Below, one piece after another: positions 1 through 64,000 of a stretch of DNA of 64,000 bases. A model generated the notes under the pieces. That model was given only the letters and a program-made list of their open reading frames with translations. It searched no databases and was not told where the DNA came from. Position numbers and translations under genes: made by a program. Location of the stretch: assembly GCA_963827235.1 (NCBI GenBank), contig CAWHAE010000018.1:160001-224000 (forward strand), written 5' to 3'. Every line of letters begins with the position of its first letter. Position 1 is the stretch's first letter. The stretch is from an uncultured bacterium. GTDB lineage: Bacteria; Chloroflexota; UBA5177; JANWHV01.

Positions 1-715
1 TATCGCCACCCATACCTCGATCAAGCTGATCCTCAACAGCCACGTGGCGATCACGCCGGTGCTCATTCTCGACGACTCGGAGGGCGCGGACGCTATTCTC
101 GGCGGCGCCTCGATAAAGTCGCTCTCGGACCTGCGCGGCAAGACCGTCGCCTACGAGTACGGCACGACCAGTGACCTCCTCATTCACTACGCCTTGCTCC
201 ACGCCAATATCCCGTTCTCCGCGATCAAGACGCAGAATATCCCGGCCGCCGATGCCGCCACGGCGCTGGTCGCCGGGCGCATAGATGCCGCCGTCACCTA
301 TGAGCCCTACATCAGCGCGGTCGCGGGCAAGGGCAGGGGCGTGCACGTGCTCTACAGCAGCAAGGCGGCGCCTGGTCTGATCGGCGACTTCATGGTGGCC
401 AGCAACAGTCTGATCAAGGACCACCCGGACGAGGTTCGGGCGTTGCTGCGGGCCTGGAACGATTCCATGACCTACTGGGCGCAGAACTACAAGGACGGCG
501 TGGCGATCATGGCGAAGGGTGTCGGCAGCTCGCCGTCCGACCTGACCTCCACGCTGGCGGGCGCCGTGATCTATTCCATCCCGCAGAACAAGGTCCTGGC
601 CAAGGGGCTGATTCAGAAGCGCTACAGCATGGTCAACGAGGTGCTGCGAGCGACCGGTGTGGTCAAGGGCACCCTCGACCCGGCAAAGACCCTCAACTTC
701 TCGTTCCTGCCCTGA
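1..715 (+). CDS. ABC transporter substrate-binding protein, NitT/TauT/SsuA family (5' truncated at window edge)
   Basis: Motifs 'SIKSLSDLRGKTVA' and 'LVAGRIDAAVTYEPY'; directly upstream of the permease and ATPase. Confidence 0.85.
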   Translation, partial: IATHTSIKLILNSHVAITPVLILDDSEGADAILGGASIKSLSDLRGKTVAYEYGTTSDLLIHYALLHANIPFSAIKTQNIPAADAATALVAGRIDAAVTYEPYISAVAGKGRGVHVLYSSKAAPGLIGDFMVASNSLIKDHPDEVRALLRAWNDSMTYWAQNYKDGVAIMAKGVGSSPSDLTSTLAGAVIYSIPQNKVLAKGLIQKRYSMVNEVLRATGVVKGTLDPAKTLNFSFLP

Positions 716-718
716 GCG

Positions 719-1519
719 ATGTCCATGAAGCGCCTGTTCCGCATTCGCGAGGAGATCCCGCCTTCCGTCTACGCGGGCGTGGCGCTGTTTTCTCTGCTGC
801 TCGTCGTCGGGATATGGTCCGCCCTGAGCTATGGCGGGGTGGTCGATTCGCTCTTCCTGTCTACCCCCACCGACGTGCTGGGCAAGGCCGGGAACGAGAT
901 CCAGGACGGCACGCTCTGGTCCGACATCGGGGCCAGCGTCTATCGCATCACGCTGGGCTTTCTGGTGTCGACCGTGTTCGCCGTGCCGATCGGCGTGATC
1001 ATGGGTACGTACAAGATCGGCGAGAGCTTCTTCGAGCCGCCGATCGACCTCGTGCGCTACATGCCAGCGGTAGCTTTCGTGCCGCTGGTCATCGTGTGGT
1101 TCGGCACCGGCGACGAGGAGAAGCTGGTCATTCTCTTCATCGGCATCTTCTTCCAGGAGGTGCTGCTGATCATGGACAACGTGAAGTCCGTGCCGCGCAC
1201 GCTGATCAACGTCGCCTACACGTTCGGCCTCAAGCAATGGGAAGTGCTGCTCCGCGTGATCGTGCCGGCAGCACTTCCCGGCATGGTCGATACGCTGCGT
1301 ATCACCATGGGCTGGGCCTGGACGTACCTGGTGGTGGCGGAGCTCGTGGCCGCGGATTCCGGACTGGGCTTCCGCATCATGCAGGCCGAGCGCTATCTCG
1401 ACACGGCCACCATGATCCTCGGCATTCTGGTTATCGGCATACTAGGTCTGATCATCGACTTCGCGTTCAAGATCGCATATAGCAAGTTCTTCCCCTATAT
1501 GAAGGCTCACGGCGCATGA
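719..1519 (+). CDS. ABC transporter permease, NitT/TauT family
   Basis: Multiple TM helices; '[25 protein letters not shown]' is typical of TauC/SsuC-type permeases. Confidence 0.92.
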
Positions 1520-2319
1520 ACGGCTTCGACAAGCTGAGAGCGGAAGGCGTGCGCAAGGCGTTCGGCAGCGGCACGAAACAGGTCTTGGCCGTGGAGGATG
1601 TAACGCTCTCGATAGCGGACAACGAGTTCATCAGTATTGTCGGCACCTCGGGCTGCGGAAAGTCCACATTTCTCAACATGGTCGCCGGCCTGATCGAGCC
1701 CAGTGGCGGGCGCCTGACCATCGACGGCCACCCCGTCAAGGGTCCCGGCCTCGACCGGGGCATGGTGTTCCAGAGCTACACGCTGTTTCCGTGGCAGACG
1801 GTACTCAGAAACGTCGAGTTCGGCCTCAGCAAGAAGCCGTTCAGCCGTGCCGAGCGGCGCGAGATCGCGCTGCGGCACATCGCCATGGTCGGCCTGACAG
1901 GGTTCGAACAGTCCTATCCCACGCAGCTCTCCGGAGGCATGCAGCAGCGCGTGGCAATCGCGCGCGCACTGGCCTACAATCCATCCATCCTGCTCATGGA
2001 CGAGCCGTTCGGGGCTCTAGACGCGCAGACGCGGGGGCTGATGCAGGAGCTCCTGCTGAAGGTCTGGGAGAAGCACAAGGTGACCGTCGTCTTCATCACA
2101 CACGACGTTGATGAGGCCATATTCCTCTCCGATCGCGTCTACGTGATGACCGCGCGGCCCGGCCGCATCAAGGCGGAGATAGAGGTTGACCTGCCGCGCC
2201 CCCGACACTACGACATGCAGATCACACCGCCGTTCATCGCGTTCAAGCGGCAGATCATGGCCCTGATCCGCGAGGAGAGCCTGCGGAGCATTGCCCACGA
2301 CGAGCACCTCGATGCATAA
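1516..2319 (+). CDS. ABC transporter ATP-binding protein, NitT/TauT family
   Basis: Walker [17 protein letters not shown] signature, Walker B LLMDEPF; ATGA overlap with the permease. Confidence 0.95.
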
Positions 2320-2338
2320 ACATGCCGGAGGATCCCCG

Positions 2339-2995
2339 ATGAGCGACCAGACACAGACCACGCTTGGCGTACGAGAGATCAGCTGCGGACCGGAGCGAGT
2401 GGCTCTGGTGCGCGAGACGCGCGAGTCGTTCGTCGAGGCATCGCTGGACGTCACCGCCCGGCGCGACTCCCTGGTGACCACCGGACTTGCCTTCTTCGAC
2501 CACATGCTCGAGCAGATAGCCTGGAACGCCTGCCTGAACGTCGAGGTACGCTTCACCGCCAAGCGCTACCGCCTGACGCACGTGATCACGGAAGACGTTG
2601 GGCTCACGCTTGGCCGGGCGGCCGGCCGGCTCGCGCAGGAGCGCCTCGCAGCGGGCGTCGACGCGGCCGGCTCCAGTACGATGGCGATCGACGAGGCCAT
2701 TGCCCTTGCGCTGATCAGCTTTGAAGGGCGAGCGAACTGCTTCTTCGATCTCGCCACGGAGGGCGCTCGCATGGAGCGGGTCGAGGACATGCTGTCGGCC
2801 GACCTGCGCGCCTTCTTCGACGGCTTCGCGCAGGGTGCACGGGCGACGATTCACCTGCGATCGCTGCAGGCTGTCGACCCGCACCATGCCTGGGAAAGCA
2901 TGTTCAGAGCGTTCGGCGTGGCGCTCAGGAACGCCCTCAGGCCCAACCCGTGGCGCGCGGGCCTCACCGCGGGCCTCAAAGGAACGCTTGAGTAG
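2339..2995 (+). CDS. Imidazoleglycerol-phosphate dehydratase (HisB/IGPD)-like protein, divergent
   Basis: 'RETRES', 'TGLAFFDHML', 'THVITEDVGLTLG', 'DPHHAWESMFRAFGVALRNAL', C-terminal 'KGTL'; GGAGG RBS before ATG 2339. Confidence 0.8.
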   Translation: MSDQTQTTLGVREISCGPERVALVRETRESFVEASLDVTARRDSLVTTGLAFFDHMLEQIAWNACLNVEVRFTAKRYRLTHVITEDVGLTLGRAAGRLAQERLAAGVDAAGSSTMAIDEAIALALISFEGRANCFFDLATEGARMERVEDMLSADLRAFFDGFAQGARATIHLRSLQAVDPHHAWESMFRAFGVALRNALRPNPWRAGLTAGLKGTLE

Positions 2996-3002
2996 ACCGG
3001 TG

Positions 3003-3752
3003 ATGCGTTTCCAGGGGCGGACCGCGCTGATCACCGGCGGCACCAGCGGTATCGGGCTGGCGACTGCTCGGCGGTTGCTGTCCGAGGGCGCCCGCGTGGT
3101 CGTCAACGGTCGCGATTCGGCACGTCTGCAGGCCGCGCTGACCCTCCTGAACGGGTTGGGCGAGGCCGCCGGAGTCTGTGCCGATATCTCCGACGAGCGA
3201 CAGGTGTCGCGCCTGTTCGCCGAGACCATGGACGTGCTCGGGCGTCTGGACGTAGTCGTTCACAGCGCCGGCATCGACGGAGCCGGTGTGAACGTGCTCG
3301 ATCTGGACCCGGGCGACTGGCGGCGCGTGCTGGACGTCAATCTGACCGGCCCGTTCCTGGTTGCGCGCGCCGCGGCGCAGTCCATGCGCGGTTCCGGGGG
3401 TGCCATCGTCTGCGTCGCCTCGCTGAACGGGTTGGCTGCCGAGCCGAGCTTCGCCGACTACAACAGCGCCAAGGGTGGGCTCGTCATGCTGACCAGGTCG
3501 CTGGCCGTCGACCTTGTAGACAGCAGAATTCGCGTCAACGCCGTGTGTCCGGGCTACGTGCTGACGCCTATGACGGAGCCGTACGCCGGCAACCCGGAGA
3601 CGGCCTCCGCCATTACGGCGGCAATTCCCATGCGCCGGCTCGGCAAGCCCGAGGAAGTAGCGTCGGCAATCGCCTTCCTGGCCTCGGACGATGCCTCATA
3701 TATCACGGGAACGGTGCTCGTGGTCGACGGCGGCCGGCACGCTCGGCAATAG
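3003..3752 (+). CDS. Short-chain dehydrogenase/reductase (SDR)
   Basis: TGGTSGIG, HSAG, catalytic YNSAK, VNAVCPG, VDGG. Confidence 0.93.
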   Translation: MRFQGRTALITGGTSGIGLATARRLLSEGARVVVNGRDSARLQAALTLLNGLGEAAGVCADISDERQVSRLFAETMDVLGRLDVVVHSAGIDGAGVNVLDLDPGDWRRVLDVNLTGPFLVARAAAQSMRGSGGAIVCVASLNGLAAEPSFADYNSAKGGLVMLTRSLAVDLVDSRIRVNAVCPGYVLTPMTEPYAGNPETASAITAAIPMRRLGKPEEVASAIAFLASDDASYITGTVLVVDGGRHARQ

Positions 3753-3816
3753 CCGGCAGCCTCGAGCGCTCCGCTCCCCGGGTCAGGCGGCCGGGAGGTC
3801 GCCGGAAGGATGAAAC

Positions 3817-4902
3817 GTGACAGACCTGCTCGTCGATGCCGGGGCGCTGAGGGGATTCGTCTCCTTGGTGCTCCAGGCGATCTCCGTGGCACCCGAGGAC
3901 GCCGACACCGTGGCCGACGTGCTCGTAACGGCGGATCTGCGCGGTCACGAGTCGCACGGCGTGGCACGCCTCGACGGATTTTACGTGCGCCGCATACACT
4001 CCGGGCAGATCGATCCGCGAGCGACGACCACGGTGCTCCGCGAGAGCGCGGCCACGGCGGTGTTGGACGCCGGACACGGACTGGGGCACCCGGCCGGCAA
4101 ACGAGCCATGGCGCTGTGCATCGACAAGGCCAGGCAGGCAGGCACGTGCGTCGTCACGGTGCGGCGTAGCAATCACTATGGCATTGCCGGCTACTACGCC
4201 ATGATGGCCCTTCCACACGACATGATCGGCGTCTCCTGCACCAATTCGCTGGCCATGCTCGTGCCTACGCGCGGTCGATCGCCGGCCCTGGGCACCAACC
4301 CGATCGCCCTCGCCGCCCCCGCCGGCCGCCGGCCGCCCTTCGTGCTGGACATGGCGACGAGCGTGGTGCCGATGGGCAAGGTGGAGGCAAAGGCCCGGCG
4401 CGACGAGCCGCTGCCGCCCGGCTGGGCCGTCGACGCGGCGGGTCTGCCCGCGCGCGACGCACAGGCGGTGCTCGATGCATCCGACGCCCACCAGGCAGGC
4501 GGCCTCATGCCGCTCGGGGGCCTGGAAGCCGGCCACAAAGGGTACGGCCTAGCGGCCATGGTAGACGTCCTGTGCGGCGCGCTGGCAGGGGCGCGCGCCG
4601 GAGTGGCCGTTTACGGCGAAAAGTACGACCGCGGCGAGCCCGCCGACGTGGGGCACATCTTTGCCGCCATCAATCTGCAAGCCTTTGGCCCCGTGGAAGA
4701 GTTCAAGCGGTCCATGGACGACTACATCGACGCGCTGCACGCCACGCCGCTCGCCGACCAGTCCTTGCCCGTTCTGGTGGCCGGCGAGCCGGAAATGGAG
4801 CACGAGCGGAACCGTATGCTGCACGGCATCCCGTTGCACGATCGCGTGGCAGAGAACCTGCGAGACCTGGCTCGCCGTACCGGCGTGCCCGTCCCGTTCT
4901 AG
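3817..4902 (+). CDS. Ldh_2 family oxidoreductase (malate/L-lactate/sulfolactate/ureidoglycolate dehydrogenase-like)
   Basis: 'ADLRGHESHG', 'SNHYG', 'LGTNPIA', 'LDMATS', 'GHKGYGL'. Confidence 0.92.
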   Translation: MTDLLVDAGALRGFVSLVLQAISVAPEDADTVADVLVTADLRGHESHGVARLDGFYVRRIHSGQIDPRATTTVLRESAATAVLDAGHGLGHPAGKRAMALCIDKARQAGTCVVTVRRSNHYGIAGYYAMMALPHDMIGVSCTNSLAMLVPTRGRSPALGTNPIALAAPAGRRPPFVLDMATSVVPMGKVEAKARRDEPLPPGWAVDAAGLPARDAQAVLDASDAHQAGGLMPLGGLEAGHKGYGLAAMVDVLCGALAGARAGVAVYGEKYDRGEPADVGHIFAAINLQAFGPVEEFKRSMDDYIDALHATPLADQSLPVLVAGEPEMEHERNRMLHGIPLHDRVAENLRDLARRTGVPVPF

Positions 4903-4929
4903 AGGCAAGCTTCGCTAGGACGCCCCCGG

Positions 4930-5181
4930 TCAGAGGGGCATGCCCTCGTCGCCTGCGCTCCCGCCCTTCCGCCTGAACACGTAGGTCAGATAGTCTTCAA
5001 CCTCGCGCTGCTCGTCCACGCCATCCAGCAGCATGGCCTCGAGCACCTCCACGACCTGGGGGGCTATGTCCTCCAGCGCCTCGATGACCGGATAGGCGCT
5101 TCGCGATGGGTGAGGATCCGTCACATAGGTAAAGCAGATGTCTGCAAGTCCTTCGAGATCGGTGAGATCGAGCGTGTACAT
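4930..5181 (-). CDS. Small acidic hypothetical protein (83 aa)
   Basis: AAGGA RBS-like sequence upstream; protein-like acidic, helical composition; fills the gap. Confidence 0.6.
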   Translation of the reverse strand: MYTLDLTDLEGLADICFTYVTDPHPSRSAYPVIEALEDIAPQVVEVLEAMLLDGVDEQREVEDYLTYVFRRKGGSAGDEGMPL

Positions 5182-5512
5182 AGTACATCCTTGCCTGCGC
5201 CGGCCCTCTCGTTGTATGGGCCCGTGTCAGTCAGCATGCCACATTGAGCGTCTCTCGACCACCTCGGAGCAACCTCACTGCCGCGGAGCGGAGCTGCAAC
5301 CGCTCATTCGGGCGTTCGCCTCGGCAGTTCCGGGATCGCGGCCGCACCATTACAGGCCGGAGATCGTATCGTACGGGACCGCGCCATGCAGATGTGCCGT
5401 GCCACGCCTGTCTTTCTGCCTGTCACTGTTGGCGCCCACCCGGTCCATCTGCTACACCCACTGTAAGGGGACCTTCCTGACAGCGCTGGTGAATCGCCTG
5501 GGGAGATAGAGC

Positions 5513-5959
5513 ATGGGCGAGCCAGGTTACTCTCTCTTGGACGAGACGGTACTCGCCTACCGGCGATACTGGACCGCGCTGCTTCAGGCGGCGGAGCCCG
5601 TCTGGTCCGGCCTGGACCTGACCATCTCGCAGCTCAAGGGGCTGATTCTCCTCGAGGCCCGCGGTGAGCATTCGGTGAGCGGCATCGCCACAGCCCTTGG
5701 CATGGGCCGGCCGTCGGCGAGCATCCTGGTCGAGCAGCTTGTTCAGCTCGGACTCGTGCAACGCACCGAGGATAGCGAAGATCGCCGTCGCGCGGTGGTC
5801 GTGCTCACCCCGGAAGGACAAGAGCTGACGGCCCGGTTCCATCGCGGCGACGAGCAATTCATGCGCGACAGGTTCGTGCGGATGACCGATGACGATCTCC
5901 GGGCGCTCAAGCAGGGACTGCACGCGCTTGCCGAGTTCCTGATCCCCGCCGATTCCTGA
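5513..5959 (+). CDS. MarR family transcriptional regulator
   Basis: 'DLTISQLKGL', wHTH 'LVQLGLVQRTEDSEDRRRAVVVLTPEG'. Confidence 0.92.
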   Translation: MGEPGYSLLDETVLAYRRYWTALLQAAEPVWSGLDLTISQLKGLILLEARGEHSVSGIATALGMGRPSASILVEQLVQLGLVQRTEDSEDRRRAVVVLTPEGQELTARFHRGDEQFMRDRFVRMTDDDLRALKQGLHALAEFLIPADS

Positions 5960-6130
5960 GCGTCCGCGGTAGTCCCGTTCCAGCGCTGCCTGCGCCGCCG
6001 GGCGCGTGAGCATGTGCCTGGTATTATGCAAGTGTTCCCGTTCTGCGACGGGTTTCCGCCTCCCCCAAGCACTGCGCCTATATGCGGAGCCGAACACCAG
6101 ATGAGCTCACCCACGAATCGTGTCACCTCT

Positions 6131-7128
<998 letters not shown>

Positions 7129-7132
<4 letters not shown>

Positions 7133-8091
7133 AGGCGTGGCAGTCCCTGCGAGCACGTCGCAAGGCTCCTCTGGCGGGCGATCGGCGAGTTACAAGCGGC
7201 CGGCCGCCGTCCCCGCTGCTCGACGAGACCGCACTTCGCCAGCTGATGCGCCTGCGCCTGGAGAGCGGTCGTGCGATCACGGGCTGGTTTACAGGAGAAC
7301 ATGATGGCCAGCGCAGGACCCAGGCTCTGGAGTTCGAGGACTACCGCGGCTACGTGCCCGGCGACGACTTTCGCCTGATCGACTGGAACGCGTACGGCCG
7401 CCTCGGCGAGCTGTTTGCGAAAACGTCGCGCGCCGAGGAGACCCTCCAGGTCTCGTTGCTGGTCGACTGCAGCCGATCGATGGATTGGGGCACTCCCAGC
7501 AAGCTCCGCTATGCCAAGCAAGTAGCGGCTGCCCTGGGTGCCCTCGCGCTGCTGCACGGCGATCCCGTACGTGTCTACGCGCTCGGAGACGGCAGGGCCG
7601 TCCCCGGCGCGCCGCTGTACAATCCGACCGACCTCCCGGCCTTGATTGCCGGACTGGAAAGCCTGCCGCAGCTCTCGGCAACCGACTTCGCGGGTTCCGC
7701 CTCCGAGTTCCAGCGCACCGCCCAGCCGGGCGGCGCCATCTTCGTGCTCAGCGACCTGCTCTCGTCGATGGCAGACGTGGCCATGCTGGGCTTCCTGGCG
7801 CTCCCGGGCACCTCGCTCGTCGTCGTGCACGTCTATGATCCGGCGGAGGCGCGGCCCGAGCTGGGCGGAACGGTTGAGCTGCGCGACCGCGAGTCCGGTG
7901 CCACGGCCGTGCTCTCGGTAACACCCAACCTGCGCCGGCTCTATGCGATCCGGTTTCAGGAGCGTTCGCTTGAGATCCGCGACCGCCTCGCTGCCGCAGA
8001 CGCCGGCTATGTCACCGCTCCTACCTCGGTGACTTCGGTCGACCTGGTCGCCGGCGGTCTGCATACCGAAGGCATGGTCGCGCGCGGCTGA
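7129..8091 (+). CDS. DUF58 (vWA-like) protein, MoxR partner
   Basis: 'EFEDYRGYVPGDDFRLIDWNAYGR', 'VDCSRSM', 'VLSDLL'; GTGA overlap with moxR. Confidence 0.92.
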
Positions 8092-8166
8092 GCGGCCGCT
8101 CGCAGCGGCAGCCGGGTGACTCCGCGCTGCCGCCGTGCCGGATCGGTTGAGCCGCTCAGGGCATGG

Positions 8167-8694
8167 TCATGGATGCGGATTCGAGCTGAACCGGGTGAAG
8201 TGCAGCGAAATGACCGCGGCCTGTCCCAGCACGAAGCCCGTCACCAGCTCGGCCCCCGCGTGCTGCTGCACGTGGAGCACGCCGATCTTTGGCCCGGTGA
8301 ACAAGCCTGCGTTCACCTGCGCCGAGAGCGCCTTGCCCAGATGCACGAACTGTGTGAGATAGAGCACGGTCGTACCGGTCTTCGCGTAGAGCGATAGTAT
8401 GCCGCTCATCACCGGATGGGGTTGGCGCGGTACCACGCGGCCGAATATGGTGAGCGTACCCGATGTGGCGAAGCTCGAGCTGCTCGATGCCGTCAGGTGA
8501 TAGCGGCCCTGAAACGCCGCCAGGCCCCCGGGCCAGCCGGCCGCGGTCGCAGCCGTGGCCGCCGAAGCGGTCGGCGCGGCGACAGCAACGCCTCCGCCGG
8601 CCGGGGCAACGGCACCAAGACAGAGAGCCACTGCCAGTACAATGATCGTCCTCAGGCCGCGGCGGCGCGATCGCCGTGCGTAGTTGGGTACCAT
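8167..8694 (-). CDS. Small secreted beta-rich hypothetical protein (paralog of 17190..17693)
   Basis: Arg-rich n-region plus hydrophobic signal 'RRRGLRTIIVLAVALCLGAVA'; AGGAGG RBS; lies 36 bp downstream of the PQQ gene. Confidence 0.75.
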   Translation of the reverse strand: MVPNYARRSRRRGLRTIIVLAVALCLGAVAPAGGGVAVAAPTASAATAATAAGWPGGLAAFQGRYHLTASSSSSFATSGTLTIFGRVVPRQPHPVMSGILSLYAKTGTTVLYLTQFVHLGKALSAQVNAGLFTGPKIGVLHVQQHAGAELVTGFVLGQAAVISLHFTRFSSNPHP

Positions 8695-8729
8695 GTGACG
8701 CCTCCTTCTCGTGGCTGTCTGCAGGAAGC

Positions 8730-10376
8730 TCAGCCGCCAACCGCCGGCAACGGCTTGATCGGGGCTCCTCCGAGCTTTAGTACCAGAACGCTTGCACCCA
8801 GCTTGCCGAGCTGCTGTGCGCCGGTGACTGCCGATCCGCCGAGCACGATGGCGACGTACTCCGTGCCCTTGACCTCGTACAAGACGGGCGCGGACCCCGT
8901 CGCCAGGCCCACGTCGGCAGTCCACACCACTTTGCCGGTGCGGTCGTCAAAGGCATAGAAGGTACCGTCTTGACCGGACGAGAGCACGAGGTGGCTCGCC
9001 GTCACGCTGGCGCCGCCGATCATCGGCGTTGGGAGTTTGAGCTTCCAGAGGAACTTGCCGGTGTTCACGTCGACCGCCGAAAAGGTGCCGCTGGCTTTGC
9101 CCACCGGGCTGCGTGTGCCGGCGAAATCGCGCTCTCCGCCCGTTGCGGCGCCCGTGATCTTGATGCGGAAGCACTGATCGATGCCCGGCACGTAGACCGC
9201 GTGGGTCAGAGGGCTGTAGGCAACCGGCGAATAGGGCGAGCCGCCGATCGTGCCCGGGCACGACACGACACCCTTGGTGGTCGGCGCCGGATGGTTGACG
9301 CGCACGTACTGCAAGGGAGCAAAGAGCAGTTTGCCGGTCGCGGCGTTCAGGAGGTACACGAGGCCGTTCTTGCCGGCTTCCGCGACCCCGCGCACCTTCT
9401 TGCCGGCGATCTGAGCGTCGAAGAGCACGACGGGAGAGGCGGCGCCGTAGCTCCATTGATCGTGCGGCGTCTCCTGGTAGTACCAGACGAGCTTACCCGT
9501 GCGAGCCTGCAGAGCGAGAATCGAATCAGTGTAGAGGTCGGGGCCTTCCCGGCCGGTGCCCAGCAGCACGGGCGAGGGTGTGCCGGTGCCGATGTAGACC
9601 AGGCCGGTGGTGGTGTCGACCGTGGGTGGCATGTATGTGCCGCCGCCTCCGTGATTGCCCTTCGGCACCCAACCGTGACCGGGCGCCGGAACGGTATAGA
9701 ATCGCCACAGGAGTTTGCCCGTGTTGGCATCGTAGGCGGCAACAAACCCGCGCACGCCGTCCTGACTGCCCGACGACCCGACAAAGACGATACCATTCCA
9801 GATCGTCGGCGCCATCGTCTCGTAATAGCCCGCATGTGGATCGGCTGCCTGCGCCTGCCACAGCCGCTCTCCGGTGTCCTCGGTAATCGCCTGCAACCGG
9901 CCATCAAAGGTCACAATGTATACCTTGCCGTTCGAGACGGCAACGCCGCGGTTGACCGAGACGCCGTAGCCGCCCACGCCGGTCGACAACGAGAAATCCA
10001 CCGGCGATGCGTAGCGCCAGGTCTCCTGCCCGGTGACCGCGTTCAGGGCGATGATCTCGTCCGTGTTGGTGGTGACAAACATGGTGCTGCCGATCACCTG
10101 CGGGAAGCTCTCCGACAGTACCTGGTAAGGACCGAGACCGGCGGTCCAGGCCACTCCCAGCTTCTTGATGTTGCCGGGATTCACCTGGGTGAGCGGTGAG
10201 AATCGAGTGTTGTCGCGGTCGCCGCCGAAATACGGCCAGTCGGCGCCGGCTACCGCCGCGGTCGCCGTGGCTCGTGCCGGGCCGGCTGCCAGGCTCGGGT
10301 AGGATAAGACCCCGGCTCCAACCAGGACGAATGTCGCGGCCCACCGCCATCGTTTCCCAGACCACCAAAGCGCCAT
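8730..10376 (-). CDS. Secreted PQQ-dependent dehydrogenase-like 8-bladed beta-propeller with metal ligands degenerate
   Basis: Signal peptide; 'DWPYFGGDRDNTRFSPLTQVNPGNIKKLGVAW', 'VNRGVA', 'GVRGFVAAYDANTGKLLWRF', 'YEVKGTEYVAI'; GGAGG RBS before ATG 10376. Confidence 0.88.
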   Translation of the reverse strand: MALWWSGKRWRWAATFVLVGAGVLSYPSLAAGPARATATAAVAGADWPYFGGDRDNTRFSPLTQVNPGNIKKLGVAWTAGLGPYQVLSESFPQVIGSTMFVTTNTDEIIALNAVTGQETWRYASPVDFSLSTGVGGYGVSVNRGVAVSNGKVYIVTFDGRLQAITEDTGERLWQAQAADPHAGYYETMAPTIWNGIVFVGSSGSQDGVRGFVAAYDANTGKLLWRFYTVPAPGHGWVPKGNHGGGGTYMPPTVDTTTGLVYIGTGTPSPVLLGTGREGPDLYTDSILALQARTGKLVWYYQETPHDQWSYGAASPVVLFDAQIAGKKVRGVAEAGKNGLVYLLNAATGKLLFAPLQYVRVNHPAPTTKGVVSCPGTIGGSPYSPVAYSPLTHAVYVPGIDQCFRIKITGAATGGERDFAGTRSPVGKASGTFSAVDVNTGKFLWKLKLPTPMIGGASVTASHLVLSSGQDGTFYAFDDRTGKVVWTADVGLATGSAPVLYEVKGTEYVAIVLGGSAVTGAQQLGKLGASVLVLKLGGAPIKPLPAVGG

Positions 10377-10479
10377 TGCCGTGCTGCCCCTCCTCCACGT
10401 CTCGTAGCATGAAGCGACTTCAACCACACCCGTACGATCGGCGGCTGCCGGCGCCCATCCTCCTCATGCGAACCTTTGC

Positions 10480-10560
10480 CGTCAATTGGTTGCGTTCAAG
10501 CCACCTATTCTACAGTATGCACATGTTTTATATGTTGGTACTATGTGAACTGAATACCCC
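10480..10560. promoter_or_regulatory. AT-rich divergent promoter region
   Basis: Sharp AT-rich island between divergent genes; TAGAAT on the minus strand; imperfect inverted repeat TGCACAT...ATGTGAA. Confidence 0.5.
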
Positions 10561-10895
10561 CCGTCGAGGCCGGAGGCACTCCGGTATCGTCACAACGTCG
10601 AGAGGATCAATCGGTGCTGTTTCCGGCCACGCTGGAATCGCCAAGGGCAACGCCCGCAGGGCGTCACCGGTCGCCCACACCTATCCGCTACGAGCGCGTA
10701 CTGGCGCTCTGCATCTCCGGATGGCGGGCCGGTCCCAGGGTCGCGGCGGGCTGGTTTGCGCCTTCCCTGGATGCTGCACTGCGCATGGCTCCCCGCCTGG
10801 CGCCGGAGACGCAGCCATGCGCGGCTCTATTCGTGTCGGCCGCCGAGACTGGCGGCCCACGCTCCGGCCGTGCCTCCGGAGACAGGACCGGTTCG

Positions 10896-12395
10896 TTGAC
10901 ACCGGCCGGGAAGGCCGAGTTTCGGCCGGCGGCAAGCCATATTTCGGTTCGCGCAGCCTTGGCGCGCATCCACGCCTGTATCCGGCGTGCCTGGCTCGTG
11001 GCCGCCTGCCTGCGCGCGTTGCAAGCGGGCTTGTTCGCCGGACTCGTCATGGCCCTCGCCGTGTTCTGGCAAGGCTGGAGCCCCATGGTCGTGCCGCTCG
11101 CCGTGCTCGCCACGACCGCGATCCTATTCTCGATTGCTGCCCGCAGGCAGCCCGACATGGATGCGACGGCACGATACCTCGACCGGAAGCTCGGCCTGAA
11201 GGAAGCGCTGGCCACCGCCCTCGATCTGGAGTCGGCCGGCAGACGGTCGAGCCTGAGCCTGCTGCAGAGGCAGGCCGCGGCCGACCTTGCCGGCACGATA
11301 GCTGCCCGCCAAATCACCACACCGTCAGTCACCATCGGTGCGTGGGCGATCTCTACCCTGCTGCTCTGCACGACGGCGGCTGTACTGCTCGTACCGCACG
11401 CCGACCAGGCTACGGTGCGAATGGCGGCCATGGCCGGGCGACAACCCGCAAACCCGGCAGCCACCTTCCCCAGCACCGCGGCGGTCGCGACGAGCAGCTC
11501 TATCGTGGTGCGCGTTGCCGTGGTCGGCACGACGCGCGACACTGCCGCGCCGGGCCGGCGCGCCGTGCGGCCGTCGGGCGCCCAGCGAGCGACAGTGATC
11601 AGGTCGGCGAGCAAGGCGCAACCCGCGGGCAGGCAGTCCGCGACTACAGGCAGTACCGGCAAGTCCGGCACCGCAGGCACGGTCAAGGGGCAGACGCCGG
11701 GGAGCGGCGCTCAGCGCACCCTGCCGTTCCTCCAGGGCAGCCAGAGTTTTCTGCCTACGTCACCGTCCGCCTCCGGACGGGCAGGAACGGTCCTGCCGGG
11801 CTCGCAGGCACGACCTGCCGGCGCGAGCGCCGGGACAAGGGGGAGCGCGAGCGGGGCGGCAACGGGCACCGGTGCAGCGGCCAGGAGCAGCACCGCCAAG
11901 CCAACGGGCAAGAGCGCAGGGCAGAACGGCCAGGGATCCGCGAGCCATGCCGGAGGGTTGGCGGGCAAGCAGGGCAACGGCGCCGCCTCGACAGGCCAGT
12001 GCTTGTACGGGTGCCTGCAAATCACCAAAGCTCAGCTCGCAACGCCAGGTCTGATTACCGGGAAAGGCCAGTTCAGCGGGAGCGGCACTCCAGGCGGTTC
12101 GACGGCAGGGCACTCGGCCGGCAGTGCGCCGAAATCCGGCAGCGCGGTGGCTTCCAGCTCCCCAAAAGGGCGCCAGCTCAATCTCACCAGTCCGTACAAT
12201 GCATCGCAGTCGGGGTCCAGCAGCTCCAGCCAGGCAAACGGCCACAACGGAGCCGGATCGGCGAAACAGTCGGTCGTGTCGGCCGGCGCCGCGGTAGCCC
12301 AGTCGTTCCAGTATGTGCCGCCCGACGCCAATCTGCGGCAGCCTGGCGATGCGAGCCTGGTCGCGCGGTACTTCCGGCATGGGTCGGCGGCGTAG
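10896..12395 (+). CDS. Membrane protein with long Gly/Ser/Ala/Thr low-complexity region (DUF4175-like member of MoxR/vWA operons)
   Basis: Three TM segments, 'ARYLDRKLGLKEALATAL', C-terminal 'LVARYF'; ORF open from 10614, TTG 10896 chosen (AGGA upstream). Confidence 0.7.
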   Translation: MTPAGKAEFRPAASHISVRAALARIHACIRRAWLVAACLRALQAGLFAGLVMALAVFWQGWSPMVVPLAVLATTAILFSIAARRQPDMDATARYLDRKLGLKEALATALDLESAGRRSSLSLLQRQAAADLAGTIAARQITTPSVTIGAWAISTLLLCTTAAVLLVPHADQATVRMAAMAGRQPANPAATFPSTAAVATSSSIVVRVAVVGTTRDTAAPGRRAVRPSGAQRATVIRSASKAQPAGRQSATTGSTGKSGTAGTVKGQTPGSGAQRTLPFLQGSQSFLPTSPSASGRAGTVLPGSQARPAGASAGTRGSASGAATGTGAAARSSTAKPTGKSAGQNGQGSASHAGGLAGKQGNGAASTGQCLYGCLQITKAQLATPGLITGKGQFSGSGTPGGSTAGHSAGSAPKSGSAVASSSPKGRQLNLTSPYNASQSGSSSSSQANGHNGAGSAKQSVVSAGAAVAQSFQYVPPDANLRQPGDASLVARYFRHGSAA

Positions 12396-12416
12396 TCGGG
12401 GCGGTAGCCGGCGCTC

Positions 12417-14279
12417 ATGACGCTGCTCAGTCCCCTTGCCCTGCTCGGATTGGTCCTGGTGCCAGCTCTTGTGAGCCTGCATCTCCGGCGCCGCCAGGCC
12501 CGTCCGGTCGAGATCCCCAGCCTGATCCTGTGGATCGACCTGGGAGCAATGGCAGCCTCGTCCGGCAGGCGTTGGCGCATCGAGCAAGCACTCTTGCTCC
12601 TGCTTCAGATCCTTGCCGTCGTTTCGCTCACAGTCGTGCTGGCTCAACCGAGCGGCAGCGCGACCGTGTTGGGCACGCGCGTCTACGTGATCGACGACGG
12701 GATGCTCATGCGCGTTGCCGATCCGGCGCCGTCCCGGCTGCAGGCGGCCAAGACGCTCATCGCCGGGGACATCCAGTCCGCGCCGGCCGGCACGAGCCTG
12801 GCAATAGTCGCCGCGGGGGCAGTGCCGCGTCTGCTGATCGCGACGACCGATCGGGCATCGGCCCTGACGGCATTGAGAAGACTGCAGCCGGTGCCTGCAA
12901 CACCCGATTTCGAAGCAGCGCTGCGCCTTGCCGCCGGCCTCCTTTCCTCACGAAACGCCCGCCTGCGGATCGCCTATTCTGCCGGCGAGCAGTTGCCGCC
13001 GGTCGGCGTCGCGGCGGGTATGCTCTCACGCGATGCTATCGGCGACGATCGCGGCAACCAAGCAGTCGCCGGCCTGGCCGTTCGCTGCGCCGGCGGCAGC
13101 TCTTGCAACGCCTTCGCGGCCATTCAGAACAGCGCTGCCTCCGGGCTCCAGGATACCGTGCTGATTGAAGCCGACGGCCGGCTGCTCGGTGAGAAGCAGC
13201 TGGATCTGCCGGCCCTCTCGAGCACGAACCTCAGCTTCGCGGTGCCCGCGGCGCGGCACGTGCTTCAGGTCACGCTGGCGCGGCAGGATCTTGCCGCCGC
13301 CGACAACGCCGCTTTCGCGGTCATTCCCGGGCAGCGGAACTCTACTGCCACCGTCGTGGGCACCGCGACGCTTGCTGCTGCCGTGGCCAGGGCGCTGAGT
13401 GCCGTGCCGGGCGTTCGCGTGGTCACGCTGCCGCCGAGCAAATATGGAACCGTGGCGCGCGGCAGGGCAGGGCTTCTGGTACTTGCCGGCTGGATGCCAG
13501 CCGGGTCGCTGCCGCCGACGCCGAGTCTGCTGATCGTGGATCCACCGCGCTTTCCCGGGGGGTCCGCGCCCGCGCCGCTGGCTGATACCACGATCAGCGG
13601 CGAGGATCTCGCGAATCCGCTGCTCTCCGGCGTCGACCTGACGTCACTCAGCATCCCGCCCGGCAGCGCCTGGCAGCTAGCCCTGCCGGCAGGATTGCAG
13701 CCGGCAGTGTGGACCAGCGCCGGACCGCTCATCTCGGCTGGATTGCTCGACGGACGGCGTGTCGTCGTCCTGGGTTTCGACCCCACGGCGTCCAATCTCG
13801 CCCAGCTTCCCGCTTTTCCCTTGCTCGCCGCGAACGTGGTGCAGTGGACAGGCGGATGGCTGCCCCAGTCGGCCGTGCCTGGTTCCGGCCTCTCGGTGGC
13901 CGTTCCGCCTGCCACCACCTCGATCGAGGTATCAACTCAGGCAGCGCTGGGCGCCGCGGCCGTCTCCTCTCGCCTCGTCGCCAGTGGAAGCAACGCGTAC
14001 CTGACCGTGCCGTCGCCCGGTATCTATACGGTGACCGAGCGCGGCGCGTGGGGCAGCCGCGAGGCACAGATCGCGGTCAGTGCCGGCCCTCCCGTGCAGA
14101 CCCTGCCGGCCGCGGCGATCGCAGCAGGCTCGAACAGCGCGGCCACGGTGCCGCTCGAGAAGCCGGCAACCCTCTTGGTCTGGCCATGGCTGGCAGTCCT
14201 GGCAGCGCTGCTGATCGCCGTGGAGTGGCTGGCGCTTCTGTCTCGTTATCGCTCGGCCGCCAGGCCCGCGGCGATGTGA
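12417..14279 (+). CDS. BatA N-terminal domain + vWA domain membrane protein
   Basis: BatA-like 'LLSPLALLGL...LHLRRR...PSLILW'; degenerate MIDAS 'IDDGMLM', 'SRLQAAK'; C-terminal TM 'WPWLAVLAALLIAVEW'. Confidence 0.85.
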   Translation: MTLLSPLALLGLVLVPALVSLHLRRRQARPVEIPSLILWIDLGAMAASSGRRWRIEQALLLLLQILAVVSLTVVLAQPSGSATVLGTRVYVIDDGMLMRVADPAPSRLQAAKTLIAGDIQSAPAGTSLAIVAAGAVPRLLIATTDRASALTALRRLQPVPATPDFEAALRLAAGLLSSRNARLRIAYSAGEQLPPVGVAAGMLSRDAIGDDRGNQAVAGLAVRCAGGSSCNAFAAIQNSAASGLQDTVLIEADGRLLGEKQLDLPALSSTNLSFAVPAARHVLQVTLARQDLAAADNAAFAVIPGQRNSTATVVGTATLAAAVARALSAVPGVRVVTLPPSKYGTVARGRAGLLVLAGWMPAGSLPPTPSLLIVDPPRFPGGSAPAPLADTTISGEDLANPLLSGVDLTSLSIPPGSAWQLALPAGLQPAVWTSAGPLISAGLLDGRRVVVLGFDPTASNLAQLPAFPLLAANVVQWTGGWLPQSAVPGSGLSVAVPPATTSIEVSTQAALGAAAVSSRLVASGSNAYLTVPSPGIYTVTERGAWGSREAQIAVSAGPPVQTLPAAAIAAGSNSAATVPLEKPATLLVWPWLAVLAALLIAVEWLALLSRYRSAARPAAM

Positions 14280-14295
14280 AGGACGGCTAGCCAGA

Positions 14296-16902
14296 ATGAC
14301 GCATGCCGTGATCGCTGCCGCGTTCGTCCTTCAATCGCCGCGCGCGCTCTGGCTCTTGCTCCTGCCCATCGCCCTGGTCGCGCTGACCGCGGCACGCCTT
14401 CGCCAGAGTCGAGGCGAGCGCGGCAACGCCGTGGCGACGAGCCTTCGCGGCATTGCTCTCTGTGTTCTCGTGGTGGCGCTGGCACAGCCTACCTGGCAGG
14501 TGACCCAGACGTCGATGGGCCTCACCCTCGTGCTCGATAATTCCGCGAGCATCTCGCCCACGGGCCGCGCCACGGAAGCACACTGGCTCCTAGACGGCGC
14601 CGCCGCTGCGTCCAGTGCGTCGCCGCTACGCGTCGTCACCTTTGCCGGCAGCGGGTCGGCGCTCACCGTGGAAGGCCCGTTGAGCCGAAGCACCGTCGAC
14701 GGCCTGTTGCGGCCCGCCGGCGATGCATCGCAGACCGACCTCGCCGGTGCCCTCGAGCTGGCCGCCGGTATCGCACCGTCGCATTCTCGGGTCGTCGTGC
14801 TGACGGACGGGCTTCAAACCACGGGCGACGCCGGCTCGGCCCTATCCAGTCTGGTCGCCGGGCACCTGACCGTCGACACGGTAGCGCTGTCCGAACCACT
14901 GCAACCGGACGAGGCTGTGACCCGAGTGGCGCTGCCGCCGTCGGCACCGGAGGGCGCGGCACAGGTGGTCCAGGTGACGATCAACTCCACCGAGGCCCAG
15001 ACATCGACCCTGAGAGTACGGATCGATGGGCGGACCATCGGAAGCCAGTCGCTAGCCCTGCCCGCAGGCACGAGCTCGTATCTCGTCAACCTACCCGGTC
15101 AGGCTGCCGGATGGCACACGGTGCAGGTCACCGCGCGGGCGAGCGCGGACGTGGTGCCGCAGAACAACAGCCTATCCGCGGTGGTCGACGTAGTGCCGCC
15201 GCCAAGCGTGCTCCTCGTCGACCGGCAAGCGCCAAGCAGTGAGGCCCGGACCGTGCTCGGCGCTGCTCCCGTCTCCATCGTGGAGACGCTCCCGCGAGCC
15301 GTGCCCACATCTCCCGCTCGGCTTGCCCAATACAGCTCCGTCGTGTTGGACAATCTGCCTGCATCAGCCTTTTCTGCCGCGCAGGTAGCGGCACTGGACA
15401 CGGCGGTGCAGAAGCAGGGCGTGGGGCTCTTCGTACTGGGTGGCTCGCACAGCCTGACTCTTGGCCACTATAGCGAGACCGCGCTCGAGCGTCTACTGCC
15501 CCTGCAGAGCGAGACGCCCGCCAGCCTGCAGAACGGGAACGTCGCCCTGCAGCTCGTGCTCGACCGATCGGGAAGCATGGACGACCTCGCCGGCGGTGAC
15601 GTGCCCAAGATTCAGATGTCTCGCTCGGCCGCGCGCCTTGCCGCCGGCTTCGCCATGCAGCACACCGACGACTTTGGCATTCTCGCCTTCGACCAGGTCT
15701 CGCACATTCTCGTGCCCATGGGCAAGGTGACCTCGGCCGACGCGGCTCGCCTGAATCGCGCCATCAACGGCATGTTCAGCGACGGCGGCACCAACATCTA
15801 CCAGGCCCTGCAGCAGGGCATCCAACAGGTGAGCCGGAGCGCGGCGCCGTATCGCCACATCATCCTGATGACGGACGGCAGGAGCGACCCGGCAAACTAC
15901 CAGCCGTTGTTCCGCGAAGCGGCGGCCGATAGGGTCACTATTTCAACGGTAGGCCTCGGCCTGGATGCCGACACACAGCTGCTGCGGTACATGGCCGCCC
16001 AGGGTAAAGGGCGCTTCTACTTCACGAACAACGGCGCCGACCTGCCGCGCATATTCGCGGAGGAGGCGCGCTTATCGGCCGGGTCGGCGGCGGTCACCGG
16101 CACGATCGCCGTGCAGATGGCGCACAGCAGCCCGCTGACTCGAGATCTCCCCAGTGGGCGGCTCCCGAATCTCGCCGGGTATGTCGCCACGGTACTGAAG
16201 CCCGATGCCTCCGCCGATCTGGTGACCAGCATCCGGAACCGCCGGCCCGATCCGCTGCTTGCCCACTGGCAGTACGGTCTGGGCAGGGTGGCCGTCTGGA
16301 CGCCCGGGCTGGAAGGCTCGTGGCCGGCACCATGGCGTCCGGCGCAGGACGAATTTTGGTCGGACGTGCTCCAGTGGTCGTTGCGCGGCCCCTCGACGCC
16401 GGCCTACGCGGCTTCGATTGTGCCGTCCCCGGCCGGCTACTCAATCCAGATCGATACGCTGACCAACACCGGCGCCGCCCAGGACCTGCAGCAGATCGAC
16501 GTCGATGTCCGCGCTCCCGACGGCAGGACGTCCAATCTACTGGCGATACAGACCGAGCCGGGGCTCTATCGAGTGCCGCTGGCGCTGACCGCGCCAGGTG
16601 CCTATGTGGTGACCGCCAGGCCGGTCTTCGGCGGCGCTGCAGCCCAGACCACCACCGTGCTCGCGGTGCCCTATGCGACCGAATACCGGCCCGCGGCAGC
16701 GAACGTCGCCCTGCTCGAGACAATCGCGGGCTCCACCGGAGGTGCTGTCCTGTCTGCTGCCGGCGCGCCGCCCTCCGCGCGACCGCCTGCTGGACAGACG
16801 GAGAACCTGGCCTGGCCGCTCGCGCTGGCCGCTCTCCTCCTCTTTTTCGCCGCAGTCGGTGCGGAGCGGCTGGCGACCGACATGGAGCCGGCAGGCCCGT
16901 GA
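14296..16902 (+). CDS. Double-vWA + GATase1-like membrane protein
   Basis: Two intact MIDAS motifs (LDNSAS...LTDG; LDRSGSM...GGTNI...MTDG), 'GLFVLGG', 'PLLAHWQYGLGRV'; N- and C-terminal TM. Confidence 0.88.
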   Translation: MTHAVIAAAFVLQSPRALWLLLLPIALVALTAARLRQSRGERGNAVATSLRGIALCVLVVALAQPTWQVTQTSMGLTLVLDNSASISPTGRATEAHWLLDGAAAASSASPLRVVTFAGSGSALTVEGPLSRSTVDGLLRPAGDASQTDLAGALELAAGIAPSHSRVVVLTDGLQTTGDAGSALSSLVAGHLTVDTVALSEPLQPDEAVTRVALPPSAPEGAAQVVQVTINSTEAQTSTLRVRIDGRTIGSQSLALPAGTSSYLVNLPGQAAGWHTVQVTARASADVVPQNNSLSAVVDVVPPPSVLLVDRQAPSSEARTVLGAAPVSIVETLPRAVPTSPARLAQYSSVVLDNLPASAFSAAQVAALDTAVQKQGVGLFVLGGSHSLTLGHYSETALERLLPLQSETPASLQNGNVALQLVLDRSGSMDDLAGGDVPKIQMSRSAARLAAGFAMQHTDDFGILAFDQVSHILVPMGKVTSADAARLNRAINGMFSDGGTNIYQALQQGIQQVSRSAAPYRHIILMTDGRSDPANYQPLFREAAADRVTISTVGLGLDADTQLLRYMAAQGKGRFYFTNNGADLPRIFAEEARLSAGSAAVTGTIAVQMAHSSPLTRDLPSGRLPNLAGYVATVLKPDASADLVTSIRNRRPDPLLAHWQYGLGRVAVWTPGLEGSWPAPWRPAQDEFWSDVLQWSLRGPSTPAYAASIVPSPAGYSIQIDTLTNTGAAQDLQQIDVDVRAPDGRTSNLLAIQTEPGLYRVPLALTAPGAYVVTARPVFGGAAAQTTTVLAVPYATEYRPAAANVALLETIAGSTGGAVLSAAGAPPSARPPAGQTENLAWPLALAALLLFFAAVGAERLATDMEPAGP

Positions 16903-16908
16903 GTCTTA

Positions 16909-16928
16909 CCGGCACACGGCTGTGCCGG
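16909..16928 (+). terminator. Hairpin after the vWA operon
   Basis: CCGGCACA-CGGC-TGTGCCGG, 7 bp after the stop; no clear U-tract. Confidence 0.4.
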
Positions 16929-17016
16929 CCGCATAGCGAGCCGCGCAACGGTCGGCGACGCGCACTCAATTGCCACCGCTCATCCTGGTCGCAAGCACAG
17001 AGCAATGAAGCAATTA

Positions 17017-17057
17017 TTGACAGTATAAGTTTGCTAATCTATTATCGAAGTAGCAAA
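17017..17057 (+). promoter_or_regulatory. Sigma70-type promoter with overlapping inverted-repeat operator
   Basis: TTGACA (17017-22), 17-bp spacer, TATTAT (17040-45); TTTGCTA-N14-TAGCAAA at 17030-17057. Confidence 0.8.
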
Positions 17058-17189
17058 GATTACAGGTTTCTCCCCGAGCCAGGGCGCCATTTCTGTCGGC
17101 TGGGAAATCCCCACCCGCTGGGGATGAGGCATGCCTGGCGAACGACGCAGGCATCTCACAGGAGAAGCCGTCCCACTGTGGGGGAAAGG

Positions 17190-17693
17190 ATGGCAATGAC
17201 GGCAGTCCCGCGCAGATCCATGTTGTTCGCCGCGTGTGCGCTCCTGGTATCGGCCCTGCTGTTGGCCGGCACGAGCACGGCGGTCGTCCGCGCAACGACC
17301 GGGCCGTCGGCGAATCACCCGCCTACGTTCAAGGTGAACAACAAGTTCGCTGCGCTCTTCACGGGTGAATTTACGCTCAAGTCCGTGCCCGCGTCGGCGC
17401 GCATTCAATCGGCGGCGCTCGGCATCGAAGTCGACGACAACGGTAACCTCTACGGGATTGCCCAGTTCTACGGGTACGACGCGTCTGGATTCCAGACGAG
17501 CTGGGTAGCTTCCCTCTACCACTTCCGGCAGACGGCCAAGACCCAGATGTCGCTGGATCTGCTGACCTCGTCGCTCTCCGTCGTGCTCGGGCGCATGGTA
17601 GTTGCCCCTCCAAGCCACGGCAGCATGACCGGCAGTCTCATCCTGAGCGGCCACACATACCCCGTCGTGTTCCACAAGATCTCCAACGCCTGA
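17190..17693 (+). CDS. Small secreted beta-rich hypothetical protein (paralog of 8167..8694)
   Basis: Signal 'PRRSMLFAACALLVSALLLAG'; purine-rich RBS region; codon usage matches neighbouring genes. Confidence 0.8.
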   Translation: MAMTAVPRRSMLFAACALLVSALLLAGTSTAVVRATTGPSANHPPTFKVNNKFAALFTGEFTLKSVPASARIQSAALGIEVDDNGNLYGIAQFYGYDASGFQTSWVASLYHFRQTAKTQMSLDLLTSSLSVVLGRMVVAPPSHGSMTGSLILSGHTYPVVFHKISNA

Positions 17694-17921
17694 TAGCTCC
17701 TCGCTATCCATCCTTGCGCGCCGTCCACCTGCAGCCACGTGAGCGGAGTGACGGCGCGCGCACCGACGAAGGGAGGGATGGCTCAAAGCGCCCGTGCGCG
17801 AAGGCCAGCCGTGTGTGCCGGTCCAGGACGCGCGCAGCTCGATTGACGTCGGCTGCTACGGGCCACGTGAGTAGAGTCCGCGGATATCCCATATCGAGAC
17901 GTGAATGTAGGGGGGACAGAC

Positions 17922-20060
17922 ATGCACGTATCCATGCGGCGAGGCGCTGCCATGGTGGCAATCGCTTCGCTTCTGGTAGCCGGACTGGCGGGGGTCAGCG
18001 AGGCGCAGGAGCAGGCATCGGCGGCCAAGGCGGCTGCCGGCGGCAACGTGGATTGGGCACTCTTTGGCGGCAATGCCGATAATACCCGGTACTCCACGCT
18101 CACGCAGATCGACGCGAGCACCGTCGGCAAGCTTGGCATCGCCTGGACGGCGTCCGAAGGCAACGGTTTGTCCGAGTTCGAGACCGTGCCCGTAGTGGTC
18201 AACGGCGTCATGTATTACACCACCAACAGCGACCAGGTCCGCGCCGTCAACGCGGCCACCGGGCAGCTCATGTGGCAGTACACGCCGAAGGTCGACTTCT
18301 ATAAGTCGGTTGCCGGCGGAGGCGGCGGCCTGCCGACCAATCGCGGCGTCACGATCGCCAACGGAACTGTATACTTGACCACCTTCGACGCGCGGCTAAT
18401 CGCCCTGCAGGCGTCCACCGGCGAGCAGCTCTGGTCCAGCAACATCGCCAGTCCCGCCGAAAACTACTCCGAGTCTTCGCCGGCCACCTACTGGAACGGC
18501 ATGCTGTTCGTAGGCAGCGAGGAAGGCGATGCCGGACTGCGCGGCTTCGAGGCGGCTTTCGATGCCAAGACCGGCAAGCAGATCTGGAAGTTCTACACCG
18601 TGCCCGCGCCAGGCCAGGGCTGGATGCCCGCGGTCGGCGACCACGGCGGCGGCGATGTCTGGATGCCTGCCACCGTCGATCCCACGACCGGCTTGGTCTA
18701 TTTCGGCACCGGCAATCCCAGCCCGGACTTCAACAACGTGCAGCGGCCCGGCTGCAACCAGTGGGCCAACGCGGTCGTGGCGCTCGACGCCAAGACCGGC
18801 AAGCTGGCATGGGCGCATACCGAGTTCTGCAACGACGAGTGGGACTACGATTCGCACCAGGAGCCGATGCTGTTCAACATGACCATCAAGGGCCAGATGG
18901 TTCGCGTGCTCGGCCACGGCAACAAGGCCGGCCAGTACTTCTTCTACAACGCCAAGACCGGTGCCGTGATCAGCAAGACGGCGTTCCTGGGAGGCTTCAG
19001 CGTGCCGCATCTCAAGCCCAACGCGGCAGGCGTCAAGGTCTGCCCCGGCGCTTCGGGCGGCATCGAGTACGGACCTCCGGCCTTCAGCCCGCAGACGAGC
19101 CTGGTTTACCAGGGCTCCAACGTCGAATGCGAGATCTTCAAGACGCTGCCCATGGCAGACACGAACTCGCACAGTAAGGGGCAGGTTGACACCGGCGGCT
19201 CCGCCGCGGGTGCTGGAACCATCAACGGCGCCATGAATGCCATCGACCCGGCCACCGGCAAGGTTGTCTGGAAGGATACGCTTGGCAAGCCGATGAACGC
19301 CGGGGCGCTTACCACGGCCGGCGGCCTGGTCTTCGCCGGCGCCGACACGGGCAAGCTCTATGCATTCGACGCAGCCACGGGCAAGATCCTCTGGCAGCCC
19401 GATCTAGGTCTCGGCTTCGGCGCACCGCCAATTGCCTATCAGGTGAACGGCACGGAGTACATTGCCGTGGCGGCCGGCGGAAACGCTATCTCAGCCGGCG
19501 ACGCCGTGCCGCTTGGCGGCACCCTGGTCGTCTTCAAGCTGGGCGGCAAGCCGATCGCGAAGCTTCCGTCGGTCACTAACGGTTCCATGGTGCAGGTCAC
19601 GCTGCCCTCGCTCGCCGGCTATAAGCAGGTGGACAAGTTTGCCTATGTCAACGCGGCGCAGCACACCGTGGTTCTGCAGATCACCGCGGCGCTCAACGGC
19701 AACAATGCCGGCTTCAACTACGACGGCTACGCCAAGGGTCAGGCTACCTTCACCGTGCCGGCGCACTGGAACGTCGACATCGAGTACCGCAATCTGGGCG
19801 CCCTTCCGCACAGTCTTGCCATCGCCGACGGCATCACGCAGCCGGTGAAGTTCGAGACGTTCGGCTTCGCGCCGGTGTTGAGCCCGTCCGTGACTACCGG
19901 CACGACGAACAAGACGTATACGCTCCTCGGCTTCGACGCCGACCACGCGGGCAAGTTCTACCTGATTTGCGACGTGCCTGGACACCTGGCCAGCGGCATG
20001 TGGGACACGTTCGTGGTCTCCTCGACGGCAACCACGCCGTCGATTACCACGACCTCCTAG
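17922..20060 (+). CDS. Secreted PQQ-dependent dehydrogenase fused to a C-terminal sulfocyanin-like (type-1 Cu) cupredoxin domain
   Basis: PQQ-ADH motifs 'DWALFGG..NTRYSTLTQI', 'TNRGV', 'GGDVW', 'GTGNPSP', 'DEWDYD'; C-terminal 'FNYDG...VPAHWNV...N..ALPHS...YLICDVPGHLASGMW' (His; Cys-x4-His-x4-Met). Confidence 0.9.
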   Translation: MHVSMRRGAAMVAIASLLVAGLAGVSEAQEQASAAKAAAGGNVDWALFGGNADNTRYSTLTQIDASTVGKLGIAWTASEGNGLSEFETVPVVVNGVMYYTTNSDQVRAVNAATGQLMWQYTPKVDFYKSVAGGGGGLPTNRGVTIANGTVYLTTFDARLIALQASTGEQLWSSNIASPAENYSESSPATYWNGMLFVGSEEGDAGLRGFEAAFDAKTGKQIWKFYTVPAPGQGWMPAVGDHGGGDVWMPATVDPTTGLVYFGTGNPSPDFNNVQRPGCNQWANAVVALDAKTGKLAWAHTEFCNDEWDYDSHQEPMLFNMTIKGQMVRVLGHGNKAGQYFFYNAKTGAVISKTAFLGGFSVPHLKPNAAGVKVCPGASGGIEYGPPAFSPQTSLVYQGSNVECEIFKTLPMADTNSHSKGQVDTGGSAAGAGTINGAMNAIDPATGKVVWKDTLGKPMNAGALTTAGGLVFAGADTGKLYAFDAATGKILWQPDLGLGFGAPPIAYQVNGTEYIAVAAGGNAISAGDAVPLGGTLVVFKLGGKPIAKLPSVTNGSMVQVTLPSLAGYKQVDKFAYVNAAQHTVVLQITAALNGNNAGFNYDGYAKGQATFTVPAHWNVDIEYRNLGALPHSLAIADGITQPVKFETFGFAPVLSPSVTTGTTNKTYTLLGFDADHAGKFYLICDVPGHLASGMWDTFVVSSTATTPSITTTS

Positions 20061-20100
20061 AGTTCACCGGCGAAGGCCGGAAACGTTGAGCCGGCGGCGA

Positions 20101-20131
20101 ACGGGACACCGTCGCGGTGACGGTGTCCCGT
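20101..20131. terminator. Strong hairpin between convergent genes
   Basis: 13-bp perfect stem ACGGGACACCGTC-GCGGT-GACGGTGTCCCGT. Confidence 0.7.
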
Positions 20132-20219
20132 GCGCTTGTCGGCAGGAGCTGGAAGACACGTGCCGGCTGATGCCTGCGTGCCCGCGGCAGCATGCCCGTC
20201 CGTTTGCCGAGCACCCGGC

Positions 20220-21188
20220 TCAGCTCTCGACGAACACCGCTCCCTCCAGGTTGTAGCTCTTCGCCGAGAGGTTAGTGGGTAGCCTGATGGCCTGGAAGGT
20301 ACTGCCGCTGGGACGTATGACCCAGAAATACGCGTGCAGCTCGCTCCCGACCAGCACGTCGCCGGAGTATGCGGCCAGGCCGGCGGCGGGAGCAAAGAAC
20401 ACATCGCGAGAGAGCGTATCGGTGACATAGAGGCCCGCTTGAGCCCCGGCACCCGCAGCGGCCTGCCGGCGCGGCACTACCGCGATCGGGTTCGGACCAT
20501 CCGGGAGGTCGACCAGCGTTCTCGCCCGGCCGTGCGCGTCCATCGCCACCAGCGTGCCGCTCTTGCCGGCATCAACTGTGAGCAATGCCTGTCCCGACGC
20601 GGCGCCGAACTGAGGGGATGCAATCGCTACCTCGTCGGCGCCGCCTGGATCGTTGTACGTGCCGACCAGTGCCACTTTGCCCGCGGCATCCACCGTGAAC
20701 ACGCTACCGCCGCGCGGCGTGGCTCCGCCCGAGCGGCCGGTTGCCGCCACCAGTCTGTAGCCGAAATCTCCCACGGTGTCGAAGGCAAGTGCGCCGTCGG
20801 AGCGAGGCACGTGCGGCAGCGCGGCAAACACCGAGACGCTCTTGTCGCCGGCACCGATGCGGTAGATCTTGTTGTCGGGCGAGTGGCAGAAGATGTCGCC
20901 GCTCGCAAAGCCGTGCGAGCCGGGCGACGGGACGCAGCGCGTCTCCTCAACCTGCCTCGGCATAGCCGCGAACGGCGTCATCTTCTGCCCGGTGGGCGCG
21001 GCGGCGAAGACACGATTGGTGGTGTTGTCGACGTAGAGAAACTGATCGCCCGTCCATACCACGTCGGTGAGCCGCAGATCGGTACGAGCGAAGACGCTGA
21101 ACTGGATCGCGGGCGTGGCAGGACTCGCCGCCGTGAGTGGAAATAGCGTCACAGCCAGGGCGAGGCCCAGGACTTTCGGTGATTTCAT
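20220..21188 (-). CDS. Secreted beta-propeller-like hypothetical protein (SMP-30/NHL-like)
   Basis: Sec signal 'MKSPKVLGLALAVTLFPLTAA'; blade-like motifs 'DGALAFD', 'DGPNPIAV', 'GLYVTDT'. Confidence 0.7.
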   Translation of the reverse strand: MKSPKVLGLALAVTLFPLTAASPATPAIQFSVFARTDLRLTDVVWTGDQFLYVDNTTNRVFAAAPTGQKMTPFAAMPRQVEETRCVPSPGSHGFASGDIFCHSPDNKIYRIGAGDKSVSVFAALPHVPRSDGALAFDTVGDFGYRLVAATGRSGGATPRGGSVFTVDAAGKVALVGTYNDPGGADEVAIASPQFGAASGQALLTVDAGKSGTLVAMDAHGRARTLVDLPDGPNPIAVVPRRQAAAGAGAQAGLYVTDTLSRDVFFAPAAGLAAYSGDVLVGSELHAYFWVIRPSGSTFQAIRLPTNLSAKSYNLEGAVFVES

Positions 21189-21294
21189 GCGCTACCTCGG
21201 GATCGCTTGCTGCCGGCGGAAGAAACCGGCCATGCCTACAGTGATCGTACGGCGCCGCCGGATAGCGCAAGCCGTTCGTAGCCGGTGTGCCGGT

Positions 21295-23928
21295 CTAGCT
21301 CGGCTCCGCGGCCCTATCCCAGAAGGTGCGCACGCTGCCGGCCAGCAAGGCGTAGCGCGGCTCGGCCAGGGCGGGATCTTCCTGCAAGATCGTCTCGGCA
21401 ACGCGGCGTGCCAGGGCAAGCGTCGGCATGTCGGTGACCTGGGCTACCTGCAGGGCCGGCAGGCCGCTCTGCCGCGTGCCCCAGAACTCCCCAGGGCCGC
21501 GCAGCCGGAGGTCCTCCTCGGCCAGCTTGAAGCCGTCGTCGGTCATGGTCAGCGCCTGCAGCCGCTCTCGAGCCCCGGGACTGTTCGGATCCGCGAGCAG
21601 CACGCAGTATGATTTGTCGCCGCCGCGGCCCACCCGGCCGCGGAACTGGTGGAGCTGCGCCAGGCCGAACCGCTGCGCGTCCTGCACGACCATGGCCGTG
21701 GCGTTCGGCACGTCGATCCCGACCTCGACCACCGACGTCGCCACCAGCACGTCGATCTCGCCGTCGCGGAAGCGGCTCAACACGGCGTCCTTGTCCTGCG
21801 CCTTCATTTTGCCGTGCAGCACGTCCAGTCGCATGTCGGGAAATACTTTCTCCTGGAGCCGCTTTCCTTCGGCCACCGCCGCCTTGGCCTCCAGGTTCTC
21901 GGACTCCTCGACCAGCGGGCAGATGATGTACGCCTGGTGGCTGGCTTGTACCTGCTCACGCACCAGCGTATACGCCTGCTGCTCCACCGGTGTCCATCTC
22001 GTTTCCACGGGCTGCCTGGCCGGCGGCCGCTCGTCGATCACCGAGACGTCGAGATCACCGTACAGTGTGAGGGTCAGCGTGCGCGGTATTGGCGTCGCAG
22101 TCATCACGAGTAGGTGCGGGTTGTAGCCCTTCCCTTTGAGCGCGGCGCGCTGCACCACGCCGAACCGGTGCTGCTCGTCGACTATAGCCAGGCCGAGCCT
22201 ACCGAAACGGAAGCCCTCCTGGATGAGCGCATGAGTGCCGACCAGAACATGGATCGTGCCCTGCAGCGCGTCGAGGTAGATGCGGGCCCGCTGAGCCTTG
22301 GGCACGCTGCCGGTCAGCATGGCCACCCGCACCCCGAAAGGCTCGAGCAACGCGGTGAGCGTGCGCGCGTGCTGCTCGACCAGTATCTCGGTCGGCGCCA
22401 TAATCGCGCCCTGGTAGCCCGCGCGCGCGCACATGAGCAGCGCTGCCGCGGCCACCACCGTCTTGCCGGACCCCACGTCGCCCTGCAGCAAGCGGCTCAT
22501 GGGCACCGGGCGAGACATGTCGGCCAGGATCTCCGCCAGCGATCGTTCCTGCGCGCCCGTCAGAGTGAACGGCAGGCCGGCGCGGAACTGCGCCATGAGG
22601 CTGTCGTCCGAAGGAATGCTCACACCATCCTCATCGCCCTGCCAGTGCCGCTTCCTTTGCAGCATGCCGATCTGAATGAGCAAGAGCTCGTCCAGGGCCA
22701 GGCGATTTCGGGCCAGGTCCCTGCTCTGCATGCTGTCGGGAAAGTGGAACTGCCGCACGGCACCACGTCGATCGGCAAGCTCGAACTGGCGGCGGAGCGG
22801 CTCGGGCAGCGGATCTTCGATCAGATCCGCTCCCACGGCCAGGGCCCGGCTGACCAGTCTGCGGATCCAGCGCTGGGCAATGCCTTCACTCGACGGGTAG
22901 ACTGGCACGATGCGTCGCGTGTTGGTGCCGTCCTCGTCGTCGGACGGGAATTCCACGTCTCGAGGTGCCAGTTGCAGGCGGCCGTTATACATCTCCACCT
23001 TGCCGCTGATCGCCACCTCTTCGCCGACCCGTCGCTGGAGCTGTTTAAGCATGAACACCTGATTGAACCAGGTAACGGCCATCATGCCCGTGGGATCGGC
23101 GACCTTGGCCTCCACGACCTGCACGTTGCGATTCGGCGTCCGGCGTGTGTCCACCGAGCGCAGCGTGCCCACAAGCGTTACCTGCATGTCGGGGCGCATC
23201 TGGTTGATGCGCACGGGTGCGCTGTAATCGTAGTGGTCGCGCGGCCAGTACTCGATCGCCGACTTCAAGTCGGAGATGCCCAGTTGCTGCAGCCGGGGCT
23301 GCTCTTGCGTGCGCACATGCAGGGCCTCTGCGGCCGCTGCGTCCAGCGATTCCACTGCCTCTTTCGCGTCCCTGGACGGTGGGCCGCTCGCGCGGGCCGC
23401 GGGCCGGACTTGCTGTCCGCTAGCGGCAGGCAGTTCGCTCGCCGCCTTTGCCCGATCGGCCGGCATCGCACTCTCGGCCGGGGCGATTACTCCGGTCGCT
23501 GCCTCGGGCTTTGGCGCCCCGGCTCCCGGCACCTCCGTGCGCGCCACGTGCGGGCTTACTGCGACGGAAGGCGGCTGGGCTCGCCTGGCGGGGCCTTGCC
23601 GGCTATCCGGAGCGATGCTCTCCGAAGCGGACCCTGTCGCAGTGGGTTCATATCGCCGCAGCGTCGCATCCAGCCGCTTCAGCACGATCTGAGCCACGCG
23701 CTCGCGTTCCTCGATGGTATCCGCCTTCTCGTAGCGCCGAAGGTAGGCCAGGATACTCTCGACGGCCGCCCACATAGCCTCGTCGCATTCGTACTTCTCG
23801 AACTGCTGGCGGAAGTACGTTTGTATGCCCATGCCGCTGGTAGAACGGTTCTGGTAGCCCTGCTTGATCTCGAGGCTCAGCACCTTGCGAAGCAGCACCA
23901 GGCTCGGGAAGAGCGTCTCCAGGCTCAT
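21295..23928 (-). CDS. recG: ATP-dependent DNA helicase RecG
   Basis: 'RLLQGDVGSGKT', 'MAPTEIL', 'DEQHRFG', 'MTATPIPRTL', 'QLHQFRGRVGRG', 'DLRLRGPGE'; wedge OB domain; N-terminal extension with Pro/Ala linker. Confidence 0.97.
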   Translation of the reverse strand: MSLETLFPSLVLLRKVLSLEIKQGYQNRSTSGMGIQTYFRQQFEKYECDEAMWAAVESILAYLRRYEKADTIEERERVAQIVLKRLDATLRRYEPTATGSASESIAPDSRQGPARRAQPPSVAVSPHVARTEVPGAGAPKPEAATGVIAPAESAMPADRAKAASELPAASGQQVRPAARASGPPSRDAKEAVESLDAAAAEALHVRTQEQPRLQQLGISDLKSAIEYWPRDHYDYSAPVRINQMRPDMQVTLVGTLRSVDTRRTPNRNVQVVEAKVADPTGMMAVTWFNQVFMLKQLQRRVGEEVAISGKVEMYNGRLQLAPRDVEFPSDDEDGTNTRRIVPVYPSSEGIAQRWIRRLVSRALAVGADLIEDPLPEPLRRQFELADRRGAVRQFHFPDSMQSRDLARNRLALDELLLIQIGMLQRKRHWQGDEDGVSIPSDDSLMAQFRAGLPFTLTGAQERSLAEILADMSRPVPMSRLLQGDVGSGKTVVAAAALLMCARAGYQGAIMAPTEILVEQHARTLTALLEPFGVRVAMLTGSVPKAQRARIYLDALQGTIHVLVGTHALIQEGFRFGRLGLAIVDEQHRFGVVQRAALKGKGYNPHLLVMTATPIPRTLTLTLYGDLDVSVIDERPPARQPVETRWTPVEQQAYTLVREQVQASHQAYIICPLVEESENLEAKAAVAEGKRLQEKVFPDMRLDVLHGKMKAQDKDAVLSRFRDGEIDVLVATSVVEVGIDVPNATAMVVQDAQRFGLAQLHQFRGRVGRGGDKSYCVLLADPNSPGARERLQALTMTDDGFKLAEEDLRLRGPGEFWGTRQSGLPALQVAQVTDMPTLALARRVAETILQEDPALAEPRYALLAGSVRTFWDRAAEPS

Positions 23929-25381
23929 GGCCCGCGGTCTCCGGCAGGCCATCCGTAGCGAATGGCAAGGAAAGCGCGCGCCAGCGCCTCGCCCGTGACG
24001 ACGTCGTCCATCTGCAGATCGCCGTCCAGGACCAGATCCAGCAGATAGTCCTTGACGCGAGCGATCCAGCGCCCGGGCATGCCGCCGGTAAGGTCCATCA
24101 GGGCAACGCCGTCCAGCGGCGAGTGCATCTTCGCGATTTCCGCCTGCGCCTCGAGATCCCTGCAGCGCGACTCCAGGTTGTCCACGGTCTTGAGCACCGC
24201 GCGCACGCGCTCGTGACGATGGCTGGTGATGTCGGCCTTCGACAGAGCGAACAGATTGCCGAGCTGCGGCCCGGCGTCACGCATGAACCGCCGCACCGCG
24301 CCGTCCGTCCAGTCGCTGTAGGTATTGATGCGCATGTGCTGCGCCACGAGAGTGGTAACCGTCTCGATGAACACGTGATCGAACTTCAGTCGGGACAGCA
24401 CCTTCTCCGCCGTACGCGCCCCGATGATCTCGTGACCGAAGAAATGCACCTCGCCGTCGACGAATCGCATGGTCTCGGGTTTGGCGATGTCGTGCAGCAG
24501 GGCGGCCCAGCGCAGCTCACGCGTGGCAGGCGTCTTGTCCAGCACTTGCATGACGTGCGCGAAGATGTCCTTGTGCCGGCGTCCGGGCTGCTGTTGCATT
24601 TCGACCATCGGGAGCAGCTCGGGAATCGTGTAGGGAAGGAGGCCGAGGTCCGCCAGGAGGCGGATGCCGTACGATGGCCCGTTGGCCAGCAGCATCTTGT
24701 CCATCTCCTGCCCGATGCGCTCGTGGCTAATCGTCTCCAGGCTCTGTGCACGCTCGACGATCGCCGCTGCGGTGCCGGACTCGATAGTGAAGTCGAGCTG
24801 CGTGGCCTGGCGCACGGCGCGCAGCAGGCGCAACGGATCCTCGGCGAAGCGCTCGGCCGGATCGCCCACGGCACGGATCAGTCGTCGTTCCAGATCTTCG
24901 CGCCCCCCGAAGGGGTCGACGAATCTCGCCGTTCACCGCCTCGTCCGGCTCCGGATACGGCGTACCGCTGTCCGGCGCTAAGACGCAGCGCCATGGCGTT
25001 GATCGTGAAGTCCCGCCTGGCCAGGTCCTCCTCGAGCGAGACGCCGAACCAGACTTCCGGCTTGCGCGATCCGGGCGCATAACGATCGCCCCGGAAGGTG
25101 GTCACCTGGATCTCGTGGCCCTCGAGCTCAGCGGAAATCGTGCCGTACTTCTCCCCGGGCTGGAACACGTTCTGGCTCACCTCGCGAAGAATACGCTTGC
25201 TATCCGACGGCTCGGCGTCGGTCGTAAAATCGTAGTCCGCAGAGGGGCGCGCGAGGAAGCGGTCGCGCACGATGCCGCCCACCAGGTAGATGCTCTTGCC
25301 GTGCCGCGCGAAGGCATCGGATAGTGCCAGCAAGGCTTGCCGGCTCAGAGGCTGCTGAGAATCGTCAATCGGACTCGTCAT
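23925..25381 (-). CDS. CCA tRNA nucleotidyltransferase with HD domain (reading frame broken near 24920-24985)
   Basis: 'YLVGGIVRD', 'DYDFTT', 'DLARRDFTINAMA' in ORF 24878..25537, then 'EDPLRLLRAVR' and 'ALLHDIAKP' in ORF 23925..24869. Confidence 0.88.
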
Positions 25382-25569
25382 GAAGTCTAGCATCCGCGAT
25401 GCACGGGTATCGCGGCAACTCCTCTGCCGTTTCCGCACCGTTTGCCGCGCCCTGCCGGCCGTCTCCGCCGCGCCGCTTGTCGCGTTGCCGCTAACGCGAG
25501 TTCTGTACCCCGACCGGATCACGTATAATGGCGTCACAAGACCTTTCGACCATCCGAGGACGTTATCAC

Positions 25570-26253
25570 ATGCACGAGGACAGAGCGAGTCGGGGAGATG
25601 CCTCCGCCCCTCCGCTCCGTGAGCGAGTTGCGGGCCGCTCGCGCCATTGCTGGGAAATCATTCGCACCCTGCCGGGTGTGCAGTTTAACTGTGACGAATG
25701 CTACGCCTATTTTGTGCAGCAGGATTGCTGGACTCTCTGGGCTCTCCGCCGCCCCGGATTCAAGCCCTGCTGTCAGAAGCACGGCGACTGCGCCGAATGC
25801 GCCGTGCTCACCGAGCGTCTGCGTCCGGCGGACAACGAGCTAATCCAGATTCAGCCCGGCCGGCCGATCAGGCCGGTACCGTCCTCTTCCAAGCGCGTTT
25901 GCAGCTATCTCCAGCTCTTCCAGGGCCTGGAGGAAGTCGAGGAGGAGCGCAGGACGTCGTCGATCGCACGCGCCCTGCAAGTGCGGAATGCCGATCTTCG
26001 CTGCCGGCTGCGCGGTGTACATCTGGATATTGGCTACGTCAACGACATATGCGTCTCCCGCCATGTGGACGAGTGCGTATTTCTGGATGAAATCCGGCCC
26101 GAAGTACGCGTCGCTCCGGCGAGTGCGCTCAAGCAATCGGGCCAGAACAATGAAAAGCCTGTCCTGGATAAGGGCGGGATGAAGAGATCGGAAACACACG
26201 GCGGGGAGGCCATCGCTCAACAGTCGCCGGTAGGCGAGCAAAGGCTTCGCTAG
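25570..26253 (+). CDS. Cys-rich hypothetical protein (two-CW-like domain plus a second Cys cluster)
   Basis: 'CWE...CDECYAY...DCW...PCCQKHGDCAEC', later 'CSYL..CRL..ICV..EC'; GAGGA RBS; TATAAT at 25524. Confidence 0.75.
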   Translation: MHEDRASRGDASAPPLRERVAGRSRHCWEIIRTLPGVQFNCDECYAYFVQQDCWTLWALRRPGFKPCCQKHGDCAECAVLTERLRPADNELIQIQPGRPIRPVPSSSKRVCSYLQLFQGLEEVEEERRTSSIARALQVRNADLRCRLRGVHLDIGYVNDICVSRHVDECVFLDEIRPEVRVAPASALKQSGQNNEKPVLDKGGMKRSETHGGEAIAQQSPVGEQRLR

Positions 26254-26285
26254 GCGCACGAGGCGCGCCGCGAAAGCACTCGCCC

Positions 26286-29267
26286 TTACAACGTGGTGCG
26301 GCTGACCTGGAGCGCCTTGCGGAACTCCTCTGCTGCCTCGCTCGTCTTTCCTTGCCGTGCAAGCAGGAAGCCGAGCTTCCTGTGCAGGTCAGCGCGACTC
26401 GGATCGGCAGCGACCGCGCGTTGCGCGGCGAGAGTCTCGGCAGCCAGCTCGACAGTTGCCGCGCTCTGCGCTTCCGTTCGGACACGCGGTGCGGGAGCAG
26501 GCCTGGGCTGCGCGCCAGCAGATCTCGGCTGCGCCTGAGCCGGCTCAGCAGCAGCTCTACCCGGCACGGATTCCGGCTCTGCCGGCGCAGTCTCGGCTGT
26601 CACCTCCGGCCTTCGGGGACGTGGCACCTCGGGCTCGGCCGCTTGCGACCATGCTGCGGCTGCCCTGTCAACGTAATGGACGGCCGCTGGAGGCAATTCC
26701 TGTTCCGCCTGGTCGCCATGCGTCGAGCTGGGCGTCGCGGCCCTCACCTGAGGTCCCACAGGGGCAGCGGGTGGCGCGTCCACGTCCCGCGAAGGCCCCC
26801 AATCCGGCATCAGCGCCGCGGACCAGGAGAGGTGCTGCGCCCGCGGCTCGCCCGATTCCGTTTGTGCCGCGGCCGGCTGTGGCGGATAGGCAGCACCCAT
26901 TGCAGGCGCGTCGTCCAGGTCGAGCTCCACCGGAGGCGTATTGAGGCTCTGGGTAATCGGCCGCCTGTTGAAGACCTGTGATGCAGGACGCAACGCTTGC
27001 GACGGGGGACGCAACACCTGTGAGGGGGGACGGGACGGCTGCGCAACTGGACGCAGTACCTGCGATGGCGGCCGCGACGTCTGCGACGGCGGGCGTAGGC
27101 CCTCCGAGGGGGGCCGCAATACCTGTGACAGGGGCCGCAGTCCCTGCGAAGGAGGCCGCGATACCGGTGAAGGGGAACGCAAGCCCTGCGAGGGAGGGCG
27201 TGCTCCTTCCTCTTCGGACGGTGATGCCGGGTACGAGGAGAGCTGATCGTCCGGCGCTGGATAGGGTGCCTGCGGCGCTGCCCGAGGCGCTTCCGGCGTG
27301 GCATGGGACACCGGCGCCGGTGCTCGCGGCGTTTCCAGCGCCAGGTACGGCACCTGCGCCGGGCCGCGCGGTGCCTCGGGCGCGGAATACGCCCGCGCCT
27401 GCTCGTACGGTGCTTCCTGCGCCGCGTGGGACGACGGCGCAGAACTGTACGGTGCTTCCTGTGCCGCATGCGATATCGGCACCGCTGCCTGCGGCGCTTC
27501 CGGCGCCAGGTGCGGCATCTGCGCCGGGACGCGAAGCGGCTCGGACGCGGTATAGGCTGCCTGCGACGGTGCGCGGGGCGGATCTGCTGCCGGATAGGCT
27601 GCCTGCGACGGCGCGCGAAGAGGTTCGGGCCCGGGAGAGTGCGCCTGCGACGGCGCGCGCGGCGGCTCTGCCGCTGGATGCTGCACATGCGGCCCTGGGC
27701 GCGGCTCTTCCGGCGCAGGGTACGGCATCGGCACGGGCTGACGCGGTGCTTCGGACACGGGATAGTGCACCTGTAGTTCCGGACGAGACTCTTCCGCCGC
27801 GGGATACGCGGGCGGCAAATGCGCGCGCTGCGCCTCCTGCCCCTGGTACGGCGCGTCCGCGGAGTCGCGGAATGGTGCCTCCCGGGCCAGCTTGAGCCGC
27901 TGTTCGAGGCTGAGGGCCGTGCCCAGCTCCTGCGCCACGGGAGCCACGGGCGCCTGTGGCGGCAATCCGGCTTCCGGGAATGGGGTCAGGTGCGGCATGG
28001 CCGCCTGCTCGGTGGACGCAGGGCCCGGCCGGCTCTCCGCGGCACCCGCCGGTGGCCAGGCGCTCAGGCCCGGCTCGAACGTCGTCGTCAGGGTCGGAGT
28101 CGCGAGAGTGGGCACCGGCATCGCCGGCACGGCGATGCTCGGCACCGAGGCTTGCTCCAGCGCCACGACCTCGTCGGGTGCCGGCGGAAGCATGGCGGAC
28201 TCGGAGGGCAGCCTCTCCGACATCGGTGCCGCCGTTGCCGGACGAATCTCGATTTCCTCGATATCTTCCTGCACCATATCCCAGGCCGGAGCGGCGAGCT
28301 GAACCGTGCTCAGCTGCATTTCCATCTCCGCCTCTTCCCGCTGCCCGAGAGACTCGTAGACCTTGGCAAGGTGATAGTGGTGAATTCCGTTATCGGGGTC
28401 CAGGGAGATGGCCCGCTGTAATGCAGCCACCGCCTCCTTGCCCTTGTTGGAGCGGTGCAGTGCGCGGCCCAGCAGATTGGCCACGCCCGGATCACCCGGC
28501 TGCAATGCGGCGGCCTTCTTCGCCGCGGTAAGGGCGCCGTGCCGGTCTCCACGCGCCAGGGCAAGCCTGCCAATGTGATAGTGGGCCTCCGGGTGCTGTG
28601 GTACCGCGGAGACTATACGCGCCAGCAGTGCCTCGGCCTCGCGGTAATTGCCGTCGTGTTCCAGGAGCGTTGCCGCCTCGAGCATAGCGATATGGTCGTG
28701 CTGGTTGATCCTGAGGCCCTTCTCATGCCGTGTCATCTCCTGTGCCTGCGATTCCGCCGTGGACTTCAGCAGCTGCTGCACTCCCGCCGCGTCGTACGTC
28801 TCGAGCTGCAGAGATGACACCGGCTTTCTGCGTCCATCACGGACCACGAACGTGGCTTTGTCGACCCAGTAACCGACATAGATGAGCTGGCCGATGTCGC
28901 AGATGGTGATGCCGACCGCACCCCGCCGCTGCAAGCGCAGGCCCAGCGCGCGGAAAAACACGTCGAAGCCCATCGGGCAGACGGCGTGCTTCTTGTCTCG
29001 CTTGTCCCCGCCACGCAGCAGGACGCCCGCCTTGCCGGAAGTAGTACCCTCGAAAGCGCCTTGCAAGCCGAGCAGATCGGCATGGTGAACGGTCAGAGTG
29101 ACGGGGCTGTTCCAGCGGTTCTCAGTAAAGTAGATGATCAGGAAGCCTGTCTCCACCTCGGCGATGATCGCACGCGATGCCCGCTGCTGGTTGAGATACT
29201 CGCCCAGCACCGGAAGGCACTGCTGATACGATGGGATCGATCCAGCGATCCGGGCCGCATCTACCAT
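26286..29267 (-). CDS. TPR protein with long Pro/Ala-rich repeat linker and C-terminal TPR
   Basis: TPR motifs 'PEAHYHIGRLAL', 'NLLGRAL', 'HYHLAKVY', C-terminal 'LHRKLGFLLARQGKTSEAAEEFRKAL'; GGAGG RBS before ATG 29267. Confidence 0.85.
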   Translation of the reverse strand: MVDAARIAGSIPSYQQCLPVLGEYLNQQRASRAIIAEVETGFLIIYFTENRWNSPVTLTVHHADLLGLQGAFEGTTSGKAGVLLRGGDKRDKKHAVCPMGFDVFFRALGLRLQRRGAVGITICDIGQLIYVGYWVDKATFVVRDGRRKPVSSLQLETYDAAGVQQLLKSTAESQAQEMTRHEKGLRINQHDHIAMLEAATLLEHDGNYREAEALLARIVSAVPQHPEAHYHIGRLALARGDRHGALTAAKKAAALQPGDPGVANLLGRALHRSNKGKEAVAALQRAISLDPDNGIHHYHLAKVYESLGQREEAEMEMQLSTVQLAAPAWDMVQEDIEEIEIRPATAAPMSERLPSESAMLPPAPDEVVALEQASVPSIAVPAMPVPTLATPTLTTTFEPGLSAWPPAGAAESRPGPASTEQAAMPHLTPFPEAGLPPQAPVAPVAQELGTALSLEQRLKLAREAPFRDSADAPYQGQEAQRAHLPPAYPAAEESRPELQVHYPVSEAPRQPVPMPYPAPEEPRPGPHVQHPAAEPPRAPSQAHSPGPEPLRAPSQAAYPAADPPRAPSQAAYTASEPLRVPAQMPHLAPEAPQAAVPISHAAQEAPYSSAPSSHAAQEAPYEQARAYSAPEAPRGPAQVPYLALETPRAPAPVSHATPEAPRAAPQAPYPAPDDQLSSYPASPSEEEGARPPSQGLRSPSPVSRPPSQGLRPLSQVLRPPSEGLRPPSQTSRPPSQVLRPVAQPSRPPSQVLRPPSQALRPASQVFNRRPITQSLNTPPVELDLDDAPAMGAAYPPQPAAAQTESGEPRAQHLSWSAALMPDWGPSRDVDAPPAAPVGPQVRAATPSSTHGDQAEQELPPAAVHYVDRAAAAWSQAAEPEVPRPRRPEVTAETAPAEPESVPGRAAAEPAQAQPRSAGAQPRPAPAPRVRTEAQSAATVELAAETLAAQRAVAADPSRADLHRKLGFLLARQGKTSEAAEEFRKALQVSRTTL
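26970..27200 (-). repeat. 11 x 21-bp degenerate tandem repeat encoding R-P-P-S-Q-x-x heptads
   Basis: RPPSQGL RSPSPVS RPPSQGL RPLSQVL RPPSEGL RPPSQTS RPPSQVL RPVAQPS RPPSQVL RPPSQAL RPASQVF. Confidence 0.9.
27250..27830 (-). repeat. About 13 degenerate 42-bp repeats encoding ~14-aa units ([Y/H]-P-A-x-E-x-P-R-A-P-x-Q-x-x)
   Basis: HPAAEPPRAPSQA, HSPGPEPLRAPSQA, AYPAADPPRAPSQA, SHATPEAPRAAPQA and similar; boundaries approximate. Confidence 0.8.
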
Positions 29268-29657
29268 TGGGCTTCCCTCCCGCCGCGTGCTGCCGCGTGG
29301 CCGTCGCGTGCGAAGTGACTCGACTGTAGACACCGTATTGCTCCAGGTACGCCCTGTCAATAGCAGGGGCGATGCAGGACCCCCGGGGGCAGGCGCCCCA
29401 CCTGAGGACTAGCCCGAATGACCCATATCTCCAGCCGGGACCACCTCCTACAATCAGGGTTGTCCAGACTTTGCTGTCGGCCACGGCGTTGCCTTGACGG
29501 CATATTGAATGCCATGATGCCCCAGGCTCGCGGTGCTCGATCAGCCGATCAGAAGCAGTGGGACAACCTAGTTGGTTGGGCCTCTATCCGCGCCGGAAGC
29601 GGGAAGCCTCGGGAATATGATCGTGCAAGCACAGCCCTGTTGCGGAGGCCGCCGCCG

Positions 29658-30131
29658 ATGACCGACACAGCCGCCGACCAGGCCGCGCCGGCAGTCATCT
29701 TTACCCTCCGCACCCGGCTGTTCGCACTCGAGCAGCACGGTACTGCCACGCTGCTTCCCTGGCTTCAGCGCTACACGGCAGCAAGCCCCATTCCCGGTCT
29801 GCCCCCATGGTCGCTTGGACTGCTCAACGTTCGCGGCACGGTGCAAATGGCCGTGGATCTCGGTTGTCTGCTCGGTTTTGAACAGTCGGCCCCAGGCCCC
29901 GAAAACCGACTGATCTTCGTCGAGCTCGGTCCGGTTCAGCTGGGACTGCTCGTCGATTCGGAGATTGGAGTCCGCTATCTGCAGGCGGCCGACGAGCCCC
30001 CTCCCGACCAGAACATACCATTTGTGAGCAGGGCCGCGACCCTCGACGGGCAGCCGCTCCTGGTGCTGGACGGTGCCGCCATGATCCGGCACGTTGCGGA
30101 CCAGCTCAGCGCGCCGGCGCACGTCTCATGA
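29658..30131 (+). CDS. cheW: CheW-like chemosensory adaptor
   Basis: 'PIPGLPPWSLGLLNVRGTVQMAVDL', 'GLLVDS'; GGAGG RBS. Confidence 0.9.
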   Translation: MTDTAADQAAPAVIFTLRTRLFALEQHGTATLLPWLQRYTAASPIPGLPPWSLGLLNVRGTVQMAVDLGCLLGFEQSAPGPENRLIFVELGPVQLGLLVDSEIGVRYLQAADEPPPDQNIPFVSRAATLDGQPLLVLDGAAMIRHVADQLSAPAHVS

Positions 30132-32353
30132 CCGGCGACCAGAACGACGGCAGTGTGACTGGACCTCTCTTCGACCGCCGGCCGGTATCGGGGCAGGATG
30201 AGCAGCGGATGCAGCACCTGGCGGACGACGCTCTGGCGCAGGCGGCCGCCAGGAGACAGCTGCTCGAGCAGTGGCTGCTGCCGCGCAACTGGCCGTTTCG
30301 CTTCAAGGCGAACGCGGGCATGATCCTGCTCGGTCTCGTGCCGCTCCTGCTGGCTACGGTGCTCATTGCCGGCCACGCCGATAGCGTGATTAATGGTGAC
30401 CAGACGAGGGCGCTTCAGAACCAGACCGCAGCAACGGCGGCGGTAGTCGGCGACGTGATCGGCGGCGACGTGATTGCCATGCAGGCCGTGGCTACCAGCA
30501 GCACGGTCGTGAGGATCGCCGGTGCGGCACAGAGTCAGGCTGCCCGTACCCTGCCCGCGCTGTCGCCGACCCAGGATGAGGCACTGTACGTCGTGGCTCC
30601 CGCCGGCAACGTTATCGCCTCTAGCCGGCCGGCGCTGGTCGGGCATGCCGCGCGCGGCGTCCCGGCGGCGCGGCAAGCCATGGACGGACGGCAGCCCGTG
30701 GCAGTGCTCGGAAAGCCGTTGGCCGGGGACGCGCCGACGCTCTCCGTGGCCGTGCCGATCATGCGCGGATCGACCCTCCTCGGTGCCGCGGTCGGCGAGT
30801 TCAATCCCTCGAGCCTGTTGCTGGCGCTGAACAAGGGCAGCGGCAGCAGCACGGTCGCCGACACCTTGCTTGCCGCCGATGGCCGGGCGGTCGTGGGCGG
30901 CACGCTGCCCCAAGGTGGGCCCGTCACGCTGATGGGCGGCAACGAGCCGGTCTCCGTGAAGGCAGAAGCGGCGTTCGCCGCTCTCAAGTCCGGCCAGCCT
31001 GTCCAGCTTGCCGACGGCTCCTGGGCCGCGGGCGTGATCCCGGGTGACTCCCGAGCGGGTGGCGACGTCGTGCTCGTGGCGCCCAACTACTATTTGCCGG
31101 AAGCTAGCCTGGATAGCCCGTGGCTGAAAGCGGCTCTTGCCGTCCTCGCTCTTCTCCTGGTTGCCGCGACTGTGTGGTTCACTCGCCAGCTCGCACGACC
31201 CTTGGAGAGCGTGGCGCGCGTGCTGGCCATGGTGCGCGCCGGCAACTTCGGGGTGCGCACGGACGTTGATCAGCACGACGAGATCGGGCAGATCGCCTCC
31301 ACGGTCGATCTGCTGATTGGCCGCACGCAGACCATGGTACGGAATCTTGACAACCAGCGCGCCGAGCTCGAGAACGGCGTCATCCAGCTCTTCACCGAGC
31401 TGTCGGAAGCGGCGAGCGGCGATCTGACCGTCAAGCCGACCATGAGCGAGGGCTCGCTCGGCGCCGTAGCCGATTCGGTCAGCATTCTGCTCGAACGCTT
31501 CAAGAGCACGGTCAAGAGTATCCAGGCAACCGCCAACACCGTGAGCGCCCGCACCTCGACCATCGCGCAGACAATTGGTCAGGTGTCGCAGGAAGCGAGC
31601 CGCCAGGCCGAGCAGTTGACCGCCAGCGCTGAAGCAATTGCCGAGATGGCCGAGTCCGCCGAGACCGTCAGCCAGCGGACCCGTTCGGCCAACGACGTCG
31701 CCGGGCAAGCAGTGGAAGCGGTGAACAGCGGAAACAGTGCCGTGACGGTCGCGCGTGACGCGGTCCGGCGGACGTCGGAGACGTCGAAGAAGGCCGCGCG
31801 CGAGGTGAAGAGCCTGGGAGAGAGCGCCCAGCTGATGGGCAATGCCTTGCTCCTCGTCCAGCACAACACCGAAGAGCTGCACATGATCGCCGGCAACGCC
31901 TCGATCGAGGCCGCTCGCTTTGCCGACAGCGGCGGCGTGTTCCGCACGGTGGCCGATTCGATCGAGCAGCTTGCCCAGCAGTCTCAGGAAGCGCTACGCC
32001 AGATCCAGTCCGTGATCGAGAATACGCAGCGCGAAACCTCGCGCGTTGTTGAGGCAATCGAAGACGTCACGCAAGAGGTAGGTAACGTGTCCAAAGCGGT
32101 GAACCTGGCAGGCGAGAATTTCGATACCATCTACCATGTAGTACAGCGCCTCGCGGACCTCAATGTATTCATCGCCGGTGCCAGCAAGCAGCAAGCTGCC
32201 ATGGCCGCCCACGTCGCGGACATGATGGGCGCGTTGAACCAGATCTCGGTACAGACATCGACGCACACGGCAGCGTCCGCTGAAGACGCGGTCCGCCTGC
32301 GCGAGCTGACCGAGGAGCTCAATGATTCGGTGGCAACTCTCAAGGTGAGCTAG
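30128..32353 (+). CDS. Methyl-accepting chemotaxis protein (two TM, extracytoplasmic Cache-like domain, HAMP domains, PilJ-like)
   Basis: HAMP 'DEIGQIA'; 'GDLTVK...LGAVADS'; hairpin tip 'AGNASIEAAR'. Confidence 0.9.
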   Translation: MTGDQNDGSVTGPLFDRRPVSGQDEQRMQHLADDALAQAAARRQLLEQWLLPRNWPFRFKANAGMILLGLVPLLLATVLIAGHADSVINGDQTRALQNQTAATAAVVGDVIGGDVIAMQAVATSSTVVRIAGAAQSQAARTLPALSPTQDEALYVVAPAGNVIASSRPALVGHAARGVPAARQAMDGRQPVAVLGKPLAGDAPTLSVAVPIMRGSTLLGAAVGEFNPSSLLLALNKGSGSSTVADTLLAADGRAVVGGTLPQGGPVTLMGGNEPVSVKAEAAFAALKSGQPVQLADGSWAAGVIPGDSRAGGDVVLVAPNYYLPEASLDSPWLKAALAVLALLLVAATVWFTRQLARPLESVARVLAMVRAGNFGVRTDVDQHDEIGQIASTVDLLIGRTQTMVRNLDNQRAELENGVIQLFTELSEAASGDLTVKPTMSEGSLGAVADSVSILLERFKSTVKSIQATANTVSARTSTIAQTIGQVSQEASRQAEQLTASAEAIAEMAESAETVSQRTRSANDVAGQAVEAVNSGNSAVTVARDAVRRTSETSKKAAREVKSLGESAQLMGNALLLVQHNTEELHMIAGNASIEAARFADSGGVFRTVADSIEQLAQQSQEALRQIQSVIENTQRETSRVVEAIEDVTQEVGNVSKAVNLAGENFDTIYHVVQRLADLNVFIAGASKQQAAMAAHVADMMGALNQISVQTSTHTAASAEDAVRLRELTEELNDSVATLKVS

Positions 32354-32363
32354 AGGTGGCAAT

Positions 32364-32843
32364 ATGCACCCAGATCGGCTGGAGCACCACACCCCCGTCG
32401 AGGAAGCCGTAAGCGGCCGTGCGCAGACTCTCTACCGCTTGGCGGAGAGCGCGGACTACGTAAGCCAGCGCGTTCTTCAGCTCGACGACCAGGTACGGGA
32501 GGCGGAGCAAACCGTTCAGGAAATGCAAGCCCTGGTGCGCCAGCTACGTACGCTCGCCAGCAACACCACCCTTGAAGCTACACGAATGAAGATGAGCGGC
32601 CCGCTGACGGAGATCGCGCGCCAGATGCGGCGCATCTCGCAACGAATGGGCGAATCGAGCGAGCACCTGACACTGACGATGCGCGCCTACACGGTGGCGA
32701 CGGGGGACCTGCGGCAAGCAACCTCCACCCTGGTAGTGGACACGAAGAGCATGCTGCCCGAGATGCCGGAGAGTACGGCGCAGTCGCCGCGCTCGCGCCG
32801 GCCGGCGTACGGGCCTTCCGACGTCGCGGATGAAATCGATTAG
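32364..32843 (+). CDS. Small soluble coiled-coil protein with divergent MCP signalling tip
   Basis: 'QLRTLASNTTLEATRM..GPLTEIARQMRRIS' resembles the MCP tip; GAGG RBS; lies within the operon. Confidence 0.7.
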   Translation: MHPDRLEHHTPVEEAVSGRAQTLYRLAESADYVSQRVLQLDDQVREAEQTVQEMQALVRQLRTLASNTTLEATRMKMSGPLTEIARQMRRISQRMGESSEHLTLTMRAYTVATGDLRQATSTLVVDTKSMLPEMPESTAQSPRSRRPAYGPSDVADEID

Positions 32844-32858
32844 TGTGCGGGAGTATTC

Positions 32859-35800
32859 ATGACCTCCCTCGCCGACGATCTGCTCGACGTCTTCATGGAG
32901 GAGGCTGCCGAGTGCCTTGAGCGCCTGCACGGAGCGCTCGAGGTGCTCGAGCGCGAGCGCTCGCATGATGCCGTCGTCGAGATCCGGCGCGACTTGCACA
33001 CGTTCAAGGGCGGCGCCCGCATGTGCGGCCTTCGCCTTGTGTCGGAGCTTGCGCATGCCGGCGAGAGCCTCGCGGCGATTTCCCTGCCCGACGGAGACGG
33101 ACTCCCACCGGCGGCCATACGACTTCTGTTCGTGGCGGAATACGAGCTGAGAGCGGCACTGCAACGCCCGGCCGAAGGCCCGGGCTCGGATGACAGCCTG
33201 ATCGCCCTCACTGAGCAGCTGCGCACCTGTGACCTGGCCGGCATTGAGGTGGCAGCGCCGGACGACCGGGCGGACTACGGTTCCTCCAACGGGACCGTGG
33301 TCGCCCTCACACAGGACGCCGGGCCGCGCGGCGATCACGCCAATGGCAACCACACGACAGGGCAGGAGCAGGAATCGGCGGACGTTGGCGCCGCGGCCGT
33401 CGAGCCGAGCGACGGCGGGGGCCAACTGTCCGAGCCCGCAGCCTCCGTACCAGGAGGGCTAGCCGCGCAGCTCCTCGAAGTCTTCGTCGAGGAAGCCGGC
33501 GAAATGCTCGACATGCTGCACGCCTGCCTCGAGTCGCTCGAGCAACGCCCGGACGAGGCTGCCATGGCTGAAGCGCGCCGCGCGGTGCACACAATCAAAG
33601 GCGGCGCCCGCATGTGTGGCAAGGGCGCCATTGCCGACCTCGCCCACGCCTGTGAGGACGTGATAGGGCGCCCGGCGCCGGGCAATTCCCAGCCCCCTAC
33701 CGGCACCCTGCCGCTGCTGTTCGAGGCAGAGCAGGGAATGCGCGAGGCGCTTGCCGGGCAGGCCGCCGGCGCGGACGGCCGAGTAAGCAGTGTGATCGAC
33801 AAGCTGCGCGGCGCGGCCGCCGCGAGGACGTCTGCTGTACCCGGTGCCGCCGGGGCGCCTCCGGCGCCTGCTCCCGCCGGCCCAGCGCCATCTCCCGTCG
33901 AAACCCGCGACGAGGTCGAGATACCGCGCGACCTGATCGCCGCCGGTGAGCCGGATTTGCCGGCAGATGCCGGCCTGGAGGAGGCAGAGGACCCTGCCGC
34001 CGGCACGGAGGGAACCGAACCCTCGGAAGAGGGTCCGCGGCCTGTCTCGCTCCACAAGCCGCAGCTGCTGGCGCGCCCGGCGATACCGCCTTCGCACAAC
34101 CAGAGCAATCGGGTTGCCGTCGACCTGGAGAAGGTCGAGGCGCTGGTAGCCAAGGTCACCGAGATCGTGGCCAACCGCACGGCCTCCCACGGCCTGGTCG
34201 AGACGTTGGCCAACACAGTGAACGAGATGGCCCGGGCAGCCCACCGCCTGCAGGCGATAGCGATCGGGCTGCAATTCCAGATCAGCTCGCATGGCTACGA
34301 CACGCTTCCCGAACAGGACGCCGATGGGCTGGACCTGGAGGCCTATGGCCCGATCCGGCAGCTACTGCTCCAGCTGCAGGAGGCGGCAGCGGATCAGCAG
34401 GCTCTCGTGCAGGGCGTGAATGACGTCGTGGCACGCAAGCGCGCCCTGGCCGCAATCGAGACCAGGCTCGACACCGAGCTGCAGAGCGCACTGCTGAACA
34501 TGCGGTTGCTGCCGCTCAGCCAGTTGCGTGTGCGTCTCGACCAGGTCGTGCGCACCTCGGCAGCAGCGGCGCATCGTGAGGTCCGCTGGACGATGGAGGG
34601 CCACGACGTGGCCCTGGACAAGTACGTGTGCGATCGGCTGTTCGAGCCTCTCATGCATTTGCTGCGCAACTGCGTCGATCACGGTATCGAGCCGCCGGGC
34701 GAGCGGGAGGCGGCCGGCAAGCCGCGCGTCGGACGAATTACGGTGCGGGCATCCGTGGAAGGCAACCAGGCCGTGGTCGTCGTGAGCGACGATGGCAAAG
34801 GCATCGATCCCGAGAAGGTCGCGCAGGTCGCCGTCGCCCGCGGCCTGATCGACGCCGAGCGCGCGGCCTCGCTTTCCACGCGGGAGAAGATGGAGCTGGT
34901 GTTCCGGCCGGGATTCAGCACGGCCAAAGAGGTAACGGAGCTCAGCGGGCGCGGCATGGGCATGGAGATCGTGCGCGAGGCGTGCACGCGCATGGGCGGC
35001 ACGGTGTCGATCGGCAGGCGAGAGAGTGGCGGCACAATCGTGGTGCTGCAGGTGCCGCTCAGCATGGCGGTCGTGCACTGCATCGTCGTACGTGATGCCG
35101 GCCGGCACATGGCGATCCCTGCTACCCAGGTGGCTTTCGTGCAGTTGGTGCCGCCGATGGCAATCAGCAAACGCCACCAGGATGGCTACCACGTGCGCGT
35201 AGGCACGTCGATGCTTCGACTCTTCTTCCTTCCGCCGAACCACACAGCGGGCGGCTCGCCGACCCACGAGTTCGAGGAGCGGACGATTCTCGTGGTGCCC
35301 TACCGGGGAGAACGAGTCGCGCTGGCGGTCGACGAGATTGTCGAGGAAGAGGACCAGATCGTCAAGCCCCTGCCGCACCTGCTCCAATCCGTCGACCGCT
35401 TGCTTGGCGCCGTCATCCTGGGGGATGGCACGCCGGTGCCCGTATTGAACTTGGTGCCCCTGCTGGACCTGCTCGACCGGTCGGAGCCGGGGCCGATAGA
35501 CGCCAAGGCCGGGTCGGCCGGGGAGATGGTCGTCCTCGTGGTAGACGACAGCCTTACCATGCGGCTCGCTCTGAGCCGAACGCTCGAGCATGCCGGATTC
35601 ACCGTGGAAACGGCCCGTGACGGGCAGGACGCACTCGAGCATGTGCGGGCACACGGCCTGCCGCACCTGGTTACTCTGGACATCGAGATGCCGCGCATGG
35701 ATGGACTCGAAACCCTGTATGCCATACGGCATCTGCCCGGCGGAGAACGTGTCCCCATCTTCATGCTTTCCTCGCGCTCGGGAAGGAAGCACCTGCGCAC

Positions 35801-35903
35801 CGCGGAGAAGATGGGTGCCACGCGATACTTCACCAAGCCGTACCACGACACGGAGTTCGTTGCCGCCGTACGTGAGGCTACCGGCATGGCAGCCGTACGC
35901 TGA
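32859..35903 (+). CDS. cheA: Hybrid CheA/ChpA-like kinase (2 Hpt + HATPase + CheW + receiver)
   Basis: Hpt 'LHTFKGGAR' and 'VHTIKGGAR'; 'HLLRNCVDHGIE', 'SDDGKG', 'GFSTA..VTELSGRGMGM'; receiver 'VVDDS', 'LDIEMPRMDG', 'TKP'. Confidence 0.95.
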   Translation: MTSLADDLLDVFMEEAAECLERLHGALEVLERERSHDAVVEIRRDLHTFKGGARMCGLRLVSELAHAGESLAAISLPDGDGLPPAAIRLLFVAEYELRAALQRPAEGPGSDDSLIALTEQLRTCDLAGIEVAAPDDRADYGSSNGTVVALTQDAGPRGDHANGNHTTGQEQESADVGAAAVEPSDGGGQLSEPAASVPGGLAAQLLEVFVEEAGEMLDMLHACLESLEQRPDEAAMAEARRAVHTIKGGARMCGKGAIADLAHACEDVIGRPAPGNSQPPTGTLPLLFEAEQGMREALAGQAAGADGRVSSVIDKLRGAAAARTSAVPGAAGAPPAPAPAGPAPSPVETRDEVEIPRDLIAAGEPDLPADAGLEEAEDPAAGTEGTEPSEEGPRPVSLHKPQLLARPAIPPSHNQSNRVAVDLEKVEALVAKVTEIVANRTASHGLVETLANTVNEMARAAHRLQAIAIGLQFQISSHGYDTLPEQDADGLDLEAYGPIRQLLLQLQEAAADQQALVQGVNDVVARKRALAAIETRLDTELQSALLNMRLLPLSQLRVRLDQVVRTSAAAAHREVRWTMEGHDVALDKYVCDRLFEPLMHLLRNCVDHGIEPPGEREAAGKPRVGRITVRASVEGNQAVVVVSDDGKGIDPEKVAQVAVARGLIDAERAASLSTREKMELVFRPGFSTAKEVTELSGRGMGMEIVREACTRMGGTVSIGRRESGGTIVVLQVPLSMAVVHCIVVRDAGRHMAIPATQVAFVQLVPPMAISKRHQDGYHVRVGTSMLRLFFLPPNHTAGGSPTHEFEERTILVVPYRGERVALAVDEIVEEEDQIVKPLPHLLQSVDRLLGAVILGDGTPVPVLNLVPLLDLLDRSEPGPIDAKAGSAGEMVVLVVDDSLTMRLALSRTLEHAGFTVETARDGQDALEHVRAHGLPHLVTLDIEMPRMDGLETLYAIRHLPGGERVPIFMLSSRSGRKHLRTAEKMGATRYFTKPYHDTEFVAAVREATGMAAVR

Positions 35904-36112
35904 TGCGCGGCACGCTGAAGCCCGCGGCAGGCGGCATCCGGGACCAGTCGTGGCCGCGAGCCGGCAACGGCATGGTGACCACTCTCATAACCCCAACCCT
36001 TGGCTATGTCAGGTACCATATCGTTCGATCGGCATAGCTCTATGCGCGCTTACCAGCCGGCCCAAGCAGGGCTGATCGGTCCCACGCTATCCCCTTCCAC
36101 TCGAGGAGCAGC

Positions 36113-39100
36113 ATGAATCCGGATAGTGAACTGAGGGCACAGCCGCTCAACCCAGATCAGCGCCCGCTCAACGACGATCGAGTGTCCGAGGATCGTGGCG
36201 TGGCCGGCGTGCCGCGGCCCGACGGCGAGACCGCCCCCGGTTCGGCGGAGGTCGCGGGTGCCGCGGCAGCGCGGCGCGCACGGTCGGCCGCGCGCCGTTC
36301 CTCGATTGTCGGAAGCCTGATTCTGGCCGCCATACTGGTCGTTGCCCTGTGGCTGCGCGTCTTCGGGCCGACTGGACACTCGTTCGACTGGGGCAATGGG
36401 CAGTTCCAGCACCCTGACGAGTGGTTCGTGGGCGGAACGCTGGTAACCAGTATCCAGTATCCCAAGGGCCCGCTCGACTTCTTCAACAGCAACAGCGGCT
36501 GGAACCCGGCGGTGGCCGCCGCGGCCGGCAGCGCGCCCGTCAACGGGCACCCGGCGCACAGTGATGCTGGTTTCAACTACGGTTCGCTCCCGATCTACCT
36601 GATCAAGATCTTCGGCTCGATCCTGATCTGGCTCGCAGGCCGCTGGTCAGTCTTCGGCGTCTGGCAGAACTCCGATCCGATCTTGTACGGGCGGGTGCTG
36701 TCCGGCTTCGCCGACACCATCACAGTGTTGTTGGTCTACCTTCTGGGCAGGCGGTTGGGTGGCGTGCGCACGGGCATTCTGGCGGCGACGTTCGCCTGCT
36801 TCTCGGTGCTCTCCATCCAGCTGGCGCACTTCTCCACCGTCGACAGCTTCCTGGGCATGTTTGCTACCGGCACGTTGCTCGCCAGCGTGACCCTGGTGCA
36901 GGAGGGGCGCCGGCGCGATTACGTGCTGGCCGCCGTCTGGCTGGGAGCCGCCTTGGCAACCAAGGCGTCCGGCGTGACCCTGGTCGCCACGGTGGCAGTT
37001 GCCATACTCTGGCAGGCGATTCGCGTCAGCCCGATCCTGACCGAGGCCCGAAAGACGTCATCGGCACCGCCGGCTCTCCTCAAGACCATGGTGAGGAAGC
37101 GGCCCCAGGAGACGCTCACCCTGCTGCTGTGGGACTACGTGGTGTGCCGGCTCATGCCGGTCGGAATCATGACCGTCGTCGCTCTGTTCATCTTCCAGCC
37201 GTACACGTTCAGCGACTTTTCGGATTTCAAGTCAGGCGTGCTCTACCAGAACGATCTCGTGAGCGGCAACGTGATCGTCTTCTACACCATCAAGTGGCAT
37301 GGGCTGCCGGCCTTGATCTATCCCTTCGAGCAGCTCACCTTCTACTCGCTCGGCCTGCCCTTGGCGCTCCTCGCCTACACCGGGCTGTTCTACGTCTGTA
37401 TCAAGGCGCTGACCCCCAGGCTGGACGAGGCGGCGCTGGTCGCCTTTTTCGTGATCACCTACTTTGTCGCCGCCGGCGTGCTCTACATGAAGTATCTGCG
37501 CTACATGGAGCCGATCGTCCCCGCTCTCTGCGTGCTGGCTGCGATCCCGGTAGCCGCGCTGATCGGCAGCAGGCGGCGCTGGATCGGGCGCGCCTGTCGC
37601 TGGACCGGGTACGTGTTCGGTGGAATCGTGCTGCTGCTCACCATGTGCTACGCGCTTGCCTATCAGCACATCTATGCTGAGCCGCTCACCTACACGCAAG
37701 CGTCGCAGTGGATCTATGCCCACCTGCCGGCCGGCACGCGGATCTCGGAGAACTCCCTGGACAACAGCCTGCCGCTCGGGCTGAGCACGCAGCTGGATCC
37801 GAGCATCTATCGCTGGGCAGGCACGACCACATTGCTGGCGTCCGACAATGGCGACGACTTCCCTACCTACAACGACGACAACCTGGCCAAGGTGCAAACC
37901 ATGGCCCTCTTGCTCTCGCACTCGCAGTACTACTTCGAAAACGGCCGGCGTGCCATCGAGAGCTTCGAGAACTACGGCAGCAAGTACCCCTACATGCAGC
38001 GCTTCTATACATTGCTGCTCGGCAGCAAGCTGAACGTGCAGGACCCTCTGGGCTACACCATGGTGGCTCGGTTCGTCGAGCACCCCCGGCTCGGTCCGTG
38101 GACCGACACGGAGCAAGGTGTGAACCAGAACTTCGACGAATACGATCATCCGCAGATCGAGATCTTCCAGAACACGGGCAACCTGACGGCCGACCGGCTC
38201 ATCACCGTCCTCACCGATAACGGCCGTATTCTGGATCCGTCGCTTACCGGGCCGGGCTCTATGGTGACGAAGCTGCCCAAGTCGCTCATGCTGTCGGCCA
38301 AGGACATCAAGACGAATCAGAAGAGCCCCACTTACGGCGACATGTTCCCGGCGGGCGCGCTGCCGATGCGCTTCCCGGCACCGGTCTGGTGGCTGATGAT
38401 CGAGGCGCTGGGGCTGCTGGCACTGCCAATCAGCATGCGTCTGTTCGGCAGACTGGGCGATTGCGGCTTCGTTATCTCCAAGACCGTGGGCATACTGCTC
38501 CTGGCCTGGTTTGCCTGGATACTGGCCAGCCTGCGCATCGCCGAGTACAGCCGCCAGGAAATCGCGCTCTGCCTGCTGCCCATAGCGGTCATCTCGCTGG
38601 CCTGGGGACCCCGCCTGTCCGACATCCCGCGTATTCTGCGCCCGCGTTGGCGTGCAATCGCCCTGACCGAGGGTGTGTTCATTCTCGGCTTCCTCGGATT
38701 CCTGTGGATACGCGCCGTCTACCCGGACATGTGGCACAACTTCGACGGCGGCGAGAAGACTATGGACTTCTCGTTCCTCAATGCCATCGTGCGCAGCCGC
38801 GTGATGCCGCCGCTCGACCCCTGGTTCAGCGGCGGTTATCTCAACTACTACTACTACGGGCACTTTACAGTCGCCACGCTGCTCAAGCTGGCCGGTATCA
38901 CGCCGGCCGTCGCGATCAACCTTGCCCTTCCCACCTACTACGCGCTGACGCTCGCCACTTCCGTATCCATTGCCTACGGCCTCATACGCCGGATCCCGTT
39001 CGCCCTGCTCGCCGGCGCCTTCAGCATGTTGCTCGGCAATCTCTACGGCGCTCAGAAGCTGATCATGGATCTGCAGGACGCCAGCACCGTGCAGAACCAG

Positions 39101-41262
39101 ATGCATCCCGTCGTATCGGCCGGCATCGACATACCGATTCTGGGCTCCGTGATCGACGGCCTGTCGTGGCTGTACTCGTTCATTGGAGGCGTGATCTGGG
39201 GAGCGATCGCGGCCGTTCAGGGTCTGTTCAGGGTGGTGTTGCATCAGTCCTCGATGCCCTCGTATCCGTTCCGAAGCTGGGCCTGGGACGGCTCGCGTGC
39301 CCTCGACAACCACTCGATCATCACCGAGTTCCCCTTCTGGACCTTCCTCTACGGCGACCCGCACGCGCACCTCTGGGACATGCCGTTCGCGCTCTGTATC
39401 GTCGCCGTGGCGTTCAACTTCGCGCACGGCGCCGTCGGCAAGCTCGCCGGAGCCGCGGAGCACCGATCCGCCGGGATCGAGGTCGAGCAGTCCCGGCCCT
39501 TGCTACCTGGACTCCAGGTCGTTGTCTGGCCGGTGATCGGCGTGCTGCTGGGCGCCATCGGGCCCACCAATCCCTGGGATCTGGCAGCCATGCTGGGGAT
39601 CGTCGCCATCGTGGTCTTTGCACGTGCCTTCTGGCTCGGCCGCGGTTGGTTGCGCGCTGCCTGGAGCCTTATCTGGCAGGTCGGAGTGCTGGCCATCTTT
39701 GCCTTTGGCTTCTATTGGCCGTTCTACAGCCATTTCCAGTCGTTCTATTCGCACATCGGCTGGACGATACTGCGCCACCAGTCGCCGCTCAACGACTTTC
39801 TCTCGCACTGGGGGCTGCCGCTCTACATCCTGCTCGCCTATCTGCTCCACGGCGTGTACGCGGATACCCACCTGGGCCTGTGGCTGCGCACGCACACGCG
39901 TGGCGCTCTATTTACCATGTACTACTGGGAGCGGCGGGACATTCTTCCACGCTACTTCGCCATGGTGCACAGACCCGAGCCTGCCCCCCGGCCTGGCGCC
40001 CATGCCGGTACCGCCGGCTGGACACGCTCGTGATCGCCGTGTGCGGCCTCGCCGTGGCGCTCGTCGCCGCGGTGCTTCATCTCCTTGCATTCGCGGGCCT
40101 CGCGCTGTTGGTGGTCGTGCTCCTGATCTTTACCGGCCCGCTGCTCACCGTCACGTTCACCGGCGGAGGCGCCGCCCTGGTCTTCTTCTTCATCAGCTAC
40201 GGCGTACTGGCTCTGCTGTCGTTCATGGCTGGACTGGCCGTGCTCCTGCTGATCGACCGGCGGGAGCGGCAGGAGCCGGCACTGATGTTCTTCCACGTGC
40301 TGATCATCATGGGGCTGGTCGTAGCAGCCGCGGGTGAGATTGTCTACGTGCGCGACTTCTACGACGGTGATCCCATCCTGTTCCGCAGCAACACCGTGTT
40401 CAAGCTCTACGAGGACGCCTGGCTTCTGCTCAACACGAGCGCGGCCGTCGCGCTTGCCCGACTGCTCCTGCCGTTCCTGCCACGGGGCGCCTTGACCAAG
40501 GAAGTACGCGGCGTGCAGGTCGTCGAGCTCTTCGGCTCGCTGGCTGTACCGCGCGGCAGACATCGCGATCGCGACGCGCGCCGCCTGGGATCCGGTGCCT
40601 GGCTGTGGCTGGGCGGCCTCGTTCTGCTGGTCGTCGGTGCGGCCATCTACCCGATGCGCATGACTCCGGAGCGGCTCGATCAGCGTTCCACTGCCTGGCC
40701 GGCCCTGGCCTCGGCGCGCATCGGGCTGACCCTCGACGGCATGAAGTTCCTGCAGTATGCCTACCCGGACGACTACGCCGCCATCCAGTGGATCGACAAC
40801 ACCATCCCTGGCTCGCCGGTCATGCTGACCAGCCGCTACGGCAACTACGGGAACTTCTCGGCCAGGGTGGGCATGTTCACAGGGCTGCCCACCGTCGTCG
40901 ACTGGGGCTTCGAAGCCGCTCAGCAACGGTATAACGGCCAGACGGCTGACAACGGCCAGATCTATCCCAATCAGGTCGCGGACCGCGAGTCCAATGTCGA
41001 CCTGATCTACAGCACGACCGACACGGCTACCGCGATGAGCCTGCTGCGCTACTACGGCGTGTCGTACGTCTACGTCGGCGTGCAAGAGCGTGGCGATCCG
41101 TTCCTGGGCCCGGCCAGCGACACGACCCAGTTCCACGGCTACCCGGCGGCCGGGCTCGCCAAGTTCGACCAGATGGTGGCCGATCACCTGCTGTCGTTGG
41201 CCTACCGGCACGGGACGCCGGGCAGCGCGCACGAGGTTAAGATCTACAAGGTTCTGGGTTGA
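36113..41262 (+). CDS. Large membrane protein: PMT-like (GT-C) domain + DUF2298 'YYY' domain; frame broken near 39960-40030
   Basis: 'QHPDE', 'YGSLPIY', 'IQLAHFSTVD', 'GGEKTMDFSFLNA', 'PPLDPWFSGGYLNYYYYG', 'ITEFPFWTFLYGDPHAH'; continues in a second frame with 'RSNTVFKLY', 'TLDG', 'TGLPTV'. Confidence 0.85.
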
Positions 41263-41382
41263 GCGCGGCCCGCGGCTGCAGGCCGTGCGACAAACGCATG
41301 TTTCCTGGATGAGATCGGCTACGACGGTCGCCACGTCCCATCCCTCACCCCGCAGTCGCGGCCAGGTTCGCCGTGAGGACGA

Positions 41383-42702
41383 ATGATTGTTGGCATGATG
41401 CCGCCGGAACAGAACGAGCTGGGCGCGCGGCGACCCGGCCGGGAAGACGCCGGACAAGAGACGAGCCCGCCCGGAGAGCGTCCCAGGCGCGGTCTAATCT
41501 ACCTGGCGCTGGCAATGGTGCTCGCCGGCTTTTTGGTGGGCACGATGATCTGGCCGGGCCCCGTATCGACGGCTGCCCCGCCCTGCGACGGCGGGACAGC
41601 GATCTATCGCCTATCTGTCGAGCGCGATCCCCAGGGCGGCAGTCACCTGCTGGCAGTGGTGGGACCGGCGAGCGGGCTCAATGCCGTCGTGGGCGATGCC
41701 CCTGGCTGCCAGGCTCTCTACCAGAGCGATGACGGCGGCGCGACCTGGGCGGCAGTGTTCAGCCATACGTCCGAAGGGCCGGTCGCGGTCGAAGGCGACG
41801 CGAGCGGACATGTCTACGTGTTCGCGACAACGATCCGCTTTCCGCTCTACGTGGCGGGGAACCTCTACCGCGACGACGACCTGCGCTATCCCTGGATCTG
41901 GCAGCGCGTCAGCCCGCAACAGCGCAACGCTATCCCCAGCGCCGCGATTACCGGCATTGCACTGGCGCCCGACGGCGCGCTGCTGGCACTCGTCGCGAGC
42001 GGCGACGGCGGCGCCCTCATACGCTCGGCCGACCTCGGGCAGTCCTGGCAGCCCATCGTCGTGCCGCGCATGCTCTCCGTGTCCGGCATGGCCGTCCTGG
42101 GCAGCACCATTGGCGTGACGCCCGGGTCGTACGCGCCCGGCCTATCGCCCGGACGGACTAGCCTCGACGGCGGCAGGACCTGGTCGGACATGGGCCTCCT
42201 TCACGAAGCCCCTCACCGTACGGGTCTGGTGCCCGTGCTTACCGCCGAGGCCGGAGAGGGCGCGCTCGTCCTCGACCTGATGACCGGTCCCGTCGCGAGT
42301 GGCGGCGTCACAGTAGCCCGCTTCGTCTCGCGCGACGGGGGCAGGAGCTGGAATCCGGACCGCTGCACGGCTCTGCCTACCGCCGGCTGCGCGGCAGTCG
42401 ACCTCTGGAGCGGCAACGCGCGCGTCGGTTACGTACTGTATCGACGGCAACTGTTCCAGAATCAGGCCGATCGAGGTTGGCATCCCGTGACCACGGCGCT
42501 GCCCGTCGCCGCCGGCTCCATCGAACAGGTGGTCGCCGGGGCGCGAGGGCAGGGCGACGCGCCGTACCTGGTCACTCGCGCCGCCGTCTGGCGCCTCGAC
42601 GAGCGAGGAGCCTGGGTCTCGATCACGAAAAGCCTTCCGCTGCTGGCGCCTGCCTCGCCGGCCTACACGAGCCTTCCTCCGGGCTGGCCCGCGGCCACGT
42701 AG
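41383..42702 (+). CDS. Membrane-anchored BNR/Asp-box beta-propeller protein
   Basis: N-terminal TM; Asp-boxes SDDGGATW, SADLGQSW, SLDGGRTW, SRDGGRSW. Confidence 0.75.
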   Translation: MIVGMMPPEQNELGARRPGREDAGQETSPPGERPRRGLIYLALAMVLAGFLVGTMIWPGPVSTAAPPCDGGTAIYRLSVERDPQGGSHLLAVVGPASGLNAVVGDAPGCQALYQSDDGGATWAAVFSHTSEGPVAVEGDASGHVYVFATTIRFPLYVAGNLYRDDDLRYPWIWQRVSPQQRNAIPSAAITGIALAPDGALLALVASGDGGALIRSADLGQSWQPIVVPRMLSVSGMAVLGSTIGVTPGSYAPGLSPGRTSLDGGRTWSDMGLLHEAPHRTGLVPVLTAEAGEGALVLDLMTGPVASGGVTVARFVSRDGGRSWNPDRCTALPTAGCAAVDLWSGNARVGYVLYRRQLFQNQADRGWHPVTTALPVAAGSIEQVVAGARGQGDAPYLVTRAAVWRLDERGAWVSITKSLPLLAPASPAYTSLPPGWPAAT

Positions 42703-43217
42703 CGGAAGAAGGCCGCGATCTCAAGCGCGTGATCGAGCGTGCCGTCGCCGATCATGCGGCCCACGTCGGCCGGCGGCACTAGCCGCACTTCTATGTCCTC
42801 GCCGGCATCCAGCATCTGCTCGCCGGTCTTCCGGCAGTCCAGCGCTAGGAAGTGGTGGCACACGTTGTTCTGGTAGGCCGGGTTCGGATGCACCGAGCCC
42901 AGCTTTCTCCACTCCTGCGACACGTAGCCCGTCTCTTCGGCAAGCTCGCGCTGCATGGCCGCCAGCGGCTCTTCGCCCGGTTCGACCATGCCGGCCGGGA
43001 TCTCCAGCGTATAGCGATCCACGCCGTGCCGGTATTGCCAGACCATCACCATCCGGCCGTCGGCGGTGATTGCCACCACGTTCACCCAGTCGGGCGCCTC
43101 CAGCGTGACGTAGCGGCCGGCCACGCCCGTGCGCGGCGAGACCGCCGTGTGCCGCCGAATCTTGAATATCCTGAAATCCTGGACCTCGTCGTCGTAGCGG
43201 CGCTCCCAGGCTGTCAT
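42663..43217 (-). CDS. NUDIX hydrolase (ADP-ribose pyrophosphatase-like)
   Basis: Nudix box 'PAGMVEPGEEPLAAMQRELAEETG'; 'QYRH', 'PNPA'. Confidence 0.92.
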   Translation of the reverse strand: MTAWERRYDDEVQDFRIFKIRRHTAVSPRTGVAGRYVTLEAPDWVNVVAITADGRMVMVWQYRHGVDRYTLEIPAGMVEPGEEPLAAMQRELAEETGYVSQEWRKLGSVHPNPAYQNNVCHHFLALDCRKTGEQMLDAGEDIEVRLVPPADVGRMIGDGTLDHALEIAAFFRYVAAGQPGGRLV

Positions 43218-43556
43218 GTCCCCTCCCGTGCCCGGCGGGCACCCGACTGTGCCGCTATAACCTGGGCTCGCATTCAGGATGCCCTGGCCGCGTCGTCGGC
43301 GGCAACGTCACAGGCTAGCCGGCGCGGCATCGACTCCGGCGAAAGGGCGATGGCAAGCTCCGTGGACCCGCTGGAGTGCGGGAGCAGCGAAGCCGCCGAC
43401 CTCCCGGCCCCGGTGCGACTTCGGGGCAGATTCCGCGAATCGAATGCCGCCGGCAAAATACGCCCTTCAAAACTGGACGAAGTTGCCGATTAGGATGTAT
43501 AGACGCGGAGCCATTCACACGGGGAGGCGGTTGCTGAGCATGGTGGGAGCCCTGCG

Positions 43557-45437
43557 ATGACCCGTTCAGATGGAATGCCCGTCGCACTCGGAGAGCTTGC
43601 CGAGCTCGAGGCCGGCACCCGGGGAACGACACGGCCGCGATCGCGTACGTTGCCTTCCTCGCAAACGCGGCCTGCCCGAGTCGGCAAAGGTACACCCGGG
43701 TTTCGTCCCTCTGCCCCCGGCATCGACCACGCTCCATCCTGGACGACTCGCTCAACCGTGCGCGTCGCTTCCAGGAGGCGGCTGGGCCTGCAGATTGGCC
43801 GGCAGGAGTGGCAACGTGCCCTGCCGCTGTGGTGGTGCGTGCTTCCCAACGTCTCGGCCTCGGGCCTTAGCCTGTTCATCGTCTGCGTCTGGTGCCTGGT
43901 GCCCGCGGATTGGCTGCGTGCCGGCCTCATCGTGGGCGCCCTTGCCCTGCTCGCGGCGGTGATCGTGCGGCAAGTCTCCAGTGCCAACGAGGCCTACGCC
44001 ACGTCGGTGGGCAACGCGGCCCTGCTGCAGGCGAATCAGGAGCTTGCAGCCATGAACAAGCACCTGCACCTGCTGGCCACCACCGATCCTCTCACCGGTC
44101 TCGGCAACCGCGCCATTCTCGAGGAAAGCAGCCTCTCGTCGCGTTCGAGCGGAGACGCTCGCTACGAAGCACTCCTGCTGCTCGACCTCGATCGGTTCAA
44201 GGACGTGAACGATACCCTGGGACACCGCTGCGGCGACCTGCTGCTCAAGCAGCTAGCCGCACGGCTGCTCGACGCCGTGGGCGGCACGGGCCGCGTGGCG
44301 CGCTTGGGTGGCGACGAGTTCGCCATCGTGCTGCCCGGCGCGGACCTGGAGCAGGCGACGGCCGTGGCGAGGCGCTGCAACGAAGCTCTTGATACCTCGT
44401 TCGCCATTGAGGGGCACAGCCTGCACGTGGGCGGCAGCATCGGCGTCGCCATCGCCCCCGACCACGGACGGGACATCAGCACGTTGCTGCGCTGCGCCGA
44501 CGTCGCCATGTACGTGGCCAAGCGCCGGCATTGCGGCTTCACCGTGTTCGACCCCAAGGACGACCGGCACAGCGCCCAGCGCCTGGCCCTGGCCGGCGCC
44601 TTGCAGCAGAGCATCGCCGCCAACCAGCTCTGCCTCCACTACCAGCCCGTCATGCATCTGCCGGGCGGCCTGACGCGCTCCGTGGAGGCTCTCGTGCGCT
44701 GGAACCATCCGGATTACGGCTTCCTTACTCCGGATCAGTTTGTCCCCCTGGCCGAACAGACCGGACTGATCGTGCCGCTGACGCGTTGGGCGATCGAGAC
44801 CGCCCTCTGGCAGTGCCGGGCCTGGCAGAAGGCCGGTCTCCCGGTGGGAGTGGCGGTCAACGTGTCCATGCGCAACCTGGAGGACGCGCGCCTGCCCGAA
44901 CTCGTGCAGGAGATGCTGCTGAAGACCGGCGTGGCGCCGCACCTGCTCACGCTGGAGATCACCGAGACCATGCTGATGTCCGACCCGCCCACGACCCACG
45001 CCATGCTGGAGCGCCTGCACCATCTGGGCGTTCGCCTTTCCATCGACGATTTCGGCACCGGGCATTCATCACTGGGCTATCTGAAGAGCCTGCCGGTGGA
45101 CGAGCTCAAGATCGATCAGGCGTTCGTGCTCAACCTGGCAGCCACGCACAGTGCACCAGCGGCCAAGGACAGGATGATCGTGCGCTCGGTCATCGCCCTG
45201 GCCCACGCCTTGCGCCTCGAGGTGGTGGCGGAGGGTGTGGAGACAAAGCCGGCATGGGAGCTGCTGTCGGCCTTCCGCTGCGATGCGGCTCAGGGCTTCT
45301 TCATCAGCAAGCCGCTGCCTGCCGCGGAGCTGGAGACGTGGCTGCGCATCGTCTCCAGCTCCGCCGCTACCGCCGCTACCGCCGGCAGCGAGTGCCCCGT
45401 GGCGACCGCGCCCGCGCGCACCTCCGCGGCCGGCTGA
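43557..45437 (+). CDS. GGDEF-EAL diguanylate cyclase/phosphodiesterase with N-terminal TM region
   Basis: 'DPLTGLGNR', 'DLDRFKDVNDTLGH', 'RLGGDEF', 'VEALVRW', 'IDDFGTG', 'VAEGVE'; true start uncertain. Confidence 0.9.
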   Translation: MTRSDGMPVALGELAELEAGTRGTTRPRSRTLPSSQTRPARVGKGTPGFRPSAPGIDHAPSWTTRSTVRVASRRRLGLQIGRQEWQRALPLWWCVLPNVSASGLSLFIVCVWCLVPADWLRAGLIVGALALLAAVIVRQVSSANEAYATSVGNAALLQANQELAAMNKHLHLLATTDPLTGLGNRAILEESSLSSRSSGDARYEALLLLDLDRFKDVNDTLGHRCGDLLLKQLAARLLDAVGGTGRVARLGGDEFAIVLPGADLEQATAVARRCNEALDTSFAIEGHSLHVGGSIGVAIAPDHGRDISTLLRCADVAMYVAKRRHCGFTVFDPKDDRHSAQRLALAGALQQSIAANQLCLHYQPVMHLPGGLTRSVEALVRWNHPDYGFLTPDQFVPLAEQTGLIVPLTRWAIETALWQCRAWQKAGLPVGVAVNVSMRNLEDARLPELVQEMLLKTGVAPHLLTLEITETMLMSDPPTTHAMLERLHHLGVRLSIDDFGTGHSSLGYLKSLPVDELKIDQAFVLNLAATHSAPAAKDRMIVRSVIALAHALRLEVVAEGVETKPAWELLSAFRCDAAQGFFISKPLPAAELETWLRIVSSSAATAATAGSECPVATAPARTSAAG

Positions 45438-45460
45438 CGGGCCCGCGGTCCGCCATCGGC

Positions 45461-46543
45461 TCAGACGACCTCGAGCGCGTCGGGCTCCATTACCGCTGGA
45501 TGGCCGACCGAGGTCTCCTTCTGGTACCAGAACGCGGTCGATGCGATGTCGTCCTGCAGCGCGAGATAGCGCCCGCCCGAGCGCCAACCCAGCCCCTGGA
45601 TGCTGACTCGAATGCCAGAGGCGAATCGAATGGGATCCATGATGTGCCAGCGGTACATGCCGAACCGCTGCTGGCTGCGATAGAGCCCGTCGGGTCGCAT
45701 CACCTGGCTGAGACCCATGTACGGCGTGCTGAACGGCACGTAGCCCTGCCCGGGCACCTCGAAATCCCAGGCACCGCCGAAATAGTCTTCAGTGCCGGTG
45801 CCGCAGATCGTCGGGTACTCCACGTCGCCGTCGAGATAGAATTTGATCTCGCCTTCGCCCCACCAGCCGGAGTTGTTGACTCCCCAGGCAATGTAAGTGC
45901 CCACGTAATGGCCGCTGCCGCTCACGCCGTCCAGAAGCGTGTGCACCTCCTTGTAGGGCAATGGGTTGCTTCGCCGCCATTGCGCGTGGAAGTAGGCCGC
46001 CTGGTCGGGAACCGCGGTCTCCGTATAGGTGATCTGAAAATACACCACGATGGGCTCGTCGGCCAGGCTCTCGATGGTCACTCGGGCGCCGCGCCGATAG
46101 GGCATCGGCCAGAAGCTATTGCAGCCTCCGTGGGGATTGACCGCGATCGGCTGGGAAGCCACGTGGCTGTACTCGCACCAACCGTTGCAGAAGAAGTCGC
46201 CCAGGGGAGTCTGTACTGCCGGCCGCTCGTCGCTATCCCAGTACATGCGCAGCACGAGGCGCCGCCAGTTCCGCGGGTCCGTAGTGATCCAGATGTGCTG
46301 GATGGCGCCGGCGCCCGTGACGTCCGCCAGCACGGCGGTCTGTCGCGGTGCGATGGCAATGCTCGGCGACACCTTCCAGCCCCGGCCAAGGTCCCGAGCC
46401 GCCCGTGCGCCGGTGCCCTCCACGGCCATGCCGCCTTTGCCTTTTGCTCCGGTAGGATTCTCCGCGCTGATCGAACGGGTTTGCGCCGTCGACAGATAAG
46501 CCACGTTGCCCAAGCCCATGCCGAGGCCTGCGAAGTCAACCAT
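45461..46543 (-). CDS. DUF2961 / GH172 family glycoside hydrolase
   Basis: 'RSISAENPTGAKGKGG', 'WWGEGEIKFYLDGD', 'CGTGTEDYFGGAW', 'DDIASTAFWYQ'. Confidence 0.9.
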   Translation of the reverse strand: MVDFAGLGMGLGNVAYLSTAQTRSISAENPTGAKGKGGMAVEGTGARAARDLGRGWKVSPSIAIAPRQTAVLADVTGAGAIQHIWITTDPRNWRRLVLRMYWDSDERPAVQTPLGDFFCNGWCEYSHVASQPIAVNPHGGCNSFWPMPYRRGARVTIESLADEPIVVYFQITYTETAVPDQAAYFHAQWRRSNPLPYKEVHTLLDGVSGSGHYVGTYIAWGVNNSGWWGEGEIKFYLDGDVEYPTICGTGTEDYFGGAWDFEVPGQGYVPFSTPYMGLSQVMRPDGLYRSQQRFGMYRWHIMDPIRFASGIRVSIQGLGWRSGGRYLALQDDIASTAFWYQKETSVGHPAVMEPDALEVV

Positions 46544-46790
46544 GTGCCTGTACCTTCCTTACAGTCCAAAATGCGACATATCGACGCCCTCATCAACGTA
46601 CACCACAGGAGAGCGGCCGCGGTCGATCTCCAGTTGAGCTGTGGCCGGCCGCACTCGGCGCACAGCCACTCCGTTACCGCGGCCAGGGCACCGCCGATAG
46701 CCAGCCCTGCCGGCCGTAACGCCTTGCCTCTGCCGGACCGGTCCGCACACGCCGGGGTCTATTGGGCAGCGCTTCGTCCTCGGTCCCGGA

Positions 46791-46951
46791 CGCGATGGCC
46801 GGAAGCCCCGCCGTTGCCGGCCGGCAAGGCCGTGTACCAGCTATGTCCGGCGGCGTACCTGAGAGATGTGATCCACGGCTTCGGTCCGCCGACCCAGGTG
46901 CCGTGGTCATCCCGGCCACCGGTGGATCTACCCGGCATGGATCCCATCGCC
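46791..46951. ncRNA. Candidate rod-shaped structured RNA (6S-like)
   Basis: Terminal stem GCGATGG/CCATCGC, inner stems TACCTG/CAGGTG and on the minus strand TGACCA/TGGTACA; lies in a 600-bp intergenic gap; no clear promoter found. Confidence 0.25.
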
Positions 46952-47146
46952 GCGAGACAACAAGCCGCTGCGTCACGAGGCCCAGGCGGACCCTGTCGCC
47001 GAGAGTCCGGCCGCGACACCGGGCATGGTACGCTGAAGGCACAGGCGTCTGCCGGCGGTTGTGTGGCGATGAGCCGCCCGGCCTCGCCCGACGGGAGTGC
47101 CATGTGGTGCGGAATCGGCAGAGGCAGGCTGCGGCCTGACGCCTCA

Positions 47147-47593
47147 ATGGACCCGGGCCGGGCGGCCTGCGCCGGCGTCGTCGCGGCATTCGCCTATCTA
47201 CTGACCATGTACGCGGACATGGCGATCACGCGATCGCCTTCCGATGACTTGCTGATGCTGGGTGGGCCCATCACGGCAGACCGGCGCCTCGCGCGCCTCG
47301 CCGGTCTGCCTCTGCACACGGGCTTCGGTGCCTTCGTCGGCCTGGTGTACGCCGGCTACGGCTATCGCCACTTGCGCGGCCCGGATTGGCTGCGCGGCAT
47401 CACCATGATGGCGATCGAGAACACCGTGCTCTGGCCCACGGCCATTCTCGCCGACCGGTTTCACCCGTCGATGCGCTCTGGAGAACTGCCGCGCCTCAAT
47501 GCGCCGGTACCGTTCGCCCAGCAACTGGCGCGGCACGCCGCCTTCGGCGTAGTTCTGGGCATGCTCTACGGCAAGGGCAGGCAGACGGCCTAG
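47147..47593 (+). CDS. Small membrane protein (3-4 TM)
   Basis: Hydrophobic helices with conserved-looking His residues ('LPLHTGFG', 'LARHAAFGVVLG'); extended -10-like TGGTACGCT upstream. Confidence 0.7.
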   Translation: MDPGRAACAGVVAAFAYLLTMYADMAITRSPSDDLLMLGGPITADRRLARLAGLPLHTGFGAFVGLVYAGYGYRHLRGPDWLRGITMMAIENTVLWPTAILADRFHPSMRSGELPRLNAPVPFAQQLARHAAFGVVLGMLYGKGRQTA

Positions 47594-47637
47594 CCCCGTC
47601 CGTTCGGCTGCAACCGGAGGTCCATCGCCCCGAGCGC

Positions 47638-48765
47638 CTAGAGCGCCAGCGTGGCCGTGACTGAGTAGATCGGCGGCAGGTAGTCGGCGATCAGATCCCA
47701 GTTCTCGCCCCTATCGGCGCTGGCAAACAGCTGGCCGGTCTTGGTGCCGACGTACACACCGCAGGGATCCTCGGTGTCCGTGCACATGGCGTGCCTGAGC
47801 ACGCCGAGCCGGACGCCAGTACCGCGCGGCAGCCCGCCGGTCAGCGGGCGCCACTCGTTCCCGCCGTCGGTTGAACGGTAGACGGCGAACTGGTCACCAA
47901 CGTTGTGACGGCCGAGCGGCTCCTGGCTGTGCGTGCCGAAGCGCTCGACGATCACGAAGACCGTGTCCGGATTGTGGCTGTCGAGGGCAAAGGGGAAACC
48001 GAAGTCGGACGGCAGCTCGCCGGTGATCTCCTGCCACTGCTCGCCCGCACTGTCGCTGCGATAGACGCCGCAGTGATTCTGCTGGTACAGCGTATCGGGC
48101 CGCGTCGGGTGCTGGAGCAGACGGTGCACACACTGGCCGAATTCGGGGTATCGCTCGGGAGAGAACTCCGCTCGCACGCCCCTGTTCTTGAACGACCAGG
48201 ACTCTCCGCCGTCGTCGGTCTGCAGGCAGCCCACCGCCGAGATCGCTACCCACATTCGCTCCGGACGTGAGTGGTCGGGCACGATCGAGTGCAGGCAGAG
48301 GCCCCCGGCGCCCGGATTCCACTGCTCTCGGGTAGGATGGTTCTCCAGCCCCTGCACCAGCTCCCAGGTGGCGCCGTTGTCGTCGGAACGCCACAGGCTG
48401 GCCGGGTCCACGCCCGCGAACACAGTGCCCGGCTGGTCGGCCCGTCCGGGTACGATCACCCAGACATTGTTCAGCTTTCGGCCCGAGTCGGCCGGGAACT
48501 GCAGCCCGGTGGCTGGCTCGGACCATGTTCGACCGTAGTCATCGCTGTAGCGCAGGTGAGCTCCGAAGAAGTCGCCGTTGTCGGCAGCAAACAGCCTTGC
48601 AGCATTCCGTTGGTCGAGCACGGCGTTGAACACTCGCGTGCCTTGCAGCCCCGTCGCCTCCAGGGTCCACGCCTTGCGATCGCCGGAGCTCAGGGCAAAC
48701 AGTCCGTTCTTCGTCCCCACCAGCAGCACATGCGGCCCTCCGGCGAATGGTTGTGTCTTTGCCAC
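47638..48765 (-). CDS. BNR/Asp-box beta-propeller ('exo-alpha-sialidase'-like), MoaD-associated
   Basis: 'LLVGTKNGLF', Asp-boxes, 'GGLCLHSI', 'GQCVHRL', 'QQNHCGVYRSD', 'LPSDFGFP'; GGAG RBS before GTG 48765. Confidence 0.85.
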   Translation of the reverse strand: MAKTQPFAGGPHVLLVGTKNGLFALSSGDRKAWTLEATGLQGTRVFNAVLDQRNAARLFAADNGDFFGAHLRYSDDYGRTWSEPATGLQFPADSGRKLNNVWVIVPGRADQPGTVFAGVDPASLWRSDDNGATWELVQGLENHPTREQWNPGAGGLCLHSIVPDHSRPERMWVAISAVGCLQTDDGGESWSFKNRGVRAEFSPERYPEFGQCVHRLLQHPTRPDTLYQQNHCGVYRSDSAGEQWQEITGELPSDFGFPFALDSHNPDTVFVIVERFGTHSQEPLGRHNVGDQFAVYRSTDGGNEWRPLTGGLPRGTGVRLGVLRHAMCTDTEDPCGVYVGTKTGQLFASADRGENWDLIADYLPPIYSVTATLAL

Positions 48766-48850
48766 CGCGCTCCACCTCCATCTAGACTTGTCCGCCAACC
48801 GTTTGATCGTGCTGGAACAGGCTCGGCAGTAGTCGGTGCTGGCCGGCCGA

Positions 48851-49135
48851 TCAGCCGCCGGCAACCGATCGCAGGACGCTCAGGGTGGTGTTTCCGGCCA
48901 CGGTCGTGTCCAACCCCTGGAGATCCCGTATGTTCTCGGTGCCCACGAAGATATTGACGTACGGCCGGAGCTCACCCGTCTCGTGACAGAGACCGAACCC
49001 CATGCCGGGCACGGCCGCATCGAGCTCGGCGATGATCTGCCGCACCGTGCCCGGCCTCACTGCCACGCGATGGGGATAGCCCGACAGCGCCCCCATCGAG
49101 CGCGGCAACACGACCATCACGCTCTCGTTTTTCAC
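48851..49135 (-). CDS. MoaD/ThiS family ubiquitin-like protein
   Basis: 'GELRPYVNIFV', C-terminal 'SVAGG'. Confidence 0.88.
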   Translation of the reverse strand: MKNESVMVVLPRSMGALSGYPHRVAVRPGTVRQIIAELDAAVPGMGFGLCHETGELRPYVNIFVGTENIRDLQGLDTTVAGNTTLSVLRSVAGG

Positions 49136-49304
49136 CGCATCCCCACCCCGACCATCCGGCGAGTCACGCCGGAGCTGCACGACGCCTGCCGCCGTTCATG
49201 GCACACTCATGCCGCTGCCGCGCCGGCAATCGCCCACGGCTACGCCATGCCTACCCATCACACGCTAGGGCAGACAACCGGATGGTGCAAGTACGTTCTG
49301 CGGA

Positions 49305-50282
49305 TCAGCCGCCCTGCGCGGCAAGAAAGGCGCTTGCCTCGGCAAGCGTGGGCAGGGCTGGAATGGCGCCAAGCTTCGTGCAGGTGAGCGCGCCGACGGC
49401 CGTGGCAAAACGAAGCGCGGCGCCCACCGTCTCCCGGGGCACGCGCCGCAGCGATCCCAACTTCTCGCGCTCCGGTAGCAGATGCGTGATCATCGCCGCC
49501 ATGAAGCCATCTCCGGCGCCTGTCGTCTCCACCACCTCGACGGGGAACGACGGCACCTCGATCCTGTAGTCGCTGGTAGCGGCAAGGGCGCCGAGAGGCC
49601 CGCGGCTGATCACCAGCAGCTCTACCCCACGCCCCAATACGGCGTCAATGCCGGAATCCAGATCCTGGTGGCCGGTCGCCACCTCCCATTCCTCCTGGCT
49701 GACCTTGGCCAGGTGCGCGTACTTGAAAGAATCCTGAATCACCAGGCGCGCGCGATCCTCGGAGGGCCACAGCGTTGGCCGGTAGTTCGGGTCGTAGGTG
49801 ATCATCAGGCCGCGAGCGCGAGCCATCTCCAGGGCCGCACGTTGCGCGGACGCAGACGGCTCCTCGATGAAGCTGATGGATCCGAAATGGAAGGCACGAG
49901 CCTGATCGAACAGGCGTTCGTCGATTTCCTCTGGACGCAGCATCATGTCGGCACCCGGGTTGCGGAAGAAGCAGAGGTCCTTGTGGCCATCATCCCAGAC
50001 CGCCACGAAGACGGCCGTGGTGCGAGTATGGGAGTCGCTGGCCAGGTATCGAACGTCCACGCGGTCGGCCGACAGCGCGTCACGGAGGAAGCGGCCGAAC
50101 GGGTCGGCACCCACTTTGCCGACGAAAGCCGCCGGCCTACCCAGCCGCTGCAGGGCTACCGAAACGTTTGCCGGCGCTCCTCCCGGCGCCTTGACGAAGC
50201 TCCCCGCGTTCTCCAGGGAGACGTTCGCCTCCCGGGCAACGAACTCCGTCAGCAGCTCACCCATGCAGATCACGTCGGCCAT
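49305..50282 (-). CDS. PfkB family carbohydrate kinase (fructokinase-like)
   Basis: 'PGGAPANV', 'GADPFG', 'YDPNYRPTLW', 'ETTGAGDGF'. Confidence 0.93.
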   Translation of the reverse strand: MADVICMGELLTEFVAREANVSLENAGSFVKAPGGAPANVSVALQRLGRPAAFVGKVGADPFGRFLRDALSADRVDVRYLASDSHTRTTAVFVAVWDDGHKDLCFFRNPGADMMLRPEEIDERLFDQARAFHFGSISFIEEPSASAQRAALEMARARGLMITYDPNYRPTLWPSEDRARLVIQDSFKYAHLAKVSQEEWEVATGHQDLDSGIDAVLGRGVELLVISRGPLGALAATSDYRIEVPSFPVEVVETTGAGDGFMAAMITHLLPEREKLGSLRRVPRETVGAALRFATAVGALTCTKLGAIPALPTLAEASAFLAAQGG

Positions 50283-50847
50283 GCTTCTTCCCTCTCCCAG
50301 TGCGTCGACTTGCTGCCGCCGGCACTTGCCACCCGAGACGACCGCGTCCGCGCCCGTCCACGCGCGGAGCGTTCCGGCTCGCCCGGCTGGCGCTTGCGAC
50401 GGCGGTCCGATCGGACCTCTCCGAGAATCCGGCAGTTGGCGAGGTCAGTATAACGCACCCTGTCGCGGCTGCAAGGCGCCCGCGGCCCTGATAGGCAGCC
50501 AAGACGCGGGTGAGCGGCGGCCTCCGCATCGCCGCGTCGAGTCGTCGCATCACGAGTTGCACTGGCGCCCCCGATGCCCGGTACGTCGGGGTATCGCAGC
50601 CTTAGCGGACTTAGCAGTCAAGCCATGGTAGTATCTGACTATAGTGGGGCCACGACGGAATCTTACACACCGCGACGATGCCCCGGGATGCATCCCGTGG
50701 TTGCTCACGGCCCGCCAAGTGCGGAATTCGTTCTGCCCGTGCGTGTTTCACCGTGGCTTGAGCATAGGGCCGGCGATCGAGCCCTGCCGGAGCGGCCGGC
50801 GGGCTGCCTGCCCGTGCCGGGAGCGGGAGTGCAGCGGTGCGTAGGGC

Positions 50848-53800
50848 ATGAACGAGTCGCGCTTCGACGTCTTCCTCTCCCACAATAGCCGAGACAAGCC
50901 GGCGGTCGAGCGTCTGGCCGTCAAGCTCAAGACCGCCGGGCTGGAGCCCTGGCTGGACGCCTGGTGTCTGACCCCCGGCGGCCGCTGGCAGGAGGAGTTG
51001 GTCGCTGGCCTGCGCGACTGCGCTGCCTGCGCCGTCTTCGTCGGACCTCACGGCCTGGGCGACTGGGTCCACGAGGAGCTGGGCGTCGCGCTCGACCGCG
51101 CGGCAAAGGACCGCTCTTTCCGCCTCTTCCTCGTCCTCCTTCCCGGCCTCGCCGAGCCGTTCGACGCCACCACTCTGCCGCCGTTCCTCAGCACACGCAC
51201 CTGGGTCGATCTGCGCCCGGGCATCGAGGATGGGCGGGCGTTCCAGCACCTGGTGAACGCGATCAAGGGCGTGCCCTTCGGCCAGCGAGTGCCCTCCGAG
51301 CCGAACACCGACGTGTGCCCCTACCGCGGCCTGCAGACCTTCGACGAGGAGCATGCCGGGAACTTCTTCGGCCGCGACAACGACGTGCAACGGCTCGTGG
51401 AGAAACTGAAGATCTCTCACTTCCTGGCAGTGCTGGGTCCCTCCGGCAGCGGAAAGTCGTCCCTGGTTCGCGCCGGGCTGATTCCCGCCCTCAGACGTGG
51501 CGCGCTGCCCGGCAGCGACGACTGGCCGCTGTGCGTCTTCGCGCCCGGCGCCTATCCGCTTACCGCCCTGGTCGCCCAGGTCTCGCGTCTTTTCGAGCAC
51601 ACGTCGATGCACCGCACGCTGGACGAGATGGACGCCGACGCACGGACGCTGCACCTGTCGGCCGCGCTGGCCCTGAGCGACCGCCCTGCCGGTACTCGGG
51701 TCGTGCTGCTGGTCGACCAATTCGAGGAGATCTTCTCGCTGTGTACCGACGAGCGCGAGCGCGCACAGTTCCTTGCCAATCTGCTCTATGCAGCGTCCGT
51801 GCCGGACGGACGCTGCATCGTGCTCGTCACGCTGCGCGCCGACTTCTATCCGAAGTGCTCGGCCTACCCGGATCTCTCGGCGCGTATCTCGGCGCAGCAG
51901 TTCCTGGTCAGCCCGCTGGAGCCCGACGGCCTGCGCCGCGTGATCGAGGAGCCGGCCTGGCACGCCGGCCTGGAGTTTGAGCAGGGCCTCGTCGACACTA
52001 TCCTGGCAGACGTGGCCCGCCAGCCGGGTGCCCTTCCCCTGCTGGAGCACGCGCTGCTCGAGCTGTGGGAGCGCCGGCTCGGGCGCATGCTGACTCTCGA
52101 AGGCTACAGGCAGAGCGGCGGCGTGCAAGGTGCGATCGCCAAGCGTGCCGATACCATCTTCGGCTCGTTCACTCCCGATCAACAAGCCGTCGCACGGCGG
52201 ACCCTGCTGCGCCTGACCCAACCCGGCGAGGGCACCGAGGACACCCGGCGTCGCGCCGCGCTCGACGAGCTGGTGACGCGTACGCAAACAGGTGCCTCCG
52301 TGGATACCGTGATCCAGGCCATGGTGGAGGCTCGCCTGCTCACCACCAGCGAAGACGAGCCCACGCACCGGCACATGGTCGAAGTCTCGCACGAGGCGCT
52401 CATACGCGGCTGGCCGCAACTGCGTTCTTGGATCGAGGAAGACCGCAACGGGCTCAGAGTGCAGCGGCATCTGACCGAAGCGGCACTCGAATGGGAGCGC
52501 CTGGAGCGAGACGACGGAGCACTCCACAGGGGCGCGCGCCTGGCAACCGCGTTGGAGTGGCGGGCGCAGCACGAGGACAGCCTCAACGAACTGGAGCGCG
52601 CCTTCCTGGATGCCGGCCTGAGCTTGAAGGAGCGCGAGGAGGCGGCGGAGCGCGAGCGGCAGCGGCGCGATCTGGAGGCTGCACAACGCCTTGCCGCTTC
52701 GGAAAGCCGGCGCGCCCGCGTGGCACGGTTGTTCTCGCTGGGGCTGGCCGTCGTCGTCGTGTGCGCACTCGTCGCCGCCCTCGTGGCCATCCAGCAACGC
52801 AGCGACGCGCGGAACGCCCAGCAGCGAGCCACGACGGCGCAGCTACTGGCCGAGCAGCAGCGGAACCAGGCGCAGGCAGCCAGAAACGTGGCCCTGTCGC
52901 GCGAGCTGGCCGCAGATTCGCTGGCTCAGCTCAACGTCGACCCACAGCTCAGCCTGCTGCTGGCAAGTGCCGCGGAGCGAACGGCCGCTACCGCCGAAGC
53001 TACCGACGCCCTGCGGCTCGCGATTGGGCAGCCGTATCCGCGCGAGGTGCTACGCGGGCACGCTGCCGCCATCCGGCAGGCCGTGTACAGCTCTGATGGG
53101 CGCTACGTGGCGACTGCTGCCGACGATCACACTGCCCGCCTGTTCGATGCACAAACGGGTGCCGTCCTGGAGGTGCTGCGCGGCCACGGCGCGGCCGTGA
53201 CCGCAGTGGCCTTCAACCACGGAGGCACCGAGCTGGCTACCACCAGCGCCGACCATACCGCGAGGCTGTGGGCCGTACCGTCCGGCCGCCTGATCGCCGT
53301 GCTGCGCGGCGATACCGACGAGGTCGTGTCGGCCGCCTTCAGCCCGGACGACCGTGCCCTGGTCACGGCGAGCAGCGACGACACGGCACGCGTTTGGGAT
53401 GCGCGGACCGGCGCGCTGCTGCACCTGTTGTCCGGGCATACCGATCAGCTCTGGACGGCGGTCTATAGTCCCAATGGCCGGTACATCGCCACGGCCAGCG
53501 ACGACACGACCGCGCGCCTCTGGGACGCTGCCACCGGTCGTCTCGTGAGCACGCTCGCCGGGCACACGGACGACGTGGACGACGTGACCTTCAGCCCCGA
53601 CGGCAAGTACCTGGCGACCGCGAGCTGGGACAAGACGGCCCGCGTGTGGGCGGTGCCGGGCGGCCGGCCCGTCGCCATCCTCAAAGGCGCTATCAGCGAC
53701 GTCAACTCCGTGGCATTCAGCCCGGATGGCGTCGACGTGCTTACCGCCGGCCAGGACGGCGCGGCACGCGTCTACGATGCCAGGTCGGGCAGTATCGTGG

Positions 53801-55047
53801 CCTACCTCTCGAGCGGCGGCACGACCGAGCTGTCCAGCGCGCAGTATAGCCACGACGGCGGCTACATCATCACGGCCGGTGTCGATGGAGTAGCTCGCAT
53901 CTTCAGCACGGAAGGCGGATTCGCGCTGGCCTATCTGCGCGCGCCTACCGGGTCCGTCAACTCCGCGGTGTTCAGTCCCGACGACAGCTCCGTGCTCACG
54001 GCCAACGACGACGGGAACGCACGCATCTGGGACGTGGGTGCCGGACGGCTGCTGGCACATGCCCCGGCCGGAGTGGTGATCTTTTCCATCGCATCCAGCC
54101 CGGACGGCCGGCAGATCGCGGTCGCGGCGAGCGATGGCTTGGCCCGCGTGGTCGACGCGCAGAGCGGACGAGTGCTCGAGATACTGCACGGCCAGCGGGG
54201 AGCCCTGTACTCCGTGGCATTCAGCCCCGACGGCAGAATGCTGGCCACATCGGGCGCGGACGGCTCGACCTGGATCTGGAGCGCGGCCACCTGGCGCGTC
54301 GTCCGGGTGCTCGCCGGCCAAGGCAACGCCTACCACGCGAGCTTCAGCCCGGATTCCCGCCTCCTCTCCGTGGTGCGCGACAACGGCGTGGTGGCTGTCT
54401 GGGACGCGCGGAGCTGGCAGCAAGTCGCCATGGTGCGAGCCGACGGCGGCCAGACATCCAACGGACCGTTCGTCGTCTACGCTCAGGCATTCAGCCCGGA
54501 CGGGGCGTACCTCGCCCTGGCCGCCAACTGCGATCAAAACCTGGATTACGTCGTCCAGGTATGGTCGACTCGGACCTGGCGGATGGTGAGAACGCTGCCC
54601 TCCGGCTCCTGGTTCGTGGAGGACGTCGCTTTCAGTCCCGATGGTAAGTACCTGGCCAGTGCCGGCGCCGACAGCCGCATCCGCGTGTGGAGCTCCCATT
54701 CCTGGGCACCACTCTACACGCTGCTGGGGCACTCATCTGCCGTGTGGAGCACGGCATTCAGTCCCGACAGCCGCTGGCTCGTCTCGGCCAGCGCCGACGA
54801 CACGCTGCGCGTGTGGTCCGTCGACCGGTGGCGCGACGTCGCCGTGCTCTACGGGCACCAGGGCATCGGGCTGAGCGCCCGCTTCAGCCAGAACGGCACG
54901 GACATCATCTCCAGCGGCCGGGACGGCGCCGTGCGCATCCGCGCCTGCGACGTCTGCGTCCCGGCGGACAGGCTACTCCGGGTCGCTGCGCTGCACACGA
55001 CACGAGCGCTGAGCGAAGGCGAGCGGCGGCAGTACCTGCACGAGTAG
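50848..55047 (+). CDS. TIR - nSTAND1-type P-loop NTPase - TM - WD40 repeat protein (NLR-like)
   Basis: TIR 'FDVFLSHNSRDK...WVHEEL'; 'CPYRGL..F..FFGR', Walker A GPSGSGKSS, 'VDQFEE', 'LPLLEHAL', 'HEAL'; 15 WD40 repeats counted. Confidence 0.92.
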   Translation: MNESRFDVFLSHNSRDKPAVERLAVKLKTAGLEPWLDAWCLTPGGRWQEELVAGLRDCAACAVFVGPHGLGDWVHEELGVALDRAAKDRSFRLFLVLLPGLAEPFDATTLPPFLSTRTWVDLRPGIEDGRAFQHLVNAIKGVPFGQRVPSEPNTDVCPYRGLQTFDEEHAGNFFGRDNDVQRLVEKLKISHFLAVLGPSGSGKSSLVRAGLIPALRRGALPGSDDWPLCVFAPGAYPLTALVAQVSRLFEHTSMHRTLDEMDADARTLHLSAALALSDRPAGTRVVLLVDQFEEIFSLCTDERERAQFLANLLYAASVPDGRCIVLVTLRADFYPKCSAYPDLSARISAQQFLVSPLEPDGLRRVIEEPAWHAGLEFEQGLVDTILADVARQPGALPLLEHALLELWERRLGRMLTLEGYRQSGGVQGAIAKRADTIFGSFTPDQQAVARRTLLRLTQPGEGTEDTRRRAALDELVTRTQTGASVDTVIQAMVEARLLTTSEDEPTHRHMVEVSHEALIRGWPQLRSWIEEDRNGLRVQRHLTEAALEWERLERDDGALHRGARLATALEWRAQHEDSLNELERAFLDAGLSLKEREEAAERERQRRDLEAAQRLAASESRRARVARLFSLGLAVVVVCALVAALVAIQQRSDARNAQQRATTAQLLAEQQRNQAQAARNVALSRELAADSLAQLNVDPQLSLLLASAAERTAATAEATDALRLAIGQPYPREVLRGHAAAIRQAVYSSDGRYVATAADDHTARLFDAQTGAVLEVLRGHGAAVTAVAFNHGGTELATTSADHTARLWAVPSGRLIAVLRGDTDEVVSAAFSPDDRALVTASSDDTARVWDARTGALLHLLSGHTDQLWTAVYSPNGRYIATASDDTTARLWDAATGRLVSTLAGHTDDVDDVTFSPDGKYLATASWDKTARVWAVPGGRPVAILKGAISDVNSVAFSPDGVDVLTAGQDGAARVYDARSGSIVAYLSSGGTTELSSAQYSHDGGYIITAGVDGVARIFSTEGGFALAYLRAPTGSVNSAVFSPDDSSVLTANDDGNARIWDVGAGRLLAHAPAGVVIFSIASSPDGRQIAVAASDGLARVVDAQSGRVLEILHGQRGALYSVAFSPDGRMLATSGADGSTWIWSAATWRVVRVLAGQGNAYHASFSPDSRLLSVVRDNGVVAVWDARSWQQVAMVRADGGQTSNGPFVVYAQAFSPDGAYLALAANCDQNLDYVVQVWSTRTWRMVRTLPSGSWFVEDVAFSPDGKYLASAGADSRIRVWSSHSWAPLYTLLGHSSAVWSTAFSPDSRWLVSASADDTLRVWSVDRWRDVAVLYGHQGIGLSARFSQNGTDIISSGRDGAVRIRACDVCVPADRLLRVAALHTTRALSEGERRQYLHE

Positions 55048-55053
55048 CTCAGC

Positions 55054-58000
55054 TCACGGCGATACCAGCCCAGGCTCCAGCTCCGCGGCCGCGCCGTGCC
55101 CGTTGACCTGGGTAAGTGGGCGAGCGGCGAGGTACCGGTAGAGAGCCAGGCGCGCCTCAACGTCCTCTTCGGCCTCCGCCAGGCAGCGCCTGGCTTGCTC
55201 GGGATCGGCATGCGCTAGCAGCTTGAAGCGATTCTCCGCGTACATGTATTGCTTTAGCGAGATCTTGGGCGCCCTCGAGTCGAGGAGCAAGGGGTTGCCA
55301 CCGGCCCTGGCTAGTTCCGGATTGTAACGGTAGAGCAGCCATTGCCCGGACTCCACGGCCGCCTTCTGCTGCTGCATGCCCAGGCCCATGTCCGCGATGC
55401 CGTGCGCGATGCAGTGGGCGTAGGCGATGATCAGGGCAGGGCCGTCGTATGCCTCGGCCTCGATGAACGACTTCAGCGTATGCTCGTCCCGTCCGCCCAT
55501 GGCGACGCTGGCCACGTAGACGTTGCCGTAGGTCATGGCCATCAGGCCGAGGTCCTTCTTTCGTCCCTGTTTCCCACCCGAGGCGAACTTCGCCACCGCC
55601 CCAAGCGGCGTCGCCTTCGAGCGCTGGCCGCCCGTGTTAGAGTACACCTCCGTGTCCAGCACCAAAACTTTGACGTTCTCGCCGCTGGCCAGCACGTGAT
55701 CGAGGCCGCCGTAGCCGATGTCGTACGCCCAACCGTCGCCGCCCACGATCCATACGCTCCGCCTGACCAGCATGTCGGAGACATCCAGCAGGTGCCGCGC
55801 CTCCGGCTCGTCGAGGCCGGCCAAGCACGCCTTGAGCGTCGCGACGCGCGCTCTCTGCGCCGCAATTGCCGTTTCGTCTCGCTGGTCCGCCTCCAGGATG
55901 CCCCCTGCCAGGCCTTCCCCGACCGCGGGCGCCAGCCGGCGGAGCAGCTGCTCGGCGAGCTGTCGCTGCTTATCGATCGCCACGCGGAAGCCCAGACCGA
56001 ACTCGGCGTTGTCTTCGAACAGCGAGTTTGCCCAGGCCGGTCCGCGCCCGGCAGCGTCGGTCGTCCACGGCGACGTGGGCAGGTTACCGCCGAATACCGA
56101 CGAGCAACCGGAGGCATTCGCGATCAGCAGGCGATCGCCGAACAGCTGCGTGAGCAGCTTGACGTAGGGCGTCTCTCCGCAACCGGCGCAGGCGCCGGAG
56201 AACTCGAACAGCGGCTGCTGCAGCTGCTGCTGGCGAATGTTCGTATTGGTGATTTGCAGCCGATCTGCTTCCGGGAGCTGCTCGAAGAACTGCCAGTTCT
56301 CCCGCTCCAGGGTGCGCAGCGGCGGGTACGGCTGCAGGTGCAGAGCCTTGAGCGAGGTCTCGGATTTGCTCCTGGCCGGGCAGACGTCGACGCAAACGCC
56401 GCACCCGTTGCAGTCCTCGGGTGCCACCTGAATGGTGTACCGCCGGCCCTGGAATGCCTTGTCGTGGAAGTCCATGCTCCTGAACGTGACCGGAGCATCG
56501 GCAAGCATGGCAGGAGCGTATGCCTTGGCGCGAATGGCGGCGTGCGGGCACACCATGGCGCACTTGCCGCACTGGATACAAATGGCGGGCTCCCAGACGG
56601 GTATCTCCAGCGCCAGGCTGCGCTTTTCCCATTTGGCAGTGCCGACCGGGTACGTGCCGTCCAGCGGCAGCCGGCTGACCGGCAACGCATCGCCGCGCCC
56701 GGCGATCATCTCGCCAAGCACCTCGCGCACGAAGCGTGGCGCCCCGGCGGGCACCGGTTCCCCGTCCTCGGCGACCTTGCCCACGGAGAGCGGCACCTGT
56801 ACGGCATGCAGGCCGGCCAGCGTGGCGTCGACGCAGGCCAGGTCCATCTTGACGATGTCGTCGCCTTGCCGGCTGTAAGTCTTCACCACCGACCGCTTGA
56901 TGGCCTCGATCGCCTGCTCGCGCGGGAGCAGACCGGAAAGAGCGAAGAAGCAGGTCTGCATCACGACGTTGATGCGACCGTGCAAGCCGGCGCTGCGTGC
57001 AATCGCCACCGCGTCGATCGCGTAGAACTTCAGCTTCTTCCGCACCAGCGTCTCTTGCACGCGATGCGGCAGGTGCTGCCAGATGGTATCAGGCCCATGG
57101 GGTGAGTTCAGCAGGAACGTACCCCCCGGCACGATCTGCCCCAGCAGCTCGTGCCGCTCCAGGAAGGCCGGCTGATGGCACGCCACGAAATCGGCTCGAT
57201 CGATCAGGTAGGTCGACCGGATGGGCGCGTTGCCGACGCGCAGGTGTGAGACTGTGAGCGTGCCCGATTTCTTTGGATCGTAGACGAAGTAGCCCTGCGC
57301 GAACTGGCTCGACTCCGCGCCCACGATCTTGATCGAGCTCTTGTTGGCGCTCACCGTGCCGTCGGAGCCCAGGCCGAAGAACAGGGCGCGCATGACGCCT
57401 TCGGGCTCGACCGAAAAGCGCGTGTCGTATGGCAGGCTGGTGCCGGTGACGTCGTCGTCGATGCCCACCGTGAAGTGGTTCTTCGGGTCCGAGTGGGCAA
57501 GGTTGTCGAATACCGCCTTCACCATGGCCGGAGTGAACTCCTTGGAGCCCAGGCCGTAGCGGCCTCCGACTACGACCGGCACGCCCACCCGTGTGCTCCA
57601 TGCGCAGCCCAGGCTCTCGTGCAGTGCCGCCACGCAATCCAGATACAGCGGCTCGCCGGCCGCGCCCGGCTCCTTGGTGCGATCGAGAACGCCGACCGCT
57701 CGAGTCGTGGCCGGAAGCGCCTCCACGAAGCGCCGGCAGTCGAACGGGCGATAGAGGTGGACGCGAACCATGCCGACCTTCTCCCCGCGCGCCACGAGGT
57801 ACTCGACGGTCTCCTGTGCCGCCTCGGCGCCCGATCCCATCAGCACGATCACCCGCTCGGCATCGCATGCGCCGGTGTAGTCGAACAGGCCGTACTGCCG
57901 GCCCGTCAGCGCAGCGAAACGATCCATCGCGCCCTGCACGAGGCCCGGAGCACGCGCGAAGCAGGCATTTGCCGCCTCTCGACTCTGGAAATAGACGTCT

Positions 58001-58665
58001 GGGTTTTGCACGGTGCCGCGCACCACGGGATGGTCCGGCGAAAGCGCCCGCCGGCGGTGTTCGAGCACCTGGGCATCGTCGATCATCGCATCCAAGTGTG
58101 CGGCCTCCAGCGGCACGATGGTATTCACCTCGTGCGAGGTCCTGAAGCCATCCATGAAATGAAGGAACGGTATGCGGGATTCCAGCGTGGCGGCGTGAGC
58201 GATCAGCGCCAGATCCTGCGCTTCCTGGACCGAGCCCGAGCTCAGCATCGCCCAGCCGGTCGAGCGGGTAGACATGACGTCCCCGTGATCGCAAAACATG
58301 GTGATCGCGTGCGTGGCCACGGAGCGGGCGGCGACGTGGACGACCGCCGGCAGCAGCTCGCCGGCTATCTTGAACATGTTGGGGATCATCAGCAGGAGTC
58401 CCTGCGAGGACGTGAAGCTGGTGGCAAGCGCACCCGTCTGTAGCGCGCCGTGTAGTGCCCCCGCCACGCCGCCCTCGCTCTGCATCTCCAGCACCGACGG
58501 CACTACGCCCCACAGGTTTGCCAGGCCTTTGGCCGCCTGCTCGTCCGCCCACTCGCCCATGGGTGAGGCCGGCGTGATGGGATAGATAGCTATCACGTCG
58601 CTCAACCTGTACGCCACGTTCGCGATCGCTTCGTTGCCATCCAGGGGTACCACGCGCGCCTTCAT
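55054..58665 (-). CDS. nifJ: Pyruvate:ferredoxin (flavodoxin) oxidoreductase
   Basis: 'YPITPAS', 'EMQSEGG', 'GLGSDGTV', two ferredoxin motifs (CIQCGKC..CP; CNGCGVC..CP), 'ACAGCGE', 'GGDGWAYDIG'. Confidence 0.97.
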   Translation of the reverse strand: MKARVVPLDGNEAIANVAYRLSDVIAIYPITPASPMGEWADEQAAKGLANLWGVVPSVLEMQSEGGVAGALHGALQTGALATSFTSSQGLLLMIPNMFKIAGELLPAVVHVAARSVATHAITMFCDHGDVMSTRSTGWAMLSSGSVQEAQDLALIAHAATLESRIPFLHFMDGFRTSHEVNTIVPLEAAHLDAMIDDAQVLEHRRRALSPDHPVVRGTVQNPDVYFQSREAANACFARAPGLVQGAMDRFAALTGRQYGLFDYTGACDAERVIVLMGSGAEAAQETVEYLVARGEKVGMVRVHLYRPFDCRRFVEALPATTRAVGVLDRTKEPGAAGEPLYLDCVAALHESLGCAWSTRVGVPVVVGGRYGLGSKEFTPAMVKAVFDNLAHSDPKNHFTVGIDDDVTGTSLPYDTRFSVEPEGVMRALFFGLGSDGTVSANKSSIKIVGAESSQFAQGYFVYDPKKSGTLTVSHLRVGNAPIRSTYLIDRADFVACHQPAFLERHELLGQIVPGGTFLLNSPHGPDTIWQHLPHRVQETLVRKKLKFYAIDAVAIARSAGLHGRINVVMQTCFFALSGLLPREQAIEAIKRSVVKTYSRQGDDIVKMDLACVDATLAGLHAVQVPLSVGKVAEDGEPVPAGAPRFVREVLGEMIAGRGDALPVSRLPLDGTYPVGTAKWEKRSLALEIPVWEPAICIQCGKCAMVCPHAAIRAKAYAPAMLADAPVTFRSMDFHDKAFQGRRYTIQVAPEDCNGCGVCVDVCPARSKSETSLKALHLQPYPPLRTLERENWQFFEQLPEADRLQITNTNIRQQQLQQPLFEFSGACAGCGETPYVKLLTQLFGDRLLIANASGCSSVFGGNLPTSPWTTDAAGRGPAWANSLFEDNAEFGLGFRVAIDKQRQLAEQLLRRLAPAVGEGLAGGILEADQRDETAIAAQRARVATLKACLAGLDEPEARHLLDVSDMLVRRSVWIVGGDGWAYDIGYGGLDHVLASGENVKVLVLDTEVYSNTGGQRSKATPLGAVAKFASGGKQGRKKDLGLMAMTYGNVYVASVAMGGRDEHTLKSFIEAEAYDGPALIIAYAHCIAHGIADMGLGMQQQKAAVESGQWLLYRYNPELARAGGNPLLLDSRAPKISLKQYMYAENRFKLLAHADPEQARRCLAEAEEDVEARLALYRYLAARPLTQVNGHGAAAELEPGLVSP

Positions 58666-58939
58666 TGGTTCGCCTCCCTTGGGCCATCACGGGCTCGATG
58701 TATCTCGACCGGCACCGCCATGCCTGTCTCCGTACGGACCCTGCTGCCCCGATCGTAGCACCGGCTTTGCCACGCTACCGTTGCGGAACGGGTCCATTTT
58801 GGGGACCAATAGTCAGCGTTACGTCGGGTAGCGTGCCTGCCCCGATCCGGGCGCTCCTCCGGCCACACGCCCCGATCTTCTGGGACGCCCGGCGTCCGCT
58901 CGAGCCCAGCTAGGGCCGATCGACTGAGCCGATCGCAGG

Positions 58940-58968
58940 TTGACACTGATCCAGCCCCGGCGTAGGAT
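58940..58968 (+). promoter_or_regulatory. Sigma70-type promoter upstream of GDH
   Basis: TTGACA, 17-bp spacer, TAGGAT. Confidence 0.75.
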
Positions 58969-59308
58969 GCGGATTGGTGGACTGTTTCCCGTGGTCCGTG
59001 CCGCGCCCGTGACGGCTGTGAGAGGAAAAGGGGGTAGAGGCTCAGGTTTCGAGTTGGGAGCGTGCTTCCCATATCCTGGGAACGCTGCCGCGCGGGCACT
59101 CGGCGACGACATGCCGTGCCCGTGACCGGCGAGGCCTATGGCCGGAGTCGTCCAGTACTCCGGCGCCTCCGAACCGTGTGAGCGGCAGTCGATTCCGGAC
59201 CAAGCATCCTCGGTGTTGCGGATGATCGGCGCGCCCACAGAGTGGTGGGTGTCATCCTCGTGCGTGGGCGTGTGGCCCAGCGAGTTGCGCCTGGTTAGGA
59301 GTTTGCGC

Positions 59309-60598
59309 GTGGAAACGACGAGTGCCTGGGCGAAAGCCCTTCGACAGGTCCAGGACGCTGCTACCCTCACGACGGTGGACCCCCTCCTTCTCGCGTCGTT
59401 GATGGTGCCCGAGCGCACGGTCGAGGTATCGCTGCCGTTGCGCCGCGATTCCGGCGAGAATGTCGTCTTCTCCGGCTACCGTGTGCAGCACAACAACCTC
59501 CGCGGGCCGTACAAGGGCGGGCTGCGCTTCCATCAGAACGTCAGTATGGACGAGGTCAAGGCTCTCGCCCTGTGGATGACGATCAAGTGCGCGGTGATCG
59601 ACATTCCCATGGGCGGCGGCAAGGGCGGCATCGCCGTGGATCCCAAACAGCTCTCGCTGTCCGAGCTCGAGCAGCTCACCAGGCTATTCACCAGGCGGAT
59701 CGCCGACGTCATCGGCCCGCTGAAGGACGTTCCCGCGCCCGACGTGAACACGAACGCGCAGGTGATGGGCTGGATCAAGGACGAGTATGGCAAGCTCGTG
59801 GGCCGTCCCGCGCCGGCGGTGGTGACCGGCAAGGCCCTGGCCGACGGCGGCTCGGAGGGCCGGAACGAGGCCACTGCCCTCGGAGGCCTCTACGCCCTGC
59901 TCGCCTACATGAGATCGCGCCGTGAAGTGCCCGCCGGCATGACCGTGGCCGTGCAAGGCTACGGCAATGCCGGGCGCATTGCCGCCAGGCTGCTCGCCGA
60001 GCAGGGCTGCCGCGTGGTCGCGGTATCCGATTCGCGCGGCGGTTGCTACTATCCTGTCGGCATCCCTGACATGGCCGCCGTCGAGCACGTCAAGGACACG
60101 GCGGGAACGGTCAGGGGCGCAATCGGACAGGAAATCAACTCCGACGACGTGCTGACGCTGCCGGTCGACCTCCTTGTCCCCGCTGCCCTTGAGGATTGCC
60201 TGACGGGCGAGATTGCCGAGAACGTCAAGGCGAGCATCGTGCTCGAACTGGCAAACGGCCCGACGACGCTGGACGCGGACGCCATTCTGAGGCGCAAAGG
60301 CGTGGCGGTGCTGCCCGACGTGCTGGCCAATGCCGGCGGCGTGGCGGTCAGCTACTTCGAGTGGTATCAGAATCTCCACGACGAGCGCTGGACCGCCGAA
60401 GAGGTGCACGACAAGCTGCGCGAAAAGATGGACGCGGCGGTGGCACGGGTGATGCACACGTGCGAAAGCTACCACCCCAGCCTCAGGCAGGCAGCCTACG
60501 TGGTAGCGCTCGACAGCCTGCAGGCCCGCTGGGCATCTCAGACGAGCCGGCAGGCGCCTTCTGAAGCGCGCGACGCGATGCTGGCCGGGGTGCGCTGA
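59309..60598 (+). CDS. gdhA: Glu/Leu/Phe/Val dehydrogenase (glutamate dehydrogenase)
   Basis: 'GYRVQHNNLRGPYKGG', 'GGGKGG', 'DVPAPDVNT', 'QGYGNAG', 'ANAGGVAVSYFEW'; AGGAG RBS before GTG 59309. Confidence 0.93.
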   Translation: METTSAWAKALRQVQDAATLTTVDPLLLASLMVPERTVEVSLPLRRDSGENVVFSGYRVQHNNLRGPYKGGLRFHQNVSMDEVKALALWMTIKCAVIDIPMGGGKGGIAVDPKQLSLSELEQLTRLFTRRIADVIGPLKDVPAPDVNTNAQVMGWIKDEYGKLVGRPAPAVVTGKALADGGSEGRNEATALGGLYALLAYMRSRREVPAGMTVAVQGYGNAGRIAARLLAEQGCRVVAVSDSRGGCYYPVGIPDMAAVEHVKDTAGTVRGAIGQEINSDDVLTLPVDLLVPAALEDCLTGEIAENVKASIVLELANGPTTLDADAILRRKGVAVLPDVLANAGGVAVSYFEWYQNLHDERWTAEEVHDKLREKMDAAVARVMHTCESYHPSLRQAAYVVALDSLQARWASQTSRQAPSEARDAMLAGVR

Positions 60599-60730
60599 CC
60601 ACGTTGCCGCTGGCACGCCGGACAACCGTGCCTCCCTGCCTAGTCGGCCGGCGCAGGGTCCTACACCTATAGCGTGACAGACAGGTGGTCGGGTACTCGG
60701 AATGCCGGTAGCTCCACGAGGGCGATCCAC

Positions 60731-60767
60731 AGACGGGCGAAGGACTGCAGTCCTTCGCCCGTCTTTC
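60731..60767 (+). terminator. Perfect 34-bp palindrome followed by a short T-run (likely intrinsic terminator)
   Basis: AGACGGGCGAAGGACTG|CAGTCCTTCGCCCGTCT then TTC. Confidence 0.7.
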
Positions 60768-60960
60768 GTCATGTCTCTGTACTCGCCCCGCCCGATCAGG
60801 CTGCCGCACACCCGGTGCCCGAGTCCGGCGCTGCCGGTCGGGGCGTCGCCCCCCACCGATCAGTCCGCACTGTAACTCCATCCGTATATACGGGTGCGGA
60901 CGTGTGCAATGTGCTTCAGGTCGACGCCTGCGCTGCGATCTTGGGCTCGTGGAGGACACT

Positions 60961-61484
60961 GTGGGTGCTGAGAGGCCGATACCAGAGCATGTATCGATGG
61001 CTGGAGAGGCTCTGTACCGGTCGCATGTGCGGCCGATCTATGGCTTCATTTACAATAAGGTCGGCAACCGAGAGGCGGCGGAGGACCTGACGAGCGACGT
61101 CTTTCTCCGCGCTCTTACCAACATTGATCCCAATCGCGAAGAACGGAGCGTCGTCGCCTGGCTCTATCGCGTAGCCCGTAATCTCGTCAACGACTTCTGG
61201 CGCGATGGGCATGCAACGCACGTTATAGCCCTGGACGAGATGCGGCAACCGCGAAGCTCCCGAATCCGCCGGACCTGGCGCGCCAGGATCGGGCGGCGCA
61301 GCGGGCGGCCGAACTGCTCGGCAAGCTGCCCGAGAATTACCGCATGGTGCTGCAGTGCCGCCTGATCGATGGACTCAGCGTGGCCGAGACCGCCGAGCGG
61401 ATGGCGACTTCGCGGGCCAACGTCAAAGTGCTGCAGCACCGGGCGCTGAAACGGGCGGCGGAGCTTCGTGAAGACGACGAGTAA
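60961..61484 (+). CDS. ECF sigma factor (frame broken near 61240-61280)
   Basis: Region 2 'AAEDLTSDVFLRA...AWLYRVARNLVNDFWR'; region 4 in another frame 'LPENYRMVL..RLIDGLSVAETAERMATSRANVKVLQHRALKR'; GGAGGA RBS before GTG 60961. Confidence 0.85.
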
Positions 61485-61496
61485 GATGGACTGTAG

Positions 61497-62258
61497 ATGG
61501 ATAACAGCGTAGACCGCTTGTCAAAGATTATCGACGATCTGGCAGCCGAGCGCCGGCCGGATGGGATCGACAGCCTGTCCGCCGAGGATCTGGACCTGGC
61601 GCGGACCGCCGCCATGCTGCGATCGGCCGTCCCCGAACGGCTGCAGCCGAGCGATCAGTTCGTCGAGTCTCTCGGCGAGCGCCTGGCAAGCAGGGACAAG
61701 GCTGCCGCTCCTTCCCCCGCGACAGCGCCGGAGCGGGGCGTATCTCGCCGATCCGTGCTCTGGCGTGCCGCCGCCGCCGTGGCCGGCCTGGCGGCAGGCG
61801 GCACCGGACTGACCGTCGCCTACAAAGAGGGCCAGTCCGACGGCAGCAGCCATGAAGCCGCGAGCGAGCTGACCGCGCCCATGGTGCCCGAAGATCGCGG
61901 CAATTGGCAGCACACAGGCTACAGCGTCTCACAGGTGGTCGCCGGGTCCGCGGTGCGATTCCGTGCCGGCGCGCTGGAGGGATTCCTGGTCAACCCGGGC
62001 AACCGCCAGGAGATCTACGCGCTCTCGGCAGTCTGCACGCACATGGGCTGTATGCTGAGCTGGTTGAAGGACGCCGACACGTTCTTGTGCCCCTGTCACG
62101 GTGCGCAATACGACGCCGCCGGGACTGTGATCAGCGGCATTGCCCGCCACCCGCTGCCGCGTCTGCGCCTTCGGTCGGACACCGACGGCGACATCTACGT
62201 GTGGTCGGTCGACCAGAACCCGCAGATCAAGTCGATTGCCCCATACTCCAGGGCCTAG
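61497..62258 (+). CDS. Rieske [2Fe-2S] protein with N-terminal helical domain and internal twin-arginine TM (candidate anti-sigma factor)
   Basis: 'CTHMGC' and 'CPCHG'; 'VSRRSVLWRAAAAVAGLAAGG'; 12 bp downstream of the ECF gene. Confidence 0.85.
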   Translation: MDNSVDRLSKIIDDLAAERRPDGIDSLSAEDLDLARTAAMLRSAVPERLQPSDQFVESLGERLASRDKAAAPSPATAPERGVSRRSVLWRAAAAVAGLAAGGTGLTVAYKEGQSDGSSHEAASELTAPMVPEDRGNWQHTGYSVSQVVAGSAVRFRAGALEGFLVNPGNRQEIYALSAVCTHMGCMLSWLKDADTFLCPCHGAQYDAAGTVISGIARHPLPRLRLRSDTDGDIYVWSVDQNPQIKSIAPYSRA

Positions 62259-62327
62259 CGCGCCGCCGGTCCCGTCGATCGCCCTTTGGAACGGCCCGCG
62301 GCCGTGATCCCAAATGCGCGCGATCCC

Positions 62328-62357
62328 TAGACAAGGGGTAGGCACCCGTCGTATGAT
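62328..62357 (+). promoter_or_regulatory. Sigma70-like promoter
   Basis: TAGACA, 18-bp spacer, TATGAT. Confidence 0.5.
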
Positions 62358-62477
62358 GCGTGTACCGTGATCACCCTCGGCGACGCGATGGTGCGTAGCT
62401 CCCACCTTGTTACTAACTCCCGTAGTGTGAGCCACACCGTTATCTGCCCTTCATCAGCGTTCGTAGGAGATGGGAAC

Positions 62478-63071
62478 ATGGCCTCCAGGTCCGCAGTTTT
62501 GGGTCGTCAGTTGAGCGTCGGTGTGGTTCTATTCGATGCGACGCACTCACGGGTGTTTGCCATACGCGGGCTGATCATTGAGGATGCGCGCGAACTCATG
62601 GTGTCCGCGGAGGGCACCGGGATTAAACGCTCCAGAAGCGGAAAGCCCACCTTTGCGCCCGAGTGGCTTCGCCACCGTGCCTGCTACACGGCGCAGCTGG
62701 CGGCTGGGCTGCACGAGACCTGGCACTTCGACGCATTGCTGATTGCCGGGCCGCGCACGGCAGTCGCCCTGCTCCACGAGAGCTGGCCGGCCGGACTCGC
62801 CGCGTGCCCGATCACCGCTCTCAGGCTGGCCGTGACGGCCGGAGAGAGCGCCATAATCGGGGCTACTCTGGCCGCGATGCCGCGTGTTGCGCGCCGCTGG
62901 GAGCGCGTTTTGCGCGCCCGAGCGGTACAGGCCGCGACCGCGCCACCGGTCCACACGGGCAAGCCGTTCTCGCCGGCCGTGCCGTTGGCCGCCCTGCGGT
63001 TGCCGAACTCGGCCCTTGCGGCCGCCGCAGCGTCTGCCGGCGCCCCTCAGCTCCACCTGGCCGCCGTCTGA
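62478..63071 (+). CDS. Hypothetical protein, possibly a degenerate baeRF/eRF1-domain-2-like protein
   Basis: AGGAG RBS; 'VVLFDATHSRVF' and 'FDALLIAGP...LHESWP..L' resemble the baeRF/host-attachment fold. Confidence 0.45.
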   Translation: MASRSAVLGRQLSVGVVLFDATHSRVFAIRGLIIEDARELMVSAEGTGIKRSRSGKPTFAPEWLRHRACYTAQLAAGLHETWHFDALLIAGPRTAVALLHESWPAGLAACPITALRLAVTAGESAIIGATLAAMPRVARRWERVLRARAVQAATAPPVHTGKPFSPAVPLAALRLPNSALAAAAASAGAPQLHLAAV

Positions 63072-63220
63072 CCGAAGGACCGGCTACCGAGTCCGCGTGA
63101 GTCACCGGCGCCGGCCGCTAGACGCCGGAAGCTCTGAGCCTCGTTGCGCGTCCGTGCACGCCGGCGTATGATGGCTTGAGGTGTTTGGCTGCCGGAGCGG
63201 GCCTGCAAGTCCTCTGAGGA

Positions 63221-64000
63221 ATGATGATGGCCACGTACGAGTATCAGCCCATCCGCTATCACCTGACGCTCGGGTCCCACGATCCGGTTCTTCATCTGGC
63301 GGACGGCGACACGGTGGTCACTTCCACGGTCGACGCGGAGGGGTTCGACGCCCGCGGCGTTCAAGTGAGCCCGCCCAGCAATCCGCAGACCGGGCCGTTC
63401 TTCGTTGAAGGGGCCGAGCCGGGCGACACGCTCGCCGTGCACATCGACCGGATCATTCCCAACCGTGCCACCGGCTATTGCTCCACGGTGCTCGCCGCCA
63501 ACGTGCTCGATCCGGAGGCGGTGTGCGAGTTTCCCCGCGAATCGCCACGTGCCGAGTGGCTGCTCGACGTCACGGCCGGTATGGCAACGCTCGCCGGCCC
63601 GGAGAAGCGGCGTGGCGCCCTGCGTCTGCCGCTGGCACCCATGCTCGGCTGTTTCGGCGTGGCTCCGGCGCGGGGGCAGGCGATATCCACCGCCACATCC
63701 GGCACCCACGGCGGCAACATGGACTACCGCGGCTTCGGCGCCGGGGTGACGGCGTACTTTCCGGTCTTCGTCCCCGGCGCGCTGTTTCACCTCGGCGATG
63801 GGCACGCCGTGCAAGGCGACGGCGAGATACTCGGCACCGGGATCGAGACGTCCATGCACGTCCAGTTCACCGTGCGCGTGCTCAAGGGGAAACACATCGA
63901 GTGGCCTCGCGGCGAGGACGAGCAGTTCATCTTCACGGTGGGCAACGCCCGGCCGCTGGACCAGGCGCTGCAGCACGCCACCACCGAGATGGCGCGCTGG
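63221..64000 (+). CDS. Acetamidase/formamidase family protein (3' truncated; absent from the ORF track)
   Basis: Manual translation: MMMATYEYQPIRYHLTLGSHDPVL...'NPQTGPFFVEGAEPGDTLAV'...'PMLGCFGVAP'...'GGNMD'...'GDGHAVQGDGE'; GAGGA RBS. Confidence 0.9.
   Translation, partial: MMMATYEYQPIRYHLTLGSHDPVLHLADGDTVVTSTVDAEGFDARGVQVSPPSNPQTGPFFVEGAEPGDTLAVHIDRIIPNRATGYCSTVLAANVLDPEAVCEFPRESPRAEWLLDVTAGMATLAGPEKRRGALRLPLAPMLGCFGVAPARGQAISTATSGTHGGNMDYRGFGAGVTAYFPVFVPGALFHLGDGHAVQGDGEILGTGIETSMHVQFTVRVLKGKHIEWPRGEDEQFIFTVGNARPLDQALQHATTEMARW

Follow-up and report, generated by a model that had tools for sequence, protein, structure and literature searches.

The locus and its fused gene

The window, i.e. 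the whole 64,000-nucleotide stretch of DNA analysed here, comes from a soil-type Chloroflexota bacterium. It contains a gene whose product joins an eight-bladed PQQ dehydrogenase propeller to a C-terminal blue-copper domain (Table 1). The frame at 17901/17922-20060 (+) is open and complete, and a G-rich, Shine-Dalgarno-like stretch lies directly before the ATG at 17922. Residues 1-39 are modelled with a pLDDT below 50. The export signal contains no lipobox; two Solirubrobacteraceae homologues carry L-A-A-C lipoboxes.

Table 1. Features of the fusion locus, in window coordinates
Feature	Position	Strand	Basis or remark
MoxR AAA+ ATPase	6014..7132	+	Pfam; synteny with PQQ dehydrogenase genes in both phyla
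DUF58 protein	7129..8091	+	Pfam; synteny with PQQ dehydrogenase genes in both phyla
PQQ-only paralogue	8730..10427	-	Active-site losses N265 to T, D308 to S, D310 to G, W247 to Y
593-aa protein without assigned family	10614..12395	+	Syntenic with fused gene
BatA/VWA protein	12417..14279	+	Pfam; syntenic with fused gene
VWA protein	14296..16902	+	Pfam; syntenic with fused gene
Promoter-like site TTGACA-17-TATTAT before companion gene	17017..17045	+	Consensus match only
Companion gene, 165-aa secreted protein	17196..17693	+	228 nt upstream of fusion; conserved
PQQ dehydrogenase-cupredoxin fusion, whole gene	17922..20060	+	712 aa + stop; AF2 model pLDDT 90.4, pTM 0.89
N-terminal export signal, residues 1-28	17922..18005	+	MRR, hydrophobic core, S-E-A then Q; read from sequence
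Eight-bladed PQQ propeller, residues 45-545	18054..19556	+	PF01011 264 bits (residues 45 to about 540); PDB phmmer 1kb0/1kv9 E about 5e-66; Foldseek 1yiq/1kb0/8gy2/1kv9/6zcw E 1e-47 to 1e-44
Gly5 loop, G132-G136	18315..18329	+	Aligned to vicinal Cys-Cys of 1kb0
D308-Y-D310	18843..18851	+	Catalytic Asp and extra Asp of lanthanide-type enzymes; aligned to XoxF 6dam
Variable linker, residues 546-575 (about 30)	19557..19646	+	Low column conservation, gaps at 550-560; pLDDT dips to 67 at 551-560; ends in conserved L-P-S-L-K/A-G
Sulfocyanin/rusticyanin-type cupredoxin, residues 576-708	19647..20045	+	PF06525 (SoxE) 62.2 bits; domain model pLDDT 95.8; best solved matches rusticyanin and auracyanin
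Cu ligand codons (type-1 Cu set)	H630 19809-19811; C683 19968-19970; H688 19983-19985; M693 19998-20000	+

The initial annotation had read this gene as a full, secreted PQQ alcohol dehydrogenase (ADH) propeller followed by a sulfocyanin-type copper domain, with no CxxCH haem motif. The propeller itself is upheld: its PF01011 score far exceeds the Pfam gathering score of 26.7, and it can be superposed on the solved eight-bladed enzymes 1kb0, 6zcw and 6dam (Foldseek probability 1.0; target-normalised TM-score 0.66-0.81). The word 'full', however, needs a qualification, as the propeller lacks the vicinal Cys-Cys and matches the NCBIfam methanol/ethanol PQQ family TIGR03075 at 357.1 bits, below its cut-off of 480.05. 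The absence of CxxCH holds both for the fusion, whose only cysteines are residues 278, 303, 374, 403 and 683, and for the family, as a haem motif is missing from all 107 full-length members.

Among the neighbouring genes, the companion gene is found 190-260 nt upstream of the fused genes at four loci, and likewise upstream of an amicyanin-type fusion of the window's genome. Its product matches no family in Pfam, NCBIfam, PDB or Atlas. The gene set at 10614..16902 recurs in the same order at one other locus and also lies near fused genes at four more. The fused gene thus stands beside a MoxR/DUF58/VWA set, as in the mxaRS..CKL cluster, and by this analogy the MoxR and DUF58 proteins are probable metal-insertion helpers like MxaR and MxaS. 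A role of MxaR/S/C/L in metal insertion into MDH is described in the accessible part of PMC12276312. A 'MoxR-vWA-beta-propeller conflict system' was also considered for the neighbourhood (PF20030, 39.6 bits), but the mxaRS-like reading was preferred, given an AAA_3 score of 198.6 bits and synteny with catalytic PQQ dehydrogenase genes. A further neighbour of the fusion is RecG.

The copper domain and the PQQ site

The earlier description of the C-terminal domain as a cupredoxin with sulfocyanin/SoxE marks was borne out. PF06525 is matched well above its gathering cut-off of 21 bits, and the motifs FNYDG, LPHS and CDVPGHLASGMW are present at residues 598, 628 and 683, respectively. Modelled alone, the domain takes a cupredoxin fold that Foldseek matches to rusticyanin and auracyanin (E about 1e-7, probability 1.0), with CuA domains also among the best solved matches. 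The type-1 Cu ligand set is indeed complete, and H630, C683, H688 and M693 are invariant in 106/106 aligned members. With rusticyanin, the domain shares the H...C-x4-H-x4-M ligand spacing and the His-Ser pair (residue names from the accessible part of PMC10654088), and with SoxE of the Sulfolobus SoxM oxidase supercomplex a PF06525 match above cut-off. Unlike SoxE and rusticyanin, it forms the C-terminal domain of a bacterial dehydrogenase, and it reaches neither of the NCBIfam equivalogs TIGR03094 (archaeal sulfocyanin; 63.9 versus 168.4) and TIGR03095 (rusticyanin; 23 versus 146.7).

The propeller carries the residues by which the PQQ-ADH superfamily is recognised, namely the catalytic Asp, the Asn and acidic metal ligands and the stacking Trp. 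E87, R141, T154, W247, N265 and K335 are kept in 106/106 members, D310 likewise and D308 in 105/106. Position 203, where type II quinohaemoprotein ADHs have the metal-binding Glu, is Asp in 99 of the 106 members and Glu in the other seven. Two positions that we take to be PQQ contacts differ from 1kb0, with 'NW' replaced by 'EY' and 'PWN' by 'PMN'. At the catalytic Asp, the D-Y-D of the fusion aligns with 'dewdyd' in XoxF 6dam, as against 'dewdya' in MxaF 1w6s and 'dswdft' in 1kv9; the available part of PMC11996626 gives the meaning of the D-x-D motif as a lanthanide mark. The metal site is therefore probably of the lanthanide type, and the fusion is predicted to be loaded with PQQ and a lanthanide. 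The D-x-D aligns exactly with XoxF, and XoxF, ExaF and PedH (6dam, 4mae, 6zcw) are matched in fold at E 1e-44 to 1e-43. These enzymes, however, retain the Cys-Cys and rely on cytochromes c that are separate proteins (XoxG, PedF), and their identity to the fusion is only 27-30%.

The closest solved enzymes are the type II quinohaemoprotein ADHs, represented by Comamonas testosteroni 1kb0 and by Pseudomonas putida ADH IIB (1kv9) and ADH IIG (1yiq). They are the best PDB matches both in sequence (E about 5e-66) and in fold (Foldseek E 1e-47 to 1e-46, 29-30% identity), and they carry a cytochrome c at the same terminus, in agreement with the likeness that the initial annotation had noted. Both designs are soluble, exported single chains in which an eight-bladed PQQ propeller is followed by a linker and a C-terminal one-electron domain. 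The differences lie in the parts that handle electrons and metal. A type-1 Cu cupredoxin takes the place of the CxxCH-bearing cytochrome c that defines type II ADHs, Gly5 that of Cys-Cys, D-Y-D that of D-Y/F-T, and Asp that of the metal-binding Glu.

The Gly5 loop deserves separate mention. In type I and type II ADHs and in MDH, a vicinal Cys-Cys disulfide lies over PQQ, and in MDH it mediates electron exit. Here, Gly is found at each of the five positions in 101-106 of the 106 members, and none of the 107 full-length members has CC in this region. The loop tracks the fusion, being present in 18/18 fused genes and in 1/62 unfused relatives; in an independent-pairs test, this link has only two contrasts if supported branches are used and at most four if all are, too few for the sign test to reach significance.

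Distribution, a second fusion and PQQ supply

Outside one Chloroflexota genus and Thermoleophilia, no SoxE-type fusion was found; within them, 7 public species-representative genomes carry 16 full-length fused genes. The window's genome holds a second copy on another contig (55% identity). Copies are often in tandem, with three in a row at one locus and four to six fused frames in same-genus genomes, and the members from actinobacteria are membrane-bound lipoproteins. These data also settle whether two genes could have been joined by a sequencing or assembly error. No point in support of such an artefact was found, and against it stand a single uninterrupted frame, the joint occurrence of PF01011 and PF06525 in 112 of the 120 best database relatives, from independent assemblies and several sources, and the further copies just mentioned. 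As the fused frame recurs independently, this explanation is refuted, its probability being negligible. Public sequencing runs include only three DNA runs with part of the stretch (5-10% of its words), and no RNA run is listed.

No separate genes corresponding to the two halves were seen side by side. None of 32 stand-alone sulfocyanin-like loci has a PQQ dehydrogenase within 10 kb, giving no split-gene (Rosetta-stone) support, and no cupredoxin gene lies within 10 kb of the closest unfused relatives, in Solirubrobacterales.

A second PQQ dehydrogenase lineage in the window's genome, with a vicinal CC and D-F-D, is fused to an amicyanin-type cupredoxin. In that family, the loop CxPHP[WFY]M is present in 117/118 full-length members and CxxCH in 0/118. 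The amicyanin-type fusion is independent of the SoxE-type one, a case of convergence. The initial annotation had argued that tethered copper suits a monoderm, which has no periplasm to retain a diffusible carrier. The argument agrees with the distribution of the SoxE-type fusion and with the finding of neither BamA nor LpxC in the window's genome. It does not extend to the amicyanin-type fusions, some members of which are assigned by their sources to Alphaproteobacteria, so that a PQQ-cupredoxin fusion is not peculiar to monoderms.

In the window's genome (95.9% complete), PqqC was not found and PqqE not above cut-off, so that PQQ would need to be scavenged. The TIGR02111 model searched in this genome was validated on same-genus genomes. 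PqqC is above cut-off in two same-genus genomes, in one of which pqqBCDE are all above cut-off, and the same-genus genomes richest in fused genes carry pqqBCDE; judged from these genes, the lineage makes PQQ. A single PqqD match (PF05402) in the window's genome was not counted as evidence of synthesis, because PF05402 also matches control genomes that presumably lack PQQ synthesis.

The propeller could, alternatively, be devoid of PQQ and act as a binding or scaffold module, leaving the cupredoxin as the sole redox centre, for example in the oxidation of metal ions, a role suggested for sulfocyanin of archaea and for rusticyanin. Consistent with this are the lack of pqqC and of a true pqqE in the window's genome, the adjacent paralogue with its lost catalytic residues, a score of 325 bits on the NCBIfam family 'acido-empty-quinoprotein' group A, and the proposal, in the accessible part of PMC10654088, that in Ferroplasma sulfocyanin is the first to take electrons from Fe(II). 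However, 325 bits is far under the cut-off of that family (650) and also under the 357 for the PQQ ADH family. Further, 106 members show little or no variation at the catalytic Asp, the D-x-D, the Asn metal ligand, the stacking Trp and the Arg/Lys/Glu, a degree of conservation that would be unexpected without the cofactor. With MDH-type metal-insertion genes in synteny and pqqBCDE in the same-genus genomes that have most fused genes, an empty propeller appears very unlikely.

Proposed electron path and its significance

Collectively, the gene probably encodes an exported dehydrogenase of the eight-bladed PQQ-ADH superfamily, with a likely lanthanide-type site, whose type-1 Cu cupredoxin, fused at the C-terminus through a flexible linker, serves as a dedicated one-electron acceptor. 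An alcohol, aldehyde or sugar would be oxidised at the PQQ/metal site with D308 as the base, and PQQH2 would then give up its two electrons singly to the tethered Cu(II). Type II quinohaemoprotein ADHs use their haem c domain for this step, and MDH and XoxF use cytochrome cL or XoxG. Cu(I) would in turn deliver electrons to the aerobic chain on the outward-facing side of the membrane, the likeliest receiver being either the cytochrome c domain of subunit II of the genome's single caa3-type oxidase or a sulfocyanin associated with the bc complex. The direction, route and final acceptor of this transfer are inferred, and a copper domain that accepts electrons singly from PQQH2 and feeds the caa3 respiratory chain is the most likely reading. 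A complex prediction for propeller (residues 40-556) and cupredoxin (566-712) scored 0.12 (mark 0.32) and was given no weight either way.

The sulfocyanin-like domain family has a respiratory context. Such a domain is fused to cytochrome b and cytochrome c in one protein and to COX2 and cytochrome c in another, and 10 of the 32 stand-alone loci have COX1/COX2, cytochrome b or Rieske genes no more than 10 kb away. In the window's genome, a sulfocyanin-like gene adjoins a Rieske gene, and the only COX2 has a C-terminal CxxCH domain.

The copper domain could instead bypass the respiratory chain and supply copper enzymes that are secreted or lie on the cell surface, or else other external acceptors. 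The signal peptide of the Chloroflexota proteins is plain and has no lipobox, these proteins have no C-terminal anchor, and multiple, often tandem copies per genome are a pattern typical of substrate-diversified secreted enzymes. A parallel exists in the fungal PQQ pyranose dehydrogenase (AA12), whose cytochrome b domain feeds LPMOs (accessible parts of PMC13575373 and PMC8348568). It should, however, be noted that no LPMO or laccase gene lies beside the fusion, the neighbours being MoxR/VWA genes, the small protein and RecG. Further, the cupredoxin family is otherwise linked to cytochrome b, Rieske and COX genes, and the actinobacterial members are held at the membrane. An extracellular role of this kind is thus unlikely.

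The tethered-acceptor reading has precedents in which the partners are separate. Methylamine dehydrogenase passes single electrons to amicyanin. Similarly, azurin, also a cupredoxin, is the physiological acceptor of the type II quinohaemoprotein ADH IIB, according to the accessible part of PMC8348568. By analogy, the fusion would follow the same scheme of quinone-cofactor dehydrogenase to blue copper, the difference being that amicyanin and azurin are diffusible whereas the cupredoxin here is covalently fused. The fungal pyranose dehydrogenase, as described in the accessible part of PMC8348568, likewise combines a PQQ propeller (AA12) with a built-in electron-relay domain (AA8 cytochrome b), but its propeller is six-bladed, its relay is haem b and its host is eukaryotic.

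No description of a fusion of PQQ dehydrogenase and cupredoxin was found in the literature searched, in keeping with the initial annotation, which knew of no characterised example. The parts available of 10.64898/2026.07.10.737718, PMC10875860, PMC11996626, PMC6315138 and PMC10654088 hold no relevant mention of a copper or cupredoxin fusion. The fusion is therefore a conserved enzyme design for which no characterised member was found. Automatic annotation labels these proteins 'quinohemoprotein', 'cytochrome c' or 'BamB', so that surveys based on names would misread them. To our knowledge, all characterised PQQ alcohol dehydrogenases give their electrons to haem, be it cytochrome cL, XoxG, c550 or a fused or associated cytochrome c, and in the known systems blue-copper proteins act only as separate acceptors further downstream. 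We also know of no periplasmic cytochrome pool in the monoderm soil lineages, i.e. Chloroflexota and Thermoleophilia.

With a PQQ-copper fusion that is natural and conserved, the quinoprotein ADHs would gain a fourth architectural type, and lanthanide-type PQQ metabolism would extend to these monoderm soil lineages. The fusion would also be a compact and self-contained system in which to study electron transfer from PQQ to copper, and one suited to bioelectrocatalysis. Taken in all its parts at once, the picture is a tentative one, with chances a little short of even: a haem-free 'quino-cuproprotein' in which a lanthanide/PQQ dehydrogenase would reduce its own type-1 Cu and, through it, the caa3 oxidase at the outer face of a monoderm membrane, with Gly5 replacing Cys-Cys as the electron exit, and a design that may have arisen at least twice, as a sulfocyanin type in Chloroflexota and Thermoleophilia and as an amicyanin type in Chloroflexota and Alphaproteobacteria. 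If this reading is true, PQQ-dependent oxidation in soil bacteria would commonly discharge through copper rather than cytochrome c, a route so far overlooked.

Architecture, fold and spread of the fusion protein

Within the single frame of the fusion protein P0001, Pfam recognises a PQQ propeller (residues 45 to ~540; PF01011, 264 bits) followed by a sulfocyanin domain (residues 576–708; SoxE, PF06525, 62.2 bits against a cut-off of 21), which bears out the architecture proposed in the initial annotation. The motifs listed there are also in place (FNYDG at 598, LPHS at 628 and CDVPGHLASGMW at 683), and the protein contains five cysteines in total and, as had been stated, no CxxCH haem motif anywhere along its length. 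A G-rich stretch resembling a ribosome-binding site lies ahead of the ATG, and the N-terminus reads as a putative export signal (MRR, a hydrophobic core, S-E-A and then Q).

The predicted whole-protein model has a mean pLDDT of 90.4 and a pTM of 0.89, residues 1–39 (pLDDT < 50) being its sole disordered part. Among solved structures it most resembles type II quinohaemoprotein ADHs (1yiq, 1kb0, 1kv9), a Gluconobacter ADH (8gy2) and two lanthanide enzymes, PedH (6zcw) and XoxF (4mae/6dam), at E values of 1e-47 to 1e-43 and 27–30% identity. The C-terminal 157 residues, for which a fold other than that of a cupredoxin had been the point to check, were modelled alone from a 50-row alignment and gave a cupredoxin fold (pLDDT 95.8), matching in order rusticyanin (E about 1e-7, probability 1.0), auracyanins of Chloroflexota and CuA domains. 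In the family alignment, which comprises P0001 and 105 of its 120 best relatives (15 short ones, P0024, P0059, P0064, P0088, P0099, P0103, P0110, P0113 and P0115–P0121, were excluded), the type-1 copper ligands H630, C683, H688 and M693 are invariant in all 106 rows.

Both Pfam domains were found in 112 of the 120 best relatives in a search of 5.8 billion proteins; the remaining eight are 495–566 aa long, three of them marked partial by the source. Scanning one genome per GTDB species recovered 16 full-length fused genes in seven public MAG records, namely three Chloroflexota (six, five and one copies) and four Actinomycetota (Thermoleophilia), labelled Solirubrobacteraceae, Conexibacteraceae, Solirubrobacterales and, in one case, Actinomycetota only. 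The window's own genome holds a second fused copy (contig C9, 55% identity). Collectively, these occurrences dispose of the concern that the fusion is an assembly artefact. The cupredoxin was matched in 44 of 401 sampled genomes of the phylum, a tally that takes in one unpublished genome (G343) from which no conclusion is drawn; in the same sample, frames of at least 690 aa with a cupredoxin occur in four of the five genomes of the window's genus (its own, G000, counted) and in none of the 396 others. The fused family is widespread in uncultured soil lineages.

Active site and history of the fusion

In alignments to the solved enzymes, W-D308-Y-D310 falls on the 'dewdyd' of XoxF, where MxaF reads 'dewdya' and the quinohaemoproteins 'dytS/dftA'. 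D310 is invariant and D308 is kept in 105 of the 106 aligned members; D-x-D is given as the diagnostic lanthanide motif in the consulted part of PMC11996626. In the alignment, D203 takes the place of the metal Glu seen elsewhere in solved enzymes ('ggaEyg', 'sggEfg'); 99 members have Asp here and seven have Glu. E87, R141, T154, W247, N265 and K335 are invariant. Further, where 1kb0 reads 'NW' and 'PWN', P0001 reads 'EY' and 'PMN', at two positions that we take to be PQQ contacts. P0001 falls short of two NCBIfam cut-offs, reaching 357 of the 480 bits required for the methanol/ethanol family and 63.9 of the 168.4 for archaeal sulfocyanin. Based on these scores and the active-site differences, it represents a distinct clade of the PQQ-ADH superfamily, outside every curated equivalog.

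The loop G132–G136 (Gly5 loop), nearly invariant in the family, aligns with the vicinal Cys-Cys of 1kb0. A tree was built from 80 PQQ domains of fetched loci, tblastn matches being kept if they covered 440 or more residues of the query. One supported clade (SH-aLRT 99) contains all 18 fused genes along with 26 unfused ones, which carry the propeller without a cupredoxin. Several deep branches carry fused genes, and the fused/unfused label changes at least four times, twice as forced by supported branches; this is most simply read as one origin of the fusion and subsequent losses. The 18 fused genes all have the Gly-rich loop, compared with 1/62 unfused ones (L032), and the loop is gone too in lineages that lost the cupredoxin. 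This link amounts to two independent contrasts on supported branches and four on all branches, and is not significant by sign test. With this loop, the propeller face is probably adapted to the copper domain tethered to it.

Neighbouring genes and PQQ supply

Features in the window, followed by those at other loci
Feature	Location	Strand	Remarks
MoxR	6014-7132		upstream of fused gene
DUF58	7129-8091		upstream of fused gene
PQQ-only paralogue	8730-10427	-	45% identity; adjoins MoxR/DUF58
Unknown 593-aa gene	10614-12395		upstream of fused gene
BatA/VWA	12417-14279		upstream of fused gene
VWA	14296-16902		upstream of fused gene
Promoter-like site	17017-17045		precedes companion gene
Orphan 165-aa secreted protein (companion)	17196-17693	+	228 nt upstream of fused gene
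PQQ-cupredoxin fusion gene (P0001)	17901/17922-20060	+	single uninterrupted frame; 712 aa from ATG 17922
322-aa secreted protein	20220-21188	-	convergent with fused gene
Rieske [2Fe-2S] and 192-aa sulfocyanin-like gene	L100:6012-7528 (own genome, C12)		Rieske stop overlaps sulfocyanin-like start; histidine kinase next
382-aa protein, two tandem sulfocyanin-like domains	L099:7267-8415 (own genome, C15)	-	PF06525, 119.9 bits; adjoins unknown 364-aa protein
PQQ-cupredoxin fusion, amicyanin-type loop, 709 aa	L102:10802-12934 (own genome, C14)	-	vicinal CC kept; D-F-D; C-terminal C-I-P-H-P-W-M
P0261	L071:2-1234		cytochrome b, cytochrome c and SoxE in one protein
pqqB-pqqC-pqqD-pqqE	L105 = G172:C41:1161-4835		all above cut-off

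The MoxR-DUF58-(593 aa)-BatA/VWA-VWA set is syntenic with this PQQ dehydrogenase clade in Chloroflexota and Thermoleophilia, and the window's gene order from MoxR to VWA is repeated at the Chloroflexota locus L026. Of 15 fused loci, five have MoxR/DUF58 and/or VWA genes close to the fused gene; among the 31 loci L034–L064, MoxR is found in 23, and DUF58 adjoins it in 20. The set resembles mxaR, mxaS, mxaC and mxaL of methylotrophs, and Ca insertion into MDH is described in the consulted part of PMC12276312 as needing MxaR (MoxR), MxaS, MxaC, MxaL (VWA), MxaA and MxaK. By analogy, the window's cluster is probably equivalent metal-loading machinery. The PQQ-only paralogue has lost key residues (N265->T, D308->S, D310->G, W247->Y), as has its orthologue at L026; most Actinomycetota orthologues keep D-Y-D (DYG at L028). 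The window's paralogue may be a non-catalytic pseudo-enzyme.

The companion protein belongs to an orphan family (27 clusters) in which no Pfam domain was found. Its gene recurs 190–260 nt upstream of fused genes at L019, L023, L025 and L039 and also precedes the amicyanin-type fusion, and is thus conserved with both fusion types; our guess, by likeness to MxaI or MxaJ, is a small subunit or a loading chaperone. The 322-aa protein matched no family above cut-off (DUF6923, 16.6 bits against 27), and at L027 the fused gene lies between two homologues of it, 61% and 43% identical.

The window's own genome (7.98 Mb in 21 contigs; completeness 95.9%, contamination 9%) gave no match to PqqC (PF03070, control positive in 6/14; TIGR02111), and its best PqqE-like match, at 77.6 bits, stays below the cut-off of 381. 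PqqC is also absent from the same-genus genomes G181 and G154. The same-genus genomes with the most fused frames, G172 and G127, encode PqqC (325 bits, cut-off 240), and G172 has a complete pqqBCDE row. The lineage therefore uses PQQ, and its production varies within the genus. The window's organism probably scavenges PQQ or has pqq genes in the unassembled remainder.

Proposed electron route, envelope and a second fusion

Representatives at 50% identity show the family of sulfocyanin-like domains to be a bacterial respiratory module. Ten of the 32 stand-alone sulfocyanin-like loci have a COX1/COX2, cytochrome b or Rieske gene no more than 10 kb away, and none has a PQQ dehydrogenase that close. 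P0261 comes from a MAG record that also holds six fused PQQ genes, and P0182 joins SoxE, COX2 and cytochrome c in one protein; in both, a blue-copper module is built into a bacterial respiratory complex. The single COX2 of the own genome, encoded beside COX1, is of the caa3 type and carries a CxxCH domain at its C-terminus. Given these respiratory ties and the caa3-type COX2, the likeliest route would take electrons from PQQH2 to the fused copper, which would pass them either to the caa3 cytochrome c domain or to a sulfocyanin bound to the chain, and from either they would reach O2.

The cupredoxin of the second, independent fusion type, on contig C14, stays under cut-off (PF00127, E 1e-4; TIGR02657, 28 bits). 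Among its 120 best relatives, the 118 of at least 660 aa carry CxPHP[WFY]M, CC and D-x-D in 117 cases each, and CxxCH in none. JGI annotates this large family as 'quinohemoprotein ethanol dehydrogenase', although CxxCH is absent from all members checked. Two cupredoxin types on two PQQ dehydrogenase lineages offer convergent support for functional coupling.

The suggestion that tethered copper suits a monoderm stands in part. Omp85/BamA is absent from the own genome (control positive in 7/14 control genomes, which we take to be diderms), as is LpxC (control positive in 4/14), and these absences fit a monoderm. However, some relatives of the amicyanin-type fusion are source-labelled Chloroflexota and others Alphaproteobacteria (P0331, P0336) or Stellaceae (P0375), so that PQQ-cupredoxin fusions are not limited to monoderms. 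The monoderm setting is thus only part of the rationale. L-A-A-C lipoboxes occur in two fused homologues from Solirubrobacteraceae, P0084 and P0092; the Chloroflexota fused proteins have none.

No description of a PQQ-cupredoxin fusion was found in the literature searched for this architecture, in keeping with the initial statement that no characterised enzyme is known to have it. Known PQQ ADHs with a built-in relay use haem, whereas P0001 would use a copper cupredoxin instead. As a candidate electron relay, well supported in sequence, predicted fold, conservation and context, P0001 would be a PQQ ADH with copper in place of haem, and the fusion is an uncharacterised, readily testable design.
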